In this document: positions 1 to 64,000 of the stretch, piece after piece
How the letters are laid out: each line of letters opens with the position of its first letter
How positions within the stretch are numbered: the stretch's first letter is position 1
UHGV virus genome: UHGV-0222911
Reading direction: 5' to 3' (one strand)
DNA length: 64,000 bases
DNA from: a virus
Notes under the pieces: generated by a model
What the model was told of the DNA's origin: nothing
What the model saw: only the letters and a program-made list of their open reading frames with translations
The model's database searches: none
Translations under genes and position numbers: made by a program

Positions 1-1208
1 AAGATTTCGATGAAAACTCTGCTGCATATAAGGCTGCTAAACAACTTTGGAGTCAGACTCCTAAAGTAACTCAGCTTTATATTGGTAGACGTGCTATGCA
101 GTACACTGTATCAATTCCTGATGAGGTTACTGAGAGTACCGACTATTCTTTAACTGTAGCTGTGAGCGGTGGAGTTTCTCAGCCATTCCAGTATACAGCA
201 CAGTCAGAAGATACTGCTGAGAAGGTGCTACAGCAGCTTAAAACTCAGATTGAAGCAGAACCTTCTGTAAAAGACCTTGTTACTGTCAATGTAACTGGTG
301 CTGGCGGTTCAGCAACAATGGTAATCACCAAAGCTGGTGTCAACGACTTCGTGAAGGTTACTACTACAGCACAAACAGTGTCAATTGCAAGCACAACTGC
401 TGACACAGCATCGACTGCTCTGGCAGCTATTGAAGCGTATTCAACTGACTGGTATTTCATTGCAGCAGAAGACAGAACTCAACAGTTTGTCTTAGCAATG
501 GCTTCTGAGATTCAAGCTCGTAAGAAGATTTTCTTTACAGCTAACTCCGATGTAGCAGCACTGCAAGGTACAGAATTAGCCAGTGCAAATGACGTTCCAG
601 CACAACTTGCTAAGAATAAGTACACTCGTACAGTTTGCTTGTGGCATCACGCAGCAGCAGAAGACTATCCAGAGATGGCATACATTGCTTATGGTGCTCC
701 ATATGATGCAGGTTCAATTGCTTGGGGTAATGCTCAGCTAACTGGTGTAGCAGCTTCTCTACAACCATCTAATCAGAGACCTCTGACAAGTATTCAGAAG
801 TCTGCTTTAGATGTACGTCACTGTAACTTTATTGACCTTGATGGTGGTGTTCCAGTGGTTCGTAGAGGGATTACTTCTGGTGGGGAATGGATTGATATCG
901 TCCGTGGTGTTGACTGGTTAGAATCAGACCTGAAAACTTCTCTGAGAGACTTGCTAATTAACCAGAAGGGTGGTAAGATTACTTATGATGATACTGGTAT
1001 TACTCGTATTCGTCAAGTCATTGAAACCTCTCTGCAAAGAGCAGTCAACAGAAACTTCCTGTCATCTTACACAGTTAATGTTCCTAAAGCCTCTCAAGTT
1101 GCTTTGGCAGATAAGAAAGCTCGTATCCTGAAAGATGTTACCTTCGCAGGTATCTTAGCAGGGGCTATCTTGGATGTTGACTTGAAAGGTACAGTGGCTT
1201 ACGAATAA
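1..1208 (+). CDS. tail sheath-like virion structural protein (N-terminus lies upstream of the window)
   Basis: Reading frame of the 96..1208 ORF is open back to base 3, so the gene is 5'-truncated by the window; first gene of a sheath-tube-chaperone-tape measure order; identity by synteny only, could instead be another major structural protein. Confidence 0.4.
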   Translation, partial: DFDENSAAYKAAKQLWSQTPKVTQLYIGRRAMQYTVSIPDEVTESTDYSLTVAVSGGVSQPFQYTAQSEDTAEKVLQQLKTQIEAEPSVKDLVTVNVTGAGGSATMVITKAGVNDFVKVTTTAQTVSIASTTADTASTALAAIEAYSTDWYFIAAEDRTQQFVLAMASEIQARKKIFFTANSDVAALQGTELASANDVPAQLAKNKYTRTVCLWHHAAAEDYPEMAYIAYGAPYDAGSIAWGNAQLTGVAASLQPSNQRPLTSIQKSALDVRHCNFIDLDGGVPVVRRGITSGGEWIDIVRGVDWLESDLKTSLRDLLINQKGGKITYDDTGITRIRQVIETSLQRAVNRNFLSSYTVNVPKASQVALADKKARILKDVTFAGILAGAILDVDLKGTVAYE

Positions 1209-1223
1209 TAGAGGTAAATTGGA

Positions 1224-1670
1224 ATGGCTATGTATCAGCAATATTCCCCTAAAGACGTTGTATGTAGCTGGAATGGTATTGCCATTGAAGGCTTTGCCCC
1301 AGACTCATTCTTGCGTCTACAGAGAACATCACCACTTGTTACACCAGTTGTTGGTGCAGGTGGTCAAGTTGCTCTGACAAGAAATGCAGACAAGACAGGT
1401 ACTATTGAGATTGAGCTAATGCAGACTTCTCTCTCTAACCAGATGCTTTCTGCAATTCAAGCTAAACAAGACAATATGGAACTTGAAGAAGATATCTCTT
1501 CTAACTTCGTAATCTACGACCCATCAGGCTCTGTTCTGGCAACTGGTATTAATGCTTGGTTGCAGGAATTACCACAGATTGAACTTGGTCGTGACCAGAA
1601 CTCTAAAACTTGGATTTTTGGTTGTGAGAAGCTAGACTACACTTCTACAATTCCAGCGTCAAGTGTTTAA
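1224..1670 (+). CDS. tail tube protein candidate
   Basis: 148 aa ORF directly after the sheath candidate, followed by a strong hairpin+T-run terminator; synteny only. Confidence 0.4.
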   Translation: MAMYQQYSPKDVVCSWNGIAIEGFAPDSFLRLQRTSPLVTPVVGAGGQVALTRNADKTGTIEIELMQTSLSNQMLSAIQAKQDNMELEEDISSNFVIYDPSGSVLATGINAWLQELPQIELGRDQNSKTWIFGCEKLDYTSTIPASSV

Positions 1671-1682
1671 TAAATCCTATAA

Positions 1683-1717
1683 GGGGGAGACTTTAAAAGG
1701 TCTTCCCCTTTTTTGTT
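1683..1717 (+). terminator. rho-independent terminator after tube gene
   Basis: GGGGGAGAC / GTCTTCCCC stem followed by TTTTTTGTTT. Confidence 0.6.
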
Positions 1718-1743
1718 TCTTTTAAAAGTATTAAGGAATCACA

Positions 1744-2142
1744 ATGAAAACAGAATCTAGAGTAATTAATGGCAAGAAAGTAAATATCGTTCTGCTTGGG
1801 GCAAGAGATGGTATTAAGATGTCTATGAAGTTGGGTAAAATTGTTGTTCCAACCTTTGCACAGATGCTATCAAGTCTGACTGACAAGGGTAAGAAGGAAG
1901 CTCCAATGGTTCCATTTAAAGAGCTTGTTGAAGCTTGTTTTGACAGAATTGAAGAAATTAACCTTGAAGAGATGGCTACCTTATTATTTCAAGGGGCAAC
2001 TGTTGATGACTTCCCACTTAATATTGATACATACTTCCAAGCAAACTATGGTGAATTTATTGATTACTTAGCATTTGCGCTGGAGGCAAACTTCGGAAGT
2101 TTTTTCGAAGCAAGCATTTTCAAAAGCCTAACTTCTCAGTAA
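1744..2142 (+). CDS. tail assembly chaperone (G-like)
   Basis: 132 aa acidic ORF immediately upstream of tape measure gene; contains slippery heptamer T TTT TTC at 2100-2106 near its 3' end. Confidence 0.45.
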   Translation: MKTESRVINGKKVNIVLLGARDGIKMSMKLGKIVVPTFAQMLSSLTDKGKKEAPMVPFKELVEACFDRIEEINLEEMATLLFQGATVDDFPLNIDTYFQANYGEFIDYLAFALEANFGSFFEASIFKSLTSQ

Positions 2143-2144
2143 AC

Positions 2145-2383
2145 ATGGGTAACACTCTACAGACACCACTAACTGATGCTGCTGTAGAGGCAACCTATGA
2201 AGAAGCAGACGAGATGAAATTTGTGCTTGCTATTTATGGTATGGAAGGGTGTAAAGAAACACTTGACCAACTCTTTGCTATGACATTCTCTGATTTATTA
2301 TCATTGAGACAATTTCTTGAAATTCAGAGGTCGTATAAAGAGGAAATTGCTTACAACGAACTTAGAAGAGCAGGAAAAATGTA

Positions 2384-2384
<1 letters not shown>
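2145..2384 (+). CDS. tail assembly chaperone -1 frame extension (T-like part of a G-T fusion)
   Basis: 79 aa ORF in the -1 frame relative to 1744..2142; -1 frame is stop-free from the slippery site at 2100 to this ORF. Confidence 0.4.
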
Positions 2385-10388
<8,004 letters not shown>

Positions 10389-10390
10389 TA

Positions 10391-11578
10391 ATGGCGGTAG
10401 GTGAAATTCAAATTAGTGCCTTGCCTCAAGCAGCCTTACCAATTGACCTTAGTGATATCTTCCATCTTAAGCAGGGTATTGAGGATAAGAGATGTACTCT
10501 TGAGCAATTACTTGCTCCACACTCAAGCCTAAGAAATAACCCTCATGGTGTTACTAAAACACAAATTGGTTTAGATAACGTTATCAATGCTCTTCAGTTA
10601 GTTGCTGCAAATAACTTATCAGACGTTACTAATGTAGTTCAGGCAAGAGCAAATCTACAGATTATGTCTTCAGAAGAGGTTAATAATCTTGTTCAACAGC
10701 ATATTCAGGACAAGAGCAACCCACATAATACAACTAAGGCACAGGTAGGGTTGAGTAATGTTCAGAACTGGACAACATCGAACCTTTATAACGAAGATGC
10801 AGACAAGTACGCTACAGCAAGAGCAGTAAATAACTTGTACAAGGCTGTTCAGGCTTCCTATCCAGTAGGTACTATCCATCTTTCCATGAACTCTGCAAAC
10901 CCTTCTACATATTTAATTTGTGGAGGAACTTGGGAGTTAGTTTCAAAAGGTAGGGCATTGGTTGGCTATGACTCTGATACAAGACCAGCAGGCTCTGTAT
11001 TTGGTGCTTCAACTGTCACTTTGTCAGTTAATAACATGCCTCAACATTCACACTCCGTGTCTCTTAGTGGTGGTGGTCACACTCATAATGCAACTGTGTC
11101 AATTTCAGCTTTTGATTATGGAACTAAGACTACCAACTCTTTTGACTATGGAACAAAGACCACTAACACGACTGGTAACCACAACCATGTTGGCAGTGGG
11201 TCAACAAGTGCTGCTGGTGCTCATAACCACAGATTGACCTATGAATCAGGTGGTGGTTTATCTGAAAGACCTGCAATGGTTTGGTCTTCAAGAAATGACC
11301 AATCATGGTACTCAGCAGATGCTGTCTGTGAAGTCGCTGGTGCTCACAGCCACTCTTTCAGTGTTACCACTAACACAACTGGTAACCACAACCATACGGT
11401 TGGTATTGGTGCTCACAGCCACACAGTTGGTATTGGTTCACATACACACAATGGTACTGTAACAGTTTCTTCTTCTGAGCATACGCATAGCGGGAACACT
11501 AATAGTGTTGGTGGTGGACAAGCTTTCAACATTGAGCAGCCATCCTTTGTACTGTATGTATGGCAGAGAACAGCTTAA
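10391..11578 (+). CDS. tail fibre protein with His-box (HxH) C-terminal tip
   Basis: 395 aa; C-terminal repeats GNHNH, GAHSHTVGIGSHTH, SEHTHSG, FDYGTKTTN duplicated; shares C-terminal motifs with the next gene; HxH boxes are known from T-even long tail fibre tips. Confidence 0.6.
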   Translation: MAVGEIQISALPQAALPIDLSDIFHLKQGIEDKRCTLEQLLAPHSSLRNNPHGVTKTQIGLDNVINALQLVAANNLSDVTNVVQARANLQIMSSEEVNNLVQQHIQDKSNPHNTTKAQVGLSNVQNWTTSNLYNEDADKYATARAVNNLYKAVQASYPVGTIHLSMNSANPSTYLICGGTWELVSKGRALVGYDSDTRPAGSVFGASTVTLSVNNMPQHSHSVSLSGGGHTHNATVSISAFDYGTKTTNSFDYGTKTTNTTGNHNHVGSGSTSAAGAHNHRLTYESGGGLSERPAMVWSSRNDQSWYSADAVCEVAGAHSHSFSVTTNTTGNHNHTVGIGAHSHTVGIGSHTHNGTVTVSSSEHTHSGNTNSVGGGQAFNIEQPSFVLYVWQRTA

Positions 11579-11588
11579 TTTCTTTACA

Positions 11589-11608
11589 GGGGCTTTGTAG
11601 CCCCTTTT
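11589..11608 (+). terminator. hairpin + T-run between the two fibre genes
   Basis: GGGGCT ttgt AGCCCC followed by TTTT. Confidence 0.45.
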
Positions 11609-11624
11609 AAGAGGAAAATTTATA

Positions 11625-14171
11625 ATGGCAGATTACAAGTTGAGTCAATTAAACTCAATCGACACAATTCGTTCAGAAGACCTATTGCACATCAGAGTTA
11701 AGAAAAGACCTGAAATGTTGGGTGACGAAGACCGTAGAATGACCTATCAAGACTTCTTAGCTTCCTTCAAACTAGAAAGGTTTGTTCAGATTGCTGGGAG
11801 TACTATGGTTGGGGACTTAGGTATTGTCAAGTTACTTTACGGTGGTAAGGCAGTATTTGACCCAACAGGCTCTTCTGAGATTACTATTGGGGATATTTTA
11901 AAGACTTTTAAAATCAACTCAAATGGGCTTAAACTCACTATTGCAGATGCCACAAGGTCGGCAACTGTTTATCATACTTTGAATAAACCAAGCCCTAATG
12001 AACTTGGTATGAGAACTAATGAAGAGAATGATGCAAGATATGCAAGGCTTGCTGTTACAAACACATTCTCTGGAACTCAGAACATTCAAGGTGATGCTAA
12101 CTTACTTCGCCTTAGAAACCGAAATGCAAACAATGCACAATACATTGAAGGTGTAAACCAAGATGGTTCAGCTAGATGGTGGGTTGGTATTGGTAGCAAT
12201 GGTTCTGACGAAGTAAAACTGTACAATAACAAATACAACTCAGTCTTGACTGTTGCAAGTAATATCTCTGTTAATAAGTCTTTAGCAATCACTGGACAAG
12301 TTCAACCTTCAGATTTCTCTAACTTAGATGCTAGATATTTTACTCAGACAGTTGCTAATCAGAGATTTGCACAGTTAGCTGGCAATAATACTTTTACAGG
12401 TGCTAACACTTTCACTAACCTTGTTGCTAAGAAGAATGCTAATGCTATTACTTTGCAGAATACTGATGCAAGTACAGCACTTTACATTCTCGGTAAGAAG
12501 TCTGATGGAACAAATAAATGGTATGTTGGTACAGATTCTGATGAGACACGTCTAAACATTTACAACTACCTTACAGGTTCACAGGTTTCACTAGGTACTA
12601 CTATTGGTATCAATAAAACTGTGCAAATCACTGGACAAGTTCAACCTTCAGATTGGGCTAACATTGACTCTAGATATATTCCGGTAGCAACATTAAGTAC
12701 GATTGCAAGAACTAATGCAAGGAATACTTTTAATGGTGTACAGACAGTTGTTACGGATAATGAAGGTCTGATTGTTAAAAACTCTACTCAGAATAGACCA
12801 TTATATATTCGTGGTGTGGACACTACTAATGTATCAAGATGGTGGATTGGTGTTGGTGGTGCTGATACGAATGATGTTACCCTAAATAACAGTTATTCTG
12901 GAACCCAATTGGTTCTCGGGAATACAACATCATACATTAACAAAACATTGACTATTGCTGGACAAGTTCAACCTTCAGATTTTTCTAACTTAGATGCTAG
13001 ATACTTTACGCAAAGTGCTAGTGATAGCAGATACCTAAGAATCAGAAGCACTAGCTTCAATGTGGGAAACACTGAGAAGTGGGCTAAAATTGCCACTGTT
13101 GTGATGCCACAATCAGCATCCACTGCTGTTATTGAGGTATTTGGTGGGTCAGGTTATAATATTAATACACCACAACAAGCAGGTAAATGTGAAATTGTTC
13201 TGCGAACTTCAAATAACAATCCAAAGGGCTTAAATGTTGTTGCTTGGAGAACATCAGATAACACCATTGTCAGGGATATTGGTTATGTGAATACTTCTGG
13301 AGACACCTATGATATTTACTATCTTGCTGGTACGTTTCAAAACAGTACAACGACAAGGGTTCAGTCTTCTAGTAATGCAAGTGTACAGTTGTTTGAAGTC
13401 CCACAGACATTTGATGATGCTCCACAAGATATTGTGAAGGGTACAATTGCAAAATACTACACAAGTTTGCAAAAACCAACCCCTTCAGATATTGGTGCAT
13501 ACACTAAAGCAGAGACTGACCAGAAAATTGCAGAAGCAATTAGTGACTCTACAGACCTGAATAAAATCTACCCAGTAGGTATCGTGACATGGTTTAATAG
13601 TAATGTTAACCCTAATACAGCACTTCCTGGTCTAACTTGGACGTACCTGAATAATGGTGTTGGCAGAACTATTAGAATTGCAGCAGCAAATGGTTCAGAT
13701 GTTGCTACAACTGGTGGTTCAGACTCTGTAACGTTATCTGTTGGTAACTTACCTTCACACACGCATAGTTTCTCTGCTACTACTTCATCATTTGATTATG
13801 GCACTAAGACTTCTAGTACAACTGGTAACCATAACCATAACAGAGGGACTATGGAGATTACTGGTACAGTAGGTTACTTTAGAAGTGACTCTAGCAGCTT
13901 CTACACAGCAAGTGGTGCATTTACACTTGGTAGCTCAACTGCTTCTAAGGGTTTTACTGGCTCTAACTTCACTTATGGTATCCCTGCTAACTTTAATGCG
14001 TCAAGAACTTGGTCTGGTGTAACGAATACAACAGGTAACCACAGCCACACTGTTGGTATTGGTGCTCACAGCCACACAGTTAGCGGTAACACAGGTGGTA
14101 CTGGTTCTGGTTCAGCATTTAGTGTTACTAACCAGTTCTACAAGTTAATGGCTTGGGTAAGAACTGCTTAA
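11625..14171 (+). CDS. long tail fibre protein with three tandem internal repeats and His-box tip
   Basis: 848 aa; three ~110 aa tandem repeats each ending ITGQVQPSD(F/W)xNxDxRY (near-identical DNA at 12291-12347, 12629-12685, 12957-13013); C-terminus has LPSHTHSF, FDYGTKT, TGNHNH, HSHTVGIGAHSHTV like the preceding gene. Confidence 0.65.
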   Translation: MADYKLSQLNSIDTIRSEDLLHIRVKKRPEMLGDEDRRMTYQDFLASFKLERFVQIAGSTMVGDLGIVKLLYGGKAVFDPTGSSEITIGDILKTFKINSNGLKLTIADATRSATVYHTLNKPSPNELGMRTNEENDARYARLAVTNTFSGTQNIQGDANLLRLRNRNANNAQYIEGVNQDGSARWWVGIGSNGSDEVKLYNNKYNSVLTVASNISVNKSLAITGQVQPSDFSNLDARYFTQTVANQRFAQLAGNNTFTGANTFTNLVAKKNANAITLQNTDASTALYILGKKSDGTNKWYVGTDSDETRLNIYNYLTGSQVSLGTTIGINKTVQITGQVQPSDWANIDSRYIPVATLSTIARTNARNTFNGVQTVVTDNEGLIVKNSTQNRPLYIRGVDTTNVSRWWIGVGGADTNDVTLNNSYSGTQLVLGNTTSYINKTLTIAGQVQPSDFSNLDARYFTQSASDSRYLRIRSTSFNVGNTEKWAKIATVVMPQSASTAVIEVFGGSGYNINTPQQAGKCEIVLRTSNNNPKGLNVVAWRTSDNTIVRDIGYVNTSGDTYDIYYLAGTFQNSTTTRVQSSSNASVQLFEVPQTFDDAPQDIVKGTIAKYYTSLQKPTPSDIGAYTKAETDQKIAEAISDSTDLNKIYPVGIVTWFNSNVNPNTALPGLTWTYLNNGVGRTIRIAAANGSDVATTGGSDSVTLSVGNLPSHTHSFSATTSSFDYGTKTSSTTGNHNHNRGTMEITGTVGYFRSDSSSFYTASGAFTLGSSTASKGFTGSNFTYGIPANFNASRTWSGVTNTTGNHSHTVGIGAHSHTVSGNTGGTGSGSAFSVTNQFYKLMAWVRTA

Positions 14172-14250
14172 TCACTTGTTGACTGATTGTTAAGATGGTG
14201 TTAATATTCTTTATGGGTATTCTCACCATCTTGGCTGATGAGGTGATTAA

Positions 14251-14448
14251 ATGCCTACAATCCTAGCAATTCTTCTAAAAAATCTAGGTAACTTCTTCTG
14301 GAAACTCATTTTATCCCTTCTAAGTGAATACATGATTGAGAAAGTGTTCTTTAAGCTTGCAAGATATCTTGCGAGTAAAACAGACACACCTATTGATGAT
14401 GAGTTCGTAGATAACTTAGAAAAAGCTTTTAAGGGGGAGAATAAATGA
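14251..14448 (+). CDS. small membrane protein (holin-like candidate)
   Basis: 65 aa, hydrophobic N-terminal segment (ILAILLKNLGNFFWKLILSLL), charged C-terminus. Confidence 0.3.
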   Translation: MPTILAILLKNLGNFFWKLILSLLSEYMIEKVFFKLARYLASKTDTPIDDEFVDNLEKAFKGENK

Positions 14449-14816
14449 AGTGGCTAGAGGAAGCTTTTAAAAATAATATTGGTACAATTGTAGTTGGTAT
14501 TTTTAGTGTTATTGGGATGTATACCACCATGCAAGTCTCGGATGGTAAGCAAGAAGTGTCTGTCACAACAAAGTTACAGCAGCTAGATAATTATAGCAAG
14601 TCTAATTACTCAGCTATTCGTGATTTACAGTCTGACATGAGACTGATTCAGCTAGGGATGGAGAACCAGAAAGTTCAGTTAGAGAATGTTAAGGGTGAGA
14701 ACGCAAAACTTACTAAAACTCTGGATAAATTCTCTGACAGTGTGAACAATCTGGCTCAATCAGTATCAGCCTTGCAAGCTATTACTGAAAAGAACACAAA
14801 GAATACTGAAAAATAA
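14445..14816 (+). CDS. membrane-anchored coiled-coil protein
   Basis: 123 aa, one TM segment (IGTIVVGIFSVIGMY) then coiled-coil-like region; overlapping start with previous ORF. Confidence 0.3.
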   Translation: MKWLEEAFKNNIGTIVVGIFSVIGMYTTMQVSDGKQEVSVTTKLQQLDNYSKSNYSAIRDLQSDMRLIQLGMENQKVQLENVKGENAKLTKTLDKFSDSVNNLAQSVSALQAITEKNTKNTEK

Positions 14817-14823
14817 AATTTAA

Positions 14824-14853
14824 GGCTCCTTTTTACGGGAGCCTTTTTGTTTT
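14824..14853. terminator. bidirectional terminator between convergent genes
   Basis: GGCTCC ttttta cGGGAGCC hairpin with T-runs on both sides. Confidence 0.55.
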
Positions 14854-15751
14854 ACTTGCCTACTGACAGAGGTGCTTCAATCTTTCCTGCATGTTGGTAG
14901 TTATTAATCCCACCAATAAAATCACTTGCTGTAAGATGTTTTAAGTCACTTAAAGTATTAAGTGGTAGACCAATCTCAAAAGTTGGTGCATGGAACTCTT
15001 CGTTGTTCATCAGTTCATAAACCTGCTTCATATGGTTCTGATAAATCTGAGTATCTCCAAAGACACCTATCAAGTACCGTGGAGTGTATCCAGTCATCTT
15101 ACAAAGAACTTCCAGAATAAAACCGTAAGATGCAATATTAAACGGAAGTCCTAAAAAGGTGTCTACTGAACGCTGATACCATTGTAAATCAACTTCACCC
15201 TCATTAGTAATATAAATCTGAAACAGAACATGACAAGGTGCTAAAGCCATTGAGTTTGCTGCAATATCTGCTGCATTCCAAGCATTAACAAGCATGTAAC
15301 GGTCTGTGATATCACCCTTCATCTTTGTTACTAATGTATCTAGTTGGTCTACAACACAACCGTTATGACCTTCAAAGTTTCTCCACTGAACCCCATAGAT
15401 TCTTCCACCTGCATCCTCTAACCAATCTTGTTCAGAAGAATAATTAGAGCTTAACCAGCGTTTAAAATCATCTGACCAGATAGTCCAGCGTTCCCCATCA
15501 TTTTCACCCCAAGTGCGGTAACGGAGTTCACCCAGCTTATTCTCACCGTTCAGGAACCATAAAGCTTCCCCAATAACTTGTCGTGTAAACACCTGTTTAG
15601 AAGTTAAGAGTGGGAAACCAGTTCGCATATCAAAACGAAACTGAGGTGGAGCAAATGCAGAGATAACATCTCCAGTTCGTGTAGTACGCAGTTCACCAAC
15701 TGATAAAACATGGTTCAGAATATTTTTGTAACTTGTATCTGCTTGTGACAT
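14852..15751 (-). CDS. thyA: thymidylate synthase (ThyA type)
   Basis: 299 aa; classical ThyA motifs (EALWFLNGEN, DLQWYQRSVD, LGLPFNIASYG). Confidence 0.9.
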   Translation of the reverse strand: MSQADTSYKNILNHVLSVGELRTTRTGDVISAFAPPQFRFDMRTGFPLLTSKQVFTRQVIGEALWFLNGENKLGELRYRTWGENDGERWTIWSDDFKRWLSSNYSSEQDWLEDAGGRIYGVQWRNFEGHNGCVVDQLDTLVTKMKGDITDRYMLVNAWNAADIAANSMALAPCHVLFQIYITNEGEVDLQWYQRSVDTFLGLPFNIASYGFILEVLCKMTGYTPRYLIGVFGDTQIYQNHMKQVYELMNNEEFHAPTFEIGLPLNTLSDLKHLTASDFIGGINNYQHAGKIEAPLSVGK

Positions 15752-15752
15752 A

Positions 15753-16298
15753 TCAAAAGTGTCCTTTTACTTGTGGAACATAAATTTCAAAGGTTGCTTT
15801 ACCATCCTCTGATGGTTTTGACTGTACCTTTGTAAATACACGGTTATCATACAGCTTCTCAAAGAAGTTTTCAAAAGGTAAATACACAGTGGCCTCTTCA
15901 GTAACTTTATGGAAAACTGTATGGAAAACTACACCAGCATATGGTAAAGCATTGACAAGGACACCTGCACCACCAATTACAAAGACATCTTCATCAATAG
16001 AGCTATCAAGATACTTCAAAAATGCTCCAAAGGATTCTTTGCTGGCCTTAGCATACATTACCTCATCTTTGCCAAAATCTATGCCTAAGTATGGTACAGA
16101 ATTTGTTAAGATGAGGTTTGCACGTTCTGGTAAAGGTTTACTACCAAGAGTCTTGAAAGTCTCATTCCCCATTACTACTAAGTTGTTTTTAGTGAGCCTC
16201 TTAAACTCTTGCATATCTTGTTTATGTCGAGGCCACGGCATACCAGTTGGAGTACCAAACTCCCCATTTTCACCACTTGCAAAGATTAATTTAATCAT
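15753..16298 (-). CDS. folA: dihydrofolate reductase
   Basis: 181 aa; DHFR N-terminal signature (IFASGENGEFG...MPWPRHKQD...VVMGNETFKTLG); adjacent to thyA. Confidence 0.85.
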   Translation of the reverse strand: MIKLIFASGENGEFGTPTGMPWPRHKQDMQEFKRLTKNNLVVMGNETFKTLGSKPLPERANLILTNSVPYLGIDFGKDEVMYAKASKESFGAFLKYLDSSIDEDVFVIGGAGVLVNALPYAGVVFHTVFHKVTEEATVYLPFENFFEKLYDNRVFTKVQSKPSEDGKATFEIYVPQVKGHF

Positions 16299-16555
16299 TT
16301 TGTAAATCCTTTCTTAATGAACCAGTTGATAACATTCTTCACCGCTTTATTGCTATGATAGATTAAGTGTGGTGCAGGTTGGTATGAACCATAAGCCCAG
16401 AAAGCAATAATTTCACTACACCCTGTACACCTTGTACTCTCTTCAGCAATATGACCGTTGACTATTTCACTTACCTCACCTTGTAAGTCTGTGCATCCAC
16501 AATGTGGACAACGGATAGGTGCTCCGTCAGACTCATAGCAGTGTTCAATTTTCAT
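16295..16555 (-). CDS. small zinc-ribbon protein
   Basis: 86 aa with CPHCGC...CTGC cysteine pairs. Confidence 0.35.
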   Translation of the reverse strand: MKIEHCYESDGAPIRCPHCGCTDLQGEVSEIVNGHIAEESTRCTGCSEIIAFWAYGSYQPAPHLIYHSNKAVKNVINWFIKKGFTK

Positions 16556-17071
16556 TTATTTAACCTCAAAAACTGGTTCAAGAACCAATATAAAGTCTAC
16601 ACAGTCATCTTCTTCATCCAGAATACCATCAAAGTTCTTAGGAACGAAGTCGAAGAGACTCATCACAAAGCAGTCAGAAGTAACCCTGATAGTTCCTCCG
16701 ATGTTCTCTACAGTTAACACTGTACGACTTTCTTTTACCTCTCGCAAAAGATTACTCACAAAGTCATCTAAGAAGTACTTCATCAGTGACTTAAAACCTT
16801 TAGGGTAATCTGTACCAGAGTATGTTTCAATCTGAGGTACAAGCTTAACATTTATACTAGTCTTTGTTAAGAATGTGCTAGAGAACATACTATCAGGTAA
16901 CTTACAAACAGTCTTTCCAGTGCCTTCATGTTCAATCTCAACAAAACCAGCTTCATCGCCACATGTAACTATTTTAAAAGATGCTTCATTATCACCCTGT
17001 GAAGCCATAAACTTTTTAAGCATCTCTTTAAGGAAATCTGCATGAGCATCTTGTAAGTAGATATCAATCAT
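16556..17071 (-). CDS. hypothetical protein
   Basis: 171 aa ORF, coupled to neighbours. Confidence 0.4.
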   Translation of the reverse strand: MIDIYLQDAHADFLKEMLKKFMASQGDNEASFKIVTCGDEAGFVEIEHEGTGKTVCKLPDSMFSSTFLTKTSINVKLVPQIETYSGTDYPKGFKSLMKYFLDDFVSNLLREVKESRTVLTVENIGGTIRVTSDCFVMSLFDFVPKNFDGILDEEDDCVDFILVLEPVFEVK

Positions 17072-17084
17072 AGTTAATCACCTA

Positions 17085-17444
17085 TTATGGGAACAGACAC
17101 TTGATGTCATCATTTTTGAAAACGAAGCTTGTGTAGTTGTGACCATCAACATCCAGCCAAACAGCCTGAACATCTACACCATCAAGATTGTGGTAAAGCT
17201 CTTTGATGAAGTGGTCTTTCACAATCTGGCTGCTAGTTGTTTCCAGCTTAATGTTTGAGATTGCTGAACCTACAGCCATATAACCCATGACACGTTTCTT
17301 CTCAGTATGCTTAATCTTACCATCTTTGTAAGCCATAATGAGATTGGAAAGAATCTTCACACCATAATACTTTTCAAGGTGAGTTGGTACACCATAAAAG
17401 CCTAATGCGAAGTTTTCAGAGTGGATAATATTTTCACGTTTCAT
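17085..17444 (-). CDS. hypothetical protein
   Basis: 119 aa ORF. Confidence 0.4.
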   Translation of the reverse strand: MKRENIIHSENFALGFYGVPTHLEKYYGVKILSNLIMAYKDGKIKHTEKKRVMGYMAVGSAISNIKLETTSSQIVKDHFIKELYHNLDGVDVQAVWLDVDGHNYTSFVFKNDDIKCLFP

Positions 17445-17445
17445 A

Positions 17446-17775
17446 TTAATCTGCCAGCCTTAAATTAAAATTAACACCAAATTTTTCGCATACTTCCAAC
17501 ATATACTCAAGGGAGACATTACCAGTGAGGTGGATTATGTTGGATACACGAGCCTGAGAGATACCACAAATTTTAGCAACTTGCTCTTGAGAAAGACCTC
17601 TGGATTTAATCTCTCTCTTAAAACGATGTGCAACGAAATCTCTCATTTCGTCTACATCCATTGGACAAATATAACTCTCCATTTCAGCCTCTCTGTCAGC
17701 CTCCCAATCATCTTGTGGAGCATAAGGGTCAAAAACCTCATTCATCTTTCTTCTTCCGTTTGCGTGAAGTGTCAA
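17446..17775 (-). CDS. helix-turn-helix DNA-binding protein candidate
   Basis: 109 aa; HTH-like segment GLSQEQVAKICGISQARVSNIIH. Confidence 0.4.
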   Translation of the reverse strand: MTLHANGRRKMNEVFDPYAPQDDWEADREAEMESYICPMDVDEMRDFVAHRFKREIKSRGLSQEQVAKICGISQARVSNIIHLTGNVSLEYMLEVCEKFGVNFNLRLAD

Positions 17776-17950
17776 TCAATGAATCTATGTTTGTAGCCCT
17801 AACCTTTTCACGTTCATCGTTAAGATAATCATCAAGAACCTTTTCAATCTGTGAATCATCTTGACAGATAACTGTAAAGACTGTAAAGCCGTCTGTATCG
17901 TCAATTATCTTACCATAACCGCTTCTGGGATGTAACTTTTTAAGAGCCAT
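17738..17950 (-). CDS. hypothetical protein
   Basis: 70 aa ORF overlapping start of next gene. Confidence 0.3.
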   Translation of the reverse strand: MALKKLHPRSGYGKIIDDTDGFTVFTVICQDDSQIEKVLDDYLNDEREKVRATNIDSLIDTSRKRKKKDE

Positions 17951-17951
17951 A

Positions 17952-18335
17952 TCAAATACCTGTGCAGCTTCTGTTTTCTAAGAAATACTCAACACCATAC
18001 ATAGCTTTTTGCATCAAATCTTCTTTAAACTGGATACGGTGGTTGAGCATCGCCTGTACATCAATATCGTCATGGTGTTTCTCTTTAATGTTTGCAGATT
18101 GCAGGAAATACTCTGCAAGAACACGATACTGGTAGTCAGTCACCTTATCAGTCATCTCTGTCAAAGATTCTTCAGATATTGGTTTAAGTAGCTCACCATT
18201 AGCTAGAGCAACACCTTTTACAATCTGGCAAGTGTCTTCTGGAACACCTGATAAGTCCACATTTGGAAGTTCTGTTGCATTGACTGGTAAATTCATTGCC
18301 ATAACCATTGCAGCAGCTAATAAAATCTTTTTCAT
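17952..18335 (-). CDS. secreted/periplasmic protein (signal peptide)
   Basis: 127 aa; N-terminal signal peptide MKKILLAAAMVMAMNLPVNA. Confidence 0.45.
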   Translation of the reverse strand: MKKILLAAAMVMAMNLPVNATELPNVDLSGVPEDTCQIVKGVALANGELLKPISEESLTEMTDKVTDYQYRVLAEYFLQSANIKEKHHDDIDVQAMLNHRIQFKEDLMQKAMYGVEYFLENRSCTGI

Positions 18336-18379
18336 AATGACCTCAAAGTTATATTAAATTTTGTATTACATTGAGTATA

Positions 18380-18408
18380 AAAATAAGCTATAACACCTGA
18401 CTTGTCAA
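18380..18408 (-). promoter_or_regulatory. sigma70-like promoter candidate for gene 17952..18335
   Basis: On minus strand TTGACA - 17 nt - TATTTT, AT-rich upstream. Confidence 0.35.
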
Positions 18409-18463
18409 CAGACTTTATAGCTTATTTGGCAGATTTTTTATAAGGCTACTGCCATCCTTCCAT

Positions 18464-18498
18464 ACCAAACCCGACCTCACCTCACCCCACCTCACCTT
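18464..18498. repeat. phased pentamer array 1: (ACCNN)x7 on plus strand
   Basis: accaa acccg acctc acctc acccc acctc acctt, strict 5-nt phase. Confidence 0.8.
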
Positions 18499-18519
18499 AT
18501 TAAAAGACCCTCTTAAAGA

Positions 18520-18548
18520 CCTTTTAAAAAGGAGCCTCCGAAGAGGCT
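18520..18548 (-). terminator. rho-independent terminator for gene 18560..19000
   Basis: Minus strand AGCCTC UUCG GAGGCU hairpin followed by CCTTTTT. Confidence 0.6.
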
Positions 18549-18559
18549 ACCTCGTCAAC

Positions 18560-19000
18560 TTAGAAAGGTTTTCTGCGTTGCTTGTTAATGTTAGCTTTCA
18601 TAGCAGCTAAATGGTTTTGCTGTTCAATCAGTCGTGAACGTTCTTGATGACTAAGTGCCATAGTGTTCACATTCTCAATTGCTTGAGTGGCTTGCTTTAA
18701 AGCTCGACCAATCTTACCAGACATTTTACGTTTTGCAATAGTTGCTTGATGCTTAGGTTCAACCACACGATAACCAACACCCATTGAAGCAACCAGATAA
18801 ATCTTCTCTTCTTTAAGAAGCTTTTCAATAAACTTCTCAAGTCGGTTTAGACGTGTAAGTGCATAAGCCTTCATTTCATCTTCGTACTTAACAATGTCAC
18901 CTTGATAAGTTGGCTTCACAATACCTAAGAAGGTGTCCATCTCAGAATGTGATACAGTGTCACCGTAACTAAACTTTGCTGCTAATGCTTTTGTATTCAT
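18560..19000 (-). CDS. hypothetical protein
   Basis: 146 aa ORF. Confidence 0.45.
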   Translation of the reverse strand: MNTKALAAKFSYGDTVSHSEMDTFLGIVKPTYQGDIVKYEDEMKAYALTRLNRLEKFIEKLLKEEKIYLVASMGVGYRVVEPKHQATIAKRKMSGKIGRALKQATQAIENVNTMALSHQERSRLIEQQNHLAAMKANINKQRRKPF

Positions 19001-19002
19001 AA

Positions 19003-19608
<606 letters not shown>

Positions 19609-19702
19609 TTAGTTGATTGTTAAGTTGTTTGTAAAGAACCCTCAACAGAAGACTCTTTAGAAACTTGGTAGATTTTTAACGTGGCTACTACCATCCACCC
19701 AT

Positions 19703-19792
19703 ACATTACCGGACTTTACCCCACCATGCCGAACCACACCTGACCAAACAACACCACACCGTACCAAACCTTACCCAACCAGACCTTATCTT
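19703..19792. repeat. phased pentamer array 2: 18 consecutive pentamers, 16 beginning ACC/AC
   Basis: acatt accgg acttt acccc accat gccga accac acctg accaa acaac accac accgt accaa acctt accca accag acctt atctt. Confidence 0.8.
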
Positions 19793-19864
19793 ATTAAAAG
19801 ACCCTCTTAAAGACCTTTTAAAAAGGTAAGTCTCATTTTAATGTAGCTGAGACTAACTACCCGC

Positions 19865-19954
19865 ACTTTACCGCACCGGACCTTACCGGACCGCACATCA
19901 CCGCACTAAACCGGACATCACATTACCCGACCACACCAAACCAAACACCACATT
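19865..19954. repeat. phased pentamer array 3: 18 consecutive pentamers all beginning AC
   Basis: acttt accgc accgg acctt accgg accgc acatc accgc actaa accgg acatc acatt acccg accac accaa accaa acacc acatt. Confidence 0.8.
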
Positions 19955-20019
19955 ACTTAAAAAACCTCTTAGAAGACTCTTAAGTGATGCTGGTGAGTAC
20001 CCGTTGGTTTATGCTGCTC

Positions 20020-20047
20020 AGTATACTCACCAAATTTTCTATGTCAA
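20020..20047 (-). promoter_or_regulatory. near-consensus sigma70 promoter on minus strand, reading into pentamer array 3
   Basis: Minus strand TTGACA - 16 nt - TATACT. Confidence 0.55.
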
Positions 20048-20050
20048 CAA

Positions 20051-20200
20051 CTTTTATAAAAAAGTTCTGATAGCTATATGCGTCACGAAACAAAAGATTG
20101 TAAACAAGACACCCATTGCAAAGGATGTGTTCAAAAGCTTACTTGTGATGTAAGACAACACAAAGATAACTAATGCAAACAGAATGATTGTACTTAACAT
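20051..20200 (-). CDS. small hydrophobic protein (49 aa, two predicted TM segments)
   Basis: ATG 3 nt after ligase stop; MLSTIILFALVIFVLSYITSKLLNTSFAMGVLFTIFCFVTHIAIRTFL; below ORF-track size cutoff, no clear SD. Confidence 0.25.
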
Positions 20201-20203
20201 AGT

Positions 20204-21303
20204 TTATTCATAATCCCTAATAACTAGCCCGACAGGGAACTGTAAAGAACCCTTACGAGTCATCTTCTGGAACTGAACCGTTAAAGGTTTCCCGATAAAC
20301 TCTTCAGGATGCTCAGCAAGATACTGTTTCTTCTCATGAGTAGTTTTCCATGAGACATCTACAAAGACGTTAGGAAGAGTCTCTACAACGAACTTGCCAT
20401 GACCACGCTTATCAGTCTTTACACCAGTCACTTTAAACTCTTCAGTGTGCATCTTCTTGTGCTTAATCAAGAAGTATGAACGGTGACAACACTCATAGAA
20501 GGAGTCTTCAGAGATTGAACGGTACATTGCACCTTCAAACTTAGCTTCAACCCACTTATCATGAGCTTCATCAAACTCTTCCCAAGAATTTACACGACGA
20601 GACTTAACAGGAACAACTTTACAGCCGTCTCTAAAGTCATTCAATGGTGAAGTCTCAATAATATCTCTACGCTCAGGCCACGTCTTAGTGCTGTCACAGA
20701 TATCGTACCAGTAGAACTGGAGTAGATGTCGGTCTGGATTGTCAGCATTCTTAATCATAGACACAATATCTTCTAAGTCCCAACCATGAGCATAAATCTC
20801 ACCATCAAAGTCTTCGACTTGTGGATGCAATTTAAGCAACAAAAGCAAATCTGGGATTAGTTCTTCTGGGACGTTGTAAACAGTATTCTCACGAGAATAA
20901 GCCGTGAAGCTAACTAAATCAGCATCTCTTGAAATTCTACAACGAACACCATCAAGTTTTGGTTGAGCATCAGCAGGGAATATCAAATACTTTGCATGGC
21001 TAACCTTTGCAGCATCATGAGCAAGCTGTACACCCACCTTTTCAGTATTCTGTGCAGACTCTTTTGTGTAAGCATAACCTTTGCGGTCAACTTGCTTCTT
21101 GTACTTAGCAGTAACTTCAAAGAGAGCTTGCTGTTCAGCGTTACGCTCATTCTTTTTACCGATGTTTTTAGGTTCTGCTGTATACTCTTCAAACATCATC
21201 TTGCCATTTTCTTTACCGTAGGTTGTAATAACTTTGTCACCTACAGCAACGCATGACCAGACGTTGAATGAGCCGTCTTTATTTTGTTTGTACAGTATTG
21301 TCA
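20204..21303 (-). CDS. ATP-dependent DNA ligase
   Basis: Adenylation motif I KLDGVR; start set at internal Met (MTILYKQ) preceded by GAGGA SD; longest ORF would start at 21340. Confidence 0.8.
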
Positions 21304-21305
21304 TT

Positions 21306-21497
21306 TTATTCCTCTGAATGATACCAAGTGTTGCAAGCATTACATGCGTAAAGCTCTAAGTCATTTTTATCTGGTTTATGAAAACAGTTTGCTCCGCAGT
21401 GGCAACGAAATGGCTTTCCACCAACTGTTAGGATGAAGGATTGAACCTTTCCATCAGGAGTTCGTACAGCATTTTTATGCTTATCTTCTTTGTTCAT
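21306..21497 (-). CDS. small Cys-rich zinc-finger protein (paralog 1)
   Basis: 63 aa; FRCHCGANCFHKPD...YACNACN; paralog of 21822..22025. Confidence 0.4.
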   Translation of the reverse strand: MNKEDKHKNAVRTPDGKVQSFILTVGGKPFRCHCGANCFHKPDKNDLELYACNACNTWYHSEE

Positions 21498-21576
21498 TTG
21501 TCTCTTGCCTCACAAGCTATGCAGCATTTTGAGTAGAAGTTGTGCCAAGCATGTCCACCAAAGTCTTCTTTGATAA

Positions 21577-21825
21577 TTAAATTGAATTTATCGCTTCCAT
21601 GTGTTTTTCGTAGAAATCTAAACATTTTTCATCTTGCTCCTTTATGTAACTATCATAAAATTCCGGTGATTCTGGTCTTTCGCCAAAGGAAATAACCTTC
21701 AGGTAGTACTTCCCATATGTGGAGCCATCTAACCAAGAATCAAATAGTAATTTCTTAGTATTAGTCTTTGGAGGGATTACCAAGCTTTTCTCATACAATT
21801 CCTTCATTTCTTGAGTTATCTTCAT
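21577..21825 (-). CDS. hypothetical protein
   Basis: 82 aa ORF. Confidence 0.4.
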   Translation of the reverse strand: MKITQEMKELYEKSLVIPPKTNTKKLLFDSWLDGSTYGKYYLKVISFGERPESPEFYDSYIKEQDEKCLDFYEKHMEAINSI

Positions 21826-22025
21826 TGCATATCCTTAATCTTACCTAAGAACCTTACACCACAACTATTACACTCGTATATGTCTAAATTTGTGTTATCA
21901 GGTTTATGAAAACAGTTTGACCCGCAACGACACCTGAATAGCTTACCATCGACACGAAGAATGAATGTTTCAAGCTCACCATCTTCTGTAAGAACTGCGT
22001 TCTTAAATTTATCTTCTACAGTCAT
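21822..22025 (-). CDS. small Cys-rich zinc-finger protein (paralog 2)
   Basis: 67 aa; FRCRCGSNCFHKPD...YECNSCG; same architecture as 21306..21497. Confidence 0.4.
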   Translation of the reverse strand: MTVEDKFKNAVLTEDGELETFILRVDGKLFRCRCGSNCFHKPDNTNLDIYECNSCGVRFLGKIKDMQ

Positions 22026-22228
22026 TTTCTCTTACCACCAATCTCTACGTCGATAACCTGAACATCACCAGCAACATCAAACTTATGGATGATGCTTTCC
22101 ACAGTGTAAGTCCAACCCTCGATGCTAACCAACTCACCTTCTCGTGGGACGATTGGGTTACGTTGAGCTACGGTTGTAGTGGAGTGAACAACATCATAAC
22201 AATAGATATAGTTTACTAGGACTTCCAT
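22022..22228 (-). CDS. hypothetical protein
   Basis: Start chosen at internal Met to avoid 89-nt overlap with lipoprotein gene; longest ORF extends to 22327. Confidence 0.3.
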   Translation of the reverse strand: MEVLVNYIYCYDVVHSTTTVAQRNPIVPREGELVSIEGWTYTVESIIHKFDVAGDVQVIDVEIGGKRK

Positions 22229-22238
22229 CGTGAAAACC

Positions 22239-22496
22239 TCACTCAATAACCGTAGTGTGTGATTGACCATTTTTCCCATAACTATAAGATGTTGTTGTTT
22301 GAGAGTTTGGACATCTGACAACAACAATATCTCTGCTTATGGCATCACCATGTAACTTATAGACTTTGCAATCTTGCATCTCTGGTGGGAGGCTATAAGA
22401 AGCGTTTTTGTCCTCGTAAGAGGGGTTGCAGCCAGATAGAAAAATTACTCCAAGTGCAACCATTGCTTTCACACAACTCTTAACCTTATTGTTCAC
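22239..22496 (-). CDS. lipoprotein
   Basis: 85 aa; signal peptide with lipobox ...GVIFLSGC (MNNKVKSCVKAMVALGVIFLSGCNPSY). Confidence 0.5.
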   Translation of the reverse strand: MNNKVKSCVKAMVALGVIFLSGCNPSYEDKNASYSLPPEMQDCKVYKLHGDAISRDIVVVRCPNSQTTTSYSYGKNGQSHTTVIE

Positions 22497-22628
22497 GATA
22501 GTCTACCTCTCTGTATGTTTTTAAATAGTGGGTAATGAGTTCTGGTAATTCACTACGTTTAACGTTTGAACGAAGAAGTGTCCAGTCAAAACCTTTACCA
22601 ACCCTTCCCCAGAGACTGTACATTTTCT

Positions 22629-22862
22629 TCATAGCAACTCCAGAATATCAATACGTTCACCTTTAAGTACTCCAGTACGGTCTTTTGCAATCTTACCGTC
22701 AACGATAAGGATGTGTGTAGACCTTAAAGCGTCGTTGTTAAAGGTTTTTACGAACTTGCTAGGCATGACTACAATGGACATCTCCTGAATTAACTCTGGA
22801 GTGTAGCAGTTATCATGAAGTTGCTGAATAACGTCTGCAAGTGTCATTTTTGATGTCTCCAA
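22629..22862 (-). CDS. hypothetical protein
   Basis: 77 aa ORF. Confidence 0.4.
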   Translation of the reverse strand: METSKMTLADVIQQLHDNCYTPELIQEMSIVVMPSKFVKTFNNDALRSTHILIVDGKIAKDRTGVLKGERIDILELL

Positions 22863-23053
22863 TATTCAATATCTACAAGTTCTTGTGCAATGCTTTTCAG
22901 ATTACCTTTCAAGAAAACCTTCTCAGAACCTGAAAGAGATGAATTGTCAATCAACCTGTTTATTCTCTCAAACAACTTCTGCTTACGATTCTTGATAGTT
23001 TCCTTTGAAGCACCTTTCATCATTGCTGCATGGGTTCTTCCACGGTGGCTCAT
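22844..23053 (-). CDS. hypothetical protein
   Basis: 69 aa basic ORF. Confidence 0.35.
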   Translation of the reverse strand: MSHRGRTHAAMMKGASKETIKNRKQKLFERINRLIDNSSLSGSEKVFLKGNLKSIAQELVDIEYWRHQK

Positions 23054-23114
23054 AAGCCCTCCTATATAAGATATTGTATAAGGTACTCTTCCATGAGTAC
23101 CTTGTCAATACTAA

Positions 23115-25814
23115 TTAGTGCACTTCAAGCCAGCTTTTACCAACCTTACCAGTACCTGTTACAAGTGTTTCTTTCTTAAGACCTAAATTCTTAGAAGCTT
23201 GTCCATAATACCAGTCAGTAACTGCTTTCACTTCTGCCGTCATACTTTCTGGACATTCCCAGCTTGTTTCATCGTGATATGCGCAGAGCAAACGAGCACC
23301 AATAGCTGGTTTACGACCATTTAACTTCATCAAACCTTCGTCAATCATACGACGACAAGCAAGGTTAATTGCCTCATTTTGAATCTGAGCCTCTGAACCC
23401 ATCAAAAGATAGTTCAACAGTTTGTGTGGAGATTTACACCACAACCAAGCTCCAGCAACCTTTACAAATCCCCCTTTAGAGATTGCAGCGGTCTTACCAA
23501 AAACCTCTTCAAGTGCCTTTTTAGTCGCTTTGTAGTCAGCTTCCAAGTCATCTAGCAACTTCTTAATTTTAGGCAAACGAATAAAGTAAGTCTGTTTAGT
23601 CAGTGCACCTTCCTGAGTAGTTGCAGCTTTAATTGTCTTAGCAAACTTCTCATCACCTGCACCGAACAGCAGTGCATAGATACCATTCTTAGCTTTTTTA
23701 CGACCCTTACTAATCTCATGGAGAAGATTCTCATCCTGAGTGGCTCGACAAGTCAAGATATCCTGCTCATCATTCAAGCTAAAGTAAATACTGTTCAGTG
23801 TGTGTGCATCAGTCCCTGAATAGACAACGTACAGGTCATTCTCAGAGTCATAGCGGAGGTACTTATCAATCTCTGGGTTGAGGTACTCATCAAAGTGTTT
23901 GCAGTAATAGCGTCCATCTTCTTGACGAATAAACTCAATCTCTTCTTTACCTTGCGTTACCGCTTTGGTGAAGTCTTTGTCACCCATAAAGTTACAAAGA
24001 AGAACTAGCTGGGCTGAGTTCATGTCTACAGAGACAACGTTAGTACCTTCTTCACAAATCCATACTGCCCTCATTGGTTCCCCATAGACAGCAGCACCAG
24101 ACGGTACGTTTACAATACCATATTGTGTCATACGTCCAGTTGAAGTACCAAATACCATTGCACCAGCACTAAGGCGACCATCTGGACGAATCTGGTTTAG
24201 CCAACCTTTTTCATCATCCTTTGAGTTCTCAATGGTTCTGCGTCGGTGCATCAAAGTATAGTATTTAGCAATCTTCTGTCCAAGCTCACCTTCAATCGTA
24301 TCATAAGAAGATTCAGTAAGTTTTGGTGAAGTACGGATTAAGCAAGGTTCAAGCAAATCCGTGTACTTCTTCACAGACCAGTTATGTTCGATGTACTGGA
24401 CACCTTCGTGTTCAACATAACTCAACCCACACCGTTCAACCATCTCCTGCCACTTAGGATGCTTTGTAATCATCTTTTTGTTGTCTTTGAAACGACAAAC
24501 TTTGACAGGGCGACCGTCTGAATCTTTCTTGTAGTTCCAGTCATCTGGAATCCAACCAACTGATTTCAAGTAGTCTTTAACAACTGCTACCTGAGTCATA
24601 CGAGAAACTTCAAACTCAATTGGTGTATATGGTGCATCAATCAATCCTGTGTAGCGACTTGACTCAAGCTCAAAGTGGTTAACAACATGACTGTTATAGT
24701 ACTTCACAGTTTTAACTGTTTTTACTGGCTTCCAGTCTTTGCATTTCTTACCAATCTTTGCATTCAACTCATTGCAAATTGCACGAGCATCCTTCATTGC
24801 TACAAAACCCTCCTTGTACTCTTCACCAGTTACAGAGTTGGTTGGTGTATAGCAATTTCTCTTTTCAATGTTAAAAATCTTTGTAGTTGGCTTACCAAAT
24901 GGCTTGATTTCATATGTCTGCATCTCACCGTTACGTACCTGCTGACGATACTTTGTCTTAGGGTACTTGGTAATTCTCTTCAGTCCATCTGCGTGACCAA
25001 ATGCTTCAACATACTCATTCCAAGCTTTTGCAAACTCTTCTCCAGTGACTTTACCTTTGGTCTTAATAGTTGGAGGAAGATGTGGTTCAACTTCTGAAGC
25101 AAGCTCATTAGTCAACTTGTCAAGTTCCTTTACATGGAACTCCATAAGCTCTTTATCAGCTTTCCAACCATTGATAGCTTGTTGACTCATCCAGAAAGAT
25201 GTTTCTTTAGCTCGCATATAGGTTTCATAAGTGTCTATGCCACACTTCTTTAGCTTGAGATACTCATTATCCAGTGCGCGTTTAGTTTTGGCGTTAATAC
25301 GGATATCTTCCACAACACGAGTGAAGATTTCTGCATTCCACACACCCCAATGTTCAATCTCTGGTTTACGGACACCAACACGAGCACCCCATGCAGCCAA
25401 GCCATGAGCACCTTTATAGCCTTTTGGAGTTGGTCTATCCATCCACTGAACACGAGACTGGATAAGAGAATCCTGAAAGAAATTACTCCACGGCTTACAC
25501 TTTGGATTATCAAAGTTCCATAAATCAGGTGCAATGTGATTGAAAACCCACCAGTCATAACCCAGACCATTATGGATGCAAAGTCGTTTTGCCTTTAACG
25601 CAAACTCAATACCTTCACGCAAACCACCCTTGATGTACTTGGTGTATTTGTGACCGAGGATAGGCTCATCTGTAAAGACCCATACAGGTGGCTCTTCATC
25701 GTCAGATTTATAGTCTGCGAAAGCCATTACGTGCACTTTAGTGAACTCAAGGAGTAAACCATCAGTTTCTGTATCACCAACTAAATGTAAGTTTTTAAAA
25801 TCTACGTTTTCCAT
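23115..25814 (-). CDS. DNA polymerase, family A, with 3'-5' exonuclease domain
   Basis: Exo I motif GDTETDG; Pol motif A-like VSVDMNSAQLVLL, motif B KNGIYALLFGAG, motif C CAYHDE; start set at Met preceded by GAGGGAG SD (longest ORF starts 25844). Confidence 0.9.
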   Translation of the reverse strand: MENVDFKNLHLVGDTETDGLLLEFTKVHVMAFADYKSDDEEPPVWVFTDEPILGHKYTKYIKGGLREGIEFALKAKRLCIHNGLGYDWWVFNHIAPDLWNFDNPKCKPWSNFFQDSLIQSRVQWMDRPTPKGYKGAHGLAAWGARVGVRKPEIEHWGVWNAEIFTRVVEDIRINAKTKRALDNEYLKLKKCGIDTYETYMRAKETSFWMSQQAINGWKADKELMEFHVKELDKLTNELASEVEPHLPPTIKTKGKVTGEEFAKAWNEYVEAFGHADGLKRITKYPKTKYRQQVRNGEMQTYEIKPFGKPTTKIFNIEKRNCYTPTNSVTGEEYKEGFVAMKDARAICNELNAKIGKKCKDWKPVKTVKTVKYYNSHVVNHFELESSRYTGLIDAPYTPIEFEVSRMTQVAVVKDYLKSVGWIPDDWNYKKDSDGRPVKVCRFKDNKKMITKHPKWQEMVERCGLSYVEHEGVQYIEHNWSVKKYTDLLEPCLIRTSPKLTESSYDTIEGELGQKIAKYYTLMHRRRTIENSKDDEKGWLNQIRPDGRLSAGAMVFGTSTGRMTQYGIVNVPSGAAVYGEPMRAVWICEEGTNVVSVDMNSAQLVLLCNFMGDKDFTKAVTQGKEEIEFIRQEDGRYYCKHFDEYLNPEIDKYLRYDSENDLYVVYSGTDAHTLNSIYFSLNDEQDILTCRATQDENLLHEISKGRKKAKNGIYALLFGAGDEKFAKTIKAATTQEGALTKQTYFIRLPKIKKLLDDLEADYKATKKALEEVFGKTAAISKGGFVKVAGAWLWCKSPHKLLNYLLMGSEAQIQNEAINLACRRMIDEGLMKLNGRKPAIGARLLCAYHDETSWECPESMTAEVKAVTDWYYGQASKNLGLKKETLVTGTGKVGKSWLEVH

Positions 25815-26071
25815 TTTTACTCCCTCTAAAATCATTAACCTCATACATTACTGCAAAAAATTATAAAAAGCAAGTTGACAATGTACTTGACAAGGTGTTA
25901 ATCTTTGCGAAGTGGGTTTTTACTTAAAAGGTTACTTAACAGTTTAACTATACAGATACTTTAAAACTCTTAAAAGATTATTTAATAGCTTTTAAAAAGT
26001 TTTAAAGTATAACGTATAGAATACGTTAAGATAAAAGATTAAAACTTAATAGTTACTTAAAAGAGGCTTAC

Positions 26072-26494
26072 ATGCAGAAAATGTTTGTTCACCCAGACAT
26101 AGCTGACTTTGTTAGAGCTTTGCAGAAGTTGGAAGAACTTGACATTGCTGCTCAACGGGAATATGCTCACCATCACAGGAGAATGGTTGATATACAACAT
26201 GAAATAGAGTTGTCTGAAAACTATGAAGATGACTTAAAATGCTCTGTATTTGAGCATATGAAAGATGTTGCTACAGCTAGACGTAAAGCTAAAGACACAG
26301 TTGCTTTACTAGATTCTCTTAAAAAGAGGTTGCAAAGTGGTACAGACCTGTGTAATCTAGCATCACTGATTAATGATGTTGAAACTTCTTGGGATAGACA
26401 TTACTATCCACGTTCTGAAAAGACACTTGACTTTTCTTCATCCGAAAACTTAAAATGTTCTAGAAAGAAACTTAACCAACTGAGAGAGAAATAA
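26072..26494 (+). CDS. hypothetical protein
   Basis: 140 aa ORF, first gene of plus-strand block after divergent AT-rich region. Confidence 0.4.
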   Translation: MQKMFVHPDIADFVRALQKLEELDIAAQREYAHHHRRMVDIQHEIELSENYEDDLKCSVFEHMKDVATARRKAKDTVALLDSLKKRLQSGTDLCNLASLINDVETSWDRHYYPRSEKTLDFSSSENLKCSRKKLNQLREK

Positions 26495-26495
26495 T

Positions 26496-27308
26496 ATGAA
26501 TACTACTGTAGACCAGATGCTTGAAGAAAAAGGTATTGACGAAGCTTTCTTAATCAATGCCGTAGAAAGCATGGCTATGATTCTTCGTGGAAACAACTAC
26601 ACAGAACAGTTTATGCCTGCAAGCTATAACCTGCCTAAAGACAAGTCTGATAACGGTGCTTTTGCAGAACAGGTTAATATGATGCTGTGTGACAAAACAC
26701 TTGCTTTAGCATCTATTGTTGTAGGTGTTGATGCTCTTGCAGAGTTCATTTTTTATGAGATGCAGAAAAATGACTATATTGCCATGACCTCTGAAGAAAA
26801 AGACTCACTATTGCTCTTAGATAATAATGAGCTAGTTGACCTGTTAATTTCGTCAACGAGTGCTGTTATGGCTGCTCTTGAGAAGCGCATGGAAGAGAAG
26901 CTGTCACGATATGAAAAACTTGATTGGGGTGTAGAAGAGTTAAACCCACGAATCAAAGAGATTATCCAGCAAACTAAAGATTCTTTAGAAGAAGCTGTGA
27001 AAGATGATTCTGTAGCTGATGTAGAACCACTACAGGTGAAGGTTGCTCTGATGATTCCAGCTATTTCTACAATGATGAATATCGTTGCACTAATCCAACT
27101 TTCTCAGATGTTGGGAGTAACCATTGAGTTCGTTGAGGAAATGACTGGCGGTGTGAGTATGCAAGCAATCAATGATGTTTTGGTAAGCATCGGTGCTTCA
27201 ATCATTGAAGAGAAGCTTCGCATTAACTTCGGTGATGATTTTGTTAAGCAAATCTCAGCTATGGCTGAAAAAGAACACTCACAGATTAATACTGACCAAC
27301 TGCACTAA
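26496..27308 (+). CDS. hypothetical protein
   Basis: 270 aa acidic ORF. Confidence 0.4.
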   Translation: MNTTVDQMLEEKGIDEAFLINAVESMAMILRGNNYTEQFMPASYNLPKDKSDNGAFAEQVNMMLCDKTLALASIVVGVDALAEFIFYEMQKNDYIAMTSEEKDSLLLLDNNELVDLLISSTSAVMAALEKRMEEKLSRYEKLDWGVEELNPRIKEIIQQTKDSLEEAVKDDSVADVEPLQVKVALMIPAISTMMNIVALIQLSQMLGVTIEFVEEMTGGVSMQAINDVLVSIGASIIEEKLRINFGDDFVKQISAMAEKEHSQINTDQLH

Positions 27309-27327
27309 GTCTTTATAAAAACTTACA

Positions 27328-27351
27328 AGCCTCCTTAGTTGGGGGCTTTTT
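27328..27351 (+). terminator. hairpin + T-run
   Basis: AGCCTCC ttagtt GGGGGCT (one G-U pair) followed by TTTT. Confidence 0.45.
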
Positions 27352-27370
27352 AGTAATTAAGGGAGATAGA

Positions 27371-28114
27371 ATGAGTAATATTATCGCATTTACTGGAAAG
27401 GCACGTTCTGGAAAAGACACCTCATGTTCTATTGTTAAGAATATTCTAGAAGATGAGTATGGCTACAATGTTGCAGTAATGGCCTATGCAGACAACCTTA
27501 AACTCTCTGCATCAAGGATATTTGACTTGACTTGGAATGACCTGTACGGTGAAACTAAAGAGACTCCACAGGTTTTTGATTTATCATACTCTGAACTGAT
27601 GTTCAAGGTCACAGAAGCTATGGAGTTTACCTTCAGAGGTGAACGTTATCATACGGACTTCAAACTCATGTCAGAGTTAACCGGACGATTAATTATGGAA
27701 CTGAAGAAGGTTGCTAAACCGACTCTATTAACACGTCTGGGATTTAGTAAAAAGTATAAATTTTCATCAAGACAGATTCAACAGATTTGGGGCACTGAAG
27801 TTATCCGTAAAGTTATGGGTGACAAATTCTGGGCTAAAGACCTCGAAAAACGAATGGCAAATTTCTTTGACGTTTGCTCACTTAAGAATCAAGATGGTGT
27901 TGTTTTAATCAGTGACTTAAGGTTTGACTCTGAAGCTGAGTGGTTGAGCAGATTTGCACACCAAATTATTGAAGTAAAAAGAGACAATGTGGATAAGGTT
28001 TCGTCACATGTTTCAGAAAATGGGATTTCTACCAAATATGCGCGTGACATTATTCATAATAATGGTACTCTTGCAGACCTTGAAAGCAAGCTAAGAGCTA
28101 TCCTGAAAATTTAA
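27371..28114 (+). CDS. deoxynucleoside monophosphate kinase
   Basis: N-terminal P-loop IIAFTGKARSGKDT resembling T4 gp1 dNMP kinase (FLSGVKRSGKDT). Confidence 0.6.
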   Translation: MSNIIAFTGKARSGKDTSCSIVKNILEDEYGYNVAVMAYADNLKLSASRIFDLTWNDLYGETKETPQVFDLSYSELMFKVTEAMEFTFRGERYHTDFKLMSELTGRLIMELKKVAKPTLLTRLGFSKKYKFSSRQIQQIWGTEVIRKVMGDKFWAKDLEKRMANFFDVCSLKNQDGVVLISDLRFDSEAEWLSRFAHQIIEVKRDNVDKVSSHVSENGISTKYARDIIHNNGTLADLESKLRAILKI

Positions 28115-28122
28115 AAGAGAGA

Positions 28123-28323
28123 ATGAAGATGAGAGTAAAAGATAATTTTAAAGTTATTGACCATCGTTTAGTGGAACTCTCATCTCTTTCCAATGAGGTA
28201 ATGATTGAACGTCTTAAAAGAGTTGAATCACGAAGGAAAGAGATTGCAGATGAGATTCATGAACTTGACAAGATTGAAAATGGATTGAAGGCAGAACTAC
28301 AACGAAGAGGTGCTAATGTCTAA
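28123..28323 (+). CDS. hypothetical coiled-coil protein
   Basis: 66 aa ORF. Confidence 0.3.
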   Translation: MKMRVKDNFKVIDHRLVELSSLSNEVMIERLKRVESRRKEIADEIHELDKIENGLKAELQRRGANV

Positions 28324-30301
28324 AGGTCGTAAATTGAAAGAGGCTGGTCAGTTTGTTGGTCATTGCGCATGTCCACGTTGTGGTTCATCAGATGCTGGTT
28401 CAATCTACCACCATGACGATGATTCATATTCGATGACTTGCTTTAGTTGTAATAAAGGTTTTCCAGAGTGGGATTTTGATAAAGGACAAATTGTGAGCAC
28501 TTATTCTACTGGTTCAGATAATAAAAACCGTACTTTCCGTGGAATGGATTTAGACGATGTAAAAGAAAACCTTGAAGCAATGGACTTGAAAGACAGGAAG
28601 ATTCCTGCAAAAGTTCTTGAGCGTCTCGGTATCAAGGTTGACATTGACAGTGACGGTGAAATTGATGCACATTTCTATCCGACTTACAAACGTAATGAAG
28701 ATGGCAAACTAGAACATGTCGGCTACCGTGTTCGTCACCGTTACCCAGAAGACCATCCAAAAGAACACCTACGTGGTAAGCTAAAAGACTTCTCAGGTGG
28801 TGTTGGAGACATTAAAGGTGAACTGGCAATGTTCGGTTCATGGATTGCTCCAGAAGGTGGTAACCGTCTATTCATCTGGGAAGGTGAGATGGAATGTGCG
28901 ACAGCAATCTATATGACTTCTCTTGCGATTAAGGACAAGTCTCGTCGTAAGAATTACTGTCACGTATCTGTTCCATCGGGTGCAAACATTAAGTCTATCA
29001 AAGACAACTATCAGTACATCACATCATTTGATGAGATTTACTTGTGCTTTGATAACGATGAAGCAGGTGCTAAAGCTACCAAAGAGGCTGCTGGTATCTT
29101 ACCTATTGAGAAGGTTCGTTTGTTCCAGTATCCAGAAGGTGTAAAAGACCTTAATGAATGGTGGACAAAGTTCTATAAAGAGAAAGATACAGTTCTGGAA
29201 GGATTTAAGCAGCGTATCTACAACGCACCTCGTTATTGCCCTGCTGGTATCAAGAACTTTGCAGATGGTTTTGAGGCAATGAAGAATCGTGGTCAGATTC
29301 CTTTGATTCCTTTCCCAGAATCTTTCGGGGATTTGAACAGACTAACTTACGGTGGTTATGGTTTAGGAGAGATTACAACTCTGGCAGCACCATCTTCAGT
29401 AGGTAAATCAGCTTACACTCGTGAGATGATTTACACTGCTTGGAAAGAAACTGATTATAATATCGGTGTAATTCCTGTAGAAGATACTTACGAAGAGCTT
29501 ATGGAAATGCTCTGTGCAATCCACCTGAGCAAGCAGATTTCTGAGATTCCTTATGACGAACGTGATTGGGATGAACTAAAAGGGGCACACGCCGAGCTTT
29601 CAAAAGGTCGTCGCATCCATATCGTTGACCATCAAGGGGCAATTGACCAAGATAACCTGCTGGAGTTTGTTGACTATCTTGTTAATAGTTTAGACTGTAA
29701 GATTATCATTCTTGACCCTATTACGTTGGCTCTGTCACGTTCTGATACGGATGAAGAGGAAGTCTTGTCTGAACTACTGCGTCGTTGCAAACGCTACCAG
29801 TATGCACAGGTGAACGTCTGTCACGTTCGTAAGAGTGCAGGTGGTCAGAAAGCTAACTCTGAAGGTGGAGATATCTCTGAAGAGGACATTAAAGGTTCTG
29901 GTGCGTATTTCCAGATTTCCATGAACAACATTCTGTTAATGCGTAACAAGGTTGACCCAGACCCTGTTAAGAAAAACTTGACAAAAATCAAGTTAACTAA
30001 GTGTCGTCGTCATGGTAAGTCAACAGGTATTGCTGGTCATACTTGGTACAATCCAGACACAGGACGTCTTATCAAAGCTTCTGGATGTGGTGTTGACATT
30101 GATGGTGCAGCAGAAAATATCCGTCAACAGTTTGGTATTGGTGAAGCTGAAGACCATTATGACGACTCTTTACCTCATTATGAGGATGAAGTGTTTGACC
30201 GTGAGACTGGTGAAGTCTATACTGAAGAACAGCGTCAAAGCTCAATGATTCCACCTGTATTAAGCGAGGATGCAGATGACTGCCCATTCGAAACTGAGTG
30301 A
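28316..30301 (+). CDS. DNA primase/helicase (T7 gp4-like)
   Basis: N-terminal Zn ribbon CPRCGSS...CFSCN, TOPRIM-like EGEMECAT/DNDEAG, Walker A APSSVGKSAYT, Walker B IIILDP; start at Met after GAGGTG SD. Confidence 0.85.
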   Translation: MSKGRKLKEAGQFVGHCACPRCGSSDAGSIYHHDDDSYSMTCFSCNKGFPEWDFDKGQIVSTYSTGSDNKNRTFRGMDLDDVKENLEAMDLKDRKIPAKVLERLGIKVDIDSDGEIDAHFYPTYKRNEDGKLEHVGYRVRHRYPEDHPKEHLRGKLKDFSGGVGDIKGELAMFGSWIAPEGGNRLFIWEGEMECATAIYMTSLAIKDKSRRKNYCHVSVPSGANIKSIKDNYQYITSFDEIYLCFDNDEAGAKATKEAAGILPIEKVRLFQYPEGVKDLNEWWTKFYKEKDTVLEGFKQRIYNAPRYCPAGIKNFADGFEAMKNRGQIPLIPFPESFGDLNRLTYGGYGLGEITTLAAPSSVGKSAYTREMIYTAWKETDYNIGVIPVEDTYEELMEMLCAIHLSKQISEIPYDERDWDELKGAHAELSKGRRIHIVDHQGAIDQDNLLEFVDYLVNSLDCKIIILDPITLALSRSDTDEEEVLSELLRRCKRYQYAQVNVCHVRKSAGGQKANSEGGDISEEDIKGSGAYFQISMNNILLMRNKVDPDPVKKNLTKIKLTKCRRHGKSTGIAGHTWYNPDTGRLIKASGCGVDIDGAAENIRQQFGIGEAEDHYDDSLPHYEDEVFDRETGEVYTEEQRQSSMIPPVLSEDADDCPFETE

Positions 30302-30710
30302 TAGTTATAAAAGAGAGGGGTTTATACCCTTCTTTGAAGAAAAAAGTTTAAATGAATTTCAGGAAGAGTGTTTGACAAAGGTTGATAGGTTCTATAGAAT
30401 GCTCTACATGAAATGTGATGGAGGCGTTGAGGTAGAAGAAAAGTTCCATCACAGCATAATCACAGTCACTATTACTATACCTAAACATAATATTGGTTGG
30501 CTGTTTGTAATAAAAGAAAATGTGTTTGAATATCAAGTATATCGGAGAATATCATGAAACACTCTAAAGCATTTGAAAAAGTTTTTGGGGATTCCTTAAA
30601 AGCCACTGCTGGAAAACCAGCAAAATACTATGAAGAGAAGCGTGTAAGAACTGGAAAAACTGCACGTAAAGCAGCTTCTAAAGATAAGCACAACTTCCAG
30701 TAATTAATGT

Positions 30711-30739
30711 TTGACAATAGAGTATCAACAAATTAGAAT
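30711..30739 (+). promoter_or_regulatory. consensus sigma70 promoter upstream of SSB-like gene
   Basis: TTGACA - 17 nt - TAGAAT. Confidence 0.6.
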
Positions 30740-30775
30740 TGGTACTCTTCATAAATTGAGATAGAGGTTTAAATA

Positions 30776-31633
30776 ATGTCTAAAGTTGTTAAAATGAAAG
30801 CTCCGGTAGAGAAGTACAATGGTACTGAACGTCAAACTCTGCGTTACCTTCTGAAAGATGTTTGGTTTTATTACCTGAACACTTCACCACGTCCGGGGAA
30901 AGGTAAATCCATTGATAAGAAATTCCCAGGCAAAGACTGTAACTACAGTGTTTCAATTCTGGCAGAAGATGGTAACAAACTGTTTAAAGAGTTTACTAAG
31001 TCTAAGAAAAACCCAGAAGGTTGGGATAAAGTTACTACTGAAGCAGTTGATGCAGATGACTTCGAAGAGAAGTTTGGTTGCAAACCACCATTTGAAGCAG
31101 ACACTTACTACATCTTGAAAGTAAGTCGTGCAGCAGCTTATAAAGATGGTGCTGTGTGGACAGCTAAACAGTCATTCCCTGTAATGCTGATTGAAGAAGT
31201 AAATGGTAAGCGTGTAGCTGTTAAACAGCCGATGAAGAAAATCAAAGCTCAAGCATCTGACAAACATGAAGATGACAAGAACTATGATGTAATTCATCCA
31301 GATATTGCAGTCGGTAATGGTTCTTTTGGTAGTGTGATTCTTTCTACTCACTTCTACACTTTTGAGAACAATGTCCTGACAAAACCTATTCAGGAACAGT
31401 TTATCATTGACACCCTTGTACCTTACACTGGTGGTAACGGTGCTAACGGTGAACCTGAACTGGATGAAGACGAACTGGCTATGCTTGGTCTTGACGGCGT
31501 TGAAGATAACGGCGAAATCACTGAAGAAGATGCAAAAGACCACAAACCTTCGAATGATTCTGATGATGGTGACGATGAAGACTTGCCAGACCCAGACGAC
31601 GAAGAAGATGAAGACTTCGATACAGAAGACTAA
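30776..31633 (+). CDS. single-stranded DNA-binding protein candidate
   Basis: 285 aa; extremely acidic C-terminal tail (DEDLPDPDDEEDEDFDTED); follows primase-helicase as in T7-like replication modules. Confidence 0.45.
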   Translation: MSKVVKMKAPVEKYNGTERQTLRYLLKDVWFYYLNTSPRPGKGKSIDKKFPGKDCNYSVSILAEDGNKLFKEFTKSKKNPEGWDKVTTEAVDADDFEEKFGCKPPFEADTYYILKVSRAAAYKDGAVWTAKQSFPVMLIEEVNGKRVAVKQPMKKIKAQASDKHEDDKNYDVIHPDIAVGNGSFGSVILSTHFYTFENNVLTKPIQEQFIIDTLVPYTGGNGANGEPELDEDELAMLGLDGVEDNGEITEEDAKDHKPSNDSDDGDDEDLPDPDDEEDEDFDTED

Positions 31634-31652
31634 TCTTTAAAAAGTTACTTTA

Positions 31653-31682
31653 AAGCCCTGTACTTAGTATGGGGCTTTTTCA
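31653..31682 (+). terminator. hairpin + T-run
   Basis: AAGCCC ... GGGCTT stem followed by TTTTT. Confidence 0.45.
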
Positions 31683-31696
31683 TATGGAGAGTCACA

Positions 31697-32737
31697 ATGG
31701 AGAAGTACACGCTAACAAAACTTCCCGATTCAGTTACACATGTCTTTATTGACTCTGATAGTATTGCCTATAAAGGTGCTTGTGTAGTTGAGAAAGCAAA
31801 ATATAAGTATGTCAATAAACTCACAGCAGAAGAATCTGAACCATTTGATAATGCAAAAGATGCGGCAAGATGGTTAGCAGACCAGAGAATCCTTGTGGAA
31901 GAACTTGGCCTGACATTTGATGAAGATGAATGGGAAAGACAGACTTGGAAAGAAGCTAAGAGTGAAAAAGAAGCTATCATGGCTACTCAGCAGGTTCTTC
32001 AGGAATGGCTTAAGGTTGTTGGTAAAGAAAGAACTTGGGTAGGTTACTTAACAGAGAAGGGTGTACATAAACATAAAGACATTAAAGGTCTTGAGCACCA
32101 ATATCAAGGTAACCGTAAAGAGGCTGTCACACCAACACACTTAGTTGCTTGTCGCGAATATCTTCTGTCAAGACCAGAGTTTAAACTCTTAAAGGGTGGC
32201 TTCGAAGCCGATTCCATCGTAATTGCTAAAGCTGAAAAGATGGGTAAGAAGGCTGCTCTTATGAGTATTGACAAAGACCTTCGACAAGCTGAAGGTACTT
32301 ATTGTATTGATATGACTTATGAAAAGTCACCACTAATTTTTATTGCTGACAATAATGTTGGTGATATCTGGGATTGTCCTATCAAATCAAAACCAAAAGC
32401 TGCAAAAACAGTTGGTGTAGGTTTTAAATTTTTGTGTTATCAGGCTGTTGCTGGAGATAATGCAGACAACTACTTCGGCCTTAAAGGTGCTGGAAAAGTA
32501 GCTGTGATGAATGCTTTAGAGGGTAAAGAGACCTATAAAGAGTGTCTTGATGCTATCTATGAACTCTATGCTAAAAAAGAGTCTTACACCTATGTGTCAT
32601 GGGATGGACAGACTGTTACCAAAACACCATTAGAGTTAATGGAACAACATTTCTGGATAGCATATCAAGAGAGAAATCCAAAAGATAATTTCTCTTTTAA
32701 GAAATATAATTGGGAGCCGTGTATGAATGAAGATTAA
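31697..32737 (+). CDS. 5'-3' exonuclease / flap endonuclease
   Basis: N-terminal HVFIDSDSIAYKGA and H3TH-like AGDNADNYFGLKGAGKVA (cf. GDxSDNIPGVxGIGxKTA). Confidence 0.7.
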   Translation: MEKYTLTKLPDSVTHVFIDSDSIAYKGACVVEKAKYKYVNKLTAEESEPFDNAKDAARWLADQRILVEELGLTFDEDEWERQTWKEAKSEKEAIMATQQVLQEWLKVVGKERTWVGYLTEKGVHKHKDIKGLEHQYQGNRKEAVTPTHLVACREYLLSRPEFKLLKGGFEADSIVIAKAEKMGKKAALMSIDKDLRQAEGTYCIDMTYEKSPLIFIADNNVGDIWDCPIKSKPKAAKTVGVGFKFLCYQAVAGDNADNYFGLKGAGKVAVMNALEGKETYKECLDAIYELYAKKESYTYVSWDGQTVTKTPLELMEQHFWIAYQERNPKDNFSFKKYNWEPCMNED

Positions 32738-33224
32738 AGGATTTGGCAATTGTCCCACCTATGGTCATTGGGTATCTTTGTGTGGGGAAGTTGACCCCAC
32801 TAAACATTTTGGTTTTGTCTATTTAGTATACTGTAAGAAAACCGGACAATATTATATCGGAAAGAAACAACTTAATAGTGTGACCAAAAGAAAAGTTGCT
32901 GGCAAGACTCGGAAGAAGGTAGTCACTAAGGAAAGTGATTGGATGACTTATGAGACTTCTTCTGAGTATATTAAAAAAGATATTGAGAGCTTTGGAAAAG
33001 AATTTTTTGACTTTTACATTATCCAGACCTACTGCACAAAAGGTGGGCTAGTTTATGGTGAAGCAAACCTTCAACATAAATTCGATGTAATGACAAAAAG
33101 GATTGACTCTAAGCTCAGACTCTTCTACAATGCCAATATTGCAGCAATTAAGTTTATTACTAAAGAAACTTATGAAGATGCTGAAAAAAGAATCCATAAG
33201 GTAATGAAAGCAAATTGTGCTTGA
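32727..33224 (+). CDS. GIY-YIG endonuclease-like protein
   Basis: 165 aa; FVYLVYCKKTGQYYIGKK resembles GIY-x(10)-YIG motif. Confidence 0.35.
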   Translation: MKIKGFGNCPTYGHWVSLCGEVDPTKHFGFVYLVYCKKTGQYYIGKKQLNSVTKRKVAGKTRKKVVTKESDWMTYETSSEYIKKDIESFGKEFFDFYIIQTYCTKGGLVYGEANLQHKFDVMTKRIDSKLRLFYNANIAAIKFITKETYEDAEKRIHKVMKANCA

Positions 33225-33230
33225 TAACTA

Positions 33231-33494
33231 TTGAGAGAGAATAAAATGTTTAACAAAAGTAAAGCTGTGAGTCATGTAGCAAAAGTTGACAGCAAGATTG
33301 AAGAACTTGGGCGCATTCTTGCAAATGCCAGAGAGTCAATAATTAGAGAAGTTGAAGCTGTTGAATCTCAAATGCAGCACCTAATGCTTAAACGTCAAGA
33401 GCTACGTGAGCATCTGGAATATATTGAAACACGAGAGCTAAAGGTTAACAGATATTTTAAGGAGTCCAAATGTTTAACTCAAGAGAATCAGTAA
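33231..33494 (+). CDS. hypothetical coiled-coil protein
   Basis: 87 aa ORF. Confidence 0.3.
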   Translation: MRENKMFNKSKAVSHVAKVDSKIEELGRILANARESIIREVEAVESQMQHLMLKRQELREHLEYIETRELKVNRYFKESKCLTQENQ

Positions 33495-34225
33495 AAAACT
33501 GGAATCTTCGTTGTGGGAACACTCAAAAGCAACCTTACAGTAATGAGTATTGGGAATCTTTGAAATCTCAATCTCTATGTATGCTTGAAGAAGCAAAAGA
33601 GCTTGTAAAAGCAATTGAAGAGAAAGACCCCATTGAGACACTTGATGCTCAGGCAGATTTGCAATATGTCCTTGACGGTTTGATTTACCTGTCACAACAT
33701 GACCATAATGGTGCTATGGAAGCTGTTTGCCATAATAATGACCTGAAGTATACAGACGACTATGAAGAAGCTTTAAAGCGTCTTGCAGATATTGAGAAGC
33801 GTACTGGTCAAGAGTGTATCATCAGAATGTCAGTAGTTGATGGTAAAGAGTGGTATGCGATTGTTCGTGCAGCCGATGGGAAGATTATGAAGCAATCAAA
33901 TCTCCCTAAAGTACAGCTTGGTGAATACATTGTAGAGCTTGAAAGCCAAGAACTTTTTGTGGTAGTATCTGAGACATGCGTTATCTGCAAAGGTATTGTA
34001 TGTAGCTTAAAGGATTTGGGTGTAGATGGTTTTGTAGAAGTTAATCCAATTACCTCTAAAGCAGATAAAGATTTCTGTAAAGAGAATGGACTATGGATTG
34101 CAGATATTGTCTACTATGATGGTGAGCAGTTCCATGTAACCTCATACCCGAAACTGAATTATGATGCTAATAACCTGAAGTGCTGGTTAAAAGGGGTTGG
34201 TTATAATGGATTCACAGAACATTAA
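33470..34225 (+). CDS. hypothetical protein (possible MazG-like NTP pyrophosphatase; weak)
   Basis: 251 aa; helical N-terminal segment with EEAKELVKAIEE...DLQYVLDGL pattern; weak. Confidence 0.3.
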   Translation: MFNSRESVKNWNLRCGNTQKQPYSNEYWESLKSQSLCMLEEAKELVKAIEEKDPIETLDAQADLQYVLDGLIYLSQHDHNGAMEAVCHNNDLKYTDDYEEALKRLADIEKRTGQECIIRMSVVDGKEWYAIVRAADGKIMKQSNLPKVQLGEYIVELESQELFVVVSETCVICKGIVCSLKDLGVDGFVEVNPITSKADKDFCKENGLWIADIVYYDGEQFHVTSYPKLNYDANNLKCWLKGVGYNGFTEH

Positions 34226-34529
34226 TAAAGAAGGTGTGGCTCAGAAGAGCCACTTCTCAAACTACAATATTTCTATGACGGTGTTTATGAATGACCCGTT
34301 ACTTGAGAAGTATGGTGAGACTCCAGATACACTTCTGGATAATGAACAAGTTTTAAAAGCAGTCCTGTACAAATACGGGATTGATATTGAGAAAGAGTAT
34401 TCTTTTGAAATCTGTCAACACAGGAATACTTTTGGTAAAGTTGTAATGGCTCCACTCTTCATGGGTGTAGAAAGAACTGACTATGGTTGGTTATATCTAA
34501 AAAGAAACTTGGAGAAATACCGTGTCTAA
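34197..34529 (+). CDS. hypothetical protein
   Basis: 110 aa ORF. Confidence 0.3.
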   Translation: MVIMDSQNINKEGVAQKSHFSNYNISMTVFMNDPLLEKYGETPDTLLDNEQVLKAVLYKYGIDIEKEYSFEICQHRNTFGKVVMAPLFMGVERTDYGWLYLKRNLEKYRV

Positions 34530-34854
34530 AGCAAAAAAGTTATCTTATGATGACATTATCTCAGGTGCTAAACTAGGTGTTGATAGTATCGGACAAGATG
34601 TTAAGCACGGAGACACAGTTATGTACTGTGACGACCGAAGAGGCAGAAGTGCAATCTTGTTTGGAAGAGTTGTTTGCAAGATGCGAGGTAATTACGTTGT
34701 TGAAGACATGAATGTGGATGTCACAAAACAGCTTGAAATAATTATGAATAGTAATATATCATGGTTCGTCAATTGTATGCACACTTCGTCAGTCACAAAG
34801 GTAAGTGATAAGTTTTACGATATGTGGCAGAATGAGCAAATTTTCAAGATTTAA
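34522..34854 (+). CDS. hypothetical protein
   Basis: 110 aa ORF followed by terminator. Confidence 0.4.
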   Translation: MSKAKKLSYDDIISGAKLGVDSIGQDVKHGDTVMYCDDRRGRSAILFGRVVCKMRGNYVVEDMNVDVTKQLEIIMNSNISWFVNCMHTSSVTKVSDKFYDMWQNEQIFKI

Positions 34855-34860
34855 ACTAGG

Positions 34861-34884
34861 GAGCCTCTTCGGAGGCTCTTCTCA
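34861..34884 (+). terminator. UUCG-tetraloop hairpin
   Basis: GAGCCTC TTCG GAGGCTC followed by TTCTCATCT. Confidence 0.45.
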
Positions 34885-34900
34885 TCTGTAGGATTCAAAA

Positions 34901-37135
34901 ATGATTAAGACAATTAAAAAATCAAACGGTACAGTAGTAAGCTTTGACCCAGAAAGACTGAATAAGTGGGCATCATGGGCAGATAAGCGTGGAATTATCT
35001 GGTCAGAAGTCACTATGGAAGCTATGAAGCGTGTCTATGAAGGTTGCACTACAAAAGAGATGCACCAAGCTATGATTGATGTTTGTGTTGATAAACAAAC
35101 TCAAGAGTACTCAGACATGGCTGGACGGCTACTTCTGGGTATTATCTACAAAGAAGCCTTTGGAGGCTTTACTAAGGTTCCTACGCTGGTTACCTTCGTT
35201 AAAAATATGGAGAGAGCAGGACTTTGGGAGAAGATGGATTATTCACAGGAAGAACTTGAATACCTGCAAGGCTACATCGTGCACTCAAAAGATATCTCTT
35301 ACGGCTATGCAGTGTTGAAACAGTTCAGAGATAAATATGGTATCCGTGATATTAAAACGGGAAGACTTTTTGAGTCACCACAATTTATGTTTATGGGTAT
35401 GGCTATGAAAGCCTTTGAGAAGCAACCAAAGCACCGTAGACTGCAAGATGTTATTAAGCTGTACACTTACCTATCTGACCTGAAGATTAATGCTCCTACA
35501 CCTTATCTGAATGGTTTACGTGCTACTAAGTCAGGTTATGCGTCATGCTGTTTGATTAAGGCAAATGATACTGCTGAGTCACTTGGTATTGCTGCAAAGG
35601 TTGCTTATGATATGACTACGAAGCAAGCTGGTATTGGTATGCTGATGGAGACCCGTACTATTGGTGATGGTATCCGTCAAAACACTATCGAACACATGGG
35701 TAAACTACCTTATTACAAGCTTGTACGTTCATCTGTAGAGGCAAATAAACAGAAGAGTCGTGGTGGTTCAGCTAACAACTTCTACACCGCTCTAGACCCG
35801 CAGATTGAAGATTTACTACGTTTGAAGCACCCTACAACGGTTCCTTCTAAACGTATTAACGAGATGGACTACTCATTTGGTACAAATGATTATTTCTGGC
35901 AGTGTGTTCAGTATGATACAGATTGGTTGCTATTCTCTTACAAAGATGCACCAAAACTTTATGATATGTTCTACACCGCATCTGCTGATGAGTTTGCTAT
36001 GGCAGTTGGTCACGCAGTACATGCAGGTGTTAAGCACAGACGAGTAAAGGCTCGTGAAATTGCTAAACTGTTTATCCAGCAGCGTTATGCAACAGGTCGT
36101 GTGTACCCATTCTTCACAAACAATGCAAACACACATACACCATTTAAAGAACCTTTGAAGATGTCAAATCTTTGTATGGAAATTGTATTGCCAGTATATG
36201 GCTTTGAGAAGGAGACAGACCTTTACAGAGACGATGCTGTGAAAGAGGATGGTGAGGTAGCTCTTTGCTTCCTAGCTAGTTTGGTTGCAGGGAGAATTTC
36301 AGAAGATGAATACGCTGACGTTGCTTATTATGCTCTTGCAATGGTTGATTCCGTTATTGACCTTATGGATTATCCGTATCCGTCGATGCGTAACCATGTT
36401 CAGAAGCGTCGTTCTGTTGGGATTGGCCTTACAAATGTGGCTCATTACCTTGCGAAAAACTACGTGAACTATTCTTCAAGAGCAGGTAAGACGAAGCTTC
36501 ATGAGCTTGCTGAAATGCACTCTTACTACTTACACGAAGCTTCTTTAAGACTTGCTAAAGAACGTGGTGTACCTGAGTATATGCAGTTCACTAAGTATCC
36601 TGAAGGATGGGTTCCTCCAAAGACAGCTAACAAGAAGATTGATGAGAAGCATGATGCAAAACTAAGATATGATTGGGATGACTTAGCACAACGTATCAAA
36701 GAAAATGGTGGCATCCGTAACTCTGTATTAGAAGCTTACATGCCTAACGAGAGTTCTTCGCTGGCGACTAATACAACTAACGGCTTGTACCCAATTCGTG
36801 ACTTTATTTTAACTAAAAAGTCTGCAACTGGTAACGTACTGTTTATTGTTCCAGATTATGAAGAGTTGAAGTATGTCTATGAAATTGCTTGGAATATTGA
36901 CACCTTTGACCTGATTGATTGTTATGCAATTGTTCAAAAGTTCACTGGTCAAGCTATCTCTTCAGATTTCTATGTTGACTACGCAAAAGCTAAGAAGGTA
37001 TCATTGGCTCAAGCTTTGAAGTACATGATTTATGCCAACTCGGTAGGTATGAAAACCATGTACTACCTTAACAGTCGCATTGGTGTAGGTAAATCTGCAC
37101 TGCAAGATGCTTATTGCGAGGGTTGTGGTGTTTAG
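34901..37135 (+). CDS. nrdA: ribonucleotide reductase class I large subunit
   Basis: 744 aa; N-terminal ATP-cone (IKKSNGTVVSFDPERLNKW), C-terminal CEGCGV. Confidence 0.9.
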   Translation: MIKTIKKSNGTVVSFDPERLNKWASWADKRGIIWSEVTMEAMKRVYEGCTTKEMHQAMIDVCVDKQTQEYSDMAGRLLLGIIYKEAFGGFTKVPTLVTFVKNMERAGLWEKMDYSQEELEYLQGYIVHSKDISYGYAVLKQFRDKYGIRDIKTGRLFESPQFMFMGMAMKAFEKQPKHRRLQDVIKLYTYLSDLKINAPTPYLNGLRATKSGYASCCLIKANDTAESLGIAAKVAYDMTTKQAGIGMLMETRTIGDGIRQNTIEHMGKLPYYKLVRSSVEANKQKSRGGSANNFYTALDPQIEDLLRLKHPTTVPSKRINEMDYSFGTNDYFWQCVQYDTDWLLFSYKDAPKLYDMFYTASADEFAMAVGHAVHAGVKHRRVKAREIAKLFIQQRYATGRVYPFFTNNANTHTPFKEPLKMSNLCMEIVLPVYGFEKETDLYRDDAVKEDGEVALCFLASLVAGRISEDEYADVAYYALAMVDSVIDLMDYPYPSMRNHVQKRRSVGIGLTNVAHYLAKNYVNYSSRAGKTKLHELAEMHSYYLHEASLRLAKERGVPEYMQFTKYPEGWVPPKTANKKIDEKHDAKLRYDWDDLAQRIKENGGIRNSVLEAYMPNESSSLATNTTNGLYPIRDFILTKKSATGNVLFIVPDYEELKYVYEIAWNIDTFDLIDCYAIVQKFTGQAISSDFYVDYAKAKKVSLAQALKYMIYANSVGMKTMYYLNSRIGVGKSALQDAYCEGCGV

Positions 37136-37190
37136 TTTTAACAACTATGAGGGTCGTAAAAGACCCTCTAAAAATAACTTTGGAGAGACC

Positions 37191-37448
37191 ATGAAAGATT
37201 TAATAGAAAAACATGAGCGACCAATATACCTGCTCTACAAACCCCGCAAAACATTGTACTATGTGAGTAGCACAGGTATCATGATAAAGCAGAATGATGA
37301 CTTATGGGTCACTGGAGCCTCTTACATCTCTACAGCAGATGGTAAAATCTACGCAAGACCTTATGAGATGTTTAACAAAGAAAATTGGGAAGTTTTAGAC
37401 AGAAAACAAGCCTTAGAAATGATAAAGAAAGGAGAAATCACACTATGA
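37191..37448 (+). CDS. small protein between nrdA and nrdB
   Basis: 85 aa from ATG after GGAGAG SD (longest ORF starts 37107 inside nrdA). Confidence 0.3.
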   Translation: MKDLIEKHERPIYLLYKPRKTLYYVSSTGIMIKQNDDLWVTGASYISTADGKIYARPYEMFNKENWEVLDRKQALEMIKKGEITL

Positions 37449-38518
37449 TTAACCAGCACCCAATCTTTTTAGGTGGTGAGAGAAAAACTTTTGACTCACT
37501 TAATAAGCACTACCCAAAAATCTTTGAACTTTATAAACAACAAAAAGCACAAGACTGGTCAGAAGATGAGTTCCCTTTTGAACAATCACGTCTTGATTTT
37601 GAGAGTGTCCCAGCATCAATGTCAGGTGTAATGCTTGAGATTCTTAAGTGGCAATGGGAAGCAGATACTCAAGTTGCTAAGAGCTTGGCATTTGCCTTTG
37701 CACCCTTTATCTCTGATGACATCTATGCAACTGCAATTATGAAGCAGTCTGAGATTGAAAACCTACACGCTCTTACTTACTCAGAGATTGTAAGGCAATG
37801 TATTAAAAACCCTGAAACAATCTTAGATGAGATTAACCAGAATGTTGCTGTACAAGACCGATTAAAAACTGTGAATCGTGTTCTTGAAGAATTGCTGGAT
37901 GAAGGTATAAACTATCGACTGAGTTATGTCCGTGACTCACTTCTGGACAAAGACCCTTTACACTTCCATAAAGTGATTCTGAAAGGTCTATTTGCAGTGA
38001 CTGCACTGGAAGGTATATCTTTTATGGCATCCTTTGCATGTACTTTTGCACTTGATGCTCAAGATAAATTTCAGGGTATTGCTCAAGCTGTCCAGAAAAT
38101 TATGCTTGATGAAATCCTTCACACTAAAATTGATATTGAAGTTTTAAAAGAAACTTTAAGAGATGATGAGTGGCAAAAAGCTTTCCAACAAATTCTTCCA
38201 GAGATTAAAGTAATCTTAGATGAAGTAGTTGAAAGTGAAGAAAAATGGTCGTATTATATCTTCTCCGAAGGACGTGCTGTAGTTGGTTTAAATACAAAGC
38301 TTCTTCATGAGTGGGTTTACTATAATGCTGCCCCACTGTATGATATGTTTGGCATTCCCAGAGATTTTGTAGCTCCTAAAGAACCACCTTTGAAGTATAT
38401 GATTAAGAAGATGGAAATTGATAAAGAGCAGAATGCTAATCAGGAGCAACAGAACGGTGCGTATTTATTGAATACTGTTGTAGATGATTTGAATAGTGGA
38501 TTTTTAGAGGTTCCTTAA
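37445..38518 (+). CDS. nrdB: ribonucleotide reductase class I small subunit
   Basis: 357 aa from MINQHPIF; diiron-site-like segments (EGISFMASFA, LDEILHT); adjacent to nrdA. Confidence 0.85.
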   Translation: MINQHPIFLGGERKTFDSLNKHYPKIFELYKQQKAQDWSEDEFPFEQSRLDFESVPASMSGVMLEILKWQWEADTQVAKSLAFAFAPFISDDIYATAIMKQSEIENLHALTYSEIVRQCIKNPETILDEINQNVAVQDRLKTVNRVLEELLDEGINYRLSYVRDSLLDKDPLHFHKVILKGLFAVTALEGISFMASFACTFALDAQDKFQGIAQAVQKIMLDEILHTKIDIEVLKETLRDDEWQKAFQQILPEIKVILDEVVESEEKWSYYIFSEGRAVVGLNTKLLHEWVYYNAAPLYDMFGIPRDFVAPKEPPLKYMIKKMEIDKEQNANQEQQNGAYLLNTVVDDLNSGFLEVP

Positions 38519-38760
38519 TGACTTATATAATTTACTCCAAAACCGGATGCCCTCAGTGTGAGACTGCAAAGAATTTTGCGAAAGCTCGTGGTATTGGCCA
38601 TGTTGTGAGAATGTTAGGGCAGGATTATGAACTGTCAGACCTGATGGATATTGCACAGATGCCAGTTCGTCAGATGCCATTCATCATGAAAACTGACGGT
38701 CAAAACTTAAAACCTGTTGGAACGCTACAGAATTTTATGGCAGAGGTGAATAATGCTTAA
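38518..38760 (+). CDS. glutaredoxin/NrdH-like redoxin
   Basis: 80 aa; active site SKTGCPQCETAK (CxxC). Confidence 0.75.
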   Translation: MTYIIYSKTGCPQCETAKNFAKARGIGHVVRMLGQDYELSDLMDIAQMPVRQMPFIMKTDGQNLKPVGTLQNFMAEVNNA

Positions 38761-38959
38761 ACGCCTTTGGGAAGGTTTGGTTGTTGATGCACCAGCCATT
38801 GTGATTGGTATGCTTGTTGTTAACCTATTTACTGATTTTGAACAAGGTTCATTGTTTGGAGCCATGCTATTATGGGTTATCTTTGAAATATTAGAGATAC
38901 AGCTAGGCATCACTGAAAAACTAAGAAAACTCGTTTCAAAGTTTTCTAAAAAGATTTAA
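38753..38959 (+). CDS. small membrane protein
   Basis: 68 aa, two hydrophobic segments. Confidence 0.3.
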   Translation: MLKRLWEGLVVDAPAIVIGMLVVNLFTDFEQGSLFGAMLLWVIFEILEIQLGITEKLRKLVSKFSKKI

Positions 38960-38967
38960 AATGAAAG

Positions 38968-38988
38968 GGTCTCTTCGGAGACCTTTTT
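38968..38988 (+). terminator. UUCG-tetraloop terminator
   Basis: GGTCTC TTCG GAGACC followed by TTTTT. Confidence 0.55.
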
Positions 38989-39007
38989 AGCATGTAAAGG
39001 GGCAATA

Positions 39008-41152
39008 ATGAACAAAGTACAGATTATTAAAAAGAATGGCTCACTTGAAGAACCTGATATCAAAAAAGTTTTAGCAGCAGTAACTAAGTCAGCTAACAGG
39101 GTTGGGTATAGAGAACTTCCACCAGATGTTACCCAAGCTCTTGAGTCAGCATTTATGAGGATTCTGGTAAAGTCCACTAAGCAGAATAATTTACTAATTT
39201 CGGTAAATGATATTCACAGTATTGTTGAGGGTGCTTTGGCAGAAGTCAATCACGAGATTTATGAGTCTTACTCAACATATAGAAATTACCGTAAAGAGGT
39301 TGCTCAAAATTGGGATGAACTCTACCAGAAGACTAAAGATACACTCTTCTTAGGTGACCGTGAAAATGCTAACTTTGACAGCAGTTTAATTTCTACGAAA
39401 GGTTCAATTATCCGTGGTTACCTGACTAAAGAAATCTTTAAACAGTATCATCTAACACCAGAGGAACTTGAAGCCATTGAGAAAGGCTTTATCTATATCC
39501 ATGATTTAAGAGACCTGATTTTTGGTGGTATTAACTGTTGCCTGTTTGACATTGGTAAAGTACTAAAAGGTGGCTTTGAAATGTCCGGCATTGAGTACTG
39601 TGAACCTAAATCTGTACTGTCAGCGTTGCAGGTTATTGGTGACGTAGTACTTTCAGCAACTGCACAGCAATTTGGTGGTTTTACTTTAGCAGAGATTGAT
39701 AAGGTACTTGTACCGTATGCTAAGAAGTCTCTACGCTATCATGCTGAGAAAGCATCATCTTATGGTATTCCTAAAGAGCATTACCACAATTATGTAATGG
39801 AGCAGTTACAAATTGAACTGACTCAAGGTTTTCAGTCACTTGAGATGAAACTAAATACCGTACCTTGTAGCCGTGGTGATTTTGCATTCACAACTTTAAC
39901 ATTTGGTTTACTTGACTCAGATATGTCTAATGAGGATAATCGACTACAATACATGATTGCAAGTACTCTCCTAGATGTTCGTATGAATGGACAAGGCAAG
40001 AGTAAAAAACCTGTTGTATTCCCTAAACTGGTTTATATTTATGACCAGAAGAGACATGATGAGAATATCTGTCAAGGTCACCTGTACAGTAAAGCTATTG
40101 AGTGTTGCTCTAAAGCAATGTACCCAGATTTCTTAAGTGTGTCTGGTCATGGTGCTGTAGCAGAGGCTTTTGAGCGTTCTGGTAAGGTAATTTCACCGAT
40201 GGGTTGCAGAGCCTTCTTATCTCCATATTTTAATGAGGATGGGGAAGAGTTTTACGTTGGTCGTGCTAACATTGGTGCTGTATCTTTGAACTTGCCAATG
40301 ATTTACCAGTACTCTAAAGAGAATGGTTTAGATTTCTGGAAAGAGCTTGATAAGTACCTAGAGATGATTCGCAACTTCCACAAGAAACGCTACGAAATGA
40401 TTGCTAATATGCCAGCAAGTTCTAACCCTCTTGCGTTCACACAAGGTGGTCTGTACAAAGGTACTAAGAAACCTACTGATAAGGTTGGTTGGGATATCGT
40501 GAAGTCCTTCACAGCTTCTTTTGGGGTTACTGCACTTGATGAGTTATCTGTTCTTGCTGAAGGTAAACGACTTCATGAAGTTGGAAGCTATAGTTTTGCA
40601 TATGATGTTCTGGCATACATCAACATGAAAACCGAAGAGTTTAAAAATGAAGATGGCTTCTTATATGCCGTCTATGGTACTCCAGCAGAATCACTTTGTG
40701 GAACTCAACTAAAACAGTTCAGAGATATGTTTGGCGTTATCAAAGGCGTTTCTGACAAGGAATACTTTACAAACAGTTTCCATATGAATGTTGCAGCAGA
40801 CATCTCACCATTTGAGAAGCAGGACTTAGAAGAGCCATTCTTCCATATCTGTAGAGGCGGTAGAATCCAGTATGTAAGAGTAGCTAACCCAGAAAACTTA
40901 TCAGCACTTAAAAGTTGTATTACAAGAGGGATGTTGAAAGGTTTCTATCAGGGACTTAACTTTGACTTAGCAATCTGTGAACATTGTGGTAACAGACCAA
41001 AGGCTGATGTTGAAGAATGTGAGGTTTGCCATTCACACGATATCTCTGTGATTAACAGGGTGTGCGGGTACTTGTCATTCACAAAAATTAAAGGTCAGTC
41101 TCGAATGAATGACGCTAAGATGGCAGAAATTAAGGATAGGGTTTCTATGTAG
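39008..41152 (+). CDS. nrdD: anaerobic ribonucleoside-triphosphate reductase
   Basis: 714 aa; C-terminal Cys cluster CEHCGN...CEVC and glycyl-radical motif RVCGYL. Confidence 0.9.
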   Translation: MNKVQIIKKNGSLEEPDIKKVLAAVTKSANRVGYRELPPDVTQALESAFMRILVKSTKQNNLLISVNDIHSIVEGALAEVNHEIYESYSTYRNYRKEVAQNWDELYQKTKDTLFLGDRENANFDSSLISTKGSIIRGYLTKEIFKQYHLTPEELEAIEKGFIYIHDLRDLIFGGINCCLFDIGKVLKGGFEMSGIEYCEPKSVLSALQVIGDVVLSATAQQFGGFTLAEIDKVLVPYAKKSLRYHAEKASSYGIPKEHYHNYVMEQLQIELTQGFQSLEMKLNTVPCSRGDFAFTTLTFGLLDSDMSNEDNRLQYMIASTLLDVRMNGQGKSKKPVVFPKLVYIYDQKRHDENICQGHLYSKAIECCSKAMYPDFLSVSGHGAVAEAFERSGKVISPMGCRAFLSPYFNEDGEEFYVGRANIGAVSLNLPMIYQYSKENGLDFWKELDKYLEMIRNFHKKRYEMIANMPASSNPLAFTQGGLYKGTKKPTDKVGWDIVKSFTASFGVTALDELSVLAEGKRLHEVGSYSFAYDVLAYINMKTEEFKNEDGFLYAVYGTPAESLCGTQLKQFRDMFGVIKGVSDKEYFTNSFHMNVAADISPFEKQDLEEPFFHICRGGRIQYVRVANPENLSALKSCITRGMLKGFYQGLNFDLAICEHCGNRPKADVEECEVCHSHDISVINRVCGYLSFTKIKGQSRMNDAKMAEIKDRVSM

Positions 41153-41159
41153 CATACAA

Positions 41160-41717
41160 ATGAATTACGAACTAATATATAATGCAATTATTAAGAAGGC
41201 ACATTCTGAAAGGGGTGTGCCTCTTACATACTACAAATGTCAAGGTAAGGGTTATGAAAGACACCATATCATACCAGTATGTCTAGGTGGAGATAAAATT
41301 AGTGGAGATAATATTGCTTTGCTTACACCTAGAGAGCATTATATAGCTCATAAATTACTGGTTAAGATGTATCCAAACAATCATAAGTTATGGTTTGCAT
41401 GGAACAGGTTAGCTCATGATGGCCTAGATAGGAAAATATCATCCAGAGACTATGAAAAGGTAAGAGCTTTGAACTCGAAAGCTTTATCTATTGTGAATAA
41501 AGGTAGGGTTTTCACTGAAGAACATCGAAGACGATTAGGAGAATCTCAAATAGGCAATACAAAATCAAAAGGTTGTAAAAGGTCTATAGAAACAAGGAAG
41601 AAGATGTCAGAAGCCGGAAAAAAGCCAAAGAAAAAGAAAACTTGCCCTCATTGTGGTATGACTGGTGGTGCTGGTAACATGACTCGATATCATTTTGACA
41701 ATTGTAAGAAAAAATAA
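41160..41717 (+). CDS. HNH homing endonuclease
   Basis: HNH motif ERHHIIPVCLGGDKISGDNIALLTPREHYIAH; inserted between nrdD and nrdG; start at internal Met after nrdD stop. Confidence 0.7.
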   Translation: MNYELIYNAIIKKAHSERGVPLTYYKCQGKGYERHHIIPVCLGGDKISGDNIALLTPREHYIAHKLLVKMYPNNHKLWFAWNRLAHDGLDRKISSRDYEKVRALNSKALSIVNKGRVFTEEHRRRLGESQIGNTKSKGCKRSIETRKKMSEAGKKPKKKKTCPHCGMTGGAGNMTRYHFDNCKKK

Positions 41718-41881
41718 CCTTATGTAAAACTTGACATGGTGGTGTGAGTCTTGATAGGCTTACATCACCTTTTTATTTGGATGTTAGATATGGCAGAGAG
41801 TATTATTGGGTTGTTCATAGGTTCTGTCTTACTAGGGTTCTTTTTAGGACTTTCTTATTGTGAATTGAAAGGTAAGTTAAA

Positions 41882-42082
41882 ATGTTTAAGATATCAAAAG
41901 CGTTGATATACATACTCCATATTCTAGTCTTCTTCTTTGGGGTTAGTGTTATGGTATGGGGTTTTTCAGACCCACAATGGAGTTTCTCATATCATGGTCA
42001 GATGGATTTATGGTCATGCTTCAAACCATTTTTAGGGTTAGTCATAGCATTCAGTGCATTACCAACTAAGGTGAAATTATGA
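41882..42082 (+). CDS. small membrane protein
   Basis: 66 aa, two hydrophobic segments. Confidence 0.3.
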   Translation: MFKISKALIYILHILVFFFGVSVMVWGFSDPQWSFSYHGQMDLWSCFKPFLGLVIAFSALPTKVKL

Positions 42083-42474
42083 TTAAGTTGAGCCAAAAAC
42101 AGTTAGAGTGGATTAAAGATTATGCCTCAGAGTGTGGCTCTTGTGAAAAGAATCATGTAAGATACTCAACATTCCACACGGTCTTCACATTGTATATCGG
42201 CGACAATGTTCTAAGTGATTCTGTAGAAGATGGTGTAGCATTGCCTAATGAATTGCTTGACAAATTAGCTGTAGTCACTGGAACTTGGTCTGAAGAAGAT
42301 GGTCACGAACTATCTGATGATGTTGTCTTCTACAGTCTTGAAAACATCATGAATCCAGAGTACATTATGCTAATGACTTGCGCACAAGATTGTGTACCAT
42401 TACAAAACTTCATTAAAGAGCACTGTGAAGAATTTATTACTAAACAGGTTCCTTGTCAGGTGGTGTTTGAATGA
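42079..42474 (+). CDS. hypothetical protein
   Basis: 131 aa Cys-containing ORF. Confidence 0.4.
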   Translation: MIKLSQKQLEWIKDYASECGSCEKNHVRYSTFHTVFTLYIGDNVLSDSVEDGVALPNELLDKLAVVTGTWSEEDGHELSDDVVFYSLENIMNPEYIMLMTCAQDCVPLQNFIKEHCEEFITKQVPCQVVFE

Positions 42475-42533
42475 GTAAAACAATTCGAAGAAAAGGTTTA
42501 AAGAACATTTATATTTATTGGTGAGGTAACTAG

Positions 42534-43019
42534 ATGAATTACATGGAGATTAGACCATTTGACACGGCTAATGGTGAAGGGGTTCGTGTAAGCCTCTTCG
42601 TAGCTGGTTGTAAGCATCACTGTGAAGGCTGCTTTAACAGGGAGTCTTGGAAGTTTAATGCTGGTAAGGTATTTACTTATGCAAACCTCTACGGAATCAT
42701 CCAGCTAATGGGTGATAATGCTGTCAGTGGTTTGTCAATACTTGGTGGAGAACCTCTGGATGATAGAAATATTCAAGAGGTTACAGACATATGCAAACGT
42801 GTTAAAACTGTTTACCCAGAGAAGACTATATGGCTCTGGACAGGTTTTCAGTTACACGAAAAAATTCACCTAGATGTAATGAAATATGTTGACGTGGTGA
42901 TTGATGGTAAGTATGATTCATCTAAACCAACAGTTAAACCATATCGTGGTTCTGATAACCAAAACCTCTGGAGAAAAGAGTATGGGTGGCAAGGCGATTG
43001 TCAATGGAGAGCCGAGTAA
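42534..43019 (+). CDS. nrdG: anaerobic ribonucleotide reductase activating protein (radical SAM)
   Basis: 161 aa; radical SAM cluster motif CKHHCEGC. Confidence 0.85.
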   Translation: MNYMEIRPFDTANGEGVRVSLFVAGCKHHCEGCFNRESWKFNAGKVFTYANLYGIIQLMGDNAVSGLSILGGEPLDDRNIQEVTDICKRVKTVYPEKTIWLWTGFQLHEKIHLDVMKYVDVVIDGKYDSSKPTVKPYRGSDNQNLWRKEYGWQGDCQWRAE

Positions 43020-43143
43020 GTCTCGTCGTAAAGCAGGTTATCGGTAAAGGGCACTTTACAATGTTCTACAGAACAAACTTAACCGTTTGTGTCACTGAAA
43101 AAGAACTTAAAACATTTTGTGAAAAGATTGAGAGAGATATGAA

Positions 43144-43401
43144 ATGGGACTCTGGAATAGTTTTAAATCAAAAGTAAAAGCAGCACTAGCTTCATTAGGT
43201 ATGCTCACTGGTGTTGATGTGACTCACCTTATGCAGAACTTCAAGATGGATGAGAAGCTGGCTAATGAGATTATGAAAAGTATCTATGTAGGCCGTGGTA
43301 AAGGTGGTAAGAAACAAGCCCACCGTCCGTCTGGTGCAGCAGCTATTAAACGAGCAGCTAAGAAAGCTCGTAACCGTAAACGTAATAAGAAGGCTAAATA
43401 A
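43144..43401 (+). CDS. small basic protein
   Basis: 85 aa; Lys/Arg-rich C-terminus (AAKKARNRKRNKKAK). Confidence 0.35.
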   Translation: MGLWNSFKSKVKAALASLGMLTGVDVTHLMQNFKMDEKLANEIMKSIYVGRGKGGKKQAHRPSGAAAIKRAAKKARNRKRNKKAK

Positions 43402-43403
43402 TC

Positions 43404-43724
43404 ATGAGCAAAGTTTATAACACTCGCAAATTACAGATTTTCGTACTGTGCCAGTTTATGGCTAAAGAATATAACTTCTACTATTGCGGCACAGGTTTTA
43501 TTAGCGACGATGATGGTTCATACCTACCATTTAAAGAAGCTGTGAAGCTCTTTAATGAAGAGAAAAGCTCTAAGAAAGATATTGAAAAGGTTAAGCTAAC
43601 CTATAGCAAGAAAGATAAGAAGATTATCTGCCTAGATAATTTTGTAAAAGTTACTGGAGAAGCAAAAGAGTTTATGGATGAGAGTGAGATTTCATTCACA
43701 AGCATCTTGAAAGTAGCTCAGTAA
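43404..43724 (+). CDS. hypothetical protein
   Basis: 106 aa ORF followed by terminator. Confidence 0.4.
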   Translation: MSKVYNTRKLQIFVLCQFMAKEYNFYYCGTGFISDDDGSYLPFKEAVKLFNEEKSSKKDIEKVKLTYSKKDKKIICLDNFVKVTGEAKEFMDESEISFTSILKVAQ

Positions 43725-43745
43725 ACAGATACTATAAGGGAACTG

Positions 43746-43770
43746 TAAAGGTTCCCTTTTTATTTTGGAG
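43746..43770 (+). terminator. hairpin + T-run
   Basis: GGGAAC tgtaaag GTTCCC followed by TTTTTATTTT. Confidence 0.55.
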
Positions 43771-43775
43771 ATAAC

Positions 43776-44291
43776 ATGTATCTGACAAATCTGAAACGTT
43801 CGGCTGCAATGTCAGTGCTAAGACTCAGCTTTGAGGAACGTCAAGAGTTCATTGACTCCCACCAATACGACCATTCTAACTCCAATCACATGATTCTCTG
43901 GAATCGTGGCAGTACTCGTGAAAGAGCACTATTCCGCTATTACCCACACTACACCATAGACAACCTGTATGAATGTTTTGTTGTGAAGAACACTATCACA
44001 GTACTCAACAAACTTTGCAGATACACAGGTAACCAGTCCTTCACATTAGGTCACCACAAACCTGTTACAAAAGGTGGTGAACATCACTGTGCAAACTGGT
44101 TTATCCAGACTAAACTTGATAACCAGAAGCAAGGTGATAGCCTTTTAAGCACCCCTAAGATGACCTATGAAGAGCAAGAGAAATATATCAAAAATAATAT
44201 GCCAGATGTGCTTGACAACAACTATACAGATTTGGCAATATCTCTCCTGTTGAAGTTCGAGACAGTTTATAGGGCAACTTATAATGGCTAA
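43776..44291 (+). CDS. HNH-like nuclease domain protein candidate
   Basis: 171 aa; GHHKPVTKGGEHHCANWFIQTKLDNQKQG resembles an HNH core. Confidence 0.35.
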   Translation: MYLTNLKRSAAMSVLRLSFEERQEFIDSHQYDHSNSNHMILWNRGSTRERALFRYYPHYTIDNLYECFVVKNTITVLNKLCRYTGNQSFTLGHHKPVTKGGEHHCANWFIQTKLDNQKQGDSLLSTPKMTYEEQEKYIKNNMPDVLDNNYTDLAISLLLKFETVYRATYNG

Positions 44292-44562
44292 AGAAAAGTG
44301 GGAGATTTTACCATTAGTTAGCGAAGGTGGTAATGGTTGTGAGATGTACATGATACGAGGCCATGTTCCAGAACCAATTGCACTTGAGATGATAAACAAT
44401 TTTACAGATGGTTCTTACAAAGACTTAGGCGAACCAACTGTCAAGCAACAATGGGTTAAACCTGTACCAGACAGCACAGGCAACTGTAGTGTACTTTATC
44501 ACGTTGTGGACCCTGCAAAATGCAAATCTGCAATGGCAGTAACAAACGTAACTTTTGATTGA
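44284..44562 (+). CDS. hypothetical protein
   Basis: 92 aa ORF. Confidence 0.35.
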   Translation: MAKEKWEILPLVSEGGNGCEMYMIRGHVPEPIALEMINNFTDGSYKDLGEPTVKQQWVKPVPDSTGNCSVLYHVVDPAKCKSAMAVTNVTFD

Positions 44563-44574
44563 GAGAGAAAAACT

Positions 44575-45456
44575 ATGAAAACATCTATCCGTGTTACAGT
44601 TCATTCACCAACTAAAGGAACTCATGAAGAAGAGTTTAACATCATCCAATTTCCTTCTGGTGAGATTGGTGGACACTTTTCGCCAGAGTTTGTTGATTTT
44701 ACTGCTTATGCAGCATCATCCATCAACAATGTGATTATGATTGTAAAAGGTTATGATAAGGACACATTGTTTGCTGTGGCACTTGCTAAAGAAGCAATTG
44801 ATGATTTAATTCCTCACGATTATGCTTTAAAGACTGTCATCTTTTACTACTTACCAAATGCACGATATGACCGTCACATGTTTAAAGGCGACGCAGCAGC
44901 TTTAAAGGTTTTTGCTAAACAGATTAATGCAATGGGGTTTGGCGCAGTCTGTGCAGTTGACCCTCACAGCTATGTACCAGATAACCTGTTTAACTGCTTC
45001 CAGAGTATTCCTCAAAAGGAAATTGCAGTCCACTATGCAAATGACCCACTGATTGATTACTTAGTAGCCCCAGATGCAGGTGCTGCTAAGAAGATTGCAG
45101 AGACTGCTAAAGAGGTGGATAAACCATACATCACAATGTCTAAAGTGCGTAACCTTAAGACTGGTGAAATTACTGGTATGCGAATCCTTGATGATGTTGA
45201 TTTGACAGATAAAACCGTTATGATTCTGGATGATATCTGTGATGGTGGTCGAACCTTCATAGAAGCAGCGAAACATCTTCGTGAAGCAGGTGCAAAACGT
45301 GTGGAACTTTATGTAACACATGGTATCTTCTCTAAAGATGTTGAAAACCTTCTTGACAATGGTATCGACCATATTTACACTACAAACTCTTTAGGCGAAG
45401 CTAAAGACCGTGGCTTAACACATTACAGTCAAGTTACTGTAGCAAACCTTGATTGA
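44575..45456 (+). CDS. ribose-phosphate pyrophosphokinase-like enzyme (Prs family; possibly ADP-ribose pyrophosphokinase of an NAD+ reconstitution pathway)
   Basis: 293 aa; PRPP-synthetase-type motif VMILDDICDGGRTF; directly upstream of NAMPT-like gene. Confidence 0.7.
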   Translation: MKTSIRVTVHSPTKGTHEEEFNIIQFPSGEIGGHFSPEFVDFTAYAASSINNVIMIVKGYDKDTLFAVALAKEAIDDLIPHDYALKTVIFYYLPNARYDRHMFKGDAAALKVFAKQINAMGFGAVCAVDPHSYVPDNLFNCFQSIPQKEIAVHYANDPLIDYLVAPDAGAAKKIAETAKEVDKPYITMSKVRNLKTGEITGMRILDDVDLTDKTVMILDDICDGGRTFIEAAKHLREAGAKRVELYVTHGIFSKDVENLLDNGIDHIYTTNSLGEAKDRGLTHYSQVTVANLD

Positions 45457-45501
45457 AAGTTTATAGGGGCTTAAAAGCCCCATTTTGAGAGAGATTAAAA
45501 G

Positions 45502-47283
45502 ATGACTAAATCACTTTATGCAGTACCAGCAGGTTTAAATGCAGATGCTTACAAATCTGGTCATGTTTACCAGTATCCTAGCGCAACAGAGTACTTGATG
45601 TTCAATCTGACACCACGTAGCGACAAATGGTTTAACAGCCCTTTAGCAATTGACGGTGTAGTGGCTTTTGGTATTCAACGTTTTGTTAAAGATTACTTGA
45701 TAGACCACTGGAATGCCACTTTCTTTGAACGTGATAAAAAAGAAGCCATTGATGAAATCTTAGAAGTCATGAATGGTGTTCTGGGTAAAGATGCTATCGG
45801 TCGAGAGCATTGGGAAGCACTTCACGACTTAGGTTATCTACCAGTTGAAGTATACGCTGTAGAAGAAGGCACAGTTGTTCCAATGCGTGTCCCGATGATT
45901 GTCTTTCATAACACTGTTTCAGGTTTTCATTGGGTAGCAGGTTATCTGGAAGATGCTTTCTCTGCTGAAATTTGGAAGGCTTGCACCATTGCAACTATTG
46001 CATTGCATTACAAACGCATCTGTAAGAAGTGGGCTGACCTTACTTGTGACAATGACTTACATTTACCTTATCAGTGCCATGATTTTGCTATGCGTGGTAT
46101 GTCCGGCTTTACTGATGACGCATTTAACGCTGTAGGTCACTTAACCAGCTTTAAAGGGACTGATAGCTTCCCTGCTGTATACACGGCTAAACGAATCTAT
46201 GGACAGTCCTACCCAATCTCTGATATTGGTAGCTCTGTACCAGCCACTGAGCACTCTGTAATGTGTGCAAACATTGCTTGGGAAGGTGGTAACGAGTTAA
46301 TTGAAGAAGAAAGACGCTTTAAAGGTGAGTTACAAACCTTCCGTCGTTTCTTAACAGAAACTTACCCAACTGGTATTGCAAGTGTTGTTTCAGATACTTA
46401 TAACTTCTGGAGAACTGTATCAGTCATATTACCAGAACTCCGTAAAGAGATTATGGAACGTAATGGCAAACTGGTAATTCGTCCTGATTCTGGAGACCCT
46501 GTACATATTGTCACAGGATACAAAGCAATCCATTTAGAGTGTGCTAAAAAGGCTTATTATGAACACTTAAGCAAGCTGGAAGCCAGTGACACAATGTTGA
46601 ATGCTGTTCTGAACATGAAGCTTGAAAACATCAATTATGGTATTGCTGGATGGCTACTGTCAGAAGGCTACGAAATGGTTGTTGACAGAGAAGACTTTGA
46701 AGTTGCTGATACAGTGCTGTTGAAAAACGCTTATATGGTTGGTTCTGCAAACGTTGTAACACGTCCTGTAGCGGAGATTGATGGAGCTATCAAGACACTG
46801 TATAACATCTTTGGAGGAACTATCAACTCTAAAGGTTTTAAAGTACTGGATGAGCATATCGGGCTTATTTATGGCGACTCTATCACGTTGGAACGTGCAA
46901 ACGAAATACTGAAGCGTTTGTATGAAATGGGTTTTGCAAGCTCTAACGTAGTGTTTGGTGTAGGTTCTTACACTTACCAGTACATGACTCGTGACACCTT
47001 TGCATTTGCTGTCAAAGCAACTCTTGGAAGCATTGGTGGTAAAGAGATTATGCTTGCAAAAGACCCTAAAACAGATAGTGGTGTTAAGAAGTCTGCTTTT
47101 GGTGGTGTAGCACCTATGTGGGATGGTGAAAATCTGAAAGCTGTAGATGGCTATGGGTTCCAGAGCTTTGCAGATGCACTTGAACACCCAGCTTGTGCTT
47201 TACGTCTAGTCTTTAGCGACTCTGAGCAGTTCGGCTACACGACTCTTGGTGATATTCGAAATAATATTGACAAGCAGCTTTAA
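45502..47283 (+). CDS. nicotinamide phosphoribosyltransferase-like enzyme (NadV/NAMPT family)
   Basis: 593 aa; N-terminal NADAYKSGHVYQYP matches NAMPT signature (DSYKVTHYKQYP). Confidence 0.8.
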   Translation: MTKSLYAVPAGLNADAYKSGHVYQYPSATEYLMFNLTPRSDKWFNSPLAIDGVVAFGIQRFVKDYLIDHWNATFFERDKKEAIDEILEVMNGVLGKDAIGREHWEALHDLGYLPVEVYAVEEGTVVPMRVPMIVFHNTVSGFHWVAGYLEDAFSAEIWKACTIATIALHYKRICKKWADLTCDNDLHLPYQCHDFAMRGMSGFTDDAFNAVGHLTSFKGTDSFPAVYTAKRIYGQSYPISDIGSSVPATEHSVMCANIAWEGGNELIEEERRFKGELQTFRRFLTETYPTGIASVVSDTYNFWRTVSVILPELRKEIMERNGKLVIRPDSGDPVHIVTGYKAIHLECAKKAYYEHLSKLEASDTMLNAVLNMKLENINYGIAGWLLSEGYEMVVDREDFEVADTVLLKNAYMVGSANVVTRPVAEIDGAIKTLYNIFGGTINSKGFKVLDEHIGLIYGDSITLERANEILKRLYEMGFASSNVVFGVGSYTYQYMTRDTFAFAVKATLGSIGGKEIMLAKDPKTDSGVKKSAFGGVAPMWDGENLKAVDGYGFQSFADALEHPACALRLVFSDSEQFGYTTLGDIRNNIDKQL

Positions 47284-47297
47284 AAGTATATGATAAG

Positions 47298-47320
47298 AGG
47301 CTCCTACGGGAGCCTTTTTA
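47298..47320 (+). terminator. hairpin + T-run
   Basis: AGGCTCC tacg GGAGCCT followed by TTTTT. Confidence 0.55.
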
Positions 47321-47336
47321 ATTTCTGGAGAAGATT

Positions 47337-47672
47337 ATGAAAATCAAAGAGATGAACATCAACATCGTCTTAGAAGAACGTTGGGAGAACATTAAGAAGC
47401 CTGAAAATGGTCATAAGTTCCTTAACAAAATTTTAGTAGCAGCTAAAGAAGAACTGACTGGTAAGATTGCAGCAGCAATCACAATAAAGGTCTGTGTAAA
47501 AGGTCTTCCAGACAATCACCAATTTGCACTTGACGAGTTTAAAGAAAGCTTCTACAATCCAAACAAACAGATGCTTGAAAGTAACTTTGCAGTGTCTACA
47601 AGTATCGTCCATGACAGAAGCTTTATCCTTTACAAGAATATGAGAGGTGAGTCATGCAAGCATATTGGATAG
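47337..47672 (+). CDS. hypothetical protein
   Basis: 111 aa ORF. Confidence 0.4.
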   Translation: MKIKEMNINIVLEERWENIKKPENGHKFLNKILVAAKEELTGKIAAAITIKVCVKGLPDNHQFALDEFKESFYNPNKQMLESNFAVSTSIVHDRSFILYKNMRGESCKHIG

Positions 47673-47830
47673 AAATTTTGCTGTCACTTGGTAGTGTAGC
47701 AGTATTTGTTTACCTCCTTTGTAAGTACTTTGCAGAGCACAAAAAATGTGACTACTGTAATGGAGAGGGGTACATAAGGGCAGGATGTTGCCCTATGTGT
47801 GGTGGTTCTGGTAAAATGTTTAACAAGTAA
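47654..47830 (+). CDS. membrane-anchored mini-protein with two CxxCxGxG zinc-finger repeats
   Basis: 58 aa; SD GAGG before ATG; TM segment then CDYCNGEG and CPMCGGSG (DnaJ-type Cys-rich repeats); below ORF-track cutoff. Confidence 0.35.
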   Translation: MQAYWIEILLSLGSVAVFVYLLCKYFAEHKKCDYCNGEGYIRAGCCPMCGGSGKMFNK

Positions 47831-47858
47831 TTTAACAGTAAACTAAGAGGAAAGTATT

Positions 47859-50225
47859 ATGCGCATGGTAAATGACCACGCAGAAGTGATTAAGAGTTCA
47901 ACTTCTTTAGAGACGTCTCAAGCACAGATTACAATGACACCTGAGATGTTCAGCCTTTTGAGTTCTGGTGTATATACCTTTAAAGAAAGGGCAGTGATTC
48001 GTGAACTGTCATGTAATGCAGTAGATGCTCAGAAAGAAGCTGGAAAAGAAAACATCCCGTTCCATGTGCATTTACCTACTCGATTTGAGCCTTACTTTGA
48101 AGTCCGTGACTTTGGAACTGGTTTAACCCATGACAAAGTAATGAGTTTGTATCTGAACTACGGTGCTTCTACGAAGAATGACTCTAATGACTACATTGGT
48201 GCAATGGGTATCGGCTCAAAGTCACCGTTTGCAATTGCTCAGTCATTCACAGTATCTAGCTATGTTGATGGTGTTGTTAATAAGTACTCTGTTTACCTTG
48301 AGAATGGTATCCCTCAAGTAACTAAGCTTACTACTAACCAAACAAATGAACCTAATGGTTTAGCGGTACGTGTGGCAGTTGCTGACCACCGTATCTCAAA
48401 GTTCTTTGAAGAAGCTGGGAATGTGTACTCATACTTCACTGTAAAACCAGAAAGTAATATTGAGTACGACGATGTATTAGCAGATATGAACGTCATTGCC
48501 CGTGAAGAAGGTGTTTATGATGCCATGATTCATAAGCAAAGCTGGCGTTCTAGTGGTAACAGGACAGAGTTTAATGTGGTGATGGGTAATATTGCCTATC
48601 CAGTGAACATGGAAGCATTACTTGGTGATGATTTCTTCAAAGTCTTGCCAGAGTTTTTCCGTAGGAGCGTAGACCTTGTAAACATCTACATGCCTATTGG
48701 TTCAGTTGCTATAGCAGCTTCTCGTGAAGCATTGCAGATGAATGACACGACAAAAAATGTTATCATTGAGGCTACTAAAAAGATAACTGAAGCCATTACA
48801 AAGGATGTTATCAAGAAAGTTAATAGCCAACCTACACTCATGGATGCTGCACAGGCTTATGCAGAGTTACGTTTGAACTCACGAGAGATGTTTAATGCTG
48901 TGTGTCCAAAGCTAGAGTGGGGAGGCGTTAAGCTTGATTCTCTGGAAGAAGAATTGTTAAACATTCGTCGTGGAATTATCTACGCAGAAGACGGCTCAGT
49001 CATTTATGAACGTGACGGTAAAGGCAATATTAAGGTTGATAGGAACGGGAACAATATCCCTAAAGTAGATTATCTTTATGACCCAGTTGCTTATGTCAAG
49101 TTCAACTCTTTAGAGAGTAAGATTCGTGCAACAGCACTTTCCTACACTCAAGAGGCAAGCATGTTCAATATCTTTGGTGCAATGCGTAAAAGCCAAATTG
49201 AACAGTTTTTGTTCGTGATTAATGACCGTCGCAATAAAAACGGTACTGAGAAGACTGTAGGACGCAATCAAATTTTGCGTGGTGCATGTCGAGACTACGC
49301 CAGTGAGTCAAATCTGTTTCACAGATACAATGGTATTGTCTTTGTATTCTCTACAGAGAAAGAGCTAGATGACTTAATCAATCTGCACAAACTTGATAAA
49401 AGCTTGTTAAAGATTGTGAAGATGTCTGATAAGGAACATCACTATCAGCGTAAAGAAGCTGTAAGAGGTGTTGTAAAACTCTGGAAAGCTGTTCCAGCAG
49501 AAGGTGTAGCTTCCTATAAAGAGGTTTCAGAGGACTTTGATACAATTGAAGAACCTCAGCTTTACATTAAGGCAGTTGGTGACACAGTTGACGGTGAATG
49601 TTTTTGCTCATCTCCAGAAGATGTAGCCAAGTCAGTTGCTAATGTTATAGGGAAGACAGTCTATGTTTTCCGAAAAGCAAATTGGAAAAAGATACCAGAA
49701 GACTGGATTGAAGTAGACGAGAAACTCTTGAACGACAGCTTAACTGACGTTCACTGGATTAACCATAACAGATATATGACACGTATCTATATGAATGGTG
49801 TCCTCGACCTTACAAGCAGTTGGATTATTGCCAGAAACTTTACGTTCAATAACAGGAAGATTTCTCGTGGCTATTGCTATTCACGAGACACAAACAAAAC
49901 TATCTTCTTAGAAGGCAATGAAGATGCTGTTGAGGCAATGTTTGGTAAAATCCAATACGTTGCTGCACCGTTTGCATACACTTACACTATTAGTAGATTG
50001 CAAACTTTGAAAGAATGCCTTGACAATGATACAAAACTGTACAAGAAAATTAAGAAAGCTGGTGACCGCATGGTCATTAAGGTGACAAACTACCTTTCAA
50101 AAAGAAAACAAGAAAACTTCTTGCTTTCACACTTAGATTGGAATAAAGTGTCACCCATCGAAGTGAGTAAGTTCTTAGGCTTTGATGTGAAGTGTGTTCC
50201 AGAAGGGACTACAATTTACGATTAA
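47859..50225 (+). CDS. rIIA-like protein
   Basis: 788 aa; N-terminal GHKL/HATPase-like motifs (NAVDA, EVRDFGTGL, GAMGIGSKS) as in T4 rIIA. Confidence 0.6.
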   Translation: MRMVNDHAEVIKSSTSLETSQAQITMTPEMFSLLSSGVYTFKERAVIRELSCNAVDAQKEAGKENIPFHVHLPTRFEPYFEVRDFGTGLTHDKVMSLYLNYGASTKNDSNDYIGAMGIGSKSPFAIAQSFTVSSYVDGVVNKYSVYLENGIPQVTKLTTNQTNEPNGLAVRVAVADHRISKFFEEAGNVYSYFTVKPESNIEYDDVLADMNVIAREEGVYDAMIHKQSWRSSGNRTEFNVVMGNIAYPVNMEALLGDDFFKVLPEFFRRSVDLVNIYMPIGSVAIAASREALQMNDTTKNVIIEATKKITEAITKDVIKKVNSQPTLMDAAQAYAELRLNSREMFNAVCPKLEWGGVKLDSLEEELLNIRRGIIYAEDGSVIYERDGKGNIKVDRNGNNIPKVDYLYDPVAYVKFNSLESKIRATALSYTQEASMFNIFGAMRKSQIEQFLFVINDRRNKNGTEKTVGRNQILRGACRDYASESNLFHRYNGIVFVFSTEKELDDLINLHKLDKSLLKIVKMSDKEHHYQRKEAVRGVVKLWKAVPAEGVASYKEVSEDFDTIEEPQLYIKAVGDTVDGECFCSSPEDVAKSVANVIGKTVYVFRKANWKKIPEDWIEVDEKLLNDSLTDVHWINHNRYMTRIYMNGVLDLTSSWIIARNFTFNNRKISRGYCYSRDTNKTIFLEGNEDAVEAMFGKIQYVAAPFAYTYTISRLQTLKECLDNDTKLYKKIKKAGDRMVIKVTNYLSKRKQENFLLSHLDWNKVSPIEVSKFLGFDVKCVPEGTTIYD

Positions 50226-50230
50226 AGTGT

Positions 50231-50260
50231 TTGACAAGGGGCTTCAAAGCCCCTTAGAAT
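50231..50260 (+). promoter_or_regulatory. sigma70-like promoter with hairpin in the spacer
   Basis: TTGACA - 18 nt (contains GGGGCTT caa AGCCCC) - TAGAAT. Confidence 0.45.
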
Positions 50261-50304
50261 AGCCTTACAAAATGATTTATTAACTAACAAGAGAGAGTAA
50301 TAAG

Positions 50305-51413
50305 ATGACTACTAAAACTAAAGCACAGATTGACGCAGAAATTTACGAACTGGTTAAAGAAGGTAAGCTGACTAAAACAGCTATTGCACAGAAGTTCAAT
50401 ACTTCAACCCGTTCAGTTGGTCGTGCTGTAGAGCGTCATGAAGCAACCTTAAAAGGTAAGAAGAAGGCGACTTCTACACCAGCTAAGAAGACCCTAAAAC
50501 AAGTTGCTAAGTCAGTTAAAAAGAAAGCTGACAAACCAGTTGAAAAGGCCGTTAAAGACGCTGTACAGAAAGCTCCAGTAAATAAACTGCATGAAGCTAT
50601 GCAGAAAGATGACAAGATTGAGTACATGATTACTGGTGACTCTGTAATTATGACTTACGGTTCAGAATCTGAAATTGTTGAGTCTACTCATCCGAACTAT
50701 CAAGAGATTGTAGTTCATGTTGTGAAAGGTGAGTTCAAGAAAGCATTTGAACTGATGAACATTCGTAAGTCTATCGAAAACTTCACTCAGGGTGCTATCA
50801 CAATCAAAGGTGACAAGCTCTTCTACGGTGCTGTTGAGATGCGTTCTACTCTGGTTGACCGTATTCTTCACATGATGAAAACTGGTGATAAAGGTTTTGA
50901 ACGACTTGTAATGTTCTTCGAAAAACTGATGGAAAACCCATCTAAAGATTCTGTAGAACAACTTTGGGGATTTGTATCTCACCTTGATGTTGAAATTGAT
51001 GAAGAAGGTTACATCATTGGTTGGAAGAAAGTCTCTACTCGTGAAGGCAAGCTGGTTGACTCTCACACCTACAAAGTGCCTAATGATTTGGGTAACATTG
51101 TAGAGATGCCACGTTGGATGGTTGATAACAACCGTAACGTAACTTGCTCTCAAGGTCTTCATGTTGGCGCTTGGATTATGTTCGTTGCTTCTCAGGTGAT
51201 ACCATCCTGAAGGTTCGTGTCCATCCACGAGATGTTGTATCCGTACCAACTGATTACAACGATATGAAGATGCGTTCCTCTCGTTATGAAGTTGCAGCAA
51301 TCGTTGATAATCAACGTAAAGTGCTGAAAGCATGGGATGGTAAGACTGAAGCTTTGCATGTCATCGTTGGCACTGCTGGTGAACTTATCTCTCAACGTAA
51401 ACGTGAAATCTAA
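50305..51413 (+). CDS. rIIB-like protein candidate, split by an apparent -1 frameshift near 51180-51210
   Basis: ORFs 50305..51210 and 51144..51413 overlap by 67 nt in different frames and read as one protein; Lys-rich segment near N-terminus; rIIB identity only from position after rIIA-like gene. Confidence 0.3.
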
Positions 51414-51429
51414 TAAGTAATTTCTTAAA

Positions 51430-51456
51430 AGGCTGCTTCGGCGGCCTTTTTTATTT
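51430..51456 (+). terminator. UUCG-tetraloop terminator
   Basis: GGCTGC TTCG GCGGCC followed by TTTTTTATTT. Confidence 0.55.
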
Positions 51457-51513
51457 GTATTTTGTGCAGAGTGCTGTATAATTGTTGTCACGATAAACTA
51501 AACAGGAGAACCA

Positions 51514-52062
51514 ATGAAGAAATTGATTCTAGGCTTGTGCTTAATGTTTACAGCACACTTATCTTATGCAGTTGACTGCCCAGAGCTATCAATTAGCCAA
51601 AAAGTTAACATGTTAAAAGCTTACCAGTATGGTGAGAATAATATGGGGAAAGGCTGGGGTATTACTCTAGCAGCTATAGCCTTACAAGAGTCAGAGTTAG
51701 GTCTGAAGGTAGAGAATAAAAAGACCCACGACTATGGTATTTTCCAGAATCACTTGAAGACTGTTGTAAAGCGTAACAAAATTAGTCCTAATGTGGCTAA
51801 AAAGAAACTCTTAAAAGATTTTGACTATGCAGCAAAAGAGACACATAAAGAGCTTGAGTTTTGGACTAAGGTACATGGTCACCCGAAGTCAAAGAAGACT
51901 TTACAAAAAGTTTTAGCATCATATAATGCTGGGTATTCGTACAAAATCCCTAAAGCTAAGAAATACTCTCAAGATGTCTATAACAATATGAAAGTTATCG
52001 CTCAATGTGAATTTGCAACAAACATTTCTAAGGTAAATCATGAAAAAATTAAGAAAGTCTGA
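51514..52062 (+). CDS. secreted lytic transglycosylase (SLT domain) - endolysin candidate
   Basis: 182 aa; signal peptide MKKLILGLCLMFTAHLSYA; SLT-like motifs AIALQESELGL...DYGIFQ and SYNAGYS. Confidence 0.5.
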   Translation: MKKLILGLCLMFTAHLSYAVDCPELSISQKVNMLKAYQYGENNMGKGWGITLAAIALQESELGLKVENKKTHDYGIFQNHLKTVVKRNKISPNVAKKKLLKDFDYAAKETHKELEFWTKVHGHPKSKKTLQKVLASYNAGYSYKIPKAKKYSQDVYNNMKVIAQCEFATNISKVNHEKIKKV

Positions 52063-52735
52063 TGAAGTCCTGTGCCATGCTTATGACTTGCATCCTCATG
52101 AGTTAGGTCTTGATTCCTGTGTATGGACTCCAGAACAGTGCAGGGATTTTGAAGACACTGCAAGAGAAGTTGTATGTTCACTTGAAGAGTTCCACACATC
52201 AGAACCAATTGTGAACGTTGTGGACAAAGAGACTGGACAAACTATAGGTGTAAGGCGCGATAGTTTAGTCATAGTCAATAAAGACCTTGTAGAAAAAGGT
52301 AACCTCATCTTAGCAGATATTGATGGTGTTCTTACAAATTTTAATCACGAAGATTGCTCAACGGAATTGACTGATGGGTCATTCTCACAGTACACTAATC
52401 TTCTTGATTCTGTAAGAGCAAAGCCAACATATGTTTTCAACATTATTGATGCAATTGCAAATCATGCAGCAGTTGGACTCTTGACAGCAAGAGGTGAATC
52501 TCAGAGAATACCTACTGAGATGTTTTTAAGGCACAATATAGAGCATGATTACTTGCTTTTTATGCGTGGTTTTGGAACTAACTCTATAAGTGCAGAAAGT
52601 TTAAAAGTGAGGATGATTCAGTCTTGCATTCTTCCTTATTTTAATATAGTATGCTTTATAGAAGATACAGAGAATAATGTTCAGAAGGTAAACAGAATCC
52701 TTCCACACATTAAAACTATGTTAGTTAAACATTGA
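52040..52735 (+). CDS. HAD-superfamily phosphatase-like protein
   Basis: 231 aa; HAD motif I LILADIDGVLT. Confidence 0.4.
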   Translation: MKKLRKSDEVLCHAYDLHPHELGLDSCVWTPEQCRDFEDTAREVVCSLEEFHTSEPIVNVVDKETGQTIGVRRDSLVIVNKDLVEKGNLILADIDGVLTNFNHEDCSTELTDGSFSQYTNLLDSVRAKPTYVFNIIDAIANHAAVGLLTARGESQRIPTEMFLRHNIEHDYLLFMRGFGTNSISAESLKVRMIQSCILPYFNIVCFIEDTENNVQKVNRILPHIKTMLVKH

Positions 52736-53211
52736 GAGAAGAACTTATGAACAATATCATTACGGTAGCACTGGACGATACGGCAAACAAATCTGAAGTA
52801 GTTCGTAAAATGATTCAAGGTAACTTTGAAGGTAAAATTTTCCGTGCTGTTAATGTAAAAGCTGATGGCAGTATTCGTGAATATCGTGCATTGTTGAATG
52901 TTAAGAAGCACGTAAAAGGTGCTGGTTCAACGACTGCACACAAAGAAAACCTGATGACTATCTATGATATGGGTAAGGCTTCAGAGTTAGGTGCTGAAGG
53001 TATCGTTAAAGAAGGTGCTCCATATCGCTCTTTCAATCTGGAAACTACCCTTATGCTTTCCTTTACGAGTGGTTCTAAAACAATCACTTATCTCTTTACT
53101 GATGCTGCAACGGTATCTGCTATTAAGGATAGCACTGTCAAAGCTGGCGTAGTTGCTGCTGCAAAAGCTTCTTCGATGGCTGCAAATATCCTTGCTAAAG
53201 TCCTCGGTTAA
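52732..53211 (+). CDS. hypothetical protein
   Basis: 159 aa ORF followed by terminator. Confidence 0.4.
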   Translation: MREELMNNIITVALDDTANKSEVVRKMIQGNFEGKIFRAVNVKADGSIREYRALLNVKKHVKGAGSTTAHKENLMTIYDMGKASELGAEGIVKEGAPYRSFNLETTLMLSFTSGSKTITYLFTDAATVSAIKDSTVKAGVVAAAKASSMAANILAKVLG

Positions 53212-53224
53212 GGTTAAGATACAG

Positions 53225-53246
53225 GCTCCTTCGGGAGCCTTTTTCA
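53225..53246 (+). terminator. UUCG-tetraloop terminator
   Basis: GGCTCC TTCG GGAGCC followed by TTTTTCATTT. Confidence 0.55.
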
Positions 53247-53263
53247 TTTCAGGAGATTGTTAA

Positions 53264-53611
53264 ATGACATTTAAAGAGTTCTGTCAAGCTACTTTCATAA
53301 TTGTTTTCTTAGTTGGGGCAGGTGTCTGGGGAGGATACTCTTACAGAGACTACCAAGTTGCTGAAGCTGAGTTAAGCAATGAGAAACTAATAAGTATTGC
53401 TAAAGACGCTTATCAGGAAGGTTTAGCCACACTGAGCACCAATTACAAAAATGATTTGAAAGATGTGCTTGCTAAGAATAAGCATACAAAAGAGGTACTA
53501 ACATATGAAAAAACTAAGCCAGAGTTTTATAATGTTTGTGTTACTGATAATTATGTCAGGGTGTTCAACGAACAAAGTGAACAGTACATTCAAAAACTCC
53601 CAAGTAAGTGA
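53264..53611 (+). CDS. i-spanin-like protein (Rz-like)
   Basis: 115 aa; N-terminal TM (FIIVFLVGAGVWGGY) then coiled-coil-like region; overlapped by lipoprotein ORF in another frame. Confidence 0.45.
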   Translation: MTFKEFCQATFIIVFLVGAGVWGGYSYRDYQVAEAELSNEKLISIAKDAYQEGLATLSTNYKNDLKDVLAKNKHTKEVLTYEKTKPEFYNVCVTDNYVRVFNEQSEQYIQKLPSK

Positions 53612-53774
53612 GAGTGATAAGTACACTCAAGAAGATTCAAGATTCACTATCAAAGGTAATACTGGTAGTGATGTGGCAGCAGCCCTTGAGTTCTATCGTG
53701 ATGGATTTTACCAGTGCACAATCAAAGCTAATAGCCTTATTGATATGATTTTATTAGGAAATAAACAGCAATGA
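53505..53774 (+). CDS. o-spanin-like lipoprotein (Rz1-like)
   Basis: 89 aa; lipobox LLIIMSGC; starts inside the 3' part of the preceding gene in a different frame. Confidence 0.45.
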   Translation: MKKLSQSFIMFVLLIIMSGCSTNKVNSTFKNSQVSESDKYTQEDSRFTIKGNTGSDVAAALEFYRDGFYQCTIKANSLIDMILLGNKQQ

Positions 53775-54040
53775 CAGAGAATGAAGATACTTTTTACGTA
53801 GAAGGGTACTTACTGTTACCGCGACCAAAAGAAACTTATATGAGAATTGACTTCATACCAACCATTATGGATAATGTGATGTGTCATATCTTTATGCAGG
53901 GTGTCACAGCACAGCTTAAGCATGTTGGTAAAGAGTGCAGAATAAAGGTTGACACTCATCCAGAAATCAAAGAGAATCACTACACATGGTTCTTACCAGA
54001 CTCTAAAGAAATCTTAGCAGTTCTTAAAACGAGGAAGTAA
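53771..54040 (+). CDS. hypothetical protein
   Basis: 89 aa ORF. Confidence 0.4.
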   Translation: MTENEDTFYVEGYLLLPRPKETYMRIDFIPTIMDNVMCHIFMQGVTAQLKHVGKECRIKVDTHPEIKENHYTWFLPDSKEILAVLKTRK

Positions 54041-54042
54041 CT

Positions 54043-54366
54043 ATGCAGATTAATGGAAGAGACTTTGTAGCCGTTTACTACGAGAAAGGTAAAGAAGTTG
54101 GCGTAGCGCAAGTATCTTATGGCAATGGTGGGTGGCTATATGGAACAATCGCAGTAGTTGGAACGAGAAGTGATACAAAAACTTTTAAAGATTGTGTTGA
54201 CCTTCTTGAAGAATCCATTCAGAATCATTGGTGTCTGATATGGATGACTGACAACGAAGTGATAGAACGCTTCAAAAAGATTGATATCAACATTGATAGT
54301 ATTGAGCATGTTGATTTATATGAGCTAACTGAGAAGGTAAATTATGAAAGCTCTAGAAATAGTTGA
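54043..54366 (+). CDS. hypothetical protein
   Basis: 107 aa ORF. Confidence 0.4.
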   Translation: MQINGRDFVAVYYEKGKEVGVAQVSYGNGGWLYGTIAVVGTRSDTKTFKDCVDLLEESIQNHWCLIWMTDNEVIERFKKIDINIDSIEHVDLYELTEKVNYESSRNS

Positions 54367-54571
54367 CAAAGATACTGGAGAAGTCATCTCTGCATGTGTT
54401 TTCGTGAGCGATGATACAGTGATACCATTTTACAATCTTGATGGTTTTAGTTTTACAGGGATAACTCCAGAAGAATACTTTGAAGACCTCACCTTTGCCA
54501 GAGTATCTATAGATACATTCTATAAATGTTTCTATGATGAAGGTAAAGAATTACGAGAAACTGAACTATAA
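54344..54571 (+). CDS. hypothetical protein
   Basis: 75 aa ORF. Confidence 0.35.
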   Translation: MKALEIVDKDTGEVISACVFVSDDTVIPFYNLDGFSFTGITPEEYFEDLTFARVSIDTFYKCFYDEGKELRETEL

Positions 54572-54582
54572 GGTGTATATTC

Positions 54583-54783
54583 ATGGCTGACTTCTGCAAA
54601 GACTGTTCTATAGAAATGTTTGGACGTGATACAGGTGACTTAAAAGGTCTTATCACTGAAGATGACTTTAAAGCTGGCTATGCAATGCCAGTAATCTGTG
54701 AAGGTTGTGGATGTATCTGGGTAGACCACGAAGGACAACGTGTAAAACCTTCAGAAGATAAAGAATCTTGGGAGAGATGTTAA
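54583..54783 (+). CDS. small Cys-containing protein
   Basis: 66 aa; CKDC...CEGCGC. Confidence 0.35.
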   Translation: MADFCKDCSIEMFGRDTGDLKGLITEDDFKAGYAMPVICEGCGCIWVDHEGQRVKPSEDKESWERC

Positions 54784-55569
54784 ATGGGTATTGTAAAAAT
54801 CATCAATGGCGATATCTTTGCCGCATTTGATAAAGGTAAGTTTGACATCATTGGTCACGGTTGCAACTGTATGAATTTAATGGGCGCAGGTATCGCTGAC
54901 AAGATTTCTAAACTTTACCCAAAAGCATATGAGACCGATACAGAGGTTTATCTATATGCAGGTGGCATAGGTCACAAACCTTGTGAAAATTTACTGGGTA
55001 ATTTCTCTGTAGCACGTTTAAAACAAGGTCGTATAGCTAACCTTTACACTCAGCTTAAGACTGGTAAAGATGCCCGATACAGTGCTTTAGAATCATCTTT
55101 GAAACAGCTTAACAGATACTGTGAAGTTAATCAGTTGAGGAAAGTTGGTTTACCTATGATTGGTGCAGGTATCGGTGGGTTGGACCCTCAAGCCGTCACA
55201 GTTATCATCAATCAGGTGATGAAGAGTGTAGATGTTTATCTATATGTCTATGAAGGAGAGATGTACCACAAGTTACGCTCAGGTTGGAAGAACTACTGTG
55301 AACCAGAATACTTTGCAGGTGTAGTTGTGTTCACGGATAATGCAGTTACCCTCTTCAGACGAAGAAAAGGTAAGATACATCAAAGTAACCCTCCGGTTGA
55401 GAAGATGTCTCTAAGTAACGCTCTAGTTACCCACCTGTCGAAGAGCAATCACAGGATAGCCGTAACATTTGGCAGTGATGCAGATACATATATTTATGCA
55501 AGAACTGATGAGGATATCGAGACGGTCTTCTCTTCACCGGAAGTTACCTTCTTAGACGCAAAGAACTAA
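54784..55569 (+). CDS. macro-domain (ADP-ribose binding/processing) protein candidate
   Basis: 261 aa; N-terminal IINGDIFAAF...DIIGHGCNCMNLMGAGIADKI resembles macro-domain core. Confidence 0.5.
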   Translation: MGIVKIINGDIFAAFDKGKFDIIGHGCNCMNLMGAGIADKISKLYPKAYETDTEVYLYAGGIGHKPCENLLGNFSVARLKQGRIANLYTQLKTGKDARYSALESSLKQLNRYCEVNQLRKVGLPMIGAGIGGLDPQAVTVIINQVMKSVDVYLYVYEGEMYHKLRSGWKNYCEPEYFAGVVVFTDNAVTLFRRRKGKIHQSNPPVEKMSLSNALVTHLSKSNHRIAVTFGSDADTYIYARTDEDIETVFSSPEVTFLDAKN

Positions 55570-55639
55570 GAAACTCTGTATAATATTCACAATAGACTAA
55601 GCCTTTCTTATCTGGTAAATTTTTCAGGTAAGGAGGGCT

Positions 55640-55823
55640 TTTTCATTTCAAGATTGTGCAGGTAGAGTTCTGTAGAGAAATCTGTAGAGAGAATTTTGAA
55701 CTCCAAAGAGAAAATTCATTTTCAAACTGTGCAGGTAATCTCCAAAGAGTTTTTTCATTTTCAAAACGTGCAGACCCCGCTCAGGTCGGGCAAGAAAAAT
55801 CATTTTAGAATTGTGCAGGTAGG
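55640..55823. repeat. four direct repeats of ~CATTTTCAAAnTGTGCAGGTA in ORF-free region
   Basis: Copies near 55640, 55714, 55752, 55798; followed by C-rich tract CCCCTCTCCCCCTCTTACTCCCCCTCTCCCC at ~55826-55876. Confidence 0.6.
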
Positions 55824-55997
55824 TTTTTATAGACAGCCAGCCCAGCCCCTCTCCCCCTCTTACTCCCCCTCTCCCCAAAAGTCAAGAGAAAAATTTGTAG
55901 CGGATTGAAAAATAATTCTTGATTGTAGTTCTGTTTTGTGGTAGTCGCGTGCGCCCGTTTCATTACAGTTTTTTCAAAAATATTTTTAAAATTTTTC

Positions 55998-56026
55998 TTG
56001 ACTCTTTGGATATGGTTATCTAATAT
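55998..56026 (+). promoter_or_regulatory. sigma70-like early promoter (module A1)
   Basis: TTGACT - 17 nt - TAATAT, then hairpin GGGGAGGGAATGACCTTCCCC at 56037-56057 and conserved leader to ATG 56093. Confidence 0.6.
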
Positions 56027-56092
56027 TTGCATCAACGGGGAGGGAATGACCTTCCCCACTAAACAACTAACCTTAAACTAGGAGATTCAAAA

Positions 56093-56473
56093 ATGGCTTA
56101 TCGTGCACCGAAATTCATCAACAAAGACAACTTTCGCAACGTACTGGAGAAGGCACTTGATGAAAAATTTAACGGTAAAATGATTGTTGTTCACGCATTC
56201 AATTTTAAGTATGATATCAACGGGAATAAAATCAACCATTACACGGCTACAATGCTAGATGGTACTCTTTCAAGTGAAAAATCCATTCTCCATGCACTGG
56301 CAGGACGTGGAAAGGTTTTAGTAAGATGTGATAAGCGACGTTATCAAGGTGGCGCATATGGTTATGATGATGCTGTTTACCATCTTGAAAATATGGGCTA
56401 TTCAGTGGAGAAAGCTGGAGCGCCTCAAATAATCGGTAGTGATGGTTATGTGACAATCTTCAAAATTAAATAA
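56093..56473 (+). CDS. early-region small protein (unknown)
   Basis: 126 aa; ATG 8 nt after GGAGA SD in conserved leader. Confidence 0.5.
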   Translation: MAYRAPKFINKDNFRNVLEKALDEKFNGKMIVVHAFNFKYDINGNKINHYTATMLDGTLSSEKSILHALAGRGKVLVRCDKRRYQGGAYGYDDAVYHLENMGYSVEKAGAPQIIGSDGYVTIFKIK

Positions 56474-56559
56474 AGTACTTTACAGGGGGCTTATAGTTCG
56501 ATAAAGTAAGCCCCAGATAAAGAGCTTTACCACTAAATCCTAAATTGGAGAACTTAAAA
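56471..56559 (+). promoter_or_regulatory. conserved intergenic module B1 (hairpin + shared leader)
   Basis: TAAAGTACTTTACA + hairpin GGGGCTTA/TAAGCCCC (56486-56514) + AGATAAAGAGCTTTACCACTAAATCCTAAATTGGAGA..ATG. Confidence 0.55.
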
Positions 56560-56850
56560 ATGGCTATTATCAAAAACGTTGTAATTCCTGCAAAAACTCG
56601 TGACGACGCTCGTATCATGGCGAAAAAGTTAGGCGGAAAAGTGGTTGACAACGGAAAACAATCCACTGTAAGATGGGGCGTGAAGACTGATAAGCAGTTG
56701 AAGTTAAAAAATTCACCAATAAACCTTTTTACATGTGTAAACACTATCGGGAAGGCAAATGTATACACGAAAAAGGCATATATTAGACGCGTAGCCTTAA
56801 CATCCCCCATTCGTACAATGAGAGGCCATGCAAAGCTGAAAATTAACTGA
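56560..56850 (+). CDS. early-region small protein (unknown)
   Basis: 96 aa from ATG placed by conserved leader (longest ORF starts 56545). Confidence 0.5.
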   Translation: MAIIKNVVIPAKTRDDARIMAKKLGGKVVDNGKQSTVRWGVKTDKQLKLKNSPINLFTCVNTIGKANVYTKKAYIRRVALTSPIRTMRGHAKLKIN

Positions 56851-56938
56851 TAAAGTACTTTACAGGGGGCTTAAAAGTTGGTATCTTAAGCCCCAGATAA
56901 AGAGCTTTACCACTAAATCCTAAACTGGAGATTCAAGA
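56851..56938 (+). promoter_or_regulatory. conserved intergenic module B2
   Basis: Same module; hairpin GGGGCTTAA/TTAAGCCCC at 56866-56894 with compensatory changes relative to B1. Confidence 0.55.
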
Positions 56939-57151
56939 ATGAACATTAATCAAAAACTGAAAACCGCCTCACAAGTCCTATTCACAGATGATGACTATTT
57001 CAATAAAGACCTTACAGGTTTGAAATCTCTCAAAGAGATTAAAGAGCGCATGAAAATTTATGGAAAACCTCGGTTAGTTGGTGTATTCTCTAACTGTTAT
57101 GTTTATCAGCTTAATGGTCATTACAATTTTACGATTACTATTTTATCCTAA
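56939..57151 (+). CDS. early-region small protein (unknown)
   Basis: 70 aa. Confidence 0.45.
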   Translation: MNINQKLKTASQVLFTDDDYFNKDLTGLKSLKEIKERMKIYGKPRLVGVFSNCYVYQLNGHYNFTITILS

Positions 57152-57166
57152 ACTGGAGATTCAAAA

Positions 57167-57463
57167 ATGAAATTATCAAATAAAGTCCGTGAAAACCTTA
57201 GCAAGTTACTCAACAAAATTGATTTCATTGAAACATCAAGAAATAGCCATGATGTTATGGAATGGTTACACGGCAAAATAAAAGGCCGTCGTGTAGTGAT
57301 TTGTCTATGGAATAGTTGCAGGGAGTATAAAAAACCTGTATTGCAAATTAATGTTTATGATGATACTTATAAAAGCCCTGTTAAGTCTGAAAGTGATTTA
57401 CTAGATTCTTATGAGATAACTGTAAATGGCAAAGTATCACGTAAAGAGGAAGCACTATGTTAA
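57167..57463 (+). CDS. early-region small protein (unknown)
   Basis: 98 aa; preceded by short form of conserved leader CCTAAACTGGAGATTCAAAAATG. Confidence 0.45.
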   Translation: MKLSNKVRENLSKLLNKIDFIETSRNSHDVMEWLHGKIKGRRVVICLWNSCREYKKPVLQINVYDDTYKSPVKSESDLLDSYEITVNGKVSRKEEALC

Positions 57464-57789
57464 TGATGGGTATCACTGCAATCATAGCCATTATGGCACT
57501 TTACAAGGCTTACAGCGCCTATAATCTGGCAAGTAAGGCAATCACGCAACAGGTTAATAATAACCTTGTAATGAGCTTTCTGGAGCGTTTAAGTGATGAA
57601 CAATTGAAACGGTTAGAAATGAGCTTCAGATTTCAATCGAGAACTTATCAAATCAGCGACATTTTCAAAGATGATTTTCAGCTAGTCGATGATTATAATT
57701 CTCTGATAAATGCTTTAAATATCAGTGACTTAAAAGACTATTACTCTGTAATTGTTCAAGAATTGAGCAAACGAAAACAAAACTGTTGA
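57457..57789 (+). CDS. early-region small membrane protein
   Basis: 110 aa; N-terminal TM (MGITAIIAIMALY); ATG overlaps previous stop. Confidence 0.4.
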   Translation: MLMMGITAIIAIMALYKAYSAYNLASKAITQQVNNNLVMSFLERLSDEQLKRLEMSFRFQSRTYQISDIFKDDFQLVDDYNSLINALNISDLKDYYSVIVQELSKRKQNC

Positions 57790-57814
57790 CACTGATTTTT
57801 AGATAGATTAAATT
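57786..57814 (+). promoter_or_regulatory. sigma70-like early promoter (module A2)
   Basis: TTGACA - 17 nt - TAAATT; hairpin 57825-57845; leader to ATG 57880. Confidence 0.6.
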
Positions 57815-57879
57815 ACACATCAACGGGGAGGGAATGAACTTCCCCACTAAATAAAGTCCTTAAACTAGGAGATTCGAAA

Positions 57880-58152
57880 ATGTATACTACTAACAACGGT
57901 CGTACTCTAAATGTAACTTTGCGCCACTATGTTGACGGTGTAATGCACTTTGAGGATTTACAGGCTGAACAACACATCTTAGATTGGCAAGTAGCAGGAC
58001 TCCAAAAAACTGCTACAGGATACGGGAAAAAGATTCCAACTAGCTGGAAAGTATACTACGAAGGACGTTTGCGCAGAATTTATCAGGATGTATGTAGCAA
58101 TAGCGCAACAAGTTACATCATGGTAAAAGGTAAAAAATTGCACTTAGTATAA
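57880..58152 (+). CDS. early-region small protein (unknown)
   Basis: 90 aa. Confidence 0.5.
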   Translation: MYTTNNGRTLNVTLRHYVDGVMHFEDLQAEQHILDWQVAGLQKTATGYGKKIPTSWKVYYEGRLRRIYQDVCSNSATSYIMVKGKKLHLV

Positions 58153-58237
58153 AGTACTTTACAAGGGGCTTATAGTTCGATAAAGTAAGCCCCAGATAAA
58201 GAGCTTTACCACTAAATCCTAAATTGGAGATTCAAAA
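58150..58237 (+). promoter_or_regulatory. conserved intergenic module B3
   Basis: Near-identical to B1; hairpin 58165-58193. Confidence 0.55.
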
Positions 58238-58642
58238 ATGGCTATTAATAATCGTGAGTTGTCAATCTTAAAAGCACGTTTGACCGTTAACCGGATTAAT
58301 GTTATCACGTCATCAGCACCAGATGAAACACTGCAAAACATTATTGGGAAGATTCAAAGTGTTATCTTAGATGTTGAAAGCGTAAAAAACTCATTGGCTG
58401 ACGTTGCAGCAGGTATCACGCTAGACGGTGCACAATATGAAATGGCTGACATGTTAGGCAAATCAAAGGTAATGAATAAAGAGCTTGATTTAAAAATGTT
58501 TCGTTTTGCCGTGAAAGTGTGGCTATCTGTCGAGTATGACGCAAATTTTGCAATTGCTGACTTTTTTGCAACATGGTTGCAACGTAATTTAACAAATCAT
58601 GATTTTCGTGATATCTGTGACGCAATTTACGCAGAACTCTAA
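58238..58642 (+). CDS. early-region small protein (unknown)
   Basis: 134 aa. Confidence 0.5.
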   Translation: MAINNRELSILKARLTVNRINVITSSAPDETLQNIIGKIQSVILDVESVKNSLADVAAGITLDGAQYEMADMLGKSKVMNKELDLKMFRFAVKVWLSVEYDANFAIADFFATWLQRNLTNHDFRDICDAIYAEL

Positions 58643-58649
58643 AAAACTG

Positions 58650-58678
58650 TTGACACTGATTTTTAGATAGATTAAATT
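58650..58678 (+). promoter_or_regulatory. sigma70-like early promoter (module A3)
   Basis: Identical to A2: TTGACA - 17 nt - TAAATT; hairpin 58689-58709. Confidence 0.6.
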
Positions 58679-58740
58679 ACTCATCAACGGGGAGGGAATG
58701 AACTTCCCCACTAAGTAAAATCCTAAACTGGAGATTCAAA

Positions 58741-58941
58741 ATGGCTATTATTAACGGCTTAACCATTGAAACAACACACATCAAAGACATCAAAGTTGGG
58801 GATGTAGTCCTTTCCCACGGCGTAGAAAAAACTGTCACTGCAAAGGATATCAAAGAGGATTCTTTCATGGGTAGAACTCTCTTTGGTGATTCTTATTGCT
58901 TAGGTTATCTTGCAGTTTTAAAAGTTGTCAAAATTAACTGA
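58741..58941 (+). CDS. early-region small protein (unknown)
   Basis: 66 aa. Confidence 0.45.
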   Translation: MAIINGLTIETTHIKDIKVGDVVLSHGVEKTVTAKDIKEDSFMGRTLFGDSYCLGYLAVLKVVKIN

Positions 58942-59029
58942 TAAAGTACTTTACAGGGGGCTTAAAAGTTGGTATCTTAAGCCCCAGATAAAGAACTTTA
59001 CTACTCAATCCTAAACTGGAGATTCAAAA
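58942..59029 (+). promoter_or_regulatory. conserved intergenic module B4
   Basis: Same as B2; hairpin 58957-58985. Confidence 0.55.
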
Positions 59030-59572
59030 ATGAAATGCTTTCACGGTACTACTCAAGAAAACTTTATCAACCTGATTAATAACGGTGATAAGCCATCAGG
59101 TGCATGGAATTGTTCGGATATGGACGGCAATTTTTACGTTTATCCAGAAAATAAAATCTATGGCGACGATGAGGAAGAGATAACATCTGAAGGCATTCAG
59201 CAAGCTTTAGGTAATGCCACTATTACCGCAGCGTTTCAGATGAAAACTCAAAATATTGTTATCTTGGAACTTGATATTCCAGAGGATGAGTTGAATGATG
59301 ATTATTCTTGTGATAATATGTCGAGTGTGGCAAGTTTTACAGAGTATTTTGATATAAGCTGGATTAAAAAGGTTTACATCACTGAATTTAATGCTATGTT
59401 TTCACCTTTTTGTCTTCCTTCACTGGATAACCCAAATTTGAACTATCTTGATGAGTCTCTGGAACTTCTCGCTAAAAGTGTTCAACAATCAGACAGTGTT
59501 CAGGTTTTTTGTGACATCATGGATACACTAACAGGAAACATCATAGAAAGTGATTTGAAGAGCTTTTTATAA
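59030..59572 (+). CDS. strongly acidic early protein (unknown)
   Basis: 180 aa, Asp/Glu-rich with few basic residues. Confidence 0.5.
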   Translation: MKCFHGTTQENFINLINNGDKPSGAWNCSDMDGNFYVYPENKIYGDDEEEITSEGIQQALGNATITAAFQMKTQNIVILELDIPEDELNDDYSCDNMSSVASFTEYFDISWIKKVYITEFNAMFSPFCLPSLDNPNLNYLDESLELLAKSVQQSDSVQVFCDIMDTLTGNIIESDLKSFL

Positions 59573-59604
59573 AAACCTATGCAATCACCTTATAAACACT
59601 GATT

Positions 59605-59625
59605 AGCCCCTCACAGGGGCTTTTA
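59605..59625 (+). terminator. hairpin + T-run
   Basis: AGCCCC tcaca GGGGCT followed by TTT. Confidence 0.45.
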
Positions 59626-59638
59626 GGAGGCTTTAATC

Positions 59639-59872
59639 ATGCTTACAACCGTTTATCTCATCCTTTCTATTTGTAATGGTCATTCATGCGATTTTAAAGG
59701 GCTTGAGGAGTTTACAGGGAGTAAAGAAAATGCCATTCAGGTCTGTCAGATAGCAAGACAAGACTATCCCGCCAGTGATGATATACAATGTTACTTTAAG
59801 ACAGAAGATAAAGACGGCATCTATTTTGACAGCGTAGACGGTCAATATGAAATCATCATTGAAAAAGACTAG
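59639..59872 (+). CDS. early-region small protein (unknown)
   Basis: 77 aa; SD GGAGG before ATG. Confidence 0.45.
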   Translation: MLTTVYLILSICNGHSCDFKGLEEFTGSKENAIQVCQIARQDYPASDDIQCYFKTEDKDGIYFDSVDGQYEIIIEKD

Positions 59873-59898
59873 ACAAGCTTGATAAAAGTCTGTAAATT
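59870..59898 (+). promoter_or_regulatory. sigma70-like early promoter (module A4)
   Basis: TAGACA - 17 nt - TAAATT; hairpin 59909-59929. Confidence 0.5.
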
Positions 59899-59963
59899 AC
59901 TAATCAACGGGGAGGGAATGGCCTTCCCCACTAAATAAAGTCCTTAAACTAGGAGATTCTAAA

Positions 59964-60305
59964 ATGGCTTATGTAACTGTAATTACCGATAAAGAGAATT
60001 CATCTTGGTCAACTCAGGTTAGTGATAAGATGTCACCTATGCAGTGCCTAAAATACTTTGAGCAGTGGAACAAAGGCGAAGATGTAAGCCCCTTTCAGGT
60101 AATGCAAATCATCCATACAGATAACGAAGGGAATAAAACGACACTGAATAGCGAGTACTACGCAAGCCGTTTTGAAACGAGAAGTAAAACAATGAAGATT
60201 TTACGTGAATCCGGCTATTCTCATATTGCCGCGCTAATCTGGGATGACCTGCTAAAAAGTCAGCGTATCAGCTATGTAAAACCTGAAAAAATATTTATCA
60301 GTTAA
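59964..60305 (+). CDS. early-region small protein (unknown)
   Basis: 113 aa. Confidence 0.5.
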   Translation: MAYVTVITDKENSSWSTQVSDKMSPMQCLKYFEQWNKGEDVSPFQVMQIIHTDNEGNKTTLNSEYYASRFETRSKTMKILRESGYSHIAALIWDDLLKSQRISYVKPEKIFIS

Positions 60306-60434
60306 TCAATAACTTACAAAAAACTTTTAAAAAGATGTTGACAATCCCTCTTGACATTGGTAACTTTGTTCGAGGGGGTTTATCTAAAAGGGATTAACTT
60401 AAAAGATTCTTTATAGATAAACTTAAAAAATTGC

Positions 60435-60463
60435 TTGCAATCAGATATCAAAACAAGTAAATT
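60435..60463 (+). promoter_or_regulatory. sigma70-like early promoter (module A5)
   Basis: TTGCAA - 17 nt - TAAATT; variant hairpin GGGAGG caataa CCTCCC at 60475-60492; two extra TTGACA at ~60345-60366. Confidence 0.5.
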
Positions 60464-60527
60464 ACTCATCAACGGGGAGGCAATAACCTCCCTACTAAGT
60501 AAAATCCTTAAACTAGGAGATTCAAAA

Positions 60528-61058
60528 ATGAACAAGTTCAAAGCTATCAACTATATTCGTTCAAATAATGTAATGTCTAAGCCTGTTAAAGATACCTATG
60601 AATTTCGTTGTAATGGGGTACACTTTGCAACCATTACCAAATCAGAAAACGGAGCTTATTACGTTCATCGTCGTAATGTTGCAACCGTTGTAGTCTCTCA
60701 CTTTATGCAAGCTGTTGCGGAACTTCTCCCGCTGTTTTTAGGTCTTTACTTAGATGAGTGTAAAAACGTTCACAGCCACGTTAAAAACCTTTTAAACAGT
60801 TATAAAATGGCTTATGAACGTTCTATTCATAATTTGAACAAGTTCTATAAAGCCCCTGAAAATACTGTGTCAATAGCTTATGACGTAAGCGGTGAAATGG
60901 TCAATCTCTCCAATGTAGAACAAATTAACCTTTATGATTTACGTCCTAACGGTTACGCTAAAACTCTCGGTGAAGGTTTAACGTTTAATATCAAGAACTT
61001 AGAAAAAACTTTAAAAGATATTGAAAAAGATATTGACGAGACAACCAAAAATCTGTAA
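60528..61058 (+). CDS. early-region protein (unknown)
   Basis: 176 aa from ATG placed by conserved leader (longest ORF starts 60435 within promoter). Confidence 0.5.
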   Translation: MNKFKAINYIRSNNVMSKPVKDTYEFRCNGVHFATITKSENGAYYVHRRNVATVVVSHFMQAVAELLPLFLGLYLDECKNVHSHVKNLLNSYKMAYERSIHNLNKFYKAPENTVSIAYDVSGEMVNLSNVEQINLYDLRPNGYAKTLGEGLTFNIKNLEKTLKDIEKDIDETTKNL

Positions 61059-61061
61059 ATT
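61033..61061 (+). promoter_or_regulatory. sigma70-like early promoter (module A6)
   Basis: TTGACG - 17 nt - TAAATT, inside 3' end of preceding CDS; hairpin 61072-61092. Confidence 0.5.
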
Positions 61062-61123
61062 GTCAATCAACGGGGAGGGAATGGCCTTCCCCACTAAGTA
61101 AAGTCCTAAACTGGAGATTCAAA

Positions 61124-61387
61124 ATGGAACACGTCGAACTGACCACACTTTTACAAATTGCAACCGACAAAGAGGATGTAGCACTATTCCACCGTATCGA
61201 AAGTGATTTGTTCAATGGTGAAATCATCAAAGAGTCTTACGAGGTTGTCGGATTCAAAGACGGTAAAGCATTCGGATTCTTTGACCTCGACAAAGGTAAC
61301 GCTATTACAAAGTACGATGTATTATCTTGTGAGATTCTGGCAAAATACAACGAAAAAAGACTTGCAACATACGCCAACATGCAGTAA
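61124..61387 (+). CDS. early-region small protein (unknown)
   Basis: 87 aa. Confidence 0.5.
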   Translation: MEHVELTTLLQIATDKEDVALFHRIESDLFNGEIIKESYEVVGFKDGKAFGFFDLDKGNAITKYDVLSCEILAKYNEKRLATYANMQ

Positions 61388-61391
61388 ATTA
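61362..61391 (+). promoter_or_regulatory. sigma70-like early promoter (module A7)
   Basis: TTGCAA - 18 nt - TAAATT; variant hairpin GGGAGG taatga CCTCCC at 61401-61418. Confidence 0.5.
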
Positions 61392-61452
61392 CTAATCAAC
61401 GGGAGGTAATGACCTCCCACTAAATAAAAACCTTAAACTAGGAGACTCTAAA

Positions 61453-61701
61453 ATGGCTACTATCCGCGCAACTGTTAATGCTTATGGCTGCTACACTCTG
61501 GATGTTAAATTTGATATTGGTGGAACTGATGAATGCTTTTCATTAGTGAAGACAGTTATCAAGCAAGTTATCCCAGATTATAACCCTACTGATGACTTCT
61601 GGAAAGACGCTGTAAAAGAGGCATTAAACGACGAGCATCACTATCATTACTGGGGTGATTTGATTGTCTCCCTGTACTACAGCAAACAAGGGTACAACTA
61701 A
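61453..61701 (+). CDS. early-region small protein (unknown)
   Basis: 82 aa; followed by two hairpins and a long T-run. Confidence 0.5.
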   Translation: MATIRATVNAYGCYTLDVKFDIGGTDECFSLVKTVIKQVIPDYNPTDDFWKDAVKEALNDEHHYHYWGDLIVSLYYSKQGYN

Positions 61702-61735
61702 TCGACGCAACGGGGCTAAATAGCCCCAGATACCT

Positions 61736-61769
61736 GAAAAGCTCCTTCTCATAGGGGCTTTTTTTTTTA
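61736..61769 (+). terminator. rho-independent terminator closing the early cluster
   Basis: AAAAGCTCC ttctcata GGGGCTTTT with 10-nt T-run. Confidence 0.6.
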
Positions 61770-61779
61770 CGTCTATGCA

Positions 61780-63420
61780 ATAGCCCCTATACAAGCCTTT
61801 CCCTTTCCTTTCCAGAATCTATCCCGTACCTTAAAAGCAATAACTCTATAGCTTACTCTATAGCCCCTTATCAAATCAACTTAAATAAAAGCCAATAACC
61901 CCAGAAAGGGGATGGCCTACTAATTGGTATTGTTACCAATCCCCTAAACGCTCTATAAAGCTCTATAACAGCCTTATCAACCTAACTTAAGGGATTGCAT
62001 TAACCCACTCTAAAAAGCCCTTTATAAAGCTTCCTATAGCCTTAAAAGAATCTTATAAGGGTGTAAGCTTTATCATCTCGTTAGTTATCTTGTGAATAAC
62101 TCAATAGCCCTTGATAGTCTCTAAAAAGTATGTTATAGGGGCTGTTAAGTTACTTTGAAGTTACGTAAAAGAGGCTATAAAGTTACGTAAACGCTAGCCC
62201 CCTTAACATTTTCTTAACAATTTCTTAACAATCCCTACATAGTTATGCTTTTAAGGCACTTGTTAGAGACTTGTTAGCCCCTTGTTAAATCTCTGTTAAG
62301 ACCACGTAAAAGCCTTGTAAGAGTCTTTGGCATAGCCTTTAAAGCTCCTATAAAGCCCTATAAAGAGGTGTCTGTATAGTTGGGGTGTAGTTACTAGGAA
62401 GAGACTTAAAAGAGCTTATAAGGGGCTATAGAGAGCTTTTAAGAGGTATGTTTAGAGAGTCACTAAAAGGGAAGGGAACAATAAGAAAAGAGTAGTGACC
62501 ATGTTAATAGCTTGTTAAAAAGATTAAACACTTGTTAGGAACTTGTTAATTATCTAATTGGTATTGTTACCAATCCCTAACAAAATAACTCTTTAAAATT
62601 AACTTGTTAGCTCTTGTTAGTCATCTGTTAAGATTCTGTAAAGTCTATGTATCAACTGTTAAGAAACTGTTACATCCTTGTTAGTTCTGTTAAGAATCTG
62701 TTAAGACCTTTGAAGAGTTGTTAAGAGGATGTAGTAGCTGTTAAGAGATTGTTAAGGATATTTTAAAATTTTGCAAAGTACTTGTAAGGGAGCTGTTAAG
62801 GGCTACCAAGCAGATATACATCTTCTACAGATATTTTTCAGTTCCTTCAAAGACCCTAAAAAATGACTTGACAGTCCTATTTTATAAAAATTTTAAAATT
62901 CTGAATAATTACCTAGACAGTCTTTTAAAAATACAGGCATAAACAGGCTTATAAGATACCTTGTTAGTACCGTGTTAGACCTTGTGAGATAAGGTCTGTA
63001 AAGATATTCCTGTTAAGTTTGTTAAAACAGTCTATATAGAGGCTTAGTATTTCCTAGTGAACACCTATAGAGAGTAACATAGCTAACCTAATGGGTTACT
63101 GTTAAGTAACACAGGTAACCTAGAGATTAAGAGGTGTATAGGAGCTTCTAAGAGGGTGTAGAGAGATGGTTAAGGTGATTGTATAGGTTGTTAAGAAGGC
63201 TTGTTAGAAGAGTGTTTAGAAGGGCTATACAGAGGGGCTATTAAGACCACTAGATAGATACTAAGATACTATATAGTACTATATAACTATATAGAGAGTA
63301 AGATTAAGAAGGTTGTTAAGAAGGATAGATATTTTATTCACATATGATGGTGACCCAGAGGTTGGGACAACCGATAAAATTTTATAAAAATTAAAAAGCC
63401 CCCAATTAAGGAGGCTCTTA
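61780..63420. repeat. ORF-free repeat-dense region (YTGTTAR and CTATAAAG short-repeat families, palindromes)
   Basis: No ORF of 60 aa or more on either strand; about 30 copies of CTGTTAAG/TTGTTAG-like words; CTATAAAG/CTATAG words at 61.84-62.45 kb; palindrome TTGGTATTGTTACCAA at ~61924 and ~62557. Confidence 0.7.
63393..63416 (-). terminator. terminator for minus-strand gene 63428..63985
   Basis: Minus strand AGCCTCC ttaatt GGGGGCT followed by TTTTT. Confidence 0.45.
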
Positions 63421-63427
63421 AGATATT

Positions 63428-63985
63428 TTAAATCAGTGTTTCCAGAACTGTCTTTAGTGATGACTTGGTTGTCTGATAAAAATGAGTAAATCCATTGTTA
63501 TTATCGAATACCTGCATCATGATATCATCTCCCTTGATTGGGTACACTCGGATATCATAGTGAAAACCATTAAAGACACAAGAACCACTACAGAATGCTC
63601 TAAAGTCATCCACTGAGATATACTCTTCATGACCTGTGATTTTTATACAAACACCTTTACTCGGTCTCTTAGGGTTGATATCTTCCATCACAGACATACT
63701 CTGTCCACCAAGAGATACCATAGTGACCACTTTACGGTTCTTCTGTTTAAAGTACATCTTAACTTTCTGCAAAGTGTCTTCATAGAACGGATACGACTTC
63801 TCTACAAAGATTCCTTCAAGTGGCTCTTTACCATTTTGAACCTCTCTGTAACCCCGTACTGCAAAGATAATTTGTTCTAACCTATTAAGGCTTTCTTCGT
63901 AGAGTGCTCCACGAATATCATTCCAGTCAAGGACTAGGTAGTTACCTTCAACTTCTTTTAAGTTATCTTTTTCCATAGCTATCAC
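63428..63985 (-). CDS. hypothetical protein
   Basis: 185 aa ORF near window end. Confidence 0.4.
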   Translation of the reverse strand: MIAMEKDNLKEVEGNYLVLDWNDIRGALYEESLNRLEQIIFAVRGYREVQNGKEPLEGIFVEKSYPFYEDTLQKVKMYFKQKNRKVVTMVSLGGQSMSVMEDINPKRPSKGVCIKITGHEEYISVDDFRAFCSGSCVFNGFHYDIRVYPIKGDDIMMQVFDNNNGFTHFYQTTKSSLKTVLETLI

Positions 63986-64000
63986 ACCATTATCGTAAAA

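What the first reader, a model, noticed from the sequence alone, without database searches (positions are those of the whole stretch)
10391..14171. Two tail fibre genes sharing a His-box tip, the longer one built from near-identical tandem repeats
Both proteins end with the same set of motifs (L(P/M)xH(S/T)HS, FDYGTKT, TGNHNH, GAHSHTVGIG...). The 848-aa fibre contains three ~110-aa tandem repeats with almost identical DNA (12291-12347, 12629-12685, 12957-13013). Long identical repeats within and between fibre genes are substrates for recombination that can change fibre length or swap tips, a plausible host-range switch.
Basis: partly seen in the sequence, partly recalled or inferred. Interest (0 to 1): 0.45.

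Follow-up and report, generated by a model that had tools for sequence, protein, structure and literature searches.

The report
Felix O1-type phage tail fibre pair
These are the already known short and long tail fibre genes of a Felix O1-like E. coli phage; both end in a T4-like histidine-rich tip, and relatives show that their parts, including the tips, get swapped by recombination at short conserved junctions.

Summary
The two ORFs are real: 10391-11578 (395 aa) and 11625-14171 (848 aa). They are orthologues of tail fibre genes 82 and 83 of Felixounavirus wV8 (about 91% DNA identity).

Both C-termini are homologous to each other (36% identity, E 1e-21) and to the solved T4 gp37 receptor-binding tip, 2XGF. 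That tip has a collar and an HxH "needle". The short fibre has 9 HxH motifs and the long one has 4.

The long fibre has three ~110-aa repeats (Pfam gp37_trimer, with a fold like the T7 gp17 pyramid domain). In this window they are not near-identical: 34-41% protein identity and 53-57% DNA identity. Only a 24-29 nt core is exact, and only a 30-nt His-box stretch is exact between the two genes.

The recombination idea holds up in comparison with relatives. In 120 homologues, three repeat cassettes, a middle domain and the tip occur as discrete alleles that assort independently. Their breakpoints lie at the conserved cores and His boxes. One relative has two repeats. Two relatives carry 281-300 nt identical intragenic copies. 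A near-identical phage contig (99.9%) has its long-fibre tip replaced by a 258-nt exact copy of its own short-fibre tip.

Any effect on host range is untested. The genes, the T4 similarity and the mosaic pattern are already published, so interest is modest.

The parts
10391..11578 (+). Short tail fibre gene (395 aa), orthologue of wV8 gene 82, VpaE1 gp74 and Sf14 gp52
   Evidence: ORF. phrog_2097 tail fibre, E 2e-136. Pfam Gp10_C, 68.7 bits against a cut-off of 27. Synteny and annotation in wV8. Residues 146-367 match the T4 gp37 tip 2XGF, E 1e-26.
10826..11188 (+). Short fibre collar (aa 146-214) and outbound half of the His-box needle (aa 215-266). HxH motifs at aa 219, 230, 264, plus 278 just beyond. 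FDYGTKTTN is duplicated in tandem.
   Evidence: Alignment to 2XGF and to T4 gp10. HxH positions. 30-nt tandem repeat at 11109-11167.
11189..11344 (+). Short fibre tip cassette (aa 267-318), the exchangeable distal head
   Evidence: In short-fibre homologues P0134-P0138 this segment drops to 21-25% identity while most flanking segments stay at 86-100% (lowest 70%). This cassette is the core of the 258-nt tract (11171-11428) copied into the long fibre of L001.
11345..11578 (+). Short fibre return half of the needle (HxH at aa 319, 333, 342, 351, 364) and C-terminal end
   Evidence: 27-nt tandem repeat at 11380-11450.
11399..11428 (+). 30-nt His-box patch (VGIGAHSHTV), identical to 14052-14081 in the long fibre. 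It is the right-hand junction of the tip swap.
   Evidence: (D2).
11625..14171 (+). Long tail fibre gene (848 aa), orthologue of wV8 gene 83, which was found in virions as a 91.5 kDa protein by mass spectrometry
   Evidence: ORF. phrog_4277, 1357 bits, full length. wV8 annotation. wV8 paper PMC2674420.
11625..12017 (+). Conserved N-terminal region (aa 1-131); presumed baseplate attachment
   Evidence: 91-100% identical in all 120 homologues. The attachment role is an inference from the fibre literature.
12018..12356 (+). Repeat 1 (aa 132-244). The variable cassette is about 12047-12296.
   Evidence: The AF2 model gives a 5-stranded beta unit with pLDDT 85-91. Foldseek matches the T7 gp17 pyramid domain 4A0U, rmsd 1.8 A over 67 columns.
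12357..12683 (+). Repeat 2 (aa 245-353). The variable cassette is about 12379-12635.
   Evidence: In L004 only this block is replaced.
12684..13022 (+). Repeat 3 (aa 354-466). The variable cassette is about 12713-12983.
   Evidence: It is absent from the two-repeat variant P0063.
12292..12315 (+). 24-nt junction core of repeat 1 (CTGGACAAGTTCAACCTTCAGATT, encoding GQVQPSD)
   Evidence: Exact in all three repeats. 0-4 mismatches in relatives. It marks the right end of the cassette blocks.
12631..12654 (+). 24-nt junction core of repeat 2
12958..12981 (+). 24-nt junction core of repeat 3
13023..13559 (+). Middle domain (aa 467-645). It is a beta-sandwich followed by the conserved neck QKPTPSDIGAYTKAETDQKIAEA. 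The swappable block is about 13006-13472.
   Evidence: Alleles at 97, 85, 72 and 28% identity. Replaced in L007. AF2 pLDDT 60-90 for aa 467-611. Foldseek hits WceF 6TGF (E 7e-6) and Acinetobacter phage tailspikes.
13560..13844 (+). Long fibre collar (aa 646-705) and outbound His boxes (HxH at aa 712 and 736)
   Evidence: 93-100% conserved. Aligned to the short fibre. Pfam Gp10_C scores 25.2 bits, just under the cut-off of 27.
13845..14024 (+). Long fibre tip cassette (aa 741-800, NRGTMEITG... type, without histidines)
   Evidence: 78 distinct tip sequences among 121 proteins. Replaced in L001, L003 and L009.
14025..14171 (+). Long fibre return His boxes (HxH at aa 806 and 815) and conserved C-terminal end. 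Includes the 30-nt patch 14052-14081.

Best explanation
The region encodes the two lateral tail fibres of a Felixounavirus, a Felix O1-like myovirus closest to the wV8 / E. coli O157 typing phage group.

Both proteins are presumed homotrimers. Both end in the module solved for T4 gp37. That module has a collar, then a needle in which the chain runs out and back and HxH motifs from the three chains stack to bind metal ions, with a small variable head at the turn. The short fibre has 9 HxH motifs (4 out, 5 back). The long fibre has 4 (2 out, 2 back).

The long fibre's shaft adds three stacked pyramid-like beta domains (the ~110-aa repeats) and a beta-sandwich middle domain.

The genes are built as cassettes. 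Variable stretches are flanked by short patches conserved even at synonymous sites. The variable stretches are the three repeat faces, the middle domain and the tip. The patches are NTFxG, (T/A)GQVQPSD..N.D.RY and the His boxes TGNHNH and TGNH(N/S)HTVGIGAHSHTV.

Homologous recombination at these patches exchanges single cassettes between co-infecting relatives. Because the patches are repeated within and between the two genes, recombination out of register also occurs. It copies one repeat over another, deletes a repeat, or copies the short-fibre tip into the long fibre.

Shown here: homology, architecture, the mosaic pattern and the natural recombinants. Inferred: trimer and metal binding (from T4 gp37), LPS as the receptor (from the literature), and any change of host range.
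For: Identity:
- 230 phage records match, nearly all Felixounavirus. wV8 covers 96% of the region at 90.6% identity, under its annotated tail fibre genes 82 and 83.
- wV8 Gp83 was found in virions by mass spectrometry (PMC2674420).
- Cryo-EM of the related phage Sf14 places both a 391-aa and a 792-aa fibre on the particle (PMC11821841).

Tip:
- Short fibre aa 146-367 matches 2XGF residues 18-228, E 1e-26, with the HxH motifs aligned. Long fibre aa 706-827 matches at E 4e-7.
- The two fibres match each other at E 1e-21.

Repeats:
- PF20744 matches three times, E 2e-74.
- The AF2 model gives three 5-stranded units that resemble the T7 gp17 pyramid domain, E 7e-4, rmsd 1.8 A.

Mosaic:
- Each module occurs as discrete alleles in free combination, between conserved N-terminus, collar and return His box. 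Examples: P0013 differs only in R1, P0012 only in R2, P0051 only in the middle domain, P0015 only in the tip.
- DNA identity jumps from about 100% to about 45% at 12047-12296, 12379-12635, 12713-12983, 13006-13472 and 13775-14084. The ends of these blocks fall on the conserved patches.
- The patches are conserved in relatives with 0-5 mismatches, except that the short-fibre His box is not found in L009 within 5 mismatches. They show excess synonymous identity.

Out-of-register events:
- 26 cassette alleles were found, 4 of them at more than one repeat position. P0032 has a hybrid repeat joined at RWWxGxG.
- P0063 has two repeats.
- L003 has a 300-nt copy at 99% identity, one unit apart. L008 has a 281-nt copy at 100% identity.

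Tip transfer:
- L001 matches the window with 1 mismatch in the 8.2 kb upstream of the long-fibre tip. In the roughly 6 kb downstream of it there are two further substitutions and a 6-nt indel.
- The tip itself is replaced by a 258-nt exact copy of the short-fibre sequence 11171-11428.
- D1-2 long fibre aa 720-783 is 63/64 identical to SPJ41 short fibre aa 248-311.
Against: - In this window the identical patches are only 24-30 nt long, which is short for efficient homologous recombination.
- The left junction of the L001 swap has only 11 nt of exact identity, which points to microhomology or a mismatch-tolerant event.
- The L001 chimera was seen on one metagenome contig only. Its junction is absent from IMG/VR and the JGI metagenomes, and no GenBank phage or complete E. 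coli genome carries the whole arrangement.
- L001, L002, L003 and L008 are metagenome assemblies; reads were not inspected.
- The conserved patches are also structurally important (metal-binding His, trimer necks). Protein constraint therefore explains part of their conservation.
- The synonymous-site excess is significant but rests on few codons.
- The monomer AF2 model of the collar and needle was unusable, with pLDDT below 50. Trimer and metal binding therefore rest on homology alone.
- No formal recombination test (GARD, PHI) was run.
Confidence: 0.8

Rival explanations
1. There is common descent and structural constraint only. The two genes are old paralogues whose shared motifs persist because the fold needs them. 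The patchwork among relatives reflects fast diversifying selection on exposed segments, not recombination at the motifs.
For: The conserved motifs are exactly those expected to be structural: the HxH rungs aligned to T4 gp37 and the invariant necks between predicted beta units. The repeats in this window have diverged to 34-41% identity, as old duplications would.
Against: - Alleles are discrete and assort independently. Some relatives are 98-100% identical in DNA everywhere except one cassette, which sits at about 45%. Point mutation cannot produce that.
- The same cassette allele occurs at different repeat positions.
- There are 281-300 nt copies at 99-100% identity inside one gene.
- A 258-nt exact copy of the short-fibre tip sits in a long fibre of an otherwise 99.9% identical phage.
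- Synonymous identity is in excess in the patches.
Confidence: 0.08
2. The apparent within-genome events are assembly artefacts of metagenomes. These events are the L001 tip swap, the two-repeat variant and the identical intragenic copies. On this view only ordinary exchange of whole modules between different phages is real.
For: L001, L002, L003 and L008 are all metagenome contigs. L002 has only about 6.7x coverage and the gene lies 29 nt from the contig end. The L001 junction was not found anywhere else. The right junction is a 30-nt shared stretch that a small-k assembly graph could cross.
Against: - The left junction of L001 shares only 11 exact bases, too few for a k-mer graph to jump.
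- Assemblers collapse repeats rather than create 281-300 nt duplicates.
- All the variants keep the reading frame.
- Sequenced isolates carry the same tip module on opposite fibres: D1-2 long fibre and SPJ41 short fibre, 63/64 identical. Salmonella phage long-fibre tips are 81-87% identical to the short-fibre tip of P0140.
Confidence: 0.12
3. This is a programmed switching device: an invertible segment as in Mu or P1, a diversity-generating retroelement, or slippage-type phase variation that toggles fibre specificity during growth.
For: There are two fibre genes with alternative tips side by side, and repeats inside the gene. A 17-nt inverted repeat brackets the repeat 2 cassette (12360-12376 / 12617-12633).
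Against: - Both genes lie on the same strand with their own starts and stops.
- Both fibres are present together on the related Sf14 virion.
- No long inverted repeats were found.
- No invertase or reverse transcriptase was among the adjacent genes scanned against Pfam and PHROGs or in the wV8 annotation of this stretch.
- The 17-nt inverted repeat is found only with one R2 allele.
- The repeat units are 327-339 nt and diverged, not slippage-prone.
Confidence: 0.02

Closest known systems
Tail fibre genes 82 and 83 of Escherichia phage wV8, with their Felix O1, VpaE1 (gp74/gp75) and Shigella phage Sf14 (gp52/gp53) counterparts
   Same: Same gene order: baseplate J-like gene, DUF2612 gene, 100-aa ORF, short fibre, long fibre, two small ORFs, then convergent td and frd. 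DNA identity is about 91%, and the long fibre has the same length, 848 aa. The wV8 paper already noted blocks of similarity separated by dissimilar blocks with both termini conserved. The VpaE1 paper noted T4 gp37 homology in both C-termini. Sf14 cryo-EM shows both fibres on the virion and no chaperone gene.
   Different: The short fibre is a different allele here: 395 aa against 391 aa, with 50-90% DNA identity to most relatives over 10391-11350. Among the papers I read, none describes the fine cassette map, the junction patches or the transfer of a tip between the two fibres.
Receptor-binding tip of T4 long tail fibre protein gp37 (PDB 2XGF)
   Same: Collar plus HxH needle plus distal head. 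The short fibre aligns over 211 of the 242 residues of the crystallised fragment, E 1e-26, including FDYGTK and all seven HxH motifs.
   Different: There are 9 HxH motifs (short fibre) or 4 (long fibre) instead of 7. The head sequences are unrelated. No gp38- or gp57A-like chaperone gene sits next to the fibres. The fibre is a single protein rather than the gp34-37 chain. The reported receptor of this phage group is LPS core.
Recombination between conserved motifs in the T-even distal fibre locus (Tetart, Desplats and Krisch 1998, J Mol Biol 282:543; the title was seen and the full reference, with its citing sentence on gp38 glycine-rich motifs)
   Same: Short conserved motifs flank hypervariable segments and act as crossover points that swap adhesin specificity. 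That the 1998 paper's motifs include gp37 His boxes is my recollection; I did not read that paper.
   Different: This is a different phage family. Here the motifs are repeated within one gene and between two paralogous fibre genes of the same genome. That allows out-of-register and gene-to-gene conversion, and shaft cassettes are exchanged as well as the tip.
Pyramid domain of T7 fibre gp17 (PDB 4A0T/4A0U) and the repeated domains of T4 gp34 (5NXH)
   Same: Each ~110-aa repeat is predicted as a small 5-stranded beta unit that superposes on the gp17 pyramid domain (rmsd 1.8 A, 25% identity, E 7e-4). There is a weaker match to gp34. The Sf14 paper made the same comparison for its long fibre.
   Different: There are three units in tandem rather than one. 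The comparison rests on a monomer model, with pLDDT 85-94 in the units and below 60 in the linkers.
Invertible fibre segments of Mu (G segment) and P1 (C segment)
   Same: Two alternative fibre specificities are encoded side by side in one myovirus.
   Different: There are no inverted repeats and no invertase, both genes are on the same strand, and both fibres are assembled together.

Membership tests
Felixounavirus short/long tail fibre pair (wV8 82/83) | Close sequence identity to the annotated genes, and the same neighbourhood | tested here: met
   wV8 covers 96% of 10391-14171 at 90.6% identity. The gene order is identical. The best protein homologues are 97-99% identical.
Felixounavirus short/long tail fibre pair (wV8 82/83) | The product is a structural component of the virion | not testable with these tools
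   Shown for orthologues only: wV8 Gp83 by mass spectrometry, VpaE1 virion proteome, Sf14 cryo-EM.
T4 gp37-type receptor-binding tip (2XGF) | Significant sequence match across the collar and needle | tested here: met
   Short fibre E 1e-26 (aa 146-367 against residues 18-228 of 242). Long fibre E 4e-7 (aa 706-827).
T4 gp37-type receptor-binding tip (2XGF) | Several HxH motifs on the outbound and return strands of the needle | tested here: met
   Short fibre 4 + 5, long fibre 2 + 2. Long-fibre homologues have 4 or 6 (two truncated ones have 2). The motifs align with those of T4.
T4 gp37-type receptor-binding tip (2XGF) | Intertwined homotrimer with metal ions held by six histidines | not testable with these tools
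   The monomer AF2 model of aa 640-848 had pLDDT below 50. No multimer prediction or metal data were available.
T4 gp37-type receptor-binding tip (2XGF) | Dedicated assembly chaperone (gp38 / gp57A) encoded nearby | tested here: not met
   The downstream ORFs 14251-14448 and 14445-14816 hit only PHROGs of unknown function. The Sf14 paper reports no chaperone homologues in that genome. Only the neighbouring genes were checked, not the whole window.
Pfam PF20744 gp37_trimer | Score above the Pfam gathering cut-off | tested here: met
   246 bits against a cut-off of 21.7, three stretches.
Pfam PF21939 Gp10_C (collar) | Score above the Pfam gathering cut-off | tested here: met
   Short fibre: 68.7 bits against 27 (met). 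Long fibre: 25.2 bits, just under the cut-off. It is tied to the family through its E 1e-21 match to the short fibre.
Motif-mediated modular exchange of fibre adhesins (T-even model) | Variable segments flanked by conserved motifs, with breakpoints at those motifs | tested here: met
   Junctions of the L001 swap lie in TGNHNH and VGIGAHSHTV.
Motif-mediated modular exchange of fibre adhesins (T-even model) | Exchange changes receptor or host specificity | not tested
   No phenotype data were examined. There is only a loose link between tip type and the named host.
Invertible-segment or retroelement host-range switches | Inverted repeats plus an invertase, or a reverse transcriptase with template repeat | tested here: not met
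   No inverted repeat longer than 22 nt in 9000-15000. The neighbouring genes are baseplate genes, small ORFs, td and frd.

The most novel reading that the evidence does not exclude
The conserved nucleotide patches are not only by-products of protein constraint. They are kept alike at the DNA level, by frequent conversion or by selection, so that the two fibre genes of Felixounaviruses work as a plug-and-play cassette system. Any of five modules can be replaced. A phage can also copy the tip of its short fibre onto its long fibre (or the reverse) within its own genome, and so re-target a fibre in one step.
Probability: 0.3. Interest if true: 0.5.

Novelty: already known. Interest (0 to 1): 0.3.

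Why it matters
Felix O1-type phages are used for Salmonella diagnostics and for biocontrol of E. coli O157 and Salmonella, yet how they recognise hosts is still described as unresolved.

A base-level map of the exchangeable parts of both fibres, with their natural junctions, gives ready-made splice points for engineering host range. It also explains why fibre genes are the main difference between otherwise near-identical isolates.

The natural copy of a short-fibre tip on a long fibre suggests that the tip works independently of the shaft that carries it. None of this changes what is known about the kind of system involved.

Tried and rejected
- Tandem Repeats Finder on 9000-16000 did not report the ~330-nt repeats, only short 27-30 nt ones in the short fibre. 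The repeats are too diverged, which counts against 'near-identical'.
- An exact search for the L001 left junction (41 nt) found nothing in IMG/VR or the JGI metagenomes.
- Megablast of the chimeric tip against GenBank phages returned only partial hits, at most 73% of the query; the best ones fall under annotated tail fibre genes and match the short-fibre-derived part of the query. There was no hit in complete E. coli genomes. The chimera is therefore a single observation.
- The AF2 monomer model of aa 467-848 was usable only for aa 467-611. The collar and needle came out below pLDDT 50, so no structural claim about the tip rests on it.
- An invertible segment or retroelement was considered and rejected.
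- The 17-nt inverted repeat around the repeat 2 cassette was followed up. It is tied to one allele and is not a general feature.
- I did not run the representative-protein search, a third homologue search or a formal recombination test.
- I did not check the window for phage recombinase genes.

Full report
**What is there.** Upstream lie a baseplate J-like gene, a DUF2612 baseplate gene and a 100-aa ORF. Downstream lie two small ORFs, a bidirectional terminator-like hairpin at 14822-14845, and convergent thymidylate synthase and dihydrofolate reductase genes.

Megablast of 10391-14171 finds 230 phage records, almost all Felixounavirus from Escherichia, Salmonella and Shigella. The best is wV8, with 96% covered at 90.6% identity. 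There the matches fall under gene 82 ('putative tail fiber protein GP37') and gene 83 ('putative tail fiber protein'), in the same gene order. The closest protein clusters are 97-99% identical. These are therefore orthologues of a known gene pair.

**What is already published.** The wV8 paper identified Gp83 (91.5 kDa) in virions by mass spectrometry. [quoted passage not shown] The VpaE1 paper reported that the C-termini of both fibre proteins resemble the T4 gp37 adhesin, and that the phage uses LPS core (PMC4690856). Cryo-EM of the related Ounavirinae phage Sf14 placed both a 391-aa and a 792-aa fibre on the particle and found no chaperone homologues (PMC11821841). The BASEL paper still calls Felix O1 host recognition elusive (PMC8594841).

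**The shared tip.** The two C-termini align at 36% identity, E 1e-21. Against solved structures, the short fibre (aa 146-367) matches the crystallised T4 gp37 tip, 2XGF, over residues 18-228 of 242, E 1e-26. The FDYGTK motif and every HxH motif of T4 are aligned. The same region also matches the T4 gp10 C-terminal domain. The long fibre (aa 706-827) matches 2XGF at E 4e-7.

From established knowledge of 2XGF, this module is an intertwined trimer: a collar, a needle whose HxH motifs bind metal ions, and a small head at the turn. The short fibre has nine HxH motifs (four outbound, five on the return strand). The long fibre has four (two and two). T4 has seven. Long-fibre homologues have four or six, apart from two truncated ones with two. 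Two short in-frame tandem duplications in the short fibre account for its extra rungs: FDYGTKTTN twice and VGIGxHxHT twice. Trimer formation and metal binding are inferred. The monomer AlphaFold model of this part was unusable.

**The repeats.** The long fibre has three tandem units, aa 132-244, 245-353/357 and 354-466. Pfam PF20744 (gp37_trimer) matches three stretches, E 2e-74. They are not near-identical in this window: 34-41% identity as protein and 53-57% as DNA. Tandem Repeats Finder misses them.

What is identical is a 24-29 nt core, CTGGACAAGTTCAACCTTCAGATT, at 12292, 12631 and 12958. It encodes GQVQPSD at the end of each unit. Between the two genes, the longest identity is 30 nt: 11399-11428 equals 14052-14081, encoding VGIGAHSHTV.

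These patches are more alike than the protein requires. In the core, 9 of 13 codons are the same in all three repeats against 3.5 expected, including a rare GGA glycine codon (P about 0.001). In the His box, 14 of 19 codons are the same against 8.4 expected (P about 0.009).

An AlphaFold model of aa 132-470 gives three 5-stranded beta units (pLDDT 85-94) joined by low-confidence linkers that contain the conserved motifs. Foldseek matches a unit to the pyramid domain of T7 fibre gp17 (4A0U, rmsd 1.8 A over 67 columns, E 7e-4) and more weakly to T4 gp34. Residues 467-611 model as a beta-sandwich. It resembles a domain of the tailspike-like protein WceF (6TGF, E 7e-6) and of Acinetobacter phage tailspikes.

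**Test of the recombination idea.** I compared the long fibre with its 120 best homologues, segment by segment. The N-terminus (91-100%) and collar (93-100%) are conserved throughout, and the return His box in most homologues (69-100% in full-length proteins). Repeat 1, repeat 2, repeat 3, the middle domain and the tip each fall into discrete classes. Examples are about 96 or 55% for repeat 1, 99/60/50% for repeat 2, 97/85/72/28% for the middle domain, and 100/80/20% for the tip. These classes combine freely. Some relatives differ from the window in one module only: P0013 in repeat 1, P0012 in repeat 2, P0051 in the middle domain and P0015 in the tip.

At the DNA level, in nine fetched relatives, identity steps from about 100% to about 45% and back. 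The blocks are 12047-12296, 12379-12635, 12713-12983, 13006-13472 and 13775-14084. The right ends of the three repeat blocks fall on the 24-nt cores. Their left ends fall on the NTFxG patch (AATACTTTTAxxGGTG, D10). The tip block is bounded by TGNHNH and by the 30-nt His box. The patches are conserved in relatives with 0-5 mismatches, except that the short-fibre His box was not found in L009. The short fibre shows the same behaviour: in P0134-P0138 the tip drops to 21-25% identity while most flanking segments stay at 86-100%, the lowest being 70%.

**Out-of-register events.** Clustering 362 repeat cassettes gives 26 alleles. Most are tied to one repeat position, but four occur at two positions. 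P0032 carries a hybrid of a repeat 3 front and a repeat 1 back, joined at RWWxGxG (patch D5).

Repeat-to-repeat identity is normally 0.3-0.45. It reaches 0.94 in P0065, 0.87 in P0071, 0.71 in P0096 and 0.63 in P0032. At the DNA level, L003 has a 300-nt copy at 99% identity exactly one unit (339 nt) apart, and L008 has a 281-nt copy at 100% identity.

One homologue of 120, P0063 (740 aa), has two repeats. It keeps repeat 1 and a repeat 2 allele otherwise seen only at position 2, and it lacks repeat 3.

**Tip transfer between the two genes.** Contig L001 is an 88.9-kb ENA metagenome scaffold. It matches window 5625-20171 with one mismatch in the 8.2 kb upstream of the long-fibre tip. In the roughly 6 kb downstream of it there are two further substitutions and one 6-nt indel. 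The long-fibre tip itself is different: it is replaced by a 258-nt exact copy of the phage's own short-fibre sequence (window 11171-11428). The protein is 100% identical to the short fibre over 82 residues.

The left junction lies in ACTGGTAACCA (11 exact bases, within TGNHNH). The right junction lies in the 30-nt His box. The window's own tip is the common allele, identical in P0012, P0031 and P0086, so L001 is the derived form. An 11-base left junction is too short for a k-mer assembly graph to cross, which argues against an artefact. However, the junction was found nowhere else, so this remains a single observation.

Independent support comes from sequenced isolates. The long fibre of Salmonella phage D1-2 (aa 720-783) is 63/64 identical to the short fibre of phage SPJ41 (aa 248-311). 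Several Salmonella phage long-fibre tips are 81-87% identical to the short-fibre tip of P0140.

**Interpretation.** The best-supported picture is two co-assembled fibres with T4 gp37-type tips. Their genes are strings of cassettes separated by short junctions conserved at the DNA level. Recombination at those junctions swaps cassettes between phages. Because the junctions are repeated, it also converts, duplicates or deletes repeats and moves tips between the two genes.

This is the logic proposed for T-even phages by Tetart, Desplats and Krisch (1998). I saw the title and the full reference. The citing review describes the conserved gp38 glycine-rich motifs as recombination hotspots. That the 1998 paper's motifs include gp37 His boxes is my own recollection.

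The structural sense is that a swap bounded by equivalent outbound and return His boxes exchanges a self-contained 'distal needle plus head' unit. That is an inference.

Rivals are weak. Constraint alone cannot explain the stepwise identity profiles or the exact copies. Assembly artefact cannot explain the isolate data or the 11-nt junction. A programmed switch lacks inverted repeats, an invertase or a retroelement.

The host-range consequence is not shown. Tips of the NRGTMEITG type occur only in records labelled E. coli or Shigella, and Salmonella phages carry other types. Some E. coli phages also carry non-NRG tips.

**Verdict.** The object is already known. The new details are the cassette map, the junction patches and the natural short-to-long tip conversion. 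They are useful for engineering but unsurprising to a specialist.

Noticed in passing
window 14095 (between 14095 and 14096): A 6-nt GGTACT indel (an extra Gly-Thr in a GTGTGSGS stretch). Apart from the replaced tip tract, it is one of only three differences between the window and the near-identical contig L001: this indel plus single-base changes at 14484 and 14652. It looks like slippage in a short tandem repeat.
   Followed up: partly
window 12360-12376 and 12617-12633: A 17-nt inverted repeat (16/17 complementary) brackets the repeat 2 cassette. None appeared in 20 shuffles of the gene. In relatives, a recognisable right arm occurs only with repeat 2 cassettes of the window's type or close to it, and it is missing in L002, L003, L004 and L008. 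It is therefore not a general feature, and its meaning is unknown.
   Followed up: yes
window 11109-11167 and 11380-11450: Two short in-frame tandem duplications in the short fibre: 30-nt period (FDYGTKTTN twice) and 27-nt period (VGIGxHxHT twice). They sit on the outbound and return strands of the needle and would lengthen it by a rung on each strand. The short fibre has 9 HxH motifs against 7 in T4 gp37.
   Followed up: partly
window 13023-13457 (long fibre aa 467-611): The middle domain models as a beta-sandwich resembling a domain of the tailspike-like WceF (6TGF, E 7e-6) and of Acinetobacter phage tailspikes, with weak hits to carbohydrate-binding modules. It may be a lateral glycan-binding module. 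It is also one of the swapped modules, and the 785-790 aa variants carry an unrelated replacement with Pfam gp37_C.
   Followed up: partly
L003 1767-5577 (ENA HAYD20-1 scaffold_24): The short fibre gene is mostly 90-100% identical to the window (85% at one point), while the long fibre gene next to it is strongly divergent in repeats 2 and 3, the middle domain and the tip. The two fibre genes therefore assort independently.
   Followed up: partly
L003 3669-4307 and L008 3436-4376: Relatives carry long near-identical direct repeats inside the long fibre gene: 300 nt at 99% identity, 339 nt apart (L003), and 281 nt at 100% identity, 660 nt apart (L008). These point to recent copying of one repeat over another.
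   Followed up: yes
window 14251-14448, 14445-14816, 14822-14845: Two small ORFs follow the long fibre: 65 aa (phrog_402; Pfam Phage_PM2_Gpl in relatives) and 123 aa (phrog_4038), both of unknown function. A bidirectional terminator-like hairpin then separates them from the convergent td and frd genes. Neither ORF resembles a known fibre chaperone.
   Followed up: partly
window 10086-10388: A 100-aa ORF lies directly upstream of the short fibre. Its start overlaps the stop of the preceding baseplate gene (ATGA). It matches phrog_4141 (unknown function) and is conserved in all relatives fetched. The Sf14 paper tentatively lists a protein at this position as a T4 gp11 homologue, so it may be a fibre adaptor.
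   Followed up: no

What the first reader, a model, noticed from the sequence alone, without database searches (positions are those of the whole stretch)
20020..20200. Near-consensus minus-strand promoter and a 49-aa hydrophobic mini-ORF between ligase and array 3
On the minus strand TTGACA-16-TATACT (plus coordinates 20020-20047) is one of the best sigma70 matches in the window and points into pentamer array 3 rather than directly at a protein gene. Immediately upstream, 3 nt after the ligase stop, is a 49-codon ORF (20051..20200, minus) encoding a two-TM hydrophobic peptide. Small membrane peptides of this kind in phages are often host-takeover, exclusion or holin-like factors.
Basis: seen in the sequence. 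Interest (0 to 1): 0.45.

Follow-up and report, generated by a model that had tools for sequence, protein, structure and literature searches.

The report
Promoter of a phage VIPR guide-RNA locus
The near-consensus promoter is the conserved start signal of a recently described phage "VIPR" system (guide RNAs made of GGT pentamers plus a Cas7-like protein used against rival phages), and the 48-codon ORF beside it is a real but optional small membrane-protein gene of unknown function.

Summary
Both observations hold. TTGACA-16-TATACT lies at 20047-20020 (minus strand).

The window is a Felixounavirus. The "pentamer arrays" are vrRNA genes of a type II VIPR locus (bioRxiv 2026). The 195-aa gene after arrays 3 and 2 is about 97% identical to the solved SUSP1 Vipr protein (PDB 36pp). 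Each array ends in a covariation-supported pseudoknot tail.

The promoter heads the locus in this order: leader, vrRNA (array 3), vrRNA (array 2), vipr, vap, terminator, vrRNA (array 1). The identical promoter sits 98 nt before vrRNA1 in a SUSP1-like contig. It is present in all 34 related loci compared and evolves about 4-fold slower than neutral ligase sites. No transcription start has been mapped, and the VIPR papers do not mention a native promoter.

The mini-ORF (phrog_22006) is intact in 66 Felixounavirus records, under purifying selection, and has two hydrophobic segments. It occupies a variable slot that in relatives is empty or holds unrelated small ORFs. Its function is unknown, and a holin role is unlikely from context.

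The system is already known. The promoter assignment and the orphan arrays in vipr-less relatives are modest additions.

The parts
20054..20200 (-). Mini-ORF, 48 aa plus stop (MLSTIILFALVIFVLSYITSKLLNTSFAMGVLFTIFCFVTHIAIRTFL). A two-segment hydrophobic peptide of family phrog_22006 and an accessory gene in a variable slot.
   Evidence: ORF list. PHROG hit E=2.7e-31. Intact in 66/66 matching phage records. pN/pS is 0.1-0.35, and ~40%-identical alleles of the same length carry a GAGGT Shine-Dalgarno. Hydropathy.
20020..20047 (-). Sigma-70-type promoter (here called P_vr): -35 TTGACA 20047-20042, 16-nt spacer, -10 TATACT 20025-20020. Predicted start about 20012-20014.
   Evidence: Conserved in all 34 related loci. 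The same sequence lies 98 nt upstream of vrRNA1 in the SUSP1-like locus L021. The TSS is inferred, not mapped.
19991..20032 (-). Inverted repeat TGGTGAGTA (20032-20024, overlapping the spacer and the start of the -10) and TACTCACCA (19999-19991, about +14 to +22). The arms have different sequences but stay complementary in variant promoters of relatives.
   Evidence: L019 has TAGTGGGT/ACCCACTA, L020 ACATAGCAAGT/ACTTGCTATGT, L023 CCTGACGGGT/ACCCGTCAGG (read). Function unexplained.
19951..19989 (-). Conserved leader hairpin (5' flank type A: CATCACTTAAG...TTTAAGTAATG) immediately before the repeats. It is presumably removed or processed to give the mature vrRNA.
   Evidence: RNA fold centroid. 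Near-invariant in relatives. The same element precedes promoter-less internal arrays in SUSP1/SUSP2-like loci.
19861..19950 (-). vrRNA repeat tract 'array 3': 18 YNNGG units, 12 of them with a perfect GG. The NN dinucleotides are the variable guide code.
   Evidence: The tract is hypervariable between phages with 98%-identical ligase, while the flanks are constant. It fits the vrRNA definition in bioRxiv 10.64898/2026.04.26.720920.
19820..19860 (-). vrRNA 3' tail of array 3. H-type pseudoknot with S1 GTAG/CTAC and S2 AGTCTCA/TGAGACT, followed by TACC-TTTTT. It can alternatively form an 11-bp hairpin plus U5, that is, an intrinsic-terminator-like end.
   Evidence: Covariation: 92% of cells paired and 9 of 11 pairs changed on both sides, against 28-37% paired in slid controls. 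A pseudoknot tail is reported for the SUSP1 clade.
19667..19819 (-). Second vrRNA: 5' flank type B (19819-19789), 18-unit repeat tract 'array 2' (19788-19699), and pseudoknot tail (19698-19667; S1 GTGG/CCAC, S2 GGTAG/CTACC).
19003..19590 (-). vipr gene: 195-aa RAMP/Cas7-like protein that polymerises on vrRNA.
   Evidence: phmmer against PDB 36pp_D 'SUSP1 Vipr protein', E=1.5e-127, ~97% identical. Profile hit. AF2 pLDDT 93.7. Foldseek hits Csm3/Cas7 at probability 1.0. Found next to GGTNN arrays in 37 unrelated viral loci.
18560..19000 (-). 146-aa gene after vipr. Taken to be vap1, the VIPR accessory protein, by synteny with the SUSP1-like locus.
   Evidence: phrog_5926, no Pfam domain. vap1 is described. 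The assignment is inferred from position.
18526..18548 (-). Intrinsic terminator after vap (AGCCTCTTCGGAGGCT CCTTTTT).
18428..18525 (-). Third vrRNA: 5' flank type B (18525-18500), 8-unit repeat tract 'array 1' (18499-18460), and pseudoknot tail (18459-18428; S1 AAGG/CCTT, S2 GGCAG/CTGCC). No promoter of its own was detected.
18380..18408 (-). Next promoter (TTGACA-17-TATTTT, with TATACT just downstream) for the following lipoprotein-like gene. It marks the right-hand boundary of the VIPR cassette.
   Evidence: In vipr-less relatives the ligase is followed directly by a promoter of this kind.

Best explanation
The window is a Felixounavirus, and the region between the DNA ligase gene and the next lipoprotein-like gene is a type II VIPR (Viral Interference Programmable Repeat) cassette.

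Promoter. The TTGACA-16-TATACT site is most likely the host-RNA-polymerase (sigma-70) promoter that heads this cassette. Transcription would start near 20013 and run through these elements in order:
- a ~62-nt conserved leader;
- vrRNA 'array 3', whose pseudoknot tail plus U5 may terminate part of the transcripts;
- vrRNA 'array 2';
- vipr;
- vap;
- by read-through of the vap terminator, vrRNA 'array 1'.

Vipr protomers then coat each YNNGG repeat tract. The NN dinucleotides read a gapped (xNN) DNA target in a competing satellite or phage and repress it. This mechanism is taken from the SUSP1 papers, not from tests here.

Mature vrRNAs are ~100 nt in SUSP1, but the promoter lies ~62 nt before the first repeat. 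The leader must therefore be trimmed or processed (inferred).

Mini-ORF. It is a genuine, translationally coupled, accessory gene for a 48-aa two-helix membrane peptide. It sits in a hyperplastic slot between the ligase stop and the promoter, is not a core VIPR part, and has unknown function.

Shown here: sequence features, conservation, Vipr identity, the pseudoknot, locus order, and purifying selection on the ORF. Inferred: promoter use, the operon read-through, leader processing, and membrane insertion of the peptide.
For: System identity.
- The window protein 19006-19590(-) matches PDB 36pp 'SUSP1 Vipr protein' at E=1.5e-127, ~97% identity.
- The fold is RAMP/Csm3-like.
- The arrays are YNNGG repeats with hypervariable NN and constant flanks.
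- The 3' tails form a pseudoknot with 9 of 11 covarying pairs.
- All of this matches the published definition.
- Independent link: 37 of ~120 viral loci fetched only by a GGTNN DNA pattern carry a Vipr homolog within 2 kb.

Promoter.
- 11/12 match to consensus.
- Present in all 34 related loci whatever precedes it.
- Diversity 0.045 against 0.20 at neutral ligase sites.
- In the SUSP1-like locus L021 it lies 98 nt before the 12-unit vrRNA1. It is the only strong sense-strand promoter-like site in the locus, and none precedes the three downstream vrRNAs.
- SUSP1 sRNA-seq shows all four vrRNAs expressed during infection.

Mini-ORF.
- phrog_22006.
- Intact in 66/66 records.
- pN/pS 0.1-0.35 with conservative substitutions.
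- Divergent 49-aa alleles keep the hydropathy pattern and have a GAGGT ribosome-binding site.
- The slot is alternatively empty or holds an unrelated basic ~60-aa ORF or a 20-aa ORF.
Against: Promoter.
- No transcription start site is mapped. The published sRNA-seq used CIP/PNK end repair and cannot tell primary from processed 5' ends.
- The VIPR papers do not mention a native promoter.
- Consensus matches of this quality occur ~2 times by chance in 64 kb.
- The strong conservation covers the whole 100-nt leader, so part of it could reflect RNA processing signals rather than promoter function.
- The covarying inverted repeat has one arm upstream of the predicted start. It can therefore only form in read-through RNA or in DNA, which hints at transcription entering from the ligase operon.

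Array 3.
- 6 of its 18 units are degenerate (TG or AG instead of GG).
- No natural target was found for any of the three vrRNAs.

Mini-ORF.
- The window allele has only a weak, distant AGGGA upstream, so translation depends on coupling.
- There are no proteomic or ribosome data.
Confidence: 0.75

Rival explanations
1. The hexamers are not the working promoter. vrRNAs and vipr mRNA are cut out of long read-through transcripts that start far upstream (the ligase/DNA polymerase early operon). The conserved block around 20047-19951 is then an RNA processing site: the covarying hairpin TGGTGAGTA/TACTCACCA and the leader hairpin would be RNase III/E-type substrates.
For: The left arm of the covarying inverted repeat lies upstream of the predicted start, so the stem can only exist in read-through RNA or DNA. 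The leader is conserved over its whole length, not only at the hexamers. The mature vrRNA (~100 nt) needs 5' processing in any case. There is no terminator between the ligase or mini-ORF and the promoter.
Against: Both hexamers are kept at 11/12 with fixed 16-nt spacing in nearly all relatives. This includes variant promoters whose spacer and downstream sequence differ completely while TTGACA and TATACT stay. That pattern is what selection on a promoter predicts, not selection on a hairpin. Other intergenic promoters of this genome share the same TGTTGACA context. The two models are not exclusive.
Confidence: 0.12
2. The promoter plus G-rich arrays form a transcription-primed (R-loop or G-quadruplex) replication origin or recombination hotspot, by analogy with T4 oriF/oriG, ColE1 RNA II or immunoglobulin switch repeats. 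They would not be a guide-RNA locus.
For: A strong promoter reads into ~100-nt tracts that are G-rich on the non-template strand, inside the replication gene block. Arrays look recombinogenic: relatives have lost vipr-vap by array-to-array deletion.
Against: The arrays are genetically linked to a RAMP protein in dozens of unrelated phages. That protein is ~97% identical to one solved in complex with such RNA. The 3' tails show RNA pseudoknot covariation. Strict 5-nt phasing with a conserved GGY and free NN is explained by one Vipr protomer per unit and not by R-loop propensity.
Confidence: 0.02
3. The mini-ORF is a lysis or killing factor (holin, antiholin or Hok/TisB-like membrane toxin).
For: Small size, two hydrophobic segments and GRAVY 1.8. 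Such peptides are common among holins and type I toxins (general knowledge).
Against: It is coupled to the ligase gene in the replication block and has no endolysin or spanin neighbour. It lacks the charged C-terminal tail typical of holins. It is absent from about three quarters of otherwise near-identical phages, including Felix O1, so it cannot be the genus's lysis timer. Pfam, NCBIfam and PADLOC give no match. Superinfection exclusion or another competition role is not excluded.
Confidence: 0.05
4. The mini-ORF is not translated. It is a spacer that happens to be open.
For: The window allele has a weak Shine-Dalgarno. About half of the GenBank records leave it unannotated.
Against: It is open in 66/66 records, and pN/pS is 0.1-0.35 with pS up to 0.4. 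Alleles at ~40% identity keep the length, the SKLL turn and the hydropathy, and carry GAGGT 5-6 nt before the ATG.
Confidence: 0.06

Closest known systems
Type II VIPR system of Escherichia phage SUSP1 (bioRxiv 10.64898/2026.04.26.720920 and 10.64898/2026.04.26.720927; PDB 36pp)
   Same: The Vipr protein is ~97% identical. The 146-aa downstream gene, the YNNGG repeat tracts, the 5' flanks, the pseudoknot tails and the promoter/leader are the same.
   Different: The number and placement of vrRNAs differ. The window has two upstream and one downstream; SUSP1 has one upstream and three downstream. The NN codes are entirely different. Between ligase and promoter the window has the 48-aa hydrophobic ORF where the SUSP1-like contig has a basic ~60-aa ORF. 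The papers do not describe the native promoter.
CRISPR leader promoter plus pre-crRNA
   Same: A single upstream promoter transcribes a multi-guide precursor, which is cut into unit guides bound by RAMP (Cas7-like) proteins. The Vipr model matches Csm3/Cas7.
   Different: There are no spacer-repeat units, no Cas6 and no adaptation genes. Each guide is a tract of 5-nt units with its own pseudoknot tail. The protein genes sit between guides. The locus is phage-borne.
PeSL (promoter-early stem-loop) cassettes of T4-like phages (PMC2839356, PMC4122927)
   Same: A conserved strong sigma-70 promoter associated with a stem-loop borders variable small ORFs and whole gene cassettes. The VIPR cassette lies between two similar AAAGTNNGTTGACA promoters. 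The mini-ORF slot abuts one of them.
   Different: The stem here spans the -10 to about +22 and is not followed by a U-run. No mini-circles or recombination were tested. The phage family is different.
Type III toxin-antitoxin loci (ToxIN-like): promoter, RNA repeats, terminator, protein gene
   Same: The order of elements is the same: a promoter reads through tandem RNA repeats and a leaky terminator into the protein that binds them.
   Different: The repeats are 5 nt, not ~36 nt. The protein is a RAMP, not a ToxN/Kid-like nuclease. There is no PADLOC or Pfam toxin hit.

Membership tests
VIPR system (type II, SUSP1 clade) | Vipr protein: a minimal RAMP (RRM core, G-loop, thumb) | tested here: met
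   E=1.5e-127 and ~97% identity to PDB 36pp_D 'SUSP1 Vipr protein'. The conserved C-terminal [12 protein letters not shown] glycine-rich loop is seen in 35 homologs. AF2 pLDDT 93.7. Foldseek hits Csm3/Cas7 at probability 1.0.
VIPR system (type II, SUSP1 clade) | vrRNA genes: 9-16 tandem YNNGG units with conserved GGY and hypervariable NN | tested here: met
   Three tracts of 18, 18 and 8 units. NN is completely different between phages with 98%-identical ligase, while the flanks are constant. Unit counts fall slightly outside the quoted 9-16 range.
VIPR system (type II, SUSP1 clade) | Invariable 3' tail forming a pseudoknot | tested here: met
   On 18 distinct tails, 92% of cells are paired and 9 of 11 pairs changed on both sides; slid controls give 28-37%.
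VIPR system (type II, SUSP1 clade) | Adjacent vap accessory gene | tested here: met
   A 146-aa ORF lies directly after vipr, the same gene as in the SUSP1-like contig L021. That it is vap1 is inferred from the paper's locus description.
VIPR system (type II, SUSP1 clade) | vrRNAs are expressed and bound by Vipr | not testable with these tools
   Reported for SUSP1 by sRNA-seq and pull-down. There are no expression data for this phage.
VIPR system (type II, SUSP1 clade) | NN code matches a DNA target under the 1-nt skip (xNN) rule | tested here: inconclusive
   Ten- and eleven-unit patterns of arrays 3 and 2 gave no hit in IMG/VR. Hits in GTDB genomes and JGI metagenomes were at chance level, with flanking units at 3-7 of 16. 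Nothing exceeded shuffled controls in the loci held. E. coli/Salmonella pangenomes cannot be pattern-searched here.
Sigma-70 promoter | -35 and -10 hexamers with 16-18 nt spacing | tested here: met
   TTGACA-16-TATACT, 11/12.
Sigma-70 promoter | Transcription initiates 6-8 nt downstream of the -10 | not testable with these tools
   No TSS data exist. The published sRNA-seq is end-repaired.
PeSL-like promoter/stem-loop shuffling cassette | Strong early promoter joined to a stem-loop, repeated in the genome, at the borders of variable ORFs | tested here: inconclusive
   The promoter plus covarying inverted repeat borders the variable mini-ORF slot and the VIPR cassette. Other promoters of the window also carry hairpins. 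However, the stem is not a terminator, and recombination was not tested.
Holin | Small membrane protein encoded with endolysin or spanin genes, having a charged C-terminal tail and required for lysis | tested here: not met
   The neighbours are the ligase and VIPR. The C-terminus is RTFL. The ORF is found in only 66 of the ~260 related phage records.

The most novel reading that the evidence does not exclude
The promoter/leader block is more than a constitutive promoter.

Its covarying inverted repeat spans the -10 and the early transcript. This would let the phage distinguish read-through transcripts from promoter-initiated ones, giving a timing or processing switch for guide production.

The same promoter is retained in the roughly half of Felixounaviruses that lack vipr and vap, Felix O1 itself included. 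There it would express orphan vrRNAs that either borrow or titrate the Vipr protein of a co-infecting relative. That would be guide-RNA parasitism or an anti-VIPR decoy.

The adjacent variable mini-ORF slot would belong to the same inter-phage conflict island.
Probability: 0.12. Interest if true: 0.65.

Novelty: new member of a known kind. Interest (0 to 1): 0.4.

Why it matters
VIPR was described only in 2026 preprints, and the experiments there used inducible plasmid promoters. Identifying the native promoter bears on how and when a lytic phage deploys its guide RNAs, for four reasons.
- The promoter is invariant across the genus.
- It sits ~62 nt before the first repeat, which implies leader processing.
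- It is apparently the only strong promoter for four to five RNA and protein products.
- It gives a simple genetic handle: -10 mutants.

Many relatives keep the promoter and an orphan array after losing vipr. This raises a testable question about guide-only elements.

The mini-ORF adds one more conserved, unannotated small membrane protein to the accessory repertoire of therapeutic Felix O1-like phages. Nothing here points to an unusual role for it.

Tried and rejected
1. Before the protein link was found, several readings of the GGTNN arrays were considered: an R-loop/G4 replication origin, Chi- or RecA-preferred GT-rich hotspots, BoxA/Nus antitermination boxes, a TRAP-like RNA sponge, primase site clusters, centromere iterons (the KhF3 record annotates 'possible binding site of StbAB'), and a type III TA antitoxin. 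All were dropped once a Vipr homolog was found next to arrays in 37 unrelated loci and matched PDB 36pp.

2. Rfam found nothing at gathering score in the whole window. At E<=10 in 18300-20250 there were only chance hits.

3. The Felix O1 and UAB_Phi87 genome papers describe neither this promoter nor the arrays. A search for a Felixounavirus transcriptome was uninformative, as was a search on pentanucleotide repeats.

4. Pfam, NCBIfam and PADLOC gave no hit for the mini-ORF or for Vipr, and only sub-threshold chance hits for Vap.

5. A wide protein search for the mini-ORF found only three clusters, all from Felixounavirus.

6. Natural targets of arrays 3 and 2 were sought under the xNN rule. 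There were none in IMG/VR, only chance hits in GTDB genomes and JGI metagenomes, and nothing above shuffled controls in the sequences held.

7. The vrRNA tail plus flank was used to look for vrRNA-bearing satellites in complete E. coli genomes. There was no match.

8. Folding the whole predicted primary transcript gave z = -1.0, not more stable than shuffles. Only the leader hairpin and the tail are structured, and the repeat tract is open.
Full report
**1. What is at the coordinates**

Read on the minus strand, the ligase gene ends with TAA at 20206-20204. Three bases later (ACT), an ATG at 20200 opens a 48-codon ORF that stops with TAA at 20056-20054.

Six bases after that stop comes TTGACA (20047-20042). 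A 16-nt spacer follows, then TATACT (20025-20020). This is the best promoter-like site in 14-26 kb, at 11/12. It is one of eight 11/12 sites in the window when spacers of 15-19 are allowed.

The consensus match alone is weak evidence. Six sites of >=11/12 are seen, against 2.4 +/- 1.5 in Markov-1 simulations. In 14-26 kb, promoter-like sites are no more frequent than in shuffles.

**2. Which genome this is**

Megablast places the window in Felixounavirus (Felix O1/wV8-like): 260 phage records match at 80-99% identity. Genes here run on the minus strand within the replication gene block, between the DNA polymerase and ligase upstream and an HTH regulator downstream.

**3. Conservation of the promoter and variability of what precedes it**

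I compared 29 IMG/VR loci fetched with the ligase, four GenBank loci and Felix O1a.

The block AAGTTGTTGACATAGAAAATTTGGTGAGTATACTGAGCAGCATAAACCAACGGGTACTCACCAGCATCACTTAAGAG... is present in every one of them. One locus has TTGACC, and two (Felix O1a among them) have TATGCT.

Nucleotide diversity over promoter plus leader is 0.045. At 4-fold degenerate sites in the last 600 nt of the ligase it is 0.20.

What lies between the ligase stop and the promoter varies:
- nothing, with the promoter starting right after TAA;
- the 48-aa hydrophobic ORF;
- an unrelated basic ~60-aa ORF that starts at a GTG overlapping the TAG stop (as in the SUSP1-like contig);
- a 20-aa hydrophobic ORF.

**4. The mini-ORF is a real gene**

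- It belongs to phrog_22006, function unknown.
- tblastn finds it intact over >=80% of its length in 66 of 66 matching phage records, all Felixounavirus-like. Many records leave it unannotated.
- The 5.8-billion-protein search adds nothing outside this genus.
- Pairwise pN/pS is 0.1-0.35 with pS up to 0.4, and substitutions are conservative.
- Two loci carry alleles only ~40% identical. These keep the length (49 aa), the S-K-L-L turn and the hydropathy profile, and have GAGGT 5-6 nt before the ATG.
- The window allele has only a distant AGGGA, so its translation probably depends on coupling to the ligase stop 3 nt away (inference).
- Hydropathy gives two hydrophobic segments, ~2-20 and ~27-44, and GRAVY 1.8.
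- Pfam, NCBIfam and PADLOC give no hit.
- One locus (L023) has the ORF but no arrays or vipr. Many loci have vipr without the ORF. It is therefore not a core part of the downstream system.

**5. What the promoter points at**

Downstream lie three tracts of 5-nt units (minus strand): 19950-19861, 19788-19699 and 18499-18460.

Between phages whose ligases are 98% identical, the flanks of these tracts are essentially invariant. The tracts themselves differ completely in the two N positions and in unit number, while GGT is kept.

It showed similar degenerate arrays, often several in tandem with conserved spacers, in contigs of 29-62% GC.

I clustered all ORFs within 2 kb of those arrays. One ~190-aa family was present in 37 loci, and it includes the window ORF 19003-19590.

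That family has more than 500 members in the large protein database, all unnamed and without a Pfam domain. It has a conserved glycine-rich C-terminal motif.

A profile of the family, and the window protein alone, match one PDB entry: 36pp, 'SUSP1 Vipr protein' (E=8e-81 and 1.5e-127; ~97% identity). An AlphaFold model (pLDDT 93.7) matches Csm3/Cas7 RAMP subunits at probability 1.0.

**6. The known system**

Two 2026 bioRxiv preprints describe VIPR, Viral Interference Programmable Repeat:
- A phage-encoded minimal RAMP (Vipr) polymerises on ~100-nt vrRNAs.
- vrRNAs consist of 9-16 YNNGG units plus an invariant 3' tail, a pseudoknot in the SUSP1 clade.
- The NN dinucleotides pair with dsDNA targets under a 1-nt-skip (xNN) rule and repress transcription.
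- Natural targets of the SUSP1 clade are mostly a satellite phage.
- Type II loci carry vipr plus vap1.
- SUSP1 has one vrRNA upstream and three downstream of the genes.

Contig L021 (90,743 bp) has exactly that layout: a 12-unit upstream array (cryo-EM resolved 12 protomers on vrRNA1), a 195-aa vipr, a 146-aa second gene, and then three arrays.

The window has the same parts, with two arrays upstream and one downstream.

Before reading the papers, I had noticed that the three tails can form an H-type pseudoknot with compensatory changes between copies. On 18 distinct tails, 92% of cells pair and 9 of 11 pairs change on both sides. Controls with the partner slid by 1-3 columns give 28-37%.

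**7. Role of the promoter**

In L021 the identical promoter lies 98 nt before the first unit of vrRNA1.

A scan of that whole locus finds, on the sense strand, only three sites:
- this promoter (11/12);
- a weak 9/12 site before vipr;
- the promoter of the next gene.

No promoter-like site precedes the three downstream vrRNAs, which follow the vap terminator. Yet all four SUSP1 vrRNAs are expressed during infection.

The simplest reading is that this promoter drives the whole cassette, with partial termination and read-through. In the window the tail of array 3 can also fold as an 11-bp hairpin followed by U5. That would give a discrete array 3 RNA and some read-through into array 2 and vipr.

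The predicted start (~20013) lies ~62 nt before the first variable unit, whereas mature vrRNAs are ~100 nt (12 x 5 + ~40). The leader must therefore be removed (inference). It contains a conserved hairpin (19989-19951), and the same element precedes promoter-less internal arrays in SUSP1/SUSP2-like loci. This fits a processing or handle element rather than a promoter element.

Neither preprint mentions a native promoter or terminator. Their sRNA-seq end-repairs RNA, so it cannot identify primary ends. Promoter use is thus well supported by comparative evidence but not demonstrated.

**8. An unexplained detail**

TGGTGAGTA (20032-20024) overlaps the spacer and the first bases of the -10. It is complementary to TACTCACCA (19999-19991).

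Three relatives have a different version of this promoter that drives the lipoprotein-like gene directly, with no VIPR cassette. In these the arm sequences differ but stay complementary at the same position: TAGTGGGT/ACCCACTA, ACATAGCAAGT/ACTTGCTATGT and CCTGACGGGT/ACCCGTCAGG.

One arm is upstream of the start, so the stem can form only in read-through RNA or in DNA. This is the main support for the rival view that transcripts from the ligase operon are processed here. The two views are compatible.

**9. Cassette boundaries**

In vipr-less relatives the ligase stop is followed directly by a promoter of the AAAGTTGTTGACA type that drives the lipoprotein-like gene. In the window the VIPR cassette lies between two such promoters, at 20047 and 18408.

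Some relatives, Felix O1a included, keep the first promoter plus a single array whose 5' flank is that of array 3 and whose tail is that of array 1, with vipr and vap gone. This is what array-to-array deletion would produce.

tblastn finds Vipr in 130 phage records, 118 of them Felixounavirus-like at >=90% identity. The promoter region is present in 259 records. The wV8 annotators found no Felix O1 homolog for gp94 or gp95. So about half the genus keeps a promoter-driven orphan array.

The arrangement resembles PeSL promoter/stem-loop cassettes of T4-like phages. No recombination test was done.

**10. Targets**

I converted arrays 3 and 2 to xNN patterns.
- There were no exact 10-11-unit matches in IMG/VR.
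- The few matches in GTDB genomes and JGI metagenomes are high-GC actinobacterial or Bacillota sequences. Their flanking units match at chance level.
- No site in the window or the fetched loci exceeds shuffled-unit controls.
- The conserved tail plus flank is not found in complete E. coli genomes.

The targets therefore remain unknown. Six of the 18 units of array 3 have TG or AG in place of GG. Similar units occur in a SUSP1 array whose paper counterpart, native guide 3, is reported active in a GFP assay (equating the two is my inference).

**11. Verdict**

The proposed functions for the peptide are untested, and a holin role is unlikely.

The element as a whole is a close relative of a system already published in 2026. 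New here are:
- the assignment of the native promoter and leader;
- the inverted-repeat covariation;
- the variable ORF slot;
- the orphan arrays in vipr-less relatives.

These are of moderate interest to people working on VIPR and of low general surprise.

Noticed in passing
L161 (Salmonella phage FO1a) 1558-1840; L010, L027, L032, L005: Felix O1a and several relatives keep the promoter and one or two vrRNA-like arrays with pseudoknot tails, but have no vipr or vap gene between the ligase and the next gene. Vipr is found in 130 phage records, while the promoter region is found in 259. These are orphan guide arrays whose use is unknown.
   Followed up: partly
IMG/VR loci L034-L153 (e.g. L043 3395-3841, L053 2301-3404, L090, L124, L138): Degenerate (NNGGT)n arrays are widespread in unrelated viral contigs of 29-62% GC. 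They are often 3-11 tracts in tandem, separated by short conserved spacers or hairpins, and 37 of ~120 such loci carry a Vipr homolog within 2 kb. A few hits are plain microsatellites: (GGTCA)n in L078 and (GGGTT)n in L139.
   Followed up: partly
window 20024-20032 and 19991-19999; L019, L020, L023 at the equivalent promoter: A 8-11 bp inverted repeat brackets the -10 hexamer and the first ~20 nt of the transcript. Its sequence differs between promoter variants but complementarity is kept. One arm is not transcribed from this promoter, so its role (processing of read-through RNA, or a DNA structure) is unexplained.
   Followed up: partly
L008, L009, L014, L017, L021, L030 at ~4101-4285 (between ligase stop and promoter): In SUSP1/SUSP2-like phages the same slot holds a different small ORF. 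It starts at a GTG overlapping the ligase TAG and encodes a basic, Cys-containing ~60-aa peptide (VKREIIKFTNPGSCCPVHDKYPSNTYKNRRS...). L019 instead has a 20-aa hydrophobic ORF.
   Followed up: no
window 18380-18430: The next promoter (TTGACA at 18408) is embedded in a 13-bp perfect inverted repeat, AAATAAGCTATAA...TTATAGCTTATTT, followed by a T-run. This is a terminator-like stem that overlaps a promoter, reminiscent of PeSL cassettes.
   Followed up: no
window 57786-57850 and 58650-58715 (+); 50231-50260 (+); 47267-47320 (+): Several other strong promoter-like sites carry GC-rich hairpins inside or just after them. There are two near-identical copies of TTGACACTGATTTTTAGATAGATTAAATTAC...GGGGAGGGAATGAACTTCCCC. 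They correspond to the 39-bp direct repeats reported for Felix O1 between genes 18-21.
   Followed up: no
window 62200-62760 (+): Tandem Repeats Finder reports a cluster of 10-11-bp tandem repeats (units such as CTTAACAATTT and TCTGTTAAGAT, up to ~8 copies). It was not examined and could be an iteron-like region.
   Followed up: no
GenBank records KT184315 (KhF3), NC_012749 (wV8), MN850635 (bumzen): Existing annotations label parts of the vrRNA arrays as 'DR_4', 'repeat_region' or 'possible binding site of StbAB', and leave the mini-ORF unannotated. vipr and vap are 'hypothetical protein' throughout. GU169904, named 'Staphylococcus phage SA1', contains this Felixounavirus locus, which suggests a mislabelled or chimeric record.
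   Followed up: no

What the first reader, a model, noticed from the sequence alone, without database searches (positions are those of the whole stretch)
22239..22496. Phage lipoprotein: candidate superinfection-exclusion or receptor-masking factor
The 85-aa ORF has a signal peptide ending in the lipobox LSGC. Lipoproteins encoded by virulent phages (for example T5 Llp, T4 Cor-like functions) commonly block the phage's own receptor after infection.
Basis: partly seen in the sequence, partly recalled or inferred. Interest (0 to 1): 0.4.

Follow-up and report, generated by a model that had tools for sequence, protein, structure and literature searches.

The report
Conserved small phage lipoprotein, function unknown
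The ORF is a real, strongly conserved small lipoprotein gene of a Felix O1-like virulent phage, but it belongs to a large uncharacterised family (DUF4884 / PHROG 902) unrelated to the known receptor-blocking lipoproteins Llp, Cor and Rtp45, so a role in superinfection exclusion is plausible but untested.

Summary
Window 22239..22496 (- strand) encodes an 85-aa protein with a typical lipoprotein signal peptide and the lipobox L-S-G-C (Cys23). The window is a Felixounavirus genome. The gene lies in the replication-gene block between the DNA polymerase and the DNA ligase.

The protein belongs to PHROG 902 / Pfam DUF4884. This family has about 1,230 clusters at 50% identity and is found almost only in virulent phages of Gram-negative hosts. 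Nearly all members keep the lipobox, a tether of about 20 residues, and a beta-domain of about 43 residues with two invariant cysteines.

It is not a member of the known exclusion-lipoprotein families:
- With signal peptides removed, profile comparison to Llp/Cor gives 1.6% probability.
- There is no hit to Rtp45 (PF24052).
- There is no structural match to either.

Other points also argue against Llp-style receptor masking:
- The gene is not next to tail or receptor-binding genes.
- Felixounaviruses use LPS, not a protein receptor.
- Coliphage homologues carry Asp at +2, which predicts inner-membrane retention.

The phage's o-spanin is a different gene (53505..53774).

My best guess is low-confidence. 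It is a tethered periplasmic binder of a conserved envelope component, acting in receptor-independent exclusion or envelope takeover.

The parts
22239..22496 (-). CDS for the 85-aa prolipoprotein (stop codon at 22239..22241). Member of PHROG 902 / Pfam DUF4884.
   Evidence: ORF list. phrog_902 E=1.7e-17. Homologues carry precomputed PF16225 DUF4884. dN/dS 0.16 against phage DE17.
22506..22509 (-). GAGG Shine-Dalgarno-like motif, 9 nt upstream of the GTG start.
   Evidence: Read directly from the sequence.
22431..22496 (-). Signal peptide, residues 1-22: n-region MNNKVKSCVK and h-region AMVALGVIFLSG. Alternative starts are GTG at 22472 and ATG at 22463.
   Evidence: Sequence. Orthologues with shorter N-termini.
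22428..22439 (-). Lipobox L20-S21-G22-C23. Cys23 is the predicted lipid-modified first residue of the mature protein. The +2 residue is Asn, which is not the Asp Lol-avoidance signal.
   Evidence: Sequence. At least 240 of the 250 family members fetched have a lipobox, and most of the rest have non-canonical ones.
22371..22427 (-). Tether, residues 24-42 (NPSYEDKNASYSLPPEMQD). The sequence is variable except for Y34, L36, P37, L/M40 and D42.
   Evidence: Column conservation. Median 20 residues between the lipid Cys and the first core Cys across the family.
22242..22370 (-). Core domain, residues 43-85. It has invariant C43 and C62 (inferred disulfide), the motifs C-K-V-Y, V-V-R-C-P-N-S-x-T and G-K, and a predicted 4-strand beta-meander.
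   Evidence: Alignments A2 and A4. AlphaFold2 models: pLDDT 60.8 for the full length and 67.7 for the mature protein, with residues 1-44 of the mature protein at 72-81.

Best explanation
Shown or directly supported. 22239..22496(-) is a genuine gene of a Felix O1-like (Felixounavirus) virulent phage. No terminator-like site separates it from the upstream DNA polymerase gene. It encodes a prolipoprotein. After export, lipidation and signal-peptide cleavage at Cys23, the mature protein would be 63 aa. It would consist of a lipid anchor, a flexible tether of about 20 residues, and a beta-domain of about 43 residues. The two invariant cysteines (C43, C62) are inferred to form a disulfide, which implies a periplasmic location. 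The gene belongs to a very large stand-alone family (DUF4884 / PHROG 902). This family moves singly among the early/middle regions of many unrelated virulent phages of Gram-negative bacteria.

Inferred. In this phage the protein sits in the inner leaflet of the outer membrane, because its +2 residue is Asn. It acts as a small tethered binder of a conserved, periplasm-facing envelope component, not of the phage's own surface receptor.

Most likely role (low confidence). It gives envelope-level protection to the infected cell. That means receptor-independent superinfection exclusion at a step after adsorption, such as tail penetration or DNA entry. This would work like T4 Imm/Spackle rather than like T5 Llp.
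For: Real gene and lipoprotein.

Phage identity and position:
- Felixounavirus identity.
- The gene lies between the DNA polymerase (23115..25844) and the DNA ligase (20204..21340), on the same strand, with no terminator-like site between the polymerase and the gene.

Family found almost only in virulent phages:
- It occurs in Felixounavirus, T5-like Vibrio phages, Saclayvirus, Plateaulakevirus, Vequintavirinae and jumbo phages, and the BFVD matches add further Aeromonas, Acinetobacter and Pseudomonas phages (that some of these are T4-like is my own knowledge).
- Metagenomic contexts are phage small-ORF arrays carrying RNA ligase, PNKP, DHFR and Cpn10.
- No match in 5,426 complete E. coli genomes.
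- Two partial plasmid hits.
- One hit in two pattern scans of 185,579 species genomes.

Stand-alone gene: no conserved neighbour within 2.5 kb across 11 loci.

Not tied to a receptor:
- The gene is never adjacent to tail or RBP genes in any locus examined.
- The Felixounavirus receptor is LPS (PMC8594841).
- The T1-like phage Henu8 has a DUF4884 gene far from its tail genes, plus a separate Cor gene beside them (PMC12210894).

The target is probably reachable from either membrane:
- The coliphage homologues W70 (C-D-Q) and fEgEco12 (C-D-A) carry Asp at +2, as do 43 of 240 members.
- Llp, Cor and Rtp45 all have Ser, Ala or Thr at +2.

Conserved target: surface-type residues (D42, K44, R61, N64, S65, T67, K75) are conserved across phages of Enterobacterales, Vibrio, Aeromonas and Acinetobacter.
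Against: No functional evidence of any kind was obtained. There are no annotated relatives, no informative fold match, no informative domain fusions, and no conserved partner gene.

The structure models are only of moderate confidence. The +2 sorting rule is established for E. coli but not for all hosts, and Asn at +2 was not tested.

The Henu8 co-occurrence argument rests on a distant DUF4884 branch. That branch is only weakly similar to this subfamily (hhalign probability 14%).

In the T5-like Vibrio phage 70E37-2 I found no lipoprotein next to the RBP gene. There the DUF4884 protein could still be the receptor blocker.

Expression timing is inferred from gene position only. The promoter scan was uninformative.
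Confidence: 0.35

Rival explanations
1. Llp/Cor/Rtp45-type receptor masking. The lipoprotein binds the phage's own receptor, or its biogenesis machine, from the periplasmic side. This blocks adsorption of sister phages to infected cells and debris.
For: - It has the same general format as Llp, Cor and Rtp45: a lipoprotein of about 6-7 kDa with one disulfide, in a virulent phage.
- One annotator labelled the jumbo-phage homologue a 'lytic conversion lipoprotein'.
- Rtp45 shows that such lipoproteins can target LptDE, the LPS translocon (PMC12685063). This gives a conceivable route for an LPS-dependent phage.
- The T5-like Vibrio phage has no other candidate next to its RBP gene.
Against: - No homology once signal peptides are removed: hhalign probability 1.6%, no phrog_1119 hit, no PF24052 hit, and no PDB profile hit to 8a60 or 9rps beyond the signal peptide.
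- The 90% hhalign hit and the weak phrog_1119 hit of fEgEco12 g526 cover mainly the signal peptide.
- Foldseek finds neither structure.
- The cysteine layout differs.
- The gene sits in the replication block, not beside tail genes.
- The receptor is LPS, not a barrel protein.
- The family spans phages with unrelated receptors.
- Asp at +2 in coliphage homologues predicts inner-membrane anchoring.
Confidence: 0.12
2. A host-takeover or protective factor unrelated to superinfection. It would be a tethered inhibitor or modulator of a conserved periplasmic host function. Examples are a peptidoglycan hydrolase, a periplasmic nuclease or protease, an envelope-stress sensor, or an incoming antibacterial effector. 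Its role would be to keep the envelope intact until programmed lysis.
For: - The family has a broad, receptor-independent distribution and a conserved surface.
- Predicted anchoring to either membrane fits a soluble or peptidoglycan-level target.
- It is an early/middle-region, stand-alone gene.
- Many members add coiled-coil or repeated beta-hairpin C-terminal extensions, as if to oligomerise or to reach across the periplasm.
Against: - No similarity to known periplasmic inhibitor folds in the PDB.
- No candidate target was identified.
- This idea is indistinguishable from the best explanation with the data available.
Confidence: 0.3
3. A lysis component: an o-spanin (Rz1-like) or another outer-membrane lysis lipoprotein.
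For: It is a small phage lipoprotein with periplasmic cysteines, as o-spanins are.
Against: - The phage already has a textbook overlapped spanin pair elsewhere. The i-spanin is at 53264..53611 (phrog_1152, E=1.8e-41). The lipoprotein at 53505..53774 overlaps it out of frame and has a weak hit to the Rz-like spanin phrog_456.
- The gene here has no adjacent or embedding i-spanin gene.
- It lies about 31 kb away from that pair, in the replication block.
- It is not proline-rich.
- The T5-like Vibrio phage also has separate annotated spanins.
Confidence: 0.03
4. A chance ORF or non-functional remnant.
For: It has a GTG start and a short length, and lipobox-like N-termini occur by chance in other frames.
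Against: - The family is conserved across hundreds of phages and about 1,230 clusters, with invariant cysteines.
- dN/dS is 0.16.
- A Shine-Dalgarno motif is present.
Confidence: 0.01

Closest known systems
Pfam DUF4884 (PF16225) / PHROG 902, an uncharacterised small-lipoprotein family
   Same: The query matches phrog_902 directly (E=1.7e-17). Nearly all homologues retrieved carry precomputed PF16225.11 hits. They share the lipobox, the two invariant Cys, and the C-P-N-S and G-K motifs.
   Different: The older model in the local Pfam copy (PF16225.10, 49 positions) does not detect this subfamily. It detects only the Drexlerviridae branch, and below its cut-off (E=2e-5). No function is known for any member.
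T5 Llp and Cor of N15, T1-like phages and prophages (phrog_1119), which block FhuA from the periplasmic side
   Same: It is a phage-encoded lipoprotein of similar size with one disulfide. T5 Llp is likewise made by a virulent phage shortly after infection (bioRxiv 10.64898/2026.03.26.714494). A role in excluding other phages is conceivable.
   Different: - There is no sequence or fold relationship.
- The disulfide in Llp/Cor links the N-terminal region to the extreme C-terminus, whereas here it is C43-C62.
- Llp/Cor genes sit next to RBP or tail genes, whereas this one sits in the replication block.
- Cor is common in prophages and chromosomes, whereas this family is almost absent there.
- The host receptor here is LPS.
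Rtp45-type 'Phage_lipoprotein' family (PF24052; PDB 9RPS), which blocks LptDE-targeting siphophages
   Same: It is a phage lipoprotein of about 6 kDa with one disulfide. Rtp45 shows that such proteins can bind a conserved outer-membrane machine.
   Different: There is no HMM or profile match. Rtp45 has a short Cys30-Cys38 loop and its gene lies next to the RBP gene.
T4 Imm and Spackle, which exclude superinfecting phages at DNA entry or the tail lysozyme step independently of the receptor (my own knowledge, not tested here)
   Same: This is the kind of mechanism I consider most likely. An early gene of a virulent phage makes a product that acts in the envelope after adsorption.
   Different: Imm and Spackle are not lipoproteins. 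No sequence comparison was run, and no relationship is claimed.
o-spanins (Rz1-like)
   Same: They are small outer-membrane lipoproteins of phages of Gram-negative hosts, with functionally important cysteines.
   Different: Spanin genes are paired with or embedded in an i-spanin gene in the lysis cassette. This phage has such a pair at 53264..53774.

Membership tests
Bacterial/phage lipoprotein (SPase II substrate) | N-terminal signal peptide with a positively charged n-region, an uncharged h-region and a lipobox [LVI][ASTVI][GAS]C, with the Cys at position 15-35. | tested here: met
   The signal peptide is MNNKVKSCVKAMVALGVIFLSG followed by C23. The lipobox is conserved in at least 240 of 250 family members. 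SignalP and LipoP were not available. Lipidation itself is not testable in silico.
PHROG 902 / Pfam DUF4884 | Significant match to the family HMM. | tested here: met
   phrog_902 E=1.7e-17 over residues 2-83. Homologues carry precomputed PF16225.11. The older local PF16225.10 model gives no hit, so Pfam membership rests on the precomputed table.
PHROG 902 / Pfam DUF4884 | Family-wide invariant positions: the lipid Cys, two further Cys about 18 residues apart, and the P-x-x-L-x-D-C, R-C-P-N-S-x-T and G-K motifs. | tested here: met
   C23, P37, D42, C43, R61, C62, P63, N64, S65, T67, G74 and K75 are all present.
Llp/Cor superinfection-exclusion lipoproteins (phrog_1119) | Sequence or profile homology of the mature domain. 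| tested here: not met
   No phrog_1119 hit at E<=10, although Llp and Cor both hit it. The mature-only hhalign of 230 against 30 sequences gives probability 1.6%. The full-length 90% hit covers mainly the signal peptide. The NCBIfam scan returned no family at all at E<=10.
Llp/Cor superinfection-exclusion lipoproteins (phrog_1119) | Fold similar to Llp (PDB 7QJF / 8A60_B). | tested here: inconclusive
   Foldseek against the PDB lists no Llp chain for either model. However, the models have only pLDDT 61-68.
Llp/Cor superinfection-exclusion lipoproteins (phrog_1119) | Gene encoded beside the cognate receptor-binding or tail-tip genes. | tested here: not met
   Here the gene lies between the DNA polymerase and the DNA ligase. 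Homologues in 10 other loci lie in early/middle small-ORF arrays. By contrast, N15 cor and Henu8 cor lie beside tail genes.
Llp/Cor superinfection-exclusion lipoproteins (phrog_1119) | The phage uses an outer-membrane protein receptor that the lipoprotein binds. | not testable with these tools
   [quoted passage not shown] Binding was not tested.
Rtp45-like Phage_lipoprotein (PF24052) | Match to PF24052 or to PDB 9RPS chain D. | tested here: not met
   pSf-1 gp84 hits PF24052 at 2.9e-23 and 9rps_D at 1.3e-7. The query and the family profile hit neither.
o-spanin (Rz1-like) | Gene embedded in, overlapping or adjacent to an i-spanin gene in the lysis region. | tested here: not met
   The neighbours are small cytoplasmic-type ORFs of unknown PHROGs. 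The phage's spanin pair is at 53264..53611 and 53505..53774.
T4 Imm / Spackle-type exclusion proteins | Sequence homology to Imm or Spackle. | not tested
   No comparison was run. These proteins are cited only as a mechanistic analogy from my own knowledge.

The most novel reading that the evidence does not exclude
DUF4884 lipoproteins could be a previously unrecognised, widespread class of receptor-independent envelope effectors of virulent phages. Each would be a lipid-tethered mini-domain that binds one conserved periplasmic or envelope component of Gram-negative bacteria. It would thereby block entry of many unrelated superinfecting phages, or neutralise a conserved envelope process. This would explain why the same gene has spread singly through Felix O1-like, T5-like, rV5-like and jumbo phages, and (by BFVD fold matches) further Aeromonas, Acinetobacter and Pseudomonas phages.
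Probability: 0.3. Interest if true: 0.65.

Novelty: new variant of a known kind. Interest (0 to 1): 0.35.

Why it matters
Small phage lipoproteins are one of the few understood ways in which a virus rewires the Gram-negative envelope from the inside. Every characterised case (Llp, Cor, Rtp45) is matched to a receptor and encoded beside the receptor-binding protein. This family is much larger, with about 1,230 clusters at 50% identity. It is confined to virulent phages, is not linked to tail genes, and is shared by phages with unrelated receptors. If it acts on a conserved envelope component, it would define a general exclusion or takeover mechanism. It could also point to a conserved, phage-validated vulnerable site in the envelope. 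It matters in practice for phage cocktails too, because cross-exclusion could occur between co-administered Felix O1-like, rV5-like and T5-like phages. If it has no such role, it remains an ordinary conserved hypothetical gene.

Tried and rejected
- **Pfam, NCBIfam and PADLOC scans of the query.** Nothing significant was found. The DUF4884 assignment comes only from precomputed PF16225.11 hits on homologues.
- **PDB sequence searches.** The single-sequence search and the family-profile search found only signal-peptide-level matches.
- **Structure prediction and fold search.** I made two AlphaFold2 models (pLDDT 60.8 and 67.7). Foldseek against the PDB gave no match with E<1. Foldseek against BFVD gave only uncharacterised members of the same family.
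- **Full-length hhalign to Llp and Cor.** This gave 90% and 75% probability, but the alignments cover mainly the signal peptide. I rejected them after the mature-only comparison.
- **Conserved-neighbour search.** All-vs-all BLASTP of ORFs within 2.5 kb in 11 loci found nothing.
- **Domain-fusion search.** Scanning the longest family members gave no informative Pfam domain.
- **Promoter and terminator scan.** Hits were no more frequent than in shuffled sequence.
- **Bacterial genome scans.** The first pattern found no relatives. The second found one, in Hylemonella gracilis.
- **pSf-1.** I expected a DUF4884 gene there, by analogy with Henu8, but it has none at that position. I found the gene in JLBYU26 instead.
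- **T5-like Vibrio phage 70E37-2.** I looked for a second, RBP-adjacent lipoprotein and found none, so that test is uninformative.
- **Literature searches.** I searched for PF16225, DUF4884, Felix O1 lipoprotein and phage lipoprotein exclusion. No functional study of this family turned up.
- **o-spanin and chance-ORF readings.** Both were rejected.
Full report
**1. What is in the sequence**

Window 22239..22496 on the - strand is an 85-codon ORF with a GTG start. Its product is MNNKVKSCVKAMVALGVIFLSGC|NPSYEDKNASYSLPPEMQDCKVYKLHGDAISRDIVVVRCPNSQTTTSYSYGKNGQSHTTVIE.

The N-terminus has the three parts of a lipoprotein signal peptide:
- a basic n-region (K4, K6, K10);
- an uncharged hydrophobic stretch (residues 11-22);
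- the lipobox L-S-G-C, with Cys at position 23.

A GAGG motif lies 9 nt upstream of the GTG. The start overlaps the last 11 nt of the upstream 48-codon ORF (22486..22632), as is usual in tightly packed phage operons.

Two other starts are possible, GTG at 22472 and ATG at 22463. Many orthologues begin near residue 8-9 with M-W-K or M-L-K. In phage DE17 the N-terminal extension is not conserved.

A six-frame scan for lipobox-type N-termini found only three other ORFs in the 64 kb. One is the o-spanin (section 5). The other two are in frames that are not coding. A lipobox alone is therefore weak evidence, and conservation is what makes this gene real.

**2. The genome and the neighbourhood**

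The region is 90-97% identical to many Felixounavirus (Felix O1-like) genomes of Escherichia, Salmonella, Shigella and Citrobacter.

The gene lies on the - strand in a run of small ORFs. This run sits between the 909-aa DNA polymerase (23115..25844) and the 378-aa DNA ligase (20204..21340). Its immediate neighbours belong to PHROGs of unknown function.

No terminator-like site lies between the polymerase and the gene. The promoter scan is no better than shuffled sequence. Early/middle co-transcription with the replication genes is therefore an inference from gene order, not a demonstrated fact.

**3. The family**

The query matches PHROG 902 ('unknown function') at E=1.7e-17. It has no hit in the local Pfam-A, NCBIfam or PADLOC libraries. 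Nearly all of its homologues in the large protein collection carry a precomputed hit to PF16225.11, which is DUF4884. The local Pfam copy holds the older PF16225.10 model, which misses this subfamily.

tblastn finds relatives in 588 phage records:
- Felixounavirus and related Ounavirinae;
- about 295 T5-like Vibrio phages of about 114 kb;
- Acinetobacter Saclayvirus;
- Aeromonas Plateaulakevirus;
- rV5-like Vequintavirinae;
- jumbo phages of E. coli and Erwinia.

Foldseek against BFVD adds Aeromonas phages Aeh1 and phiAS5, Pseudomonas phage pf16, Vibrio phage JSF10 and Acinetobacter phage ME3. These proteins are labelled 'Lipoprotein' or left uncharacterised.

A profile search of 1.84 billion representative proteins gives 1,230 clusters at E<=1e-3 and 697 at E<=1e-10. 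All of the 150 best hits listed are small proteins of 71-154 aa.

Of the 250 members fetched, at least 240 have a canonical lipobox. Most of the rest have near-canonical ones such as M-M-G-C. The typical mature protein has exactly three cysteines, namely the lipid Cys and two others. The median distance from the lipid Cys to the first core Cys is 20 residues.

The column-by-column alignment shows these invariant or near-invariant positions: C23, P37, D42, C43, R61, C62, P63, N64, S65, T67, G74 and K75.

Between this phage and DE17 the gene has dN/dS = 0.16.

The family is almost absent from cellular genomes:
- no match in 5,426 complete E. coli genomes;
- two partial matches in Acinetobacter plasmids;
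- one locus, in Hylemonella gracilis, from two pattern scans of one genome per species. These scans use narrow peptide patterns and have limited sensitivity.

Metagenomic contigs carrying the gene look like large virulent phages. They have small-ORF arrays with RNA ligases, PNKP, DHFR, Cpn10 and a Ro60-like protein.

No neighbouring gene is conserved between lineages. The gene therefore travels alone.

**4. Anatomy**

AlphaFold2 with 90-109 homologues gives moderate-confidence models. The full-length model has pLDDT 60.8. The mature-protein model has pLDDT 67.7, with its first 44 residues at 72-81. Both models show a short N-terminal strand in the tether followed by a four-strand beta-meander.

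The two invariant cysteines lie at the start of the first core strand and the end of the second. I infer a disulfide between them, which fits an exported protein.

The tether is variable in sequence apart from a Y-x-L-P-x-x-L-x-D motif just before C43.

**5. Tests against known kinds**

(a) *Llp/Cor.* T5 Llp (PDB 8A60_B, 7QJF) and N15 Cor both fall in phrog_1119. The query does not hit this family, even at E<=10.

A full-length profile comparison with Llp gave 90% probability. However, the 34 aligned columns are mainly the signal peptide plus a short C-x-x-Y stretch. The same artefact explains two other results: the weak phrog_1119 hit of the jumbo-phage homologue, and probably its 'lytic conversion lipoprotein' label.

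With signal peptides removed, hhalign of 230 family members against 30 Llp/Cor sequences gives probability 1.6%. The disulfide layout also differs. In Llp/Cor the second Cys is at the extreme C-terminus.

(b) *Rtp45.* This LptDE-binding exclusion lipoprotein is described in PMC12685063. It is PDB 9RPS_D and Pfam PF24052. Neither the query nor the family profile hits it.

(c) *Fold.* Foldseek against the PDB returns nothing below E=1 and lists none of these chains. Given the quality of the models, this is weak evidence.

(d) *o-Spanin.* The phage has a classic overlapped pair elsewhere. The first gene is at 53264..53611 (115 aa, N-terminal TM segment, phrog_1152 'Rz-like spanin', E=1.8e-41). 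It is overlapped out of frame by 53505..53774, an 89-aa lipoprotein with a weak hit to the Rz-like spanin phrog_456. The spanin role is therefore taken.

**6. What this implies for function**

- Characterised receptor-blocking lipoproteins are encoded beside the receptor-binding protein and co-vary with it (PMC8594841; N15 and Henu8 layouts). This gene is in the replication block. Its homologues in ten other loci are likewise never beside tail genes.
[quoted passage not shown] A 6-7 kDa periplasmic lipoprotein cannot mask pre-existing surface LPS in any known way.
- The same domain is conserved in phages with different tails, hosts and receptors. This suggests a conserved target rather than a lineage-specific receptor.
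- Sorting signals differ among coliphage homologues. This phage has C-N. The rV5-like phage W70 has C-D-Q and the jumbo phage fEgEco12 has C-D-A. Asp occupies +2 in 43 of 240 members. By the established E. coli '+2 rule' (from general knowledge), Asp at +2 retains a lipoprotein in the inner membrane, especially with Gln at +3. Llp, Cor and Rtp45-type proteins all have Ser, Ala or Thr at +2. A domain that works from either membrane on a 20-residue tether is more likely to reach a periplasmic target than to dock on the base of an outer-membrane barrel.
- The T1-like phage Henu8 has a 'DUF4884 domain-containing protein' (ORF6) far from its tail genes, and a separate Cor protein (ORF45) beside them (PMC12210894). 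That Drexlerviridae branch (sequence from JLBYU26) is only remotely similar to this subfamily (hhalign probability 14%, same Cys/Y/G-K layout). The argument is therefore supportive, not decisive.

One test was uninformative. The T5-like Vibrio phage 70E37-2 has no lipoprotein near its tail genes. In that phage the DUF4884 protein could still be the receptor blocker.

**7. Best explanation and rivals**

I am highly confident that this is a real gene and a real exported lipoprotein.

For function I commit, at about 0.35, to a tethered periplasmic binder of a conserved envelope component that protects the infected cell at the envelope. The most likely form is receptor-independent exclusion of superinfecting phages after adsorption. 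This would work like T4 Imm/Spackle, which is an analogy from general knowledge and was not tested.

The rivals are:
- A host-takeover or protective factor unrelated to superinfection (about 0.3). The present data cannot separate it from the best explanation.
- Llp-type receptor masking, possibly through LptDE as for Rtp45 (about 0.12).
- A lysis role (about 0.03).
- A chance ORF (about 0.01).

**8. Novelty and verdict**

The gene itself is catalogued. It is a 'hypothetical protein' in hundreds of Felixounavirus records, and it belongs to PHROG 902 and DUF4884. I found no functional study of the family.

It is the same general kind of thing as the known phage envelope lipoproteins. However, it is a separate family with a different genomic logic and a much wider distribution. 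I therefore rate it a new variant of a known kind, with moderate interest (0.35). It is a good, cheap experimental target, but nothing in the sequence is surprising on its own.

Noticed in passing
window 53264..53611 (+) and 53505..53774 (+): This is an overlapped, out-of-frame gene pair typical of i-spanin/o-spanin. The first gene encodes a 115-aa protein with an N-terminal TM segment (phrog_1152 Rz-like spanin, E=1.8e-41). The second encodes an 89-aa lipoprotein, MKKLSQSFIMFVLLIIMSGC|STNK... (phrog_4180; weak hit to phrog_456 Rz-like spanin). It is the only other credible lipoprotein gene in the window.
   Followed up: partly
window 51514..52062 (+): A 182-aa ORF with a cleavable-looking signal peptide (MKKLILGLCLMFTAHLSYA) lies about 1.2 kb upstream of the spanin pair. 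It matches phrog_600 (unknown function, E=1.3e-57). It may be a second exported phage protein.
   Followed up: no
window 21306..21497 (-) and 21822..22025 (-): Two small ORFs (63 and 67 aa) just downstream of the lipoprotein gene are paralogues. They are 58% identical (BLASTP E=1e-27) and share a C-x-C...C-x-x-C zinc-ribbon-like pattern. In phage DE17 the counterpart of one of them is annotated 'DNA ligase', which looks like a mis-annotation.
   Followed up: partly
L002 (Escherichia phage fEgEco12) 3007..3258 and 3620..3895: This jumbo phage has the DUF4884 homologue g526 and, two genes downstream, a second small lipoprotein g528 (phrog_31263, 91 aa, five Cys in the mature part, with a 'YVYECPGH' motif reminiscent of 'VVVRCPNS'). 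Both are annotated 'lytic conversion lipoprotein'. g528 may be a divergent paralogue.
   Followed up: partly
family members P0172, P0181, P0085, P0077, P0161 (repeats); P0042, P0055, P0124, P0041, P0159, P0218, P0227 (helix motif); P0206, P0221, P0225, P0235 (coiled coil): Many longer family members add C-terminal extensions after a Pro/Glu-rich linker. Some have one or two copies of an 'I-x-V-(D/N)-G-x-x-Y-x-K' hairpin-like motif. Others have a conserved 'A-L-x-K-L-(T/S)-x-E-E-(K/R)-x-x-L-G-(L/I/V)' helix or a coiled coil. None matches a Pfam domain. The protein in this window ends where these extensions begin (…TTVIE).
   Followed up: partly
L013 (Hylemonella gracilis ATCC 19624 contig) 7986..8264: This is the only bacterial-genome relative found. 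It is a 92-aa lipoprotein (…LAGC|DRTP…DCKIFRL…VVRCPNSSTTT…) in a region with an XRE-type regulator, an endonuclease/exonuclease/phosphatase-like secreted protein and a 639-aa coiled-coil protein. The region looks like a genomic island rather than a prophage.
   Followed up: no
Pfam model versions: The local Pfam-A copy (PF16225.10, 49 positions) does not detect this subfamily at all. The precomputed table (PF16225.11) marks nearly every homologue retrieved as DUF4884. Family assignment therefore depends on the Pfam release used.
   Followed up: partly
L016 (Vibrio phage 70E37-2) record 66777..66953: This T5-like Vibrio phage has a second tiny lipoprotein (58 aa, MKYIIIMMGMLLAGC|SNG…, with two 'KNCTV' repeats) inside its tRNA gene cluster. 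It has no lipoprotein near its tail or RBP genes.
   Followed up: no

What the first reader, a model, noticed from the sequence alone, without database searches (positions are those of the whole stretch)
44575..47283. Prs-like + NAMPT-like gene pair without a visible NMN adenylyltransferase
The adjacent genes carry a PRPP-synthetase-type fold (VMILDDICDGGRTF) and an NAMPT signature (DAYKSGHVYQYP). Phage-encoded pairs of this kind have been described as an NAD+ reconstitution pathway in which the Prs homologue pyrophosphorylates ADP-ribose and the NAMPT homologue condenses the product with nicotinamide, restoring NAD+ depleted by abortive-infection defences. No NMNAT-like gene is evident in this window, which fits that two-enzyme route better than classical salvage. 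The NAMPT-like protein is about 100 aa longer than typical NAMPTs.
Basis: partly seen in the sequence, partly recalled or inferred. Interest (0 to 1): 0.6.

Follow-up and report, generated by a model that had tools for sequence, protein, structure and literature searches.

The report
Known phage NAD+ rebuilding operon (NARP1)
The two genes are the already described phage pathway NARP1, which rebuilds NAD+ from ADP-ribose and nicotinamide to defeat NAD+-depleting bacterial defences; they sit in a close relative of the phage in which that pathway was discovered, so the finding is correct but not new.

Summary
Window 44575-45456 (+) encodes a 293-aa Prs-like protein and 45502-47283 (+) a 593-aa NAMPT-like protein, and both quoted motifs are present. 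The window is a Felixounavirus, collinear with Escherichia phage Bas63 (JohannRWettstein). NARP1 was discovered in Bas63 by deleting genes bas63_0079 and bas63_0080. The window proteins are positional orthologues of those two genes: 78% identity for Adps and 97% for Namat, with identical lengths.

The NAMPT-like protein carries the published Namat "selectivity clamp" (GSYTYQYMTRD, with K42-W43 in the loop) and all catalytic-core residues. Its best solved-structure match is SpβL1 Namat. The Prs-like protein keeps the Adps catalytic residues, scores about 110 bits against the characterised ICP1 Adps versus 49 bits against E. coli Prs, and fails every NCBIfam equivalog cut-off for a true Prs.

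No NMNAT, NadR, Nudix or RyR domain was found in the window. The roughly 100 extra residues come mainly from a confidently folded ~88-aa α/β subdomain inserted after the RPDSGDP strand. Bas63 has the same insertion, and it has no recognisable fold relative.

Side observations are a distal Poa1p/Adpp-like Macro protein at 54784-55569, two allele classes of the Adps N-terminal domain, and the uncharacterised insertion.

The parts
44575..45456 (+). adps: ADP-ribose pyrophosphokinase (Prs-like), 293 aa
   Evidence: ORF; PF00156/PF14572, phrog_619 and TIGR01251 hits. 78% identical to Bas63_0079 with no gaps. Conserved residues, ICP1 numbering to window: R87->R97, H121->H131, D161->D167, K185->K190, D212/D213->D219/D220, C215->C222, D216->D223, F221->F228. 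phmmer bit scores: 109 vs ICP1 Adps, 119 vs GRLPWR Adps, 49 vs E. coli Prs.
45502..47283 (+). namat: nicotinamide ADP-ribose transferase (NAMPT-like), 593 aa
   Evidence: ORF; PF04095 and phrog_448 hits. 97% identical to Bas63_0080. Best PDB sequence hit is 9W5W/9W5X SpβL1 Namat, E 5e-127. AF2 model has pLDDT 93.5, and its best Foldseek hit is 9W5X with TM 0.95 on the target. Clamp helix motif GSYTYQYMTRD at aa 488-498, clamp loop K42-W43, and core residues D15, Y17, F195, R198, D221, H251, R327, D329.
46519..46782 (+). Inserted α/β subdomain within Namat (aa ~340-427), the main cause of the extra length
45466..45481 (+). Intercistronic stem-loop GGGGCTTAAAAGCCCC followed by ATTTTG, between adps and namat
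   Evidence: Sequence read. RNAfold of the 45-nt spacer gives a 6-bp GC stem, -12.6 kcal/mol for the whole spacer. Function is inferred only: RNA stability or partial attenuation.
47295..47318 (+). Intrinsic-terminator-like hairpin plus T-run, 12 nt after the namat stop codon; likely 3' end of the unit
   Evidence: 10-bp stem with 5 GC pairs, then a T-run. Sequence. Fold of -17.2 kcal/mol.
43736..43758 (+). Upstream terminator-like hairpin; likely 5' boundary of a unit holding two small ORFs of unknown function (43776-44291, 44284-44562), adps and namat
   Evidence: The two small ORFs correspond to bas63_0077 and bas63_0078 and have no significant Pfam domain. Their membership of the functional system is not shown.

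Best explanation
This is a NARP1 operon (NAD+ reconstitution pathway 1) of a Felixounavirus. When a bacterial abortive-infection system such as SIR2-HerA/Nezha, Thoeris type I, DSR, SEFIR or Kongming cleaves NAD+ into ADP-ribose and nicotinamide, the pathway runs in two steps. First, the Prs-like enzyme Adps (44575-45456) uses ATP to transfer a pyrophosphate onto the 1'' hydroxyl of the distal ribose of ADP-ribose, giving ADPR-PP and AMP. Second, the NAMPT-like enzyme Namat (45502-47283) displaces that pyrophosphate with nicotinamide and regenerates NAD+ directly, with no NMN intermediate and no NMN adenylyltransferase.

What is shown here: orthology, synteny and conservation of catalytic and specificity residues.

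What is shown in the literature for the Bas63 orthologues: the in vivo anti-defence phenotype, restoration of NAD+ levels, the ADPR-PP intermediate, and independence from host pncC and nadR.

What is inferred for this window: that its proteins have the same activities. The enzymology itself was done on the SpβL1, ICP1 and DyoEdafos homologues.
For: 1. The window is collinear with Bas63 positions 9,097-72,727 at about 84-95% nucleotide identity. It is about 96% identical to many Felixounavirus records over the 4-kb locus.

2. The window proteins match bas63_0079 and bas63_0080 in position and length, at 78% and 97% identity.

3. Osterman et al. (10.1101/2024.02.11.579819) reported the following. 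Deleting genes 79-80 of Bas63 lowers plaquing about 20-fold on SIR2-HerA cells. The wild-type phage restores NAD+. ADPR-PP (m/z 720.010) appears only when wild-type phage infects cells carrying the defence. The effect persists in a ΔpncCΔnadR host.

4. [quoted passage not shown] True Nampt enzymes differ: RB43 has GGGLLQEVTRD and H. ducreyi NadV has GAQTYQRNTRD. The clamp-loop residues K42-W43 fit the Lys-then-stacking-residue arrangement described for Bas63.

5. All NAM/NMN-site residues are conserved.

6. The Adps catalytic Lys (K190) and acceptor-site residues are conserved, and the donor loop reads DDICDG. Every Prs equivalog model scores far below its cut-off, for example 104.7 against 296.

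7. The AF2 model superposes best on the SpβL1 Namat crystal structures.

8. No NMNAT or NadR was found in the window or in the whole Bas63 genome.
Against: No biochemistry exists for this exact pair. The Bas63 proteins themselves 'did not purify well', so the in vitro reactions rest on homologues with 31-46% identity.

The Adps N-terminal domain differs markedly from the Bas63 allele, with about 62-80% nucleotide identity over 44597-45096.

The two aromatic residues that hold the ADPR adenine in ICP1 Adps (F18 and F92) align with H17 and M102 here. Bas63 has the same residues, and the alignment in this region is uncertain.

Namat also retains PRPP-dependent NMN synthesis in vitro, so some classical activity cannot be excluded.

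The solved-structure library used here held no Adps entry (best hit was an archaeal PRPS). No model of Adps was made either, so no structural comparison of Adps was possible.
Confidence: 0.93

Rival explanations
1. Classical salvage: the pair is a true PRPP synthetase plus a true Nampt that together make NMN, and host NadR or PncC/NadD finishes NAD+ synthesis.
For: The Pfam, PHROG and NCBIfam names all say Prs and NAMPT/NAPRT. Namat homologues can make NMN from PRPP in vitro at about half the rate of human Nampt (PMC12774641).
Against: Bas63 overcame SIR2-HerA in a ΔpncCΔnadR host, and SpβL1 Adps gave no product in the assay for the Prs reaction. When offered both substrates, Namat made only NAD+. 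The window protein has the Namat motif, not the Nampt motif. Adps scores below all Prs equivalog cut-offs.
Confidence: 0.04
2. Nucleotide-supply module: the Prs-like enzyme raises PRPP for phage nucleotide synthesis, and the pair is housekeeping metabolism rather than counter-defence.
For: The genes lie in the nucleotide-metabolism block, with NrdA/B, glutaredoxin, NrdD/G, dNMP kinase, thymidylate synthase and DHFR in the same window.
Against: In Bas63, NAD+ levels differed between the wild type and the Δ79-80 mutant only when the defence was present, and the pathway metabolites appeared only then. In 97% of Adps-clade genes a Namat gene is the neighbour, which is not expected for a PRPP supplier.
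Confidence: 0.02
3. Extended pathway (NARP1-AP-like): the two genes work together with the distal Macro-domain protein at 54784-55569, which would convert ADPR-1''-phosphate (the aRES product) into ADPR for Adps. This would add to NARP1, not replace it.
For: The Macro domain is present (PF01661). The protein is 27% identical over 164 aligned columns (pairwise E 4e-13) to GRLPWR gp179, which sits between Adps and Namat exactly as the characterised Adpp of Vibrio phage Gary does. There are weak Poa1p hits (6LFQ, E 0.02) and TARG1 hits (9e-6). The published survey looked only two genes either side of NARP1, so a distal copy would have been missed.
Against: The closest relatives outside the Ounavirinae are Tk.4-type Macro proteins of T-even-like phages (about 35% identity); I did not check those genomes for NARP1. 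So the family is not specific to NARP1. The gene is 7.5 kb and about 17 genes downstream of the operon. The protein also has an extra C-terminal extension of roughly 105 aa of unknown function. No catalytic-residue test was possible.
Confidence: 0.2

Closest known systems
NARP1 of Escherichia phage Bas63 / JohannRWettstein (bas63_0079 Adps, bas63_0080 Namat; Osterman et al. 2024)
   Same: Same genus (Felixounavirus). Same gene order and flanks: NrdG, small ORFs, adps, namat, then rIIA. Identical protein lengths of 293 and 593 aa. Namat is 97% identical, including the inserted subdomain. All mapped catalytic and specificity residues are identical.
   Different: The Adps N-terminal domain is a different allele, 62-80% nucleotide identity over 44597-45096 and 78% protein identity overall. 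The window lacks bas63_0081, the small ORF just downstream of namat in Bas63.
SpβL1 Namat (PDB 9W5W/9W5X; PMC12774641)
   Same: Same fold (TM 0.95 on the target), 46% identity, the same clamp-helix motif type (GSFTYQYNTRD against GSYTYQYMTRD) and the same catalytic core.
   Different: SpβL1 stacks R40 on the adenine, whereas the window has K42-W43. The window protein carries a ~14-aa insertion near aa 258-272 and an ~88-aa subdomain at aa 340-427 that SpβL1 lacks.
Vibrio phage ICP1 Adps (structures and kinetics in PMC13586617)
   Same: PRPS-like two-domain enzyme. Conserved K185, R87, H121, D161, D212, D213, C215, D216 and F221 equivalents. Loss of the C-terminal PRPS helices.
   Different: Only 31% identity. 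The adenine-contacting F18, F92 and F223 are H17, M102 and E230 in the window. The donor loop reads DGGRT rather than DGAAS.
NARP2 (KVP40 Nampt plus the bifunctional Nmnat NatV) and other phage Nampt enzymes such as RB43
   Same: Homologous NAMPT fold with the same NAM-site residues.
   Different: About 30% identity to RB43 Nampt. The Nampt-type motif is GGGLLQEVTRD. NARP2 needs an Nmnat, which is absent here, and its Nampt has no adjacent Adps.
NARP1-AP (Adps-Adpp-Namat of Vibrio phage Gary and relatives such as GRLPWR)
   Same: Same Adps and Namat families (119 and 329 bits against GRLPWR). A homologous Macro protein exists in the window.
   Different: Here the Macro gene is not in the operon but 7.5 kb downstream. 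It is only 27% identical and is 261 aa long against 158 aa.
Cellular PRPP synthetase (E. coli Prs) and Nampt (human NAMPT, H. ducreyi NadV 9KE8)
   Same: Ancestral folds and core chemistry.
   Different: 23% identity to E. coli Prs and only 49 bits. The C-terminal regulatory helices are absent. The specificity motif differs from NadV (GAQTYQRNTRD).

Membership tests
NARP1 (Adps + Namat) | Adjacent, co-oriented adps and namat genes | tested here: met
   44575-45456 and 45502-47283, both on the + strand, with a 45-nt spacer. Osterman et al. found a Namat neighbour for 97% of Adps-clade genes.
NARP1 (Adps + Namat) | The Prs-like protein belongs to the Adps clade rather than to cellular Prs | tested here: met
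   78% identical to the founding Adps, Bas63_0079. phmmer bit scores: 109-119 vs characterised or syntenic Adps (ICP1, GRLPWR), 89 vs Bacillus phage Skywalker Adps, and 49 vs E. coli Prs. All Prs equivalog models score below cut-off. No full phylogeny was built.
NARP1 (Adps + Namat) | Adps catalytic lysine on the β-hairpin, plus the acceptor residues and the DDICDG donor loop (PMC13586617) | tested here: met
   K190, R97, H131, D167, D219, D220, C222 and D223 are present. The adenine-contact residues F18 and F92 are not conserved (H17 and M102, as in Bas63).
NARP1 (Adps + Namat) | [quoted passage not shown] | tested here: met
   GSYTYQYMTRD at aa 488-498. The Nampt controls RB43 and HdNadV lack the aromatic residues.
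NARP1 (Adps + Namat) | Namat clamp loop supplying a stacking residue (Arg, or Lys/Tyr followed by the stacking residue) | tested here: met
   K42-W43 aligns with SpβL1 R40-V41 and is identical to Bas63. Stacking itself was not modelled with a ligand.
NARP1 (Adps + Namat) | Nampt-like catalytic core (Phe/Tyr sandwich, Asp, catalytic His, Arg/Asp for ribose) | tested here: met
   D15, Y17, F195, R198, D221, H251, R327, D329 and G458-D459 are present.
NARP1 (Adps + Namat) | Enzymatic activities: ADPR + ATP gives ADPR-PP, and ADPR-PP + nicotinamide gives NAD+ | not testable with these tools
   Shown in vitro for the SpβL1, ICP1 and DyoEdafos homologues, and in vivo by metabolomics for Bas63.
NARP1 (Adps + Namat) | Counter-defence phenotype against NAD+-depleting systems | not testable with these tools
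   Shown for the Bas63 orthologues on SIR2-HerA.
NARP2 (Nampt + Nmnat) | An NMN adenylyltransferase gene in the same genome | tested here: not met
   No NadD- or NadR-like hit in the window (best E 0.4) or in the six-frame translation of Bas63 (none at E<=1). No CTP_transf_like or Nudix domain in the Pfam scan.
NARP2 (Nampt + Nmnat) | Nampt-type (non-aromatic) motif, with no Adps neighbour | tested here: not met
   The motif is Namat-type and an Adps gene is adjacent.
NARP3 (PnuC + NadR-like) | A NadR-like bifunctional enzyme and a PnuC transporter | tested here: not met
   No NadR homologue was found. No matching Pfam domain was found. The definition of NARP3 is taken from PMC13464706.
NARP1-AP (NARP1 + Adpp phosphatase) | A Macro-domain ADPR-1''-P phosphatase encoded within or next to the NARP1 operon | tested here: not met
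   The four flanking small ORFs have no Macro domain. The only Macro protein lies at 54784-55569, 7.5 kb downstream.
NARP1-AP (NARP1 + Adpp phosphatase) | A homologue of Adpp/Poa1p anywhere in the genome | tested here: inconclusive
   27% identity (pairwise E 4e-13) to the operon-embedded Macro protein of GRLPWR. The Poa1p hit is weak (E 0.02). The window protein is closer to T4-type Tk.4 proteins.
RyDEP-extended NARP1 | A RyR-domain glycosidase in the NARP1 locus | tested here: not met
   No RyR domain was found in the flanks or in the scanned ORFs.

The most novel reading that the evidence does not exclude
Felixounaviruses may run an unrecognised extended form of NARP1. In this reading, the distal Poa1p/Tk.4-like Macro protein (54784-55569) supplies ADPR-1''-phosphate phosphatase activity in trans, giving resistance to aRES. 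The lineage-specific ~88-aa subdomain inserted next to the Namat active-site strand would be a functional add-on, for example for regulation, for contact with Adps, or for evading a host inhibitor. The two allele classes of the Adps N-terminal domain would reflect an ongoing arms race. None of these three points is addressed in the papers read here. The published Adpp survey scanned only two genes either side of NARP1.
Probability: 0.15. Interest if true: 0.45.

Novelty: already known. Interest (0 to 1): 0.15.

Why it matters
NARP1 is a broad-spectrum phage counter-defence that neutralises the NADase-based immune systems tested so far. Knowing that a phage carries it helps predict host range and helps in choosing therapeutic phages. 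For this window the value is correct annotation: public records still call the genes 'ribose-phosphate pyrophosphokinase' and 'nicotinamide/nicotinate phosphoribosyltransferase', which implies the wrong chemistry. The case adds nothing conceptually new, because the founding experiments were done on a phage of the same genus with a 97%-identical Namat. The only leads beyond the literature are the uncharacterised Namat insertion, the dimorphic Adps N-terminal domain, and the distal Macro protein.

Tried and rejected
1. I searched for an NMNAT in three ways. tblastn and phmmer with E. coli NadD and NadR against the window gave nothing better than E = 0.4. phmmer with the same queries against the six-frame translation of Bas63 gave no hit at E<=1. 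A Pfam scan of 54 concatenated window ORFs found nothing. This also rejects NARP2 and NARP3.

2. I looked for the known NARP1 accessory genes (Macro/Adpp, RyR/RyDEP) in the four ORFs flanking the operon. There were none. The 77-aa core of the Namat insertion also had no Pfam hit on its own.

4. No structure comparison was possible for Adps. The PDB copy returned only cellular PRPS enzymes (best 4TWB), so the ICP1 Adps structures are evidently not in it. I used residue mapping from the paper instead.

5. A first guess at the Bas63 accession (MZ501111) returned a different BASEL phage. The correct record is MZ501086.

6. I considered whether the extra length reflects a gene fusion or a mis-called start. 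This was rejected: the extra residues are internal, have high model confidence, and are conserved in homologues down to about 45% identity.
Full report
**Observation.** The quoted peptides are real. VMILDDICDGGRTF is residues 215-228 of the first protein and DAYKSGHVYQYP is residues 15-26 of the second.

The first protein matches the phosphoribosyltransferase and PRPP-synthetase domains (PF00156 at 1.2e-11, PF14572 at 4.4e-10), phrog_619 (1.7e-97) and TIGR01251 (3.3e-36). The second matches PF04095 (2.9e-34), NAMPT_N, phrog_448 (6e-201) and NF006629 (6e-140).

**Where the window comes from.** The 4 kb around the genes is about 96-97% identical to dozens of Felixounavirus genomes from E. coli, Salmonella and Shigella. 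The first 25 kb behaves the same way. The window is collinear with positions 9,097-72,727 of Escherichia phage JohannRWettstein (Bas63, MZ501086; Ounavirinae, Felixounavirus) at roughly 84-95% nucleotide identity.

**Identity with the founding NARP1 example.** Bas63 genes 79 and 80 are the operon in which Osterman et al. discovered NAD+ reconstitution pathway 1 (bioRxiv 10.1101/2024.02.11.579819). They reported four main results:
- Deleting the two genes reduced plaquing about 20-fold on cells expressing SIR2-HerA.
- Wild-type phage restored NAD+.
- A new metabolite, ADPR-pyrophosphate (m/z 720.010), appeared only when wild-type phage infected cells carrying the defence.
- The effect persisted in a ΔpncCΔnadR host, which excludes the classical NMN route.

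The window proteins occupy the same position between the NrdG block and rIIA. They have the same lengths (293 and 593 aa) and are 78% and 97% identical to Bas63_0079 and Bas63_0080, with no gaps.

**Residue-level tests for Namat.** The crystallographic study of SpβL1 Namat (PMC12774641) defines two things. One is a Nampt-like core: D13', Y15', F189, R192, D215, a catalytic His, R306 and D308. The other is an adenine 'selectivity clamp' made of two elements:
- a variable loop supplying Arg, or Lys/Tyr followed by the stacking residue, as in Bas63.

In the window these are D15, Y17, F195, R198, D221, H251, R327 and D329, with GSYTYQYMTRD at 488-498 and K42-W43 in the loop. All are identical to Bas63.

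Controls lack the aromatic residues. The Nampt-type enzyme of phage RB43 reads GGGLLQEVTRD. The solved bacterial Nampt, H. ducreyi NadV, reads GAQTYQRNTRD.

By sequence, the best solved structure is SpβL1 Namat 9W5W/9W5X (E 5e-127), against 2e-50 for Xanthomonas Nampt and about 1e-40 for mammalian NAMPT. An AlphaFold2 model built on 63 homologues (pLDDT 93.5, pTM 0.92) superposes best on 9W5X, with TM 0.95 normalised to the target. H. ducreyi NadV comes next, then mammalian NAMPT.

**Residue-level tests for Adps.** The ICP1 Adps study (PMC13586617) identifies the catalytic Lys185 on a β-hairpin, the acceptor residues R87, H121, D161, D212 and D213, and a remodelled donor 'PP loop' beginning with C215-D216. 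The window has K190, R97, H131, D167, D219, D220, C222 and D223, and lacks the C-terminal PRPS helices.

The aromatic residues that hold the ADPR adenine in ICP1 (F18, F92) align with H17 and M102 here. Bas63 has the same residues. The N-terminal alignment is weak, so I treat this as lineage variation, not as a failed test.

Quantitatively, the window Adps scores 109 bits against ICP1 Adps and 119 against the Adps of Vibrio phage GRLPWR, but only 49 against E. coli Prs. It falls far below every NCBIfam equivalog cut-off for genuine ribose-phosphate diphosphokinases, for example 104.7 against 296. The PDB copy available here contained no Adps entry (best hit was an archaeal PRPS). No structural comparison was therefore possible for this enzyme.

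**Absence of an adenylyltransferase.**
- E. coli NadD and NadR found nothing better than E = 0.4 in the window.
- They found no hit at E<=1 in the six-frame translation of the whole Bas63 genome.
- A Pfam scan of 54 ORFs from 14.2 to 64 kb found thymidylate synthase, DHFR, DNA ligase, dNMP kinase, NrdB, glutaredoxin, NrdG, two homing-endonuclease-type domains and a Macro domain. It found no CTP_transf_like, Nudix, NadR-type or RyR domain.

This excludes NARP2 (Nampt + Nmnat) and NARP3 (PnuC + NadR-like). It also agrees with the published statement that no phage was found to encode both NARP1 and NARP2.

**Why the protein is about 100 aa longer.** Relative to the short Namat forms (SpβL1, ICP1 and the bacterial homologues of 495-497 aa), the window protein has two insertions:
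- about 14 extra residues near aa 258-272;
- a 97-residue segment where the short forms have 21-25, directly after the RPDSGDP strand that carries R327 and D329.

Homologous insertions occur in the long-form (580-610 aa) homologues, which include Ounavirinae phages, down to about 45% identity. Bacillus phages such as Skywalker carry an insertion of unrelated sequence at the same site. The site is therefore a hotspot for decoration. Bas63 Namat has the same insertion and works in vivo, so it does not conflict with NARP1 function. Its role is unknown, and the papers I read do not discuss it (no occurrence of 'insertion' in PMC12774641).

**Operon anatomy.**
- Both genes are preceded by the same GAGAGAGA Shine-Dalgarno-like element.
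- The 45-nt spacer holds a GC-rich stem-loop (GGGGCTTAAAAGCCCC, 45466-45481).
- A strong terminator-like hairpin with a T-run follows the namat stop codon (47295-47318).
- Another terminator-like hairpin lies at 43736-43758, upstream of two small ORFs of unknown function (43776-44291 and 44284-44562), which may share the transcript.
- Promoter-like matches are not informative here: 28 were found against 16 expected.

**Mechanism and confidence.** The most likely mechanism is the published one. Adps pyrophosphorylates the ADP-ribose released by host NADases, and Namat condenses ADPR-PP with nicotinamide to give NAD+ directly. Orthology, synteny and signature residues are shown here. The in vivo phenotype is shown for the 78%/97%-identical orthologues. 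The enzymology is shown for more distant homologues and inferred for this pair. Confidence is 0.93. The classical Prs + Nampt reading and a nucleotide-supply reading are each contradicted by the Bas63 genetics and metabolomics and by the specificity motif.

**Side observations.**
1. ORF 54784-55569 (261 aa; the counterpart of bas63_0095, 'putative phosphatase') has an N-terminal Macro domain. It is 27% identical (pairwise E 4e-13) to GRLPWR gp179, which sits between Adps and Namat. That is the position of Adpp, the ADPR-1''-phosphate phosphatase that extends NARP1 to defeat aRES in Vibrio phage Gary. The published survey scanned only two genes either side of NARP1, so distal copies like this one were not assessed. 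However, outside the Ounavirinae the window protein is closest to the Tk.4-type Macro proteins of T-even-like phages (about 35%), and its PDB hits are weak (TARG1 at 9e-6, Poa1p at 0.02). A trans-acting Adpp role is only a hypothesis.
2. Nucleotide identity to Bas63 drops to 62-80% across 44597-45096 (the Adps N-terminal domain), between flanks at 87-98%. Across phage records this domain is bimodal: 156 records at 90% or more, 97 at 60-80%, and none between. That indicates two allele classes exchanged by recombination.
3. The window and Bas63 differ in mobile endonuclease content around nrdD, and the small ORF downstream of namat in Bas63 is absent from the window.

**Novelty and score.** The system is already known, and this instance belongs to the same genus as the type example. 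Near-identical sequences are in public records (99.3% for Namat in phage AYO145A), although they are annotated with the misleading ancestral names. Interest is low (0.15). The residual value lies in the three uncharacterised details above.

Noticed in passing
window 54784-55569 (+): A 261-aa protein with an N-terminal Macro domain (PF01661) and a C-terminal extension of roughly 105 aa of unknown function; it is the counterpart of bas63_0095 'putative phosphatase'. It is 27% identical to the Macro protein embedded between Adps and Namat in Vibrio phage GRLPWR (the Adpp position in NARP1-AP). It is closer (about 35%) to the T4-type Tk.4 Macro proteins. It could feed ADPR into NARP1 from ADPR-1''-P, but this is untested.
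   Followed up: partly
window 44597-45096 (Adps N-terminal domain): Nucleotide identity to Bas63 falls locally to 62-80%, between flanks at 87-98%. tblastn of Adps aa 1-180 is bimodal across phage records: 156 at 90% or more, 97 at 60-80%, none at 80-90%. This indicates two allele classes of this domain, probably exchanged by recombination.
   Followed up: partly
[not shown]
   Followed up: yes
window 47297-47336, against L004 25509-25853: The window lacks the ~345-nt ORF bas63_0081 that follows namat in Bas63. The indel begins just after the terminator-like hairpin.
   Followed up: no
window 39008-41152 (nrdD) and 41109-41717; 32727-33224: Mobile endonuclease content differs from Bas63. Bas63 nrdD is interrupted by a ~740-nt element carrying a homing endonuclease (bas63_0068), which the window lacks. 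The window instead has an HNH/NUMOD3-type ORF (41109-41717) after nrdD that Bas63 lacks. A SegE-like GIY-YIG ORF lies at 32727-33224.
   Followed up: partly
proteins P0069-P0120; no window coordinates: Enterobacterial genomes (Klebsiella, Cronobacter, Kluyvera, Phytobacter, Kosakonia; contigs up to 6.3 Mb) encode 495-497-aa homologues, 45-48% identical, that carry the Namat-type motif GS[YF]TYQYNTRD. This fits the reported bacterial NARP1 homologues. Their genomic context was not examined.
   Followed up: no
window 45466-45481: A GC-rich stem-loop (GGGGCTTAAAAGCCCC followed by ATTTTG) lies in the 45-nt spacer between adps and namat. It may be an RNA stability element or a partial attenuator that sets the ratio of the two enzymes.
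   Followed up: no
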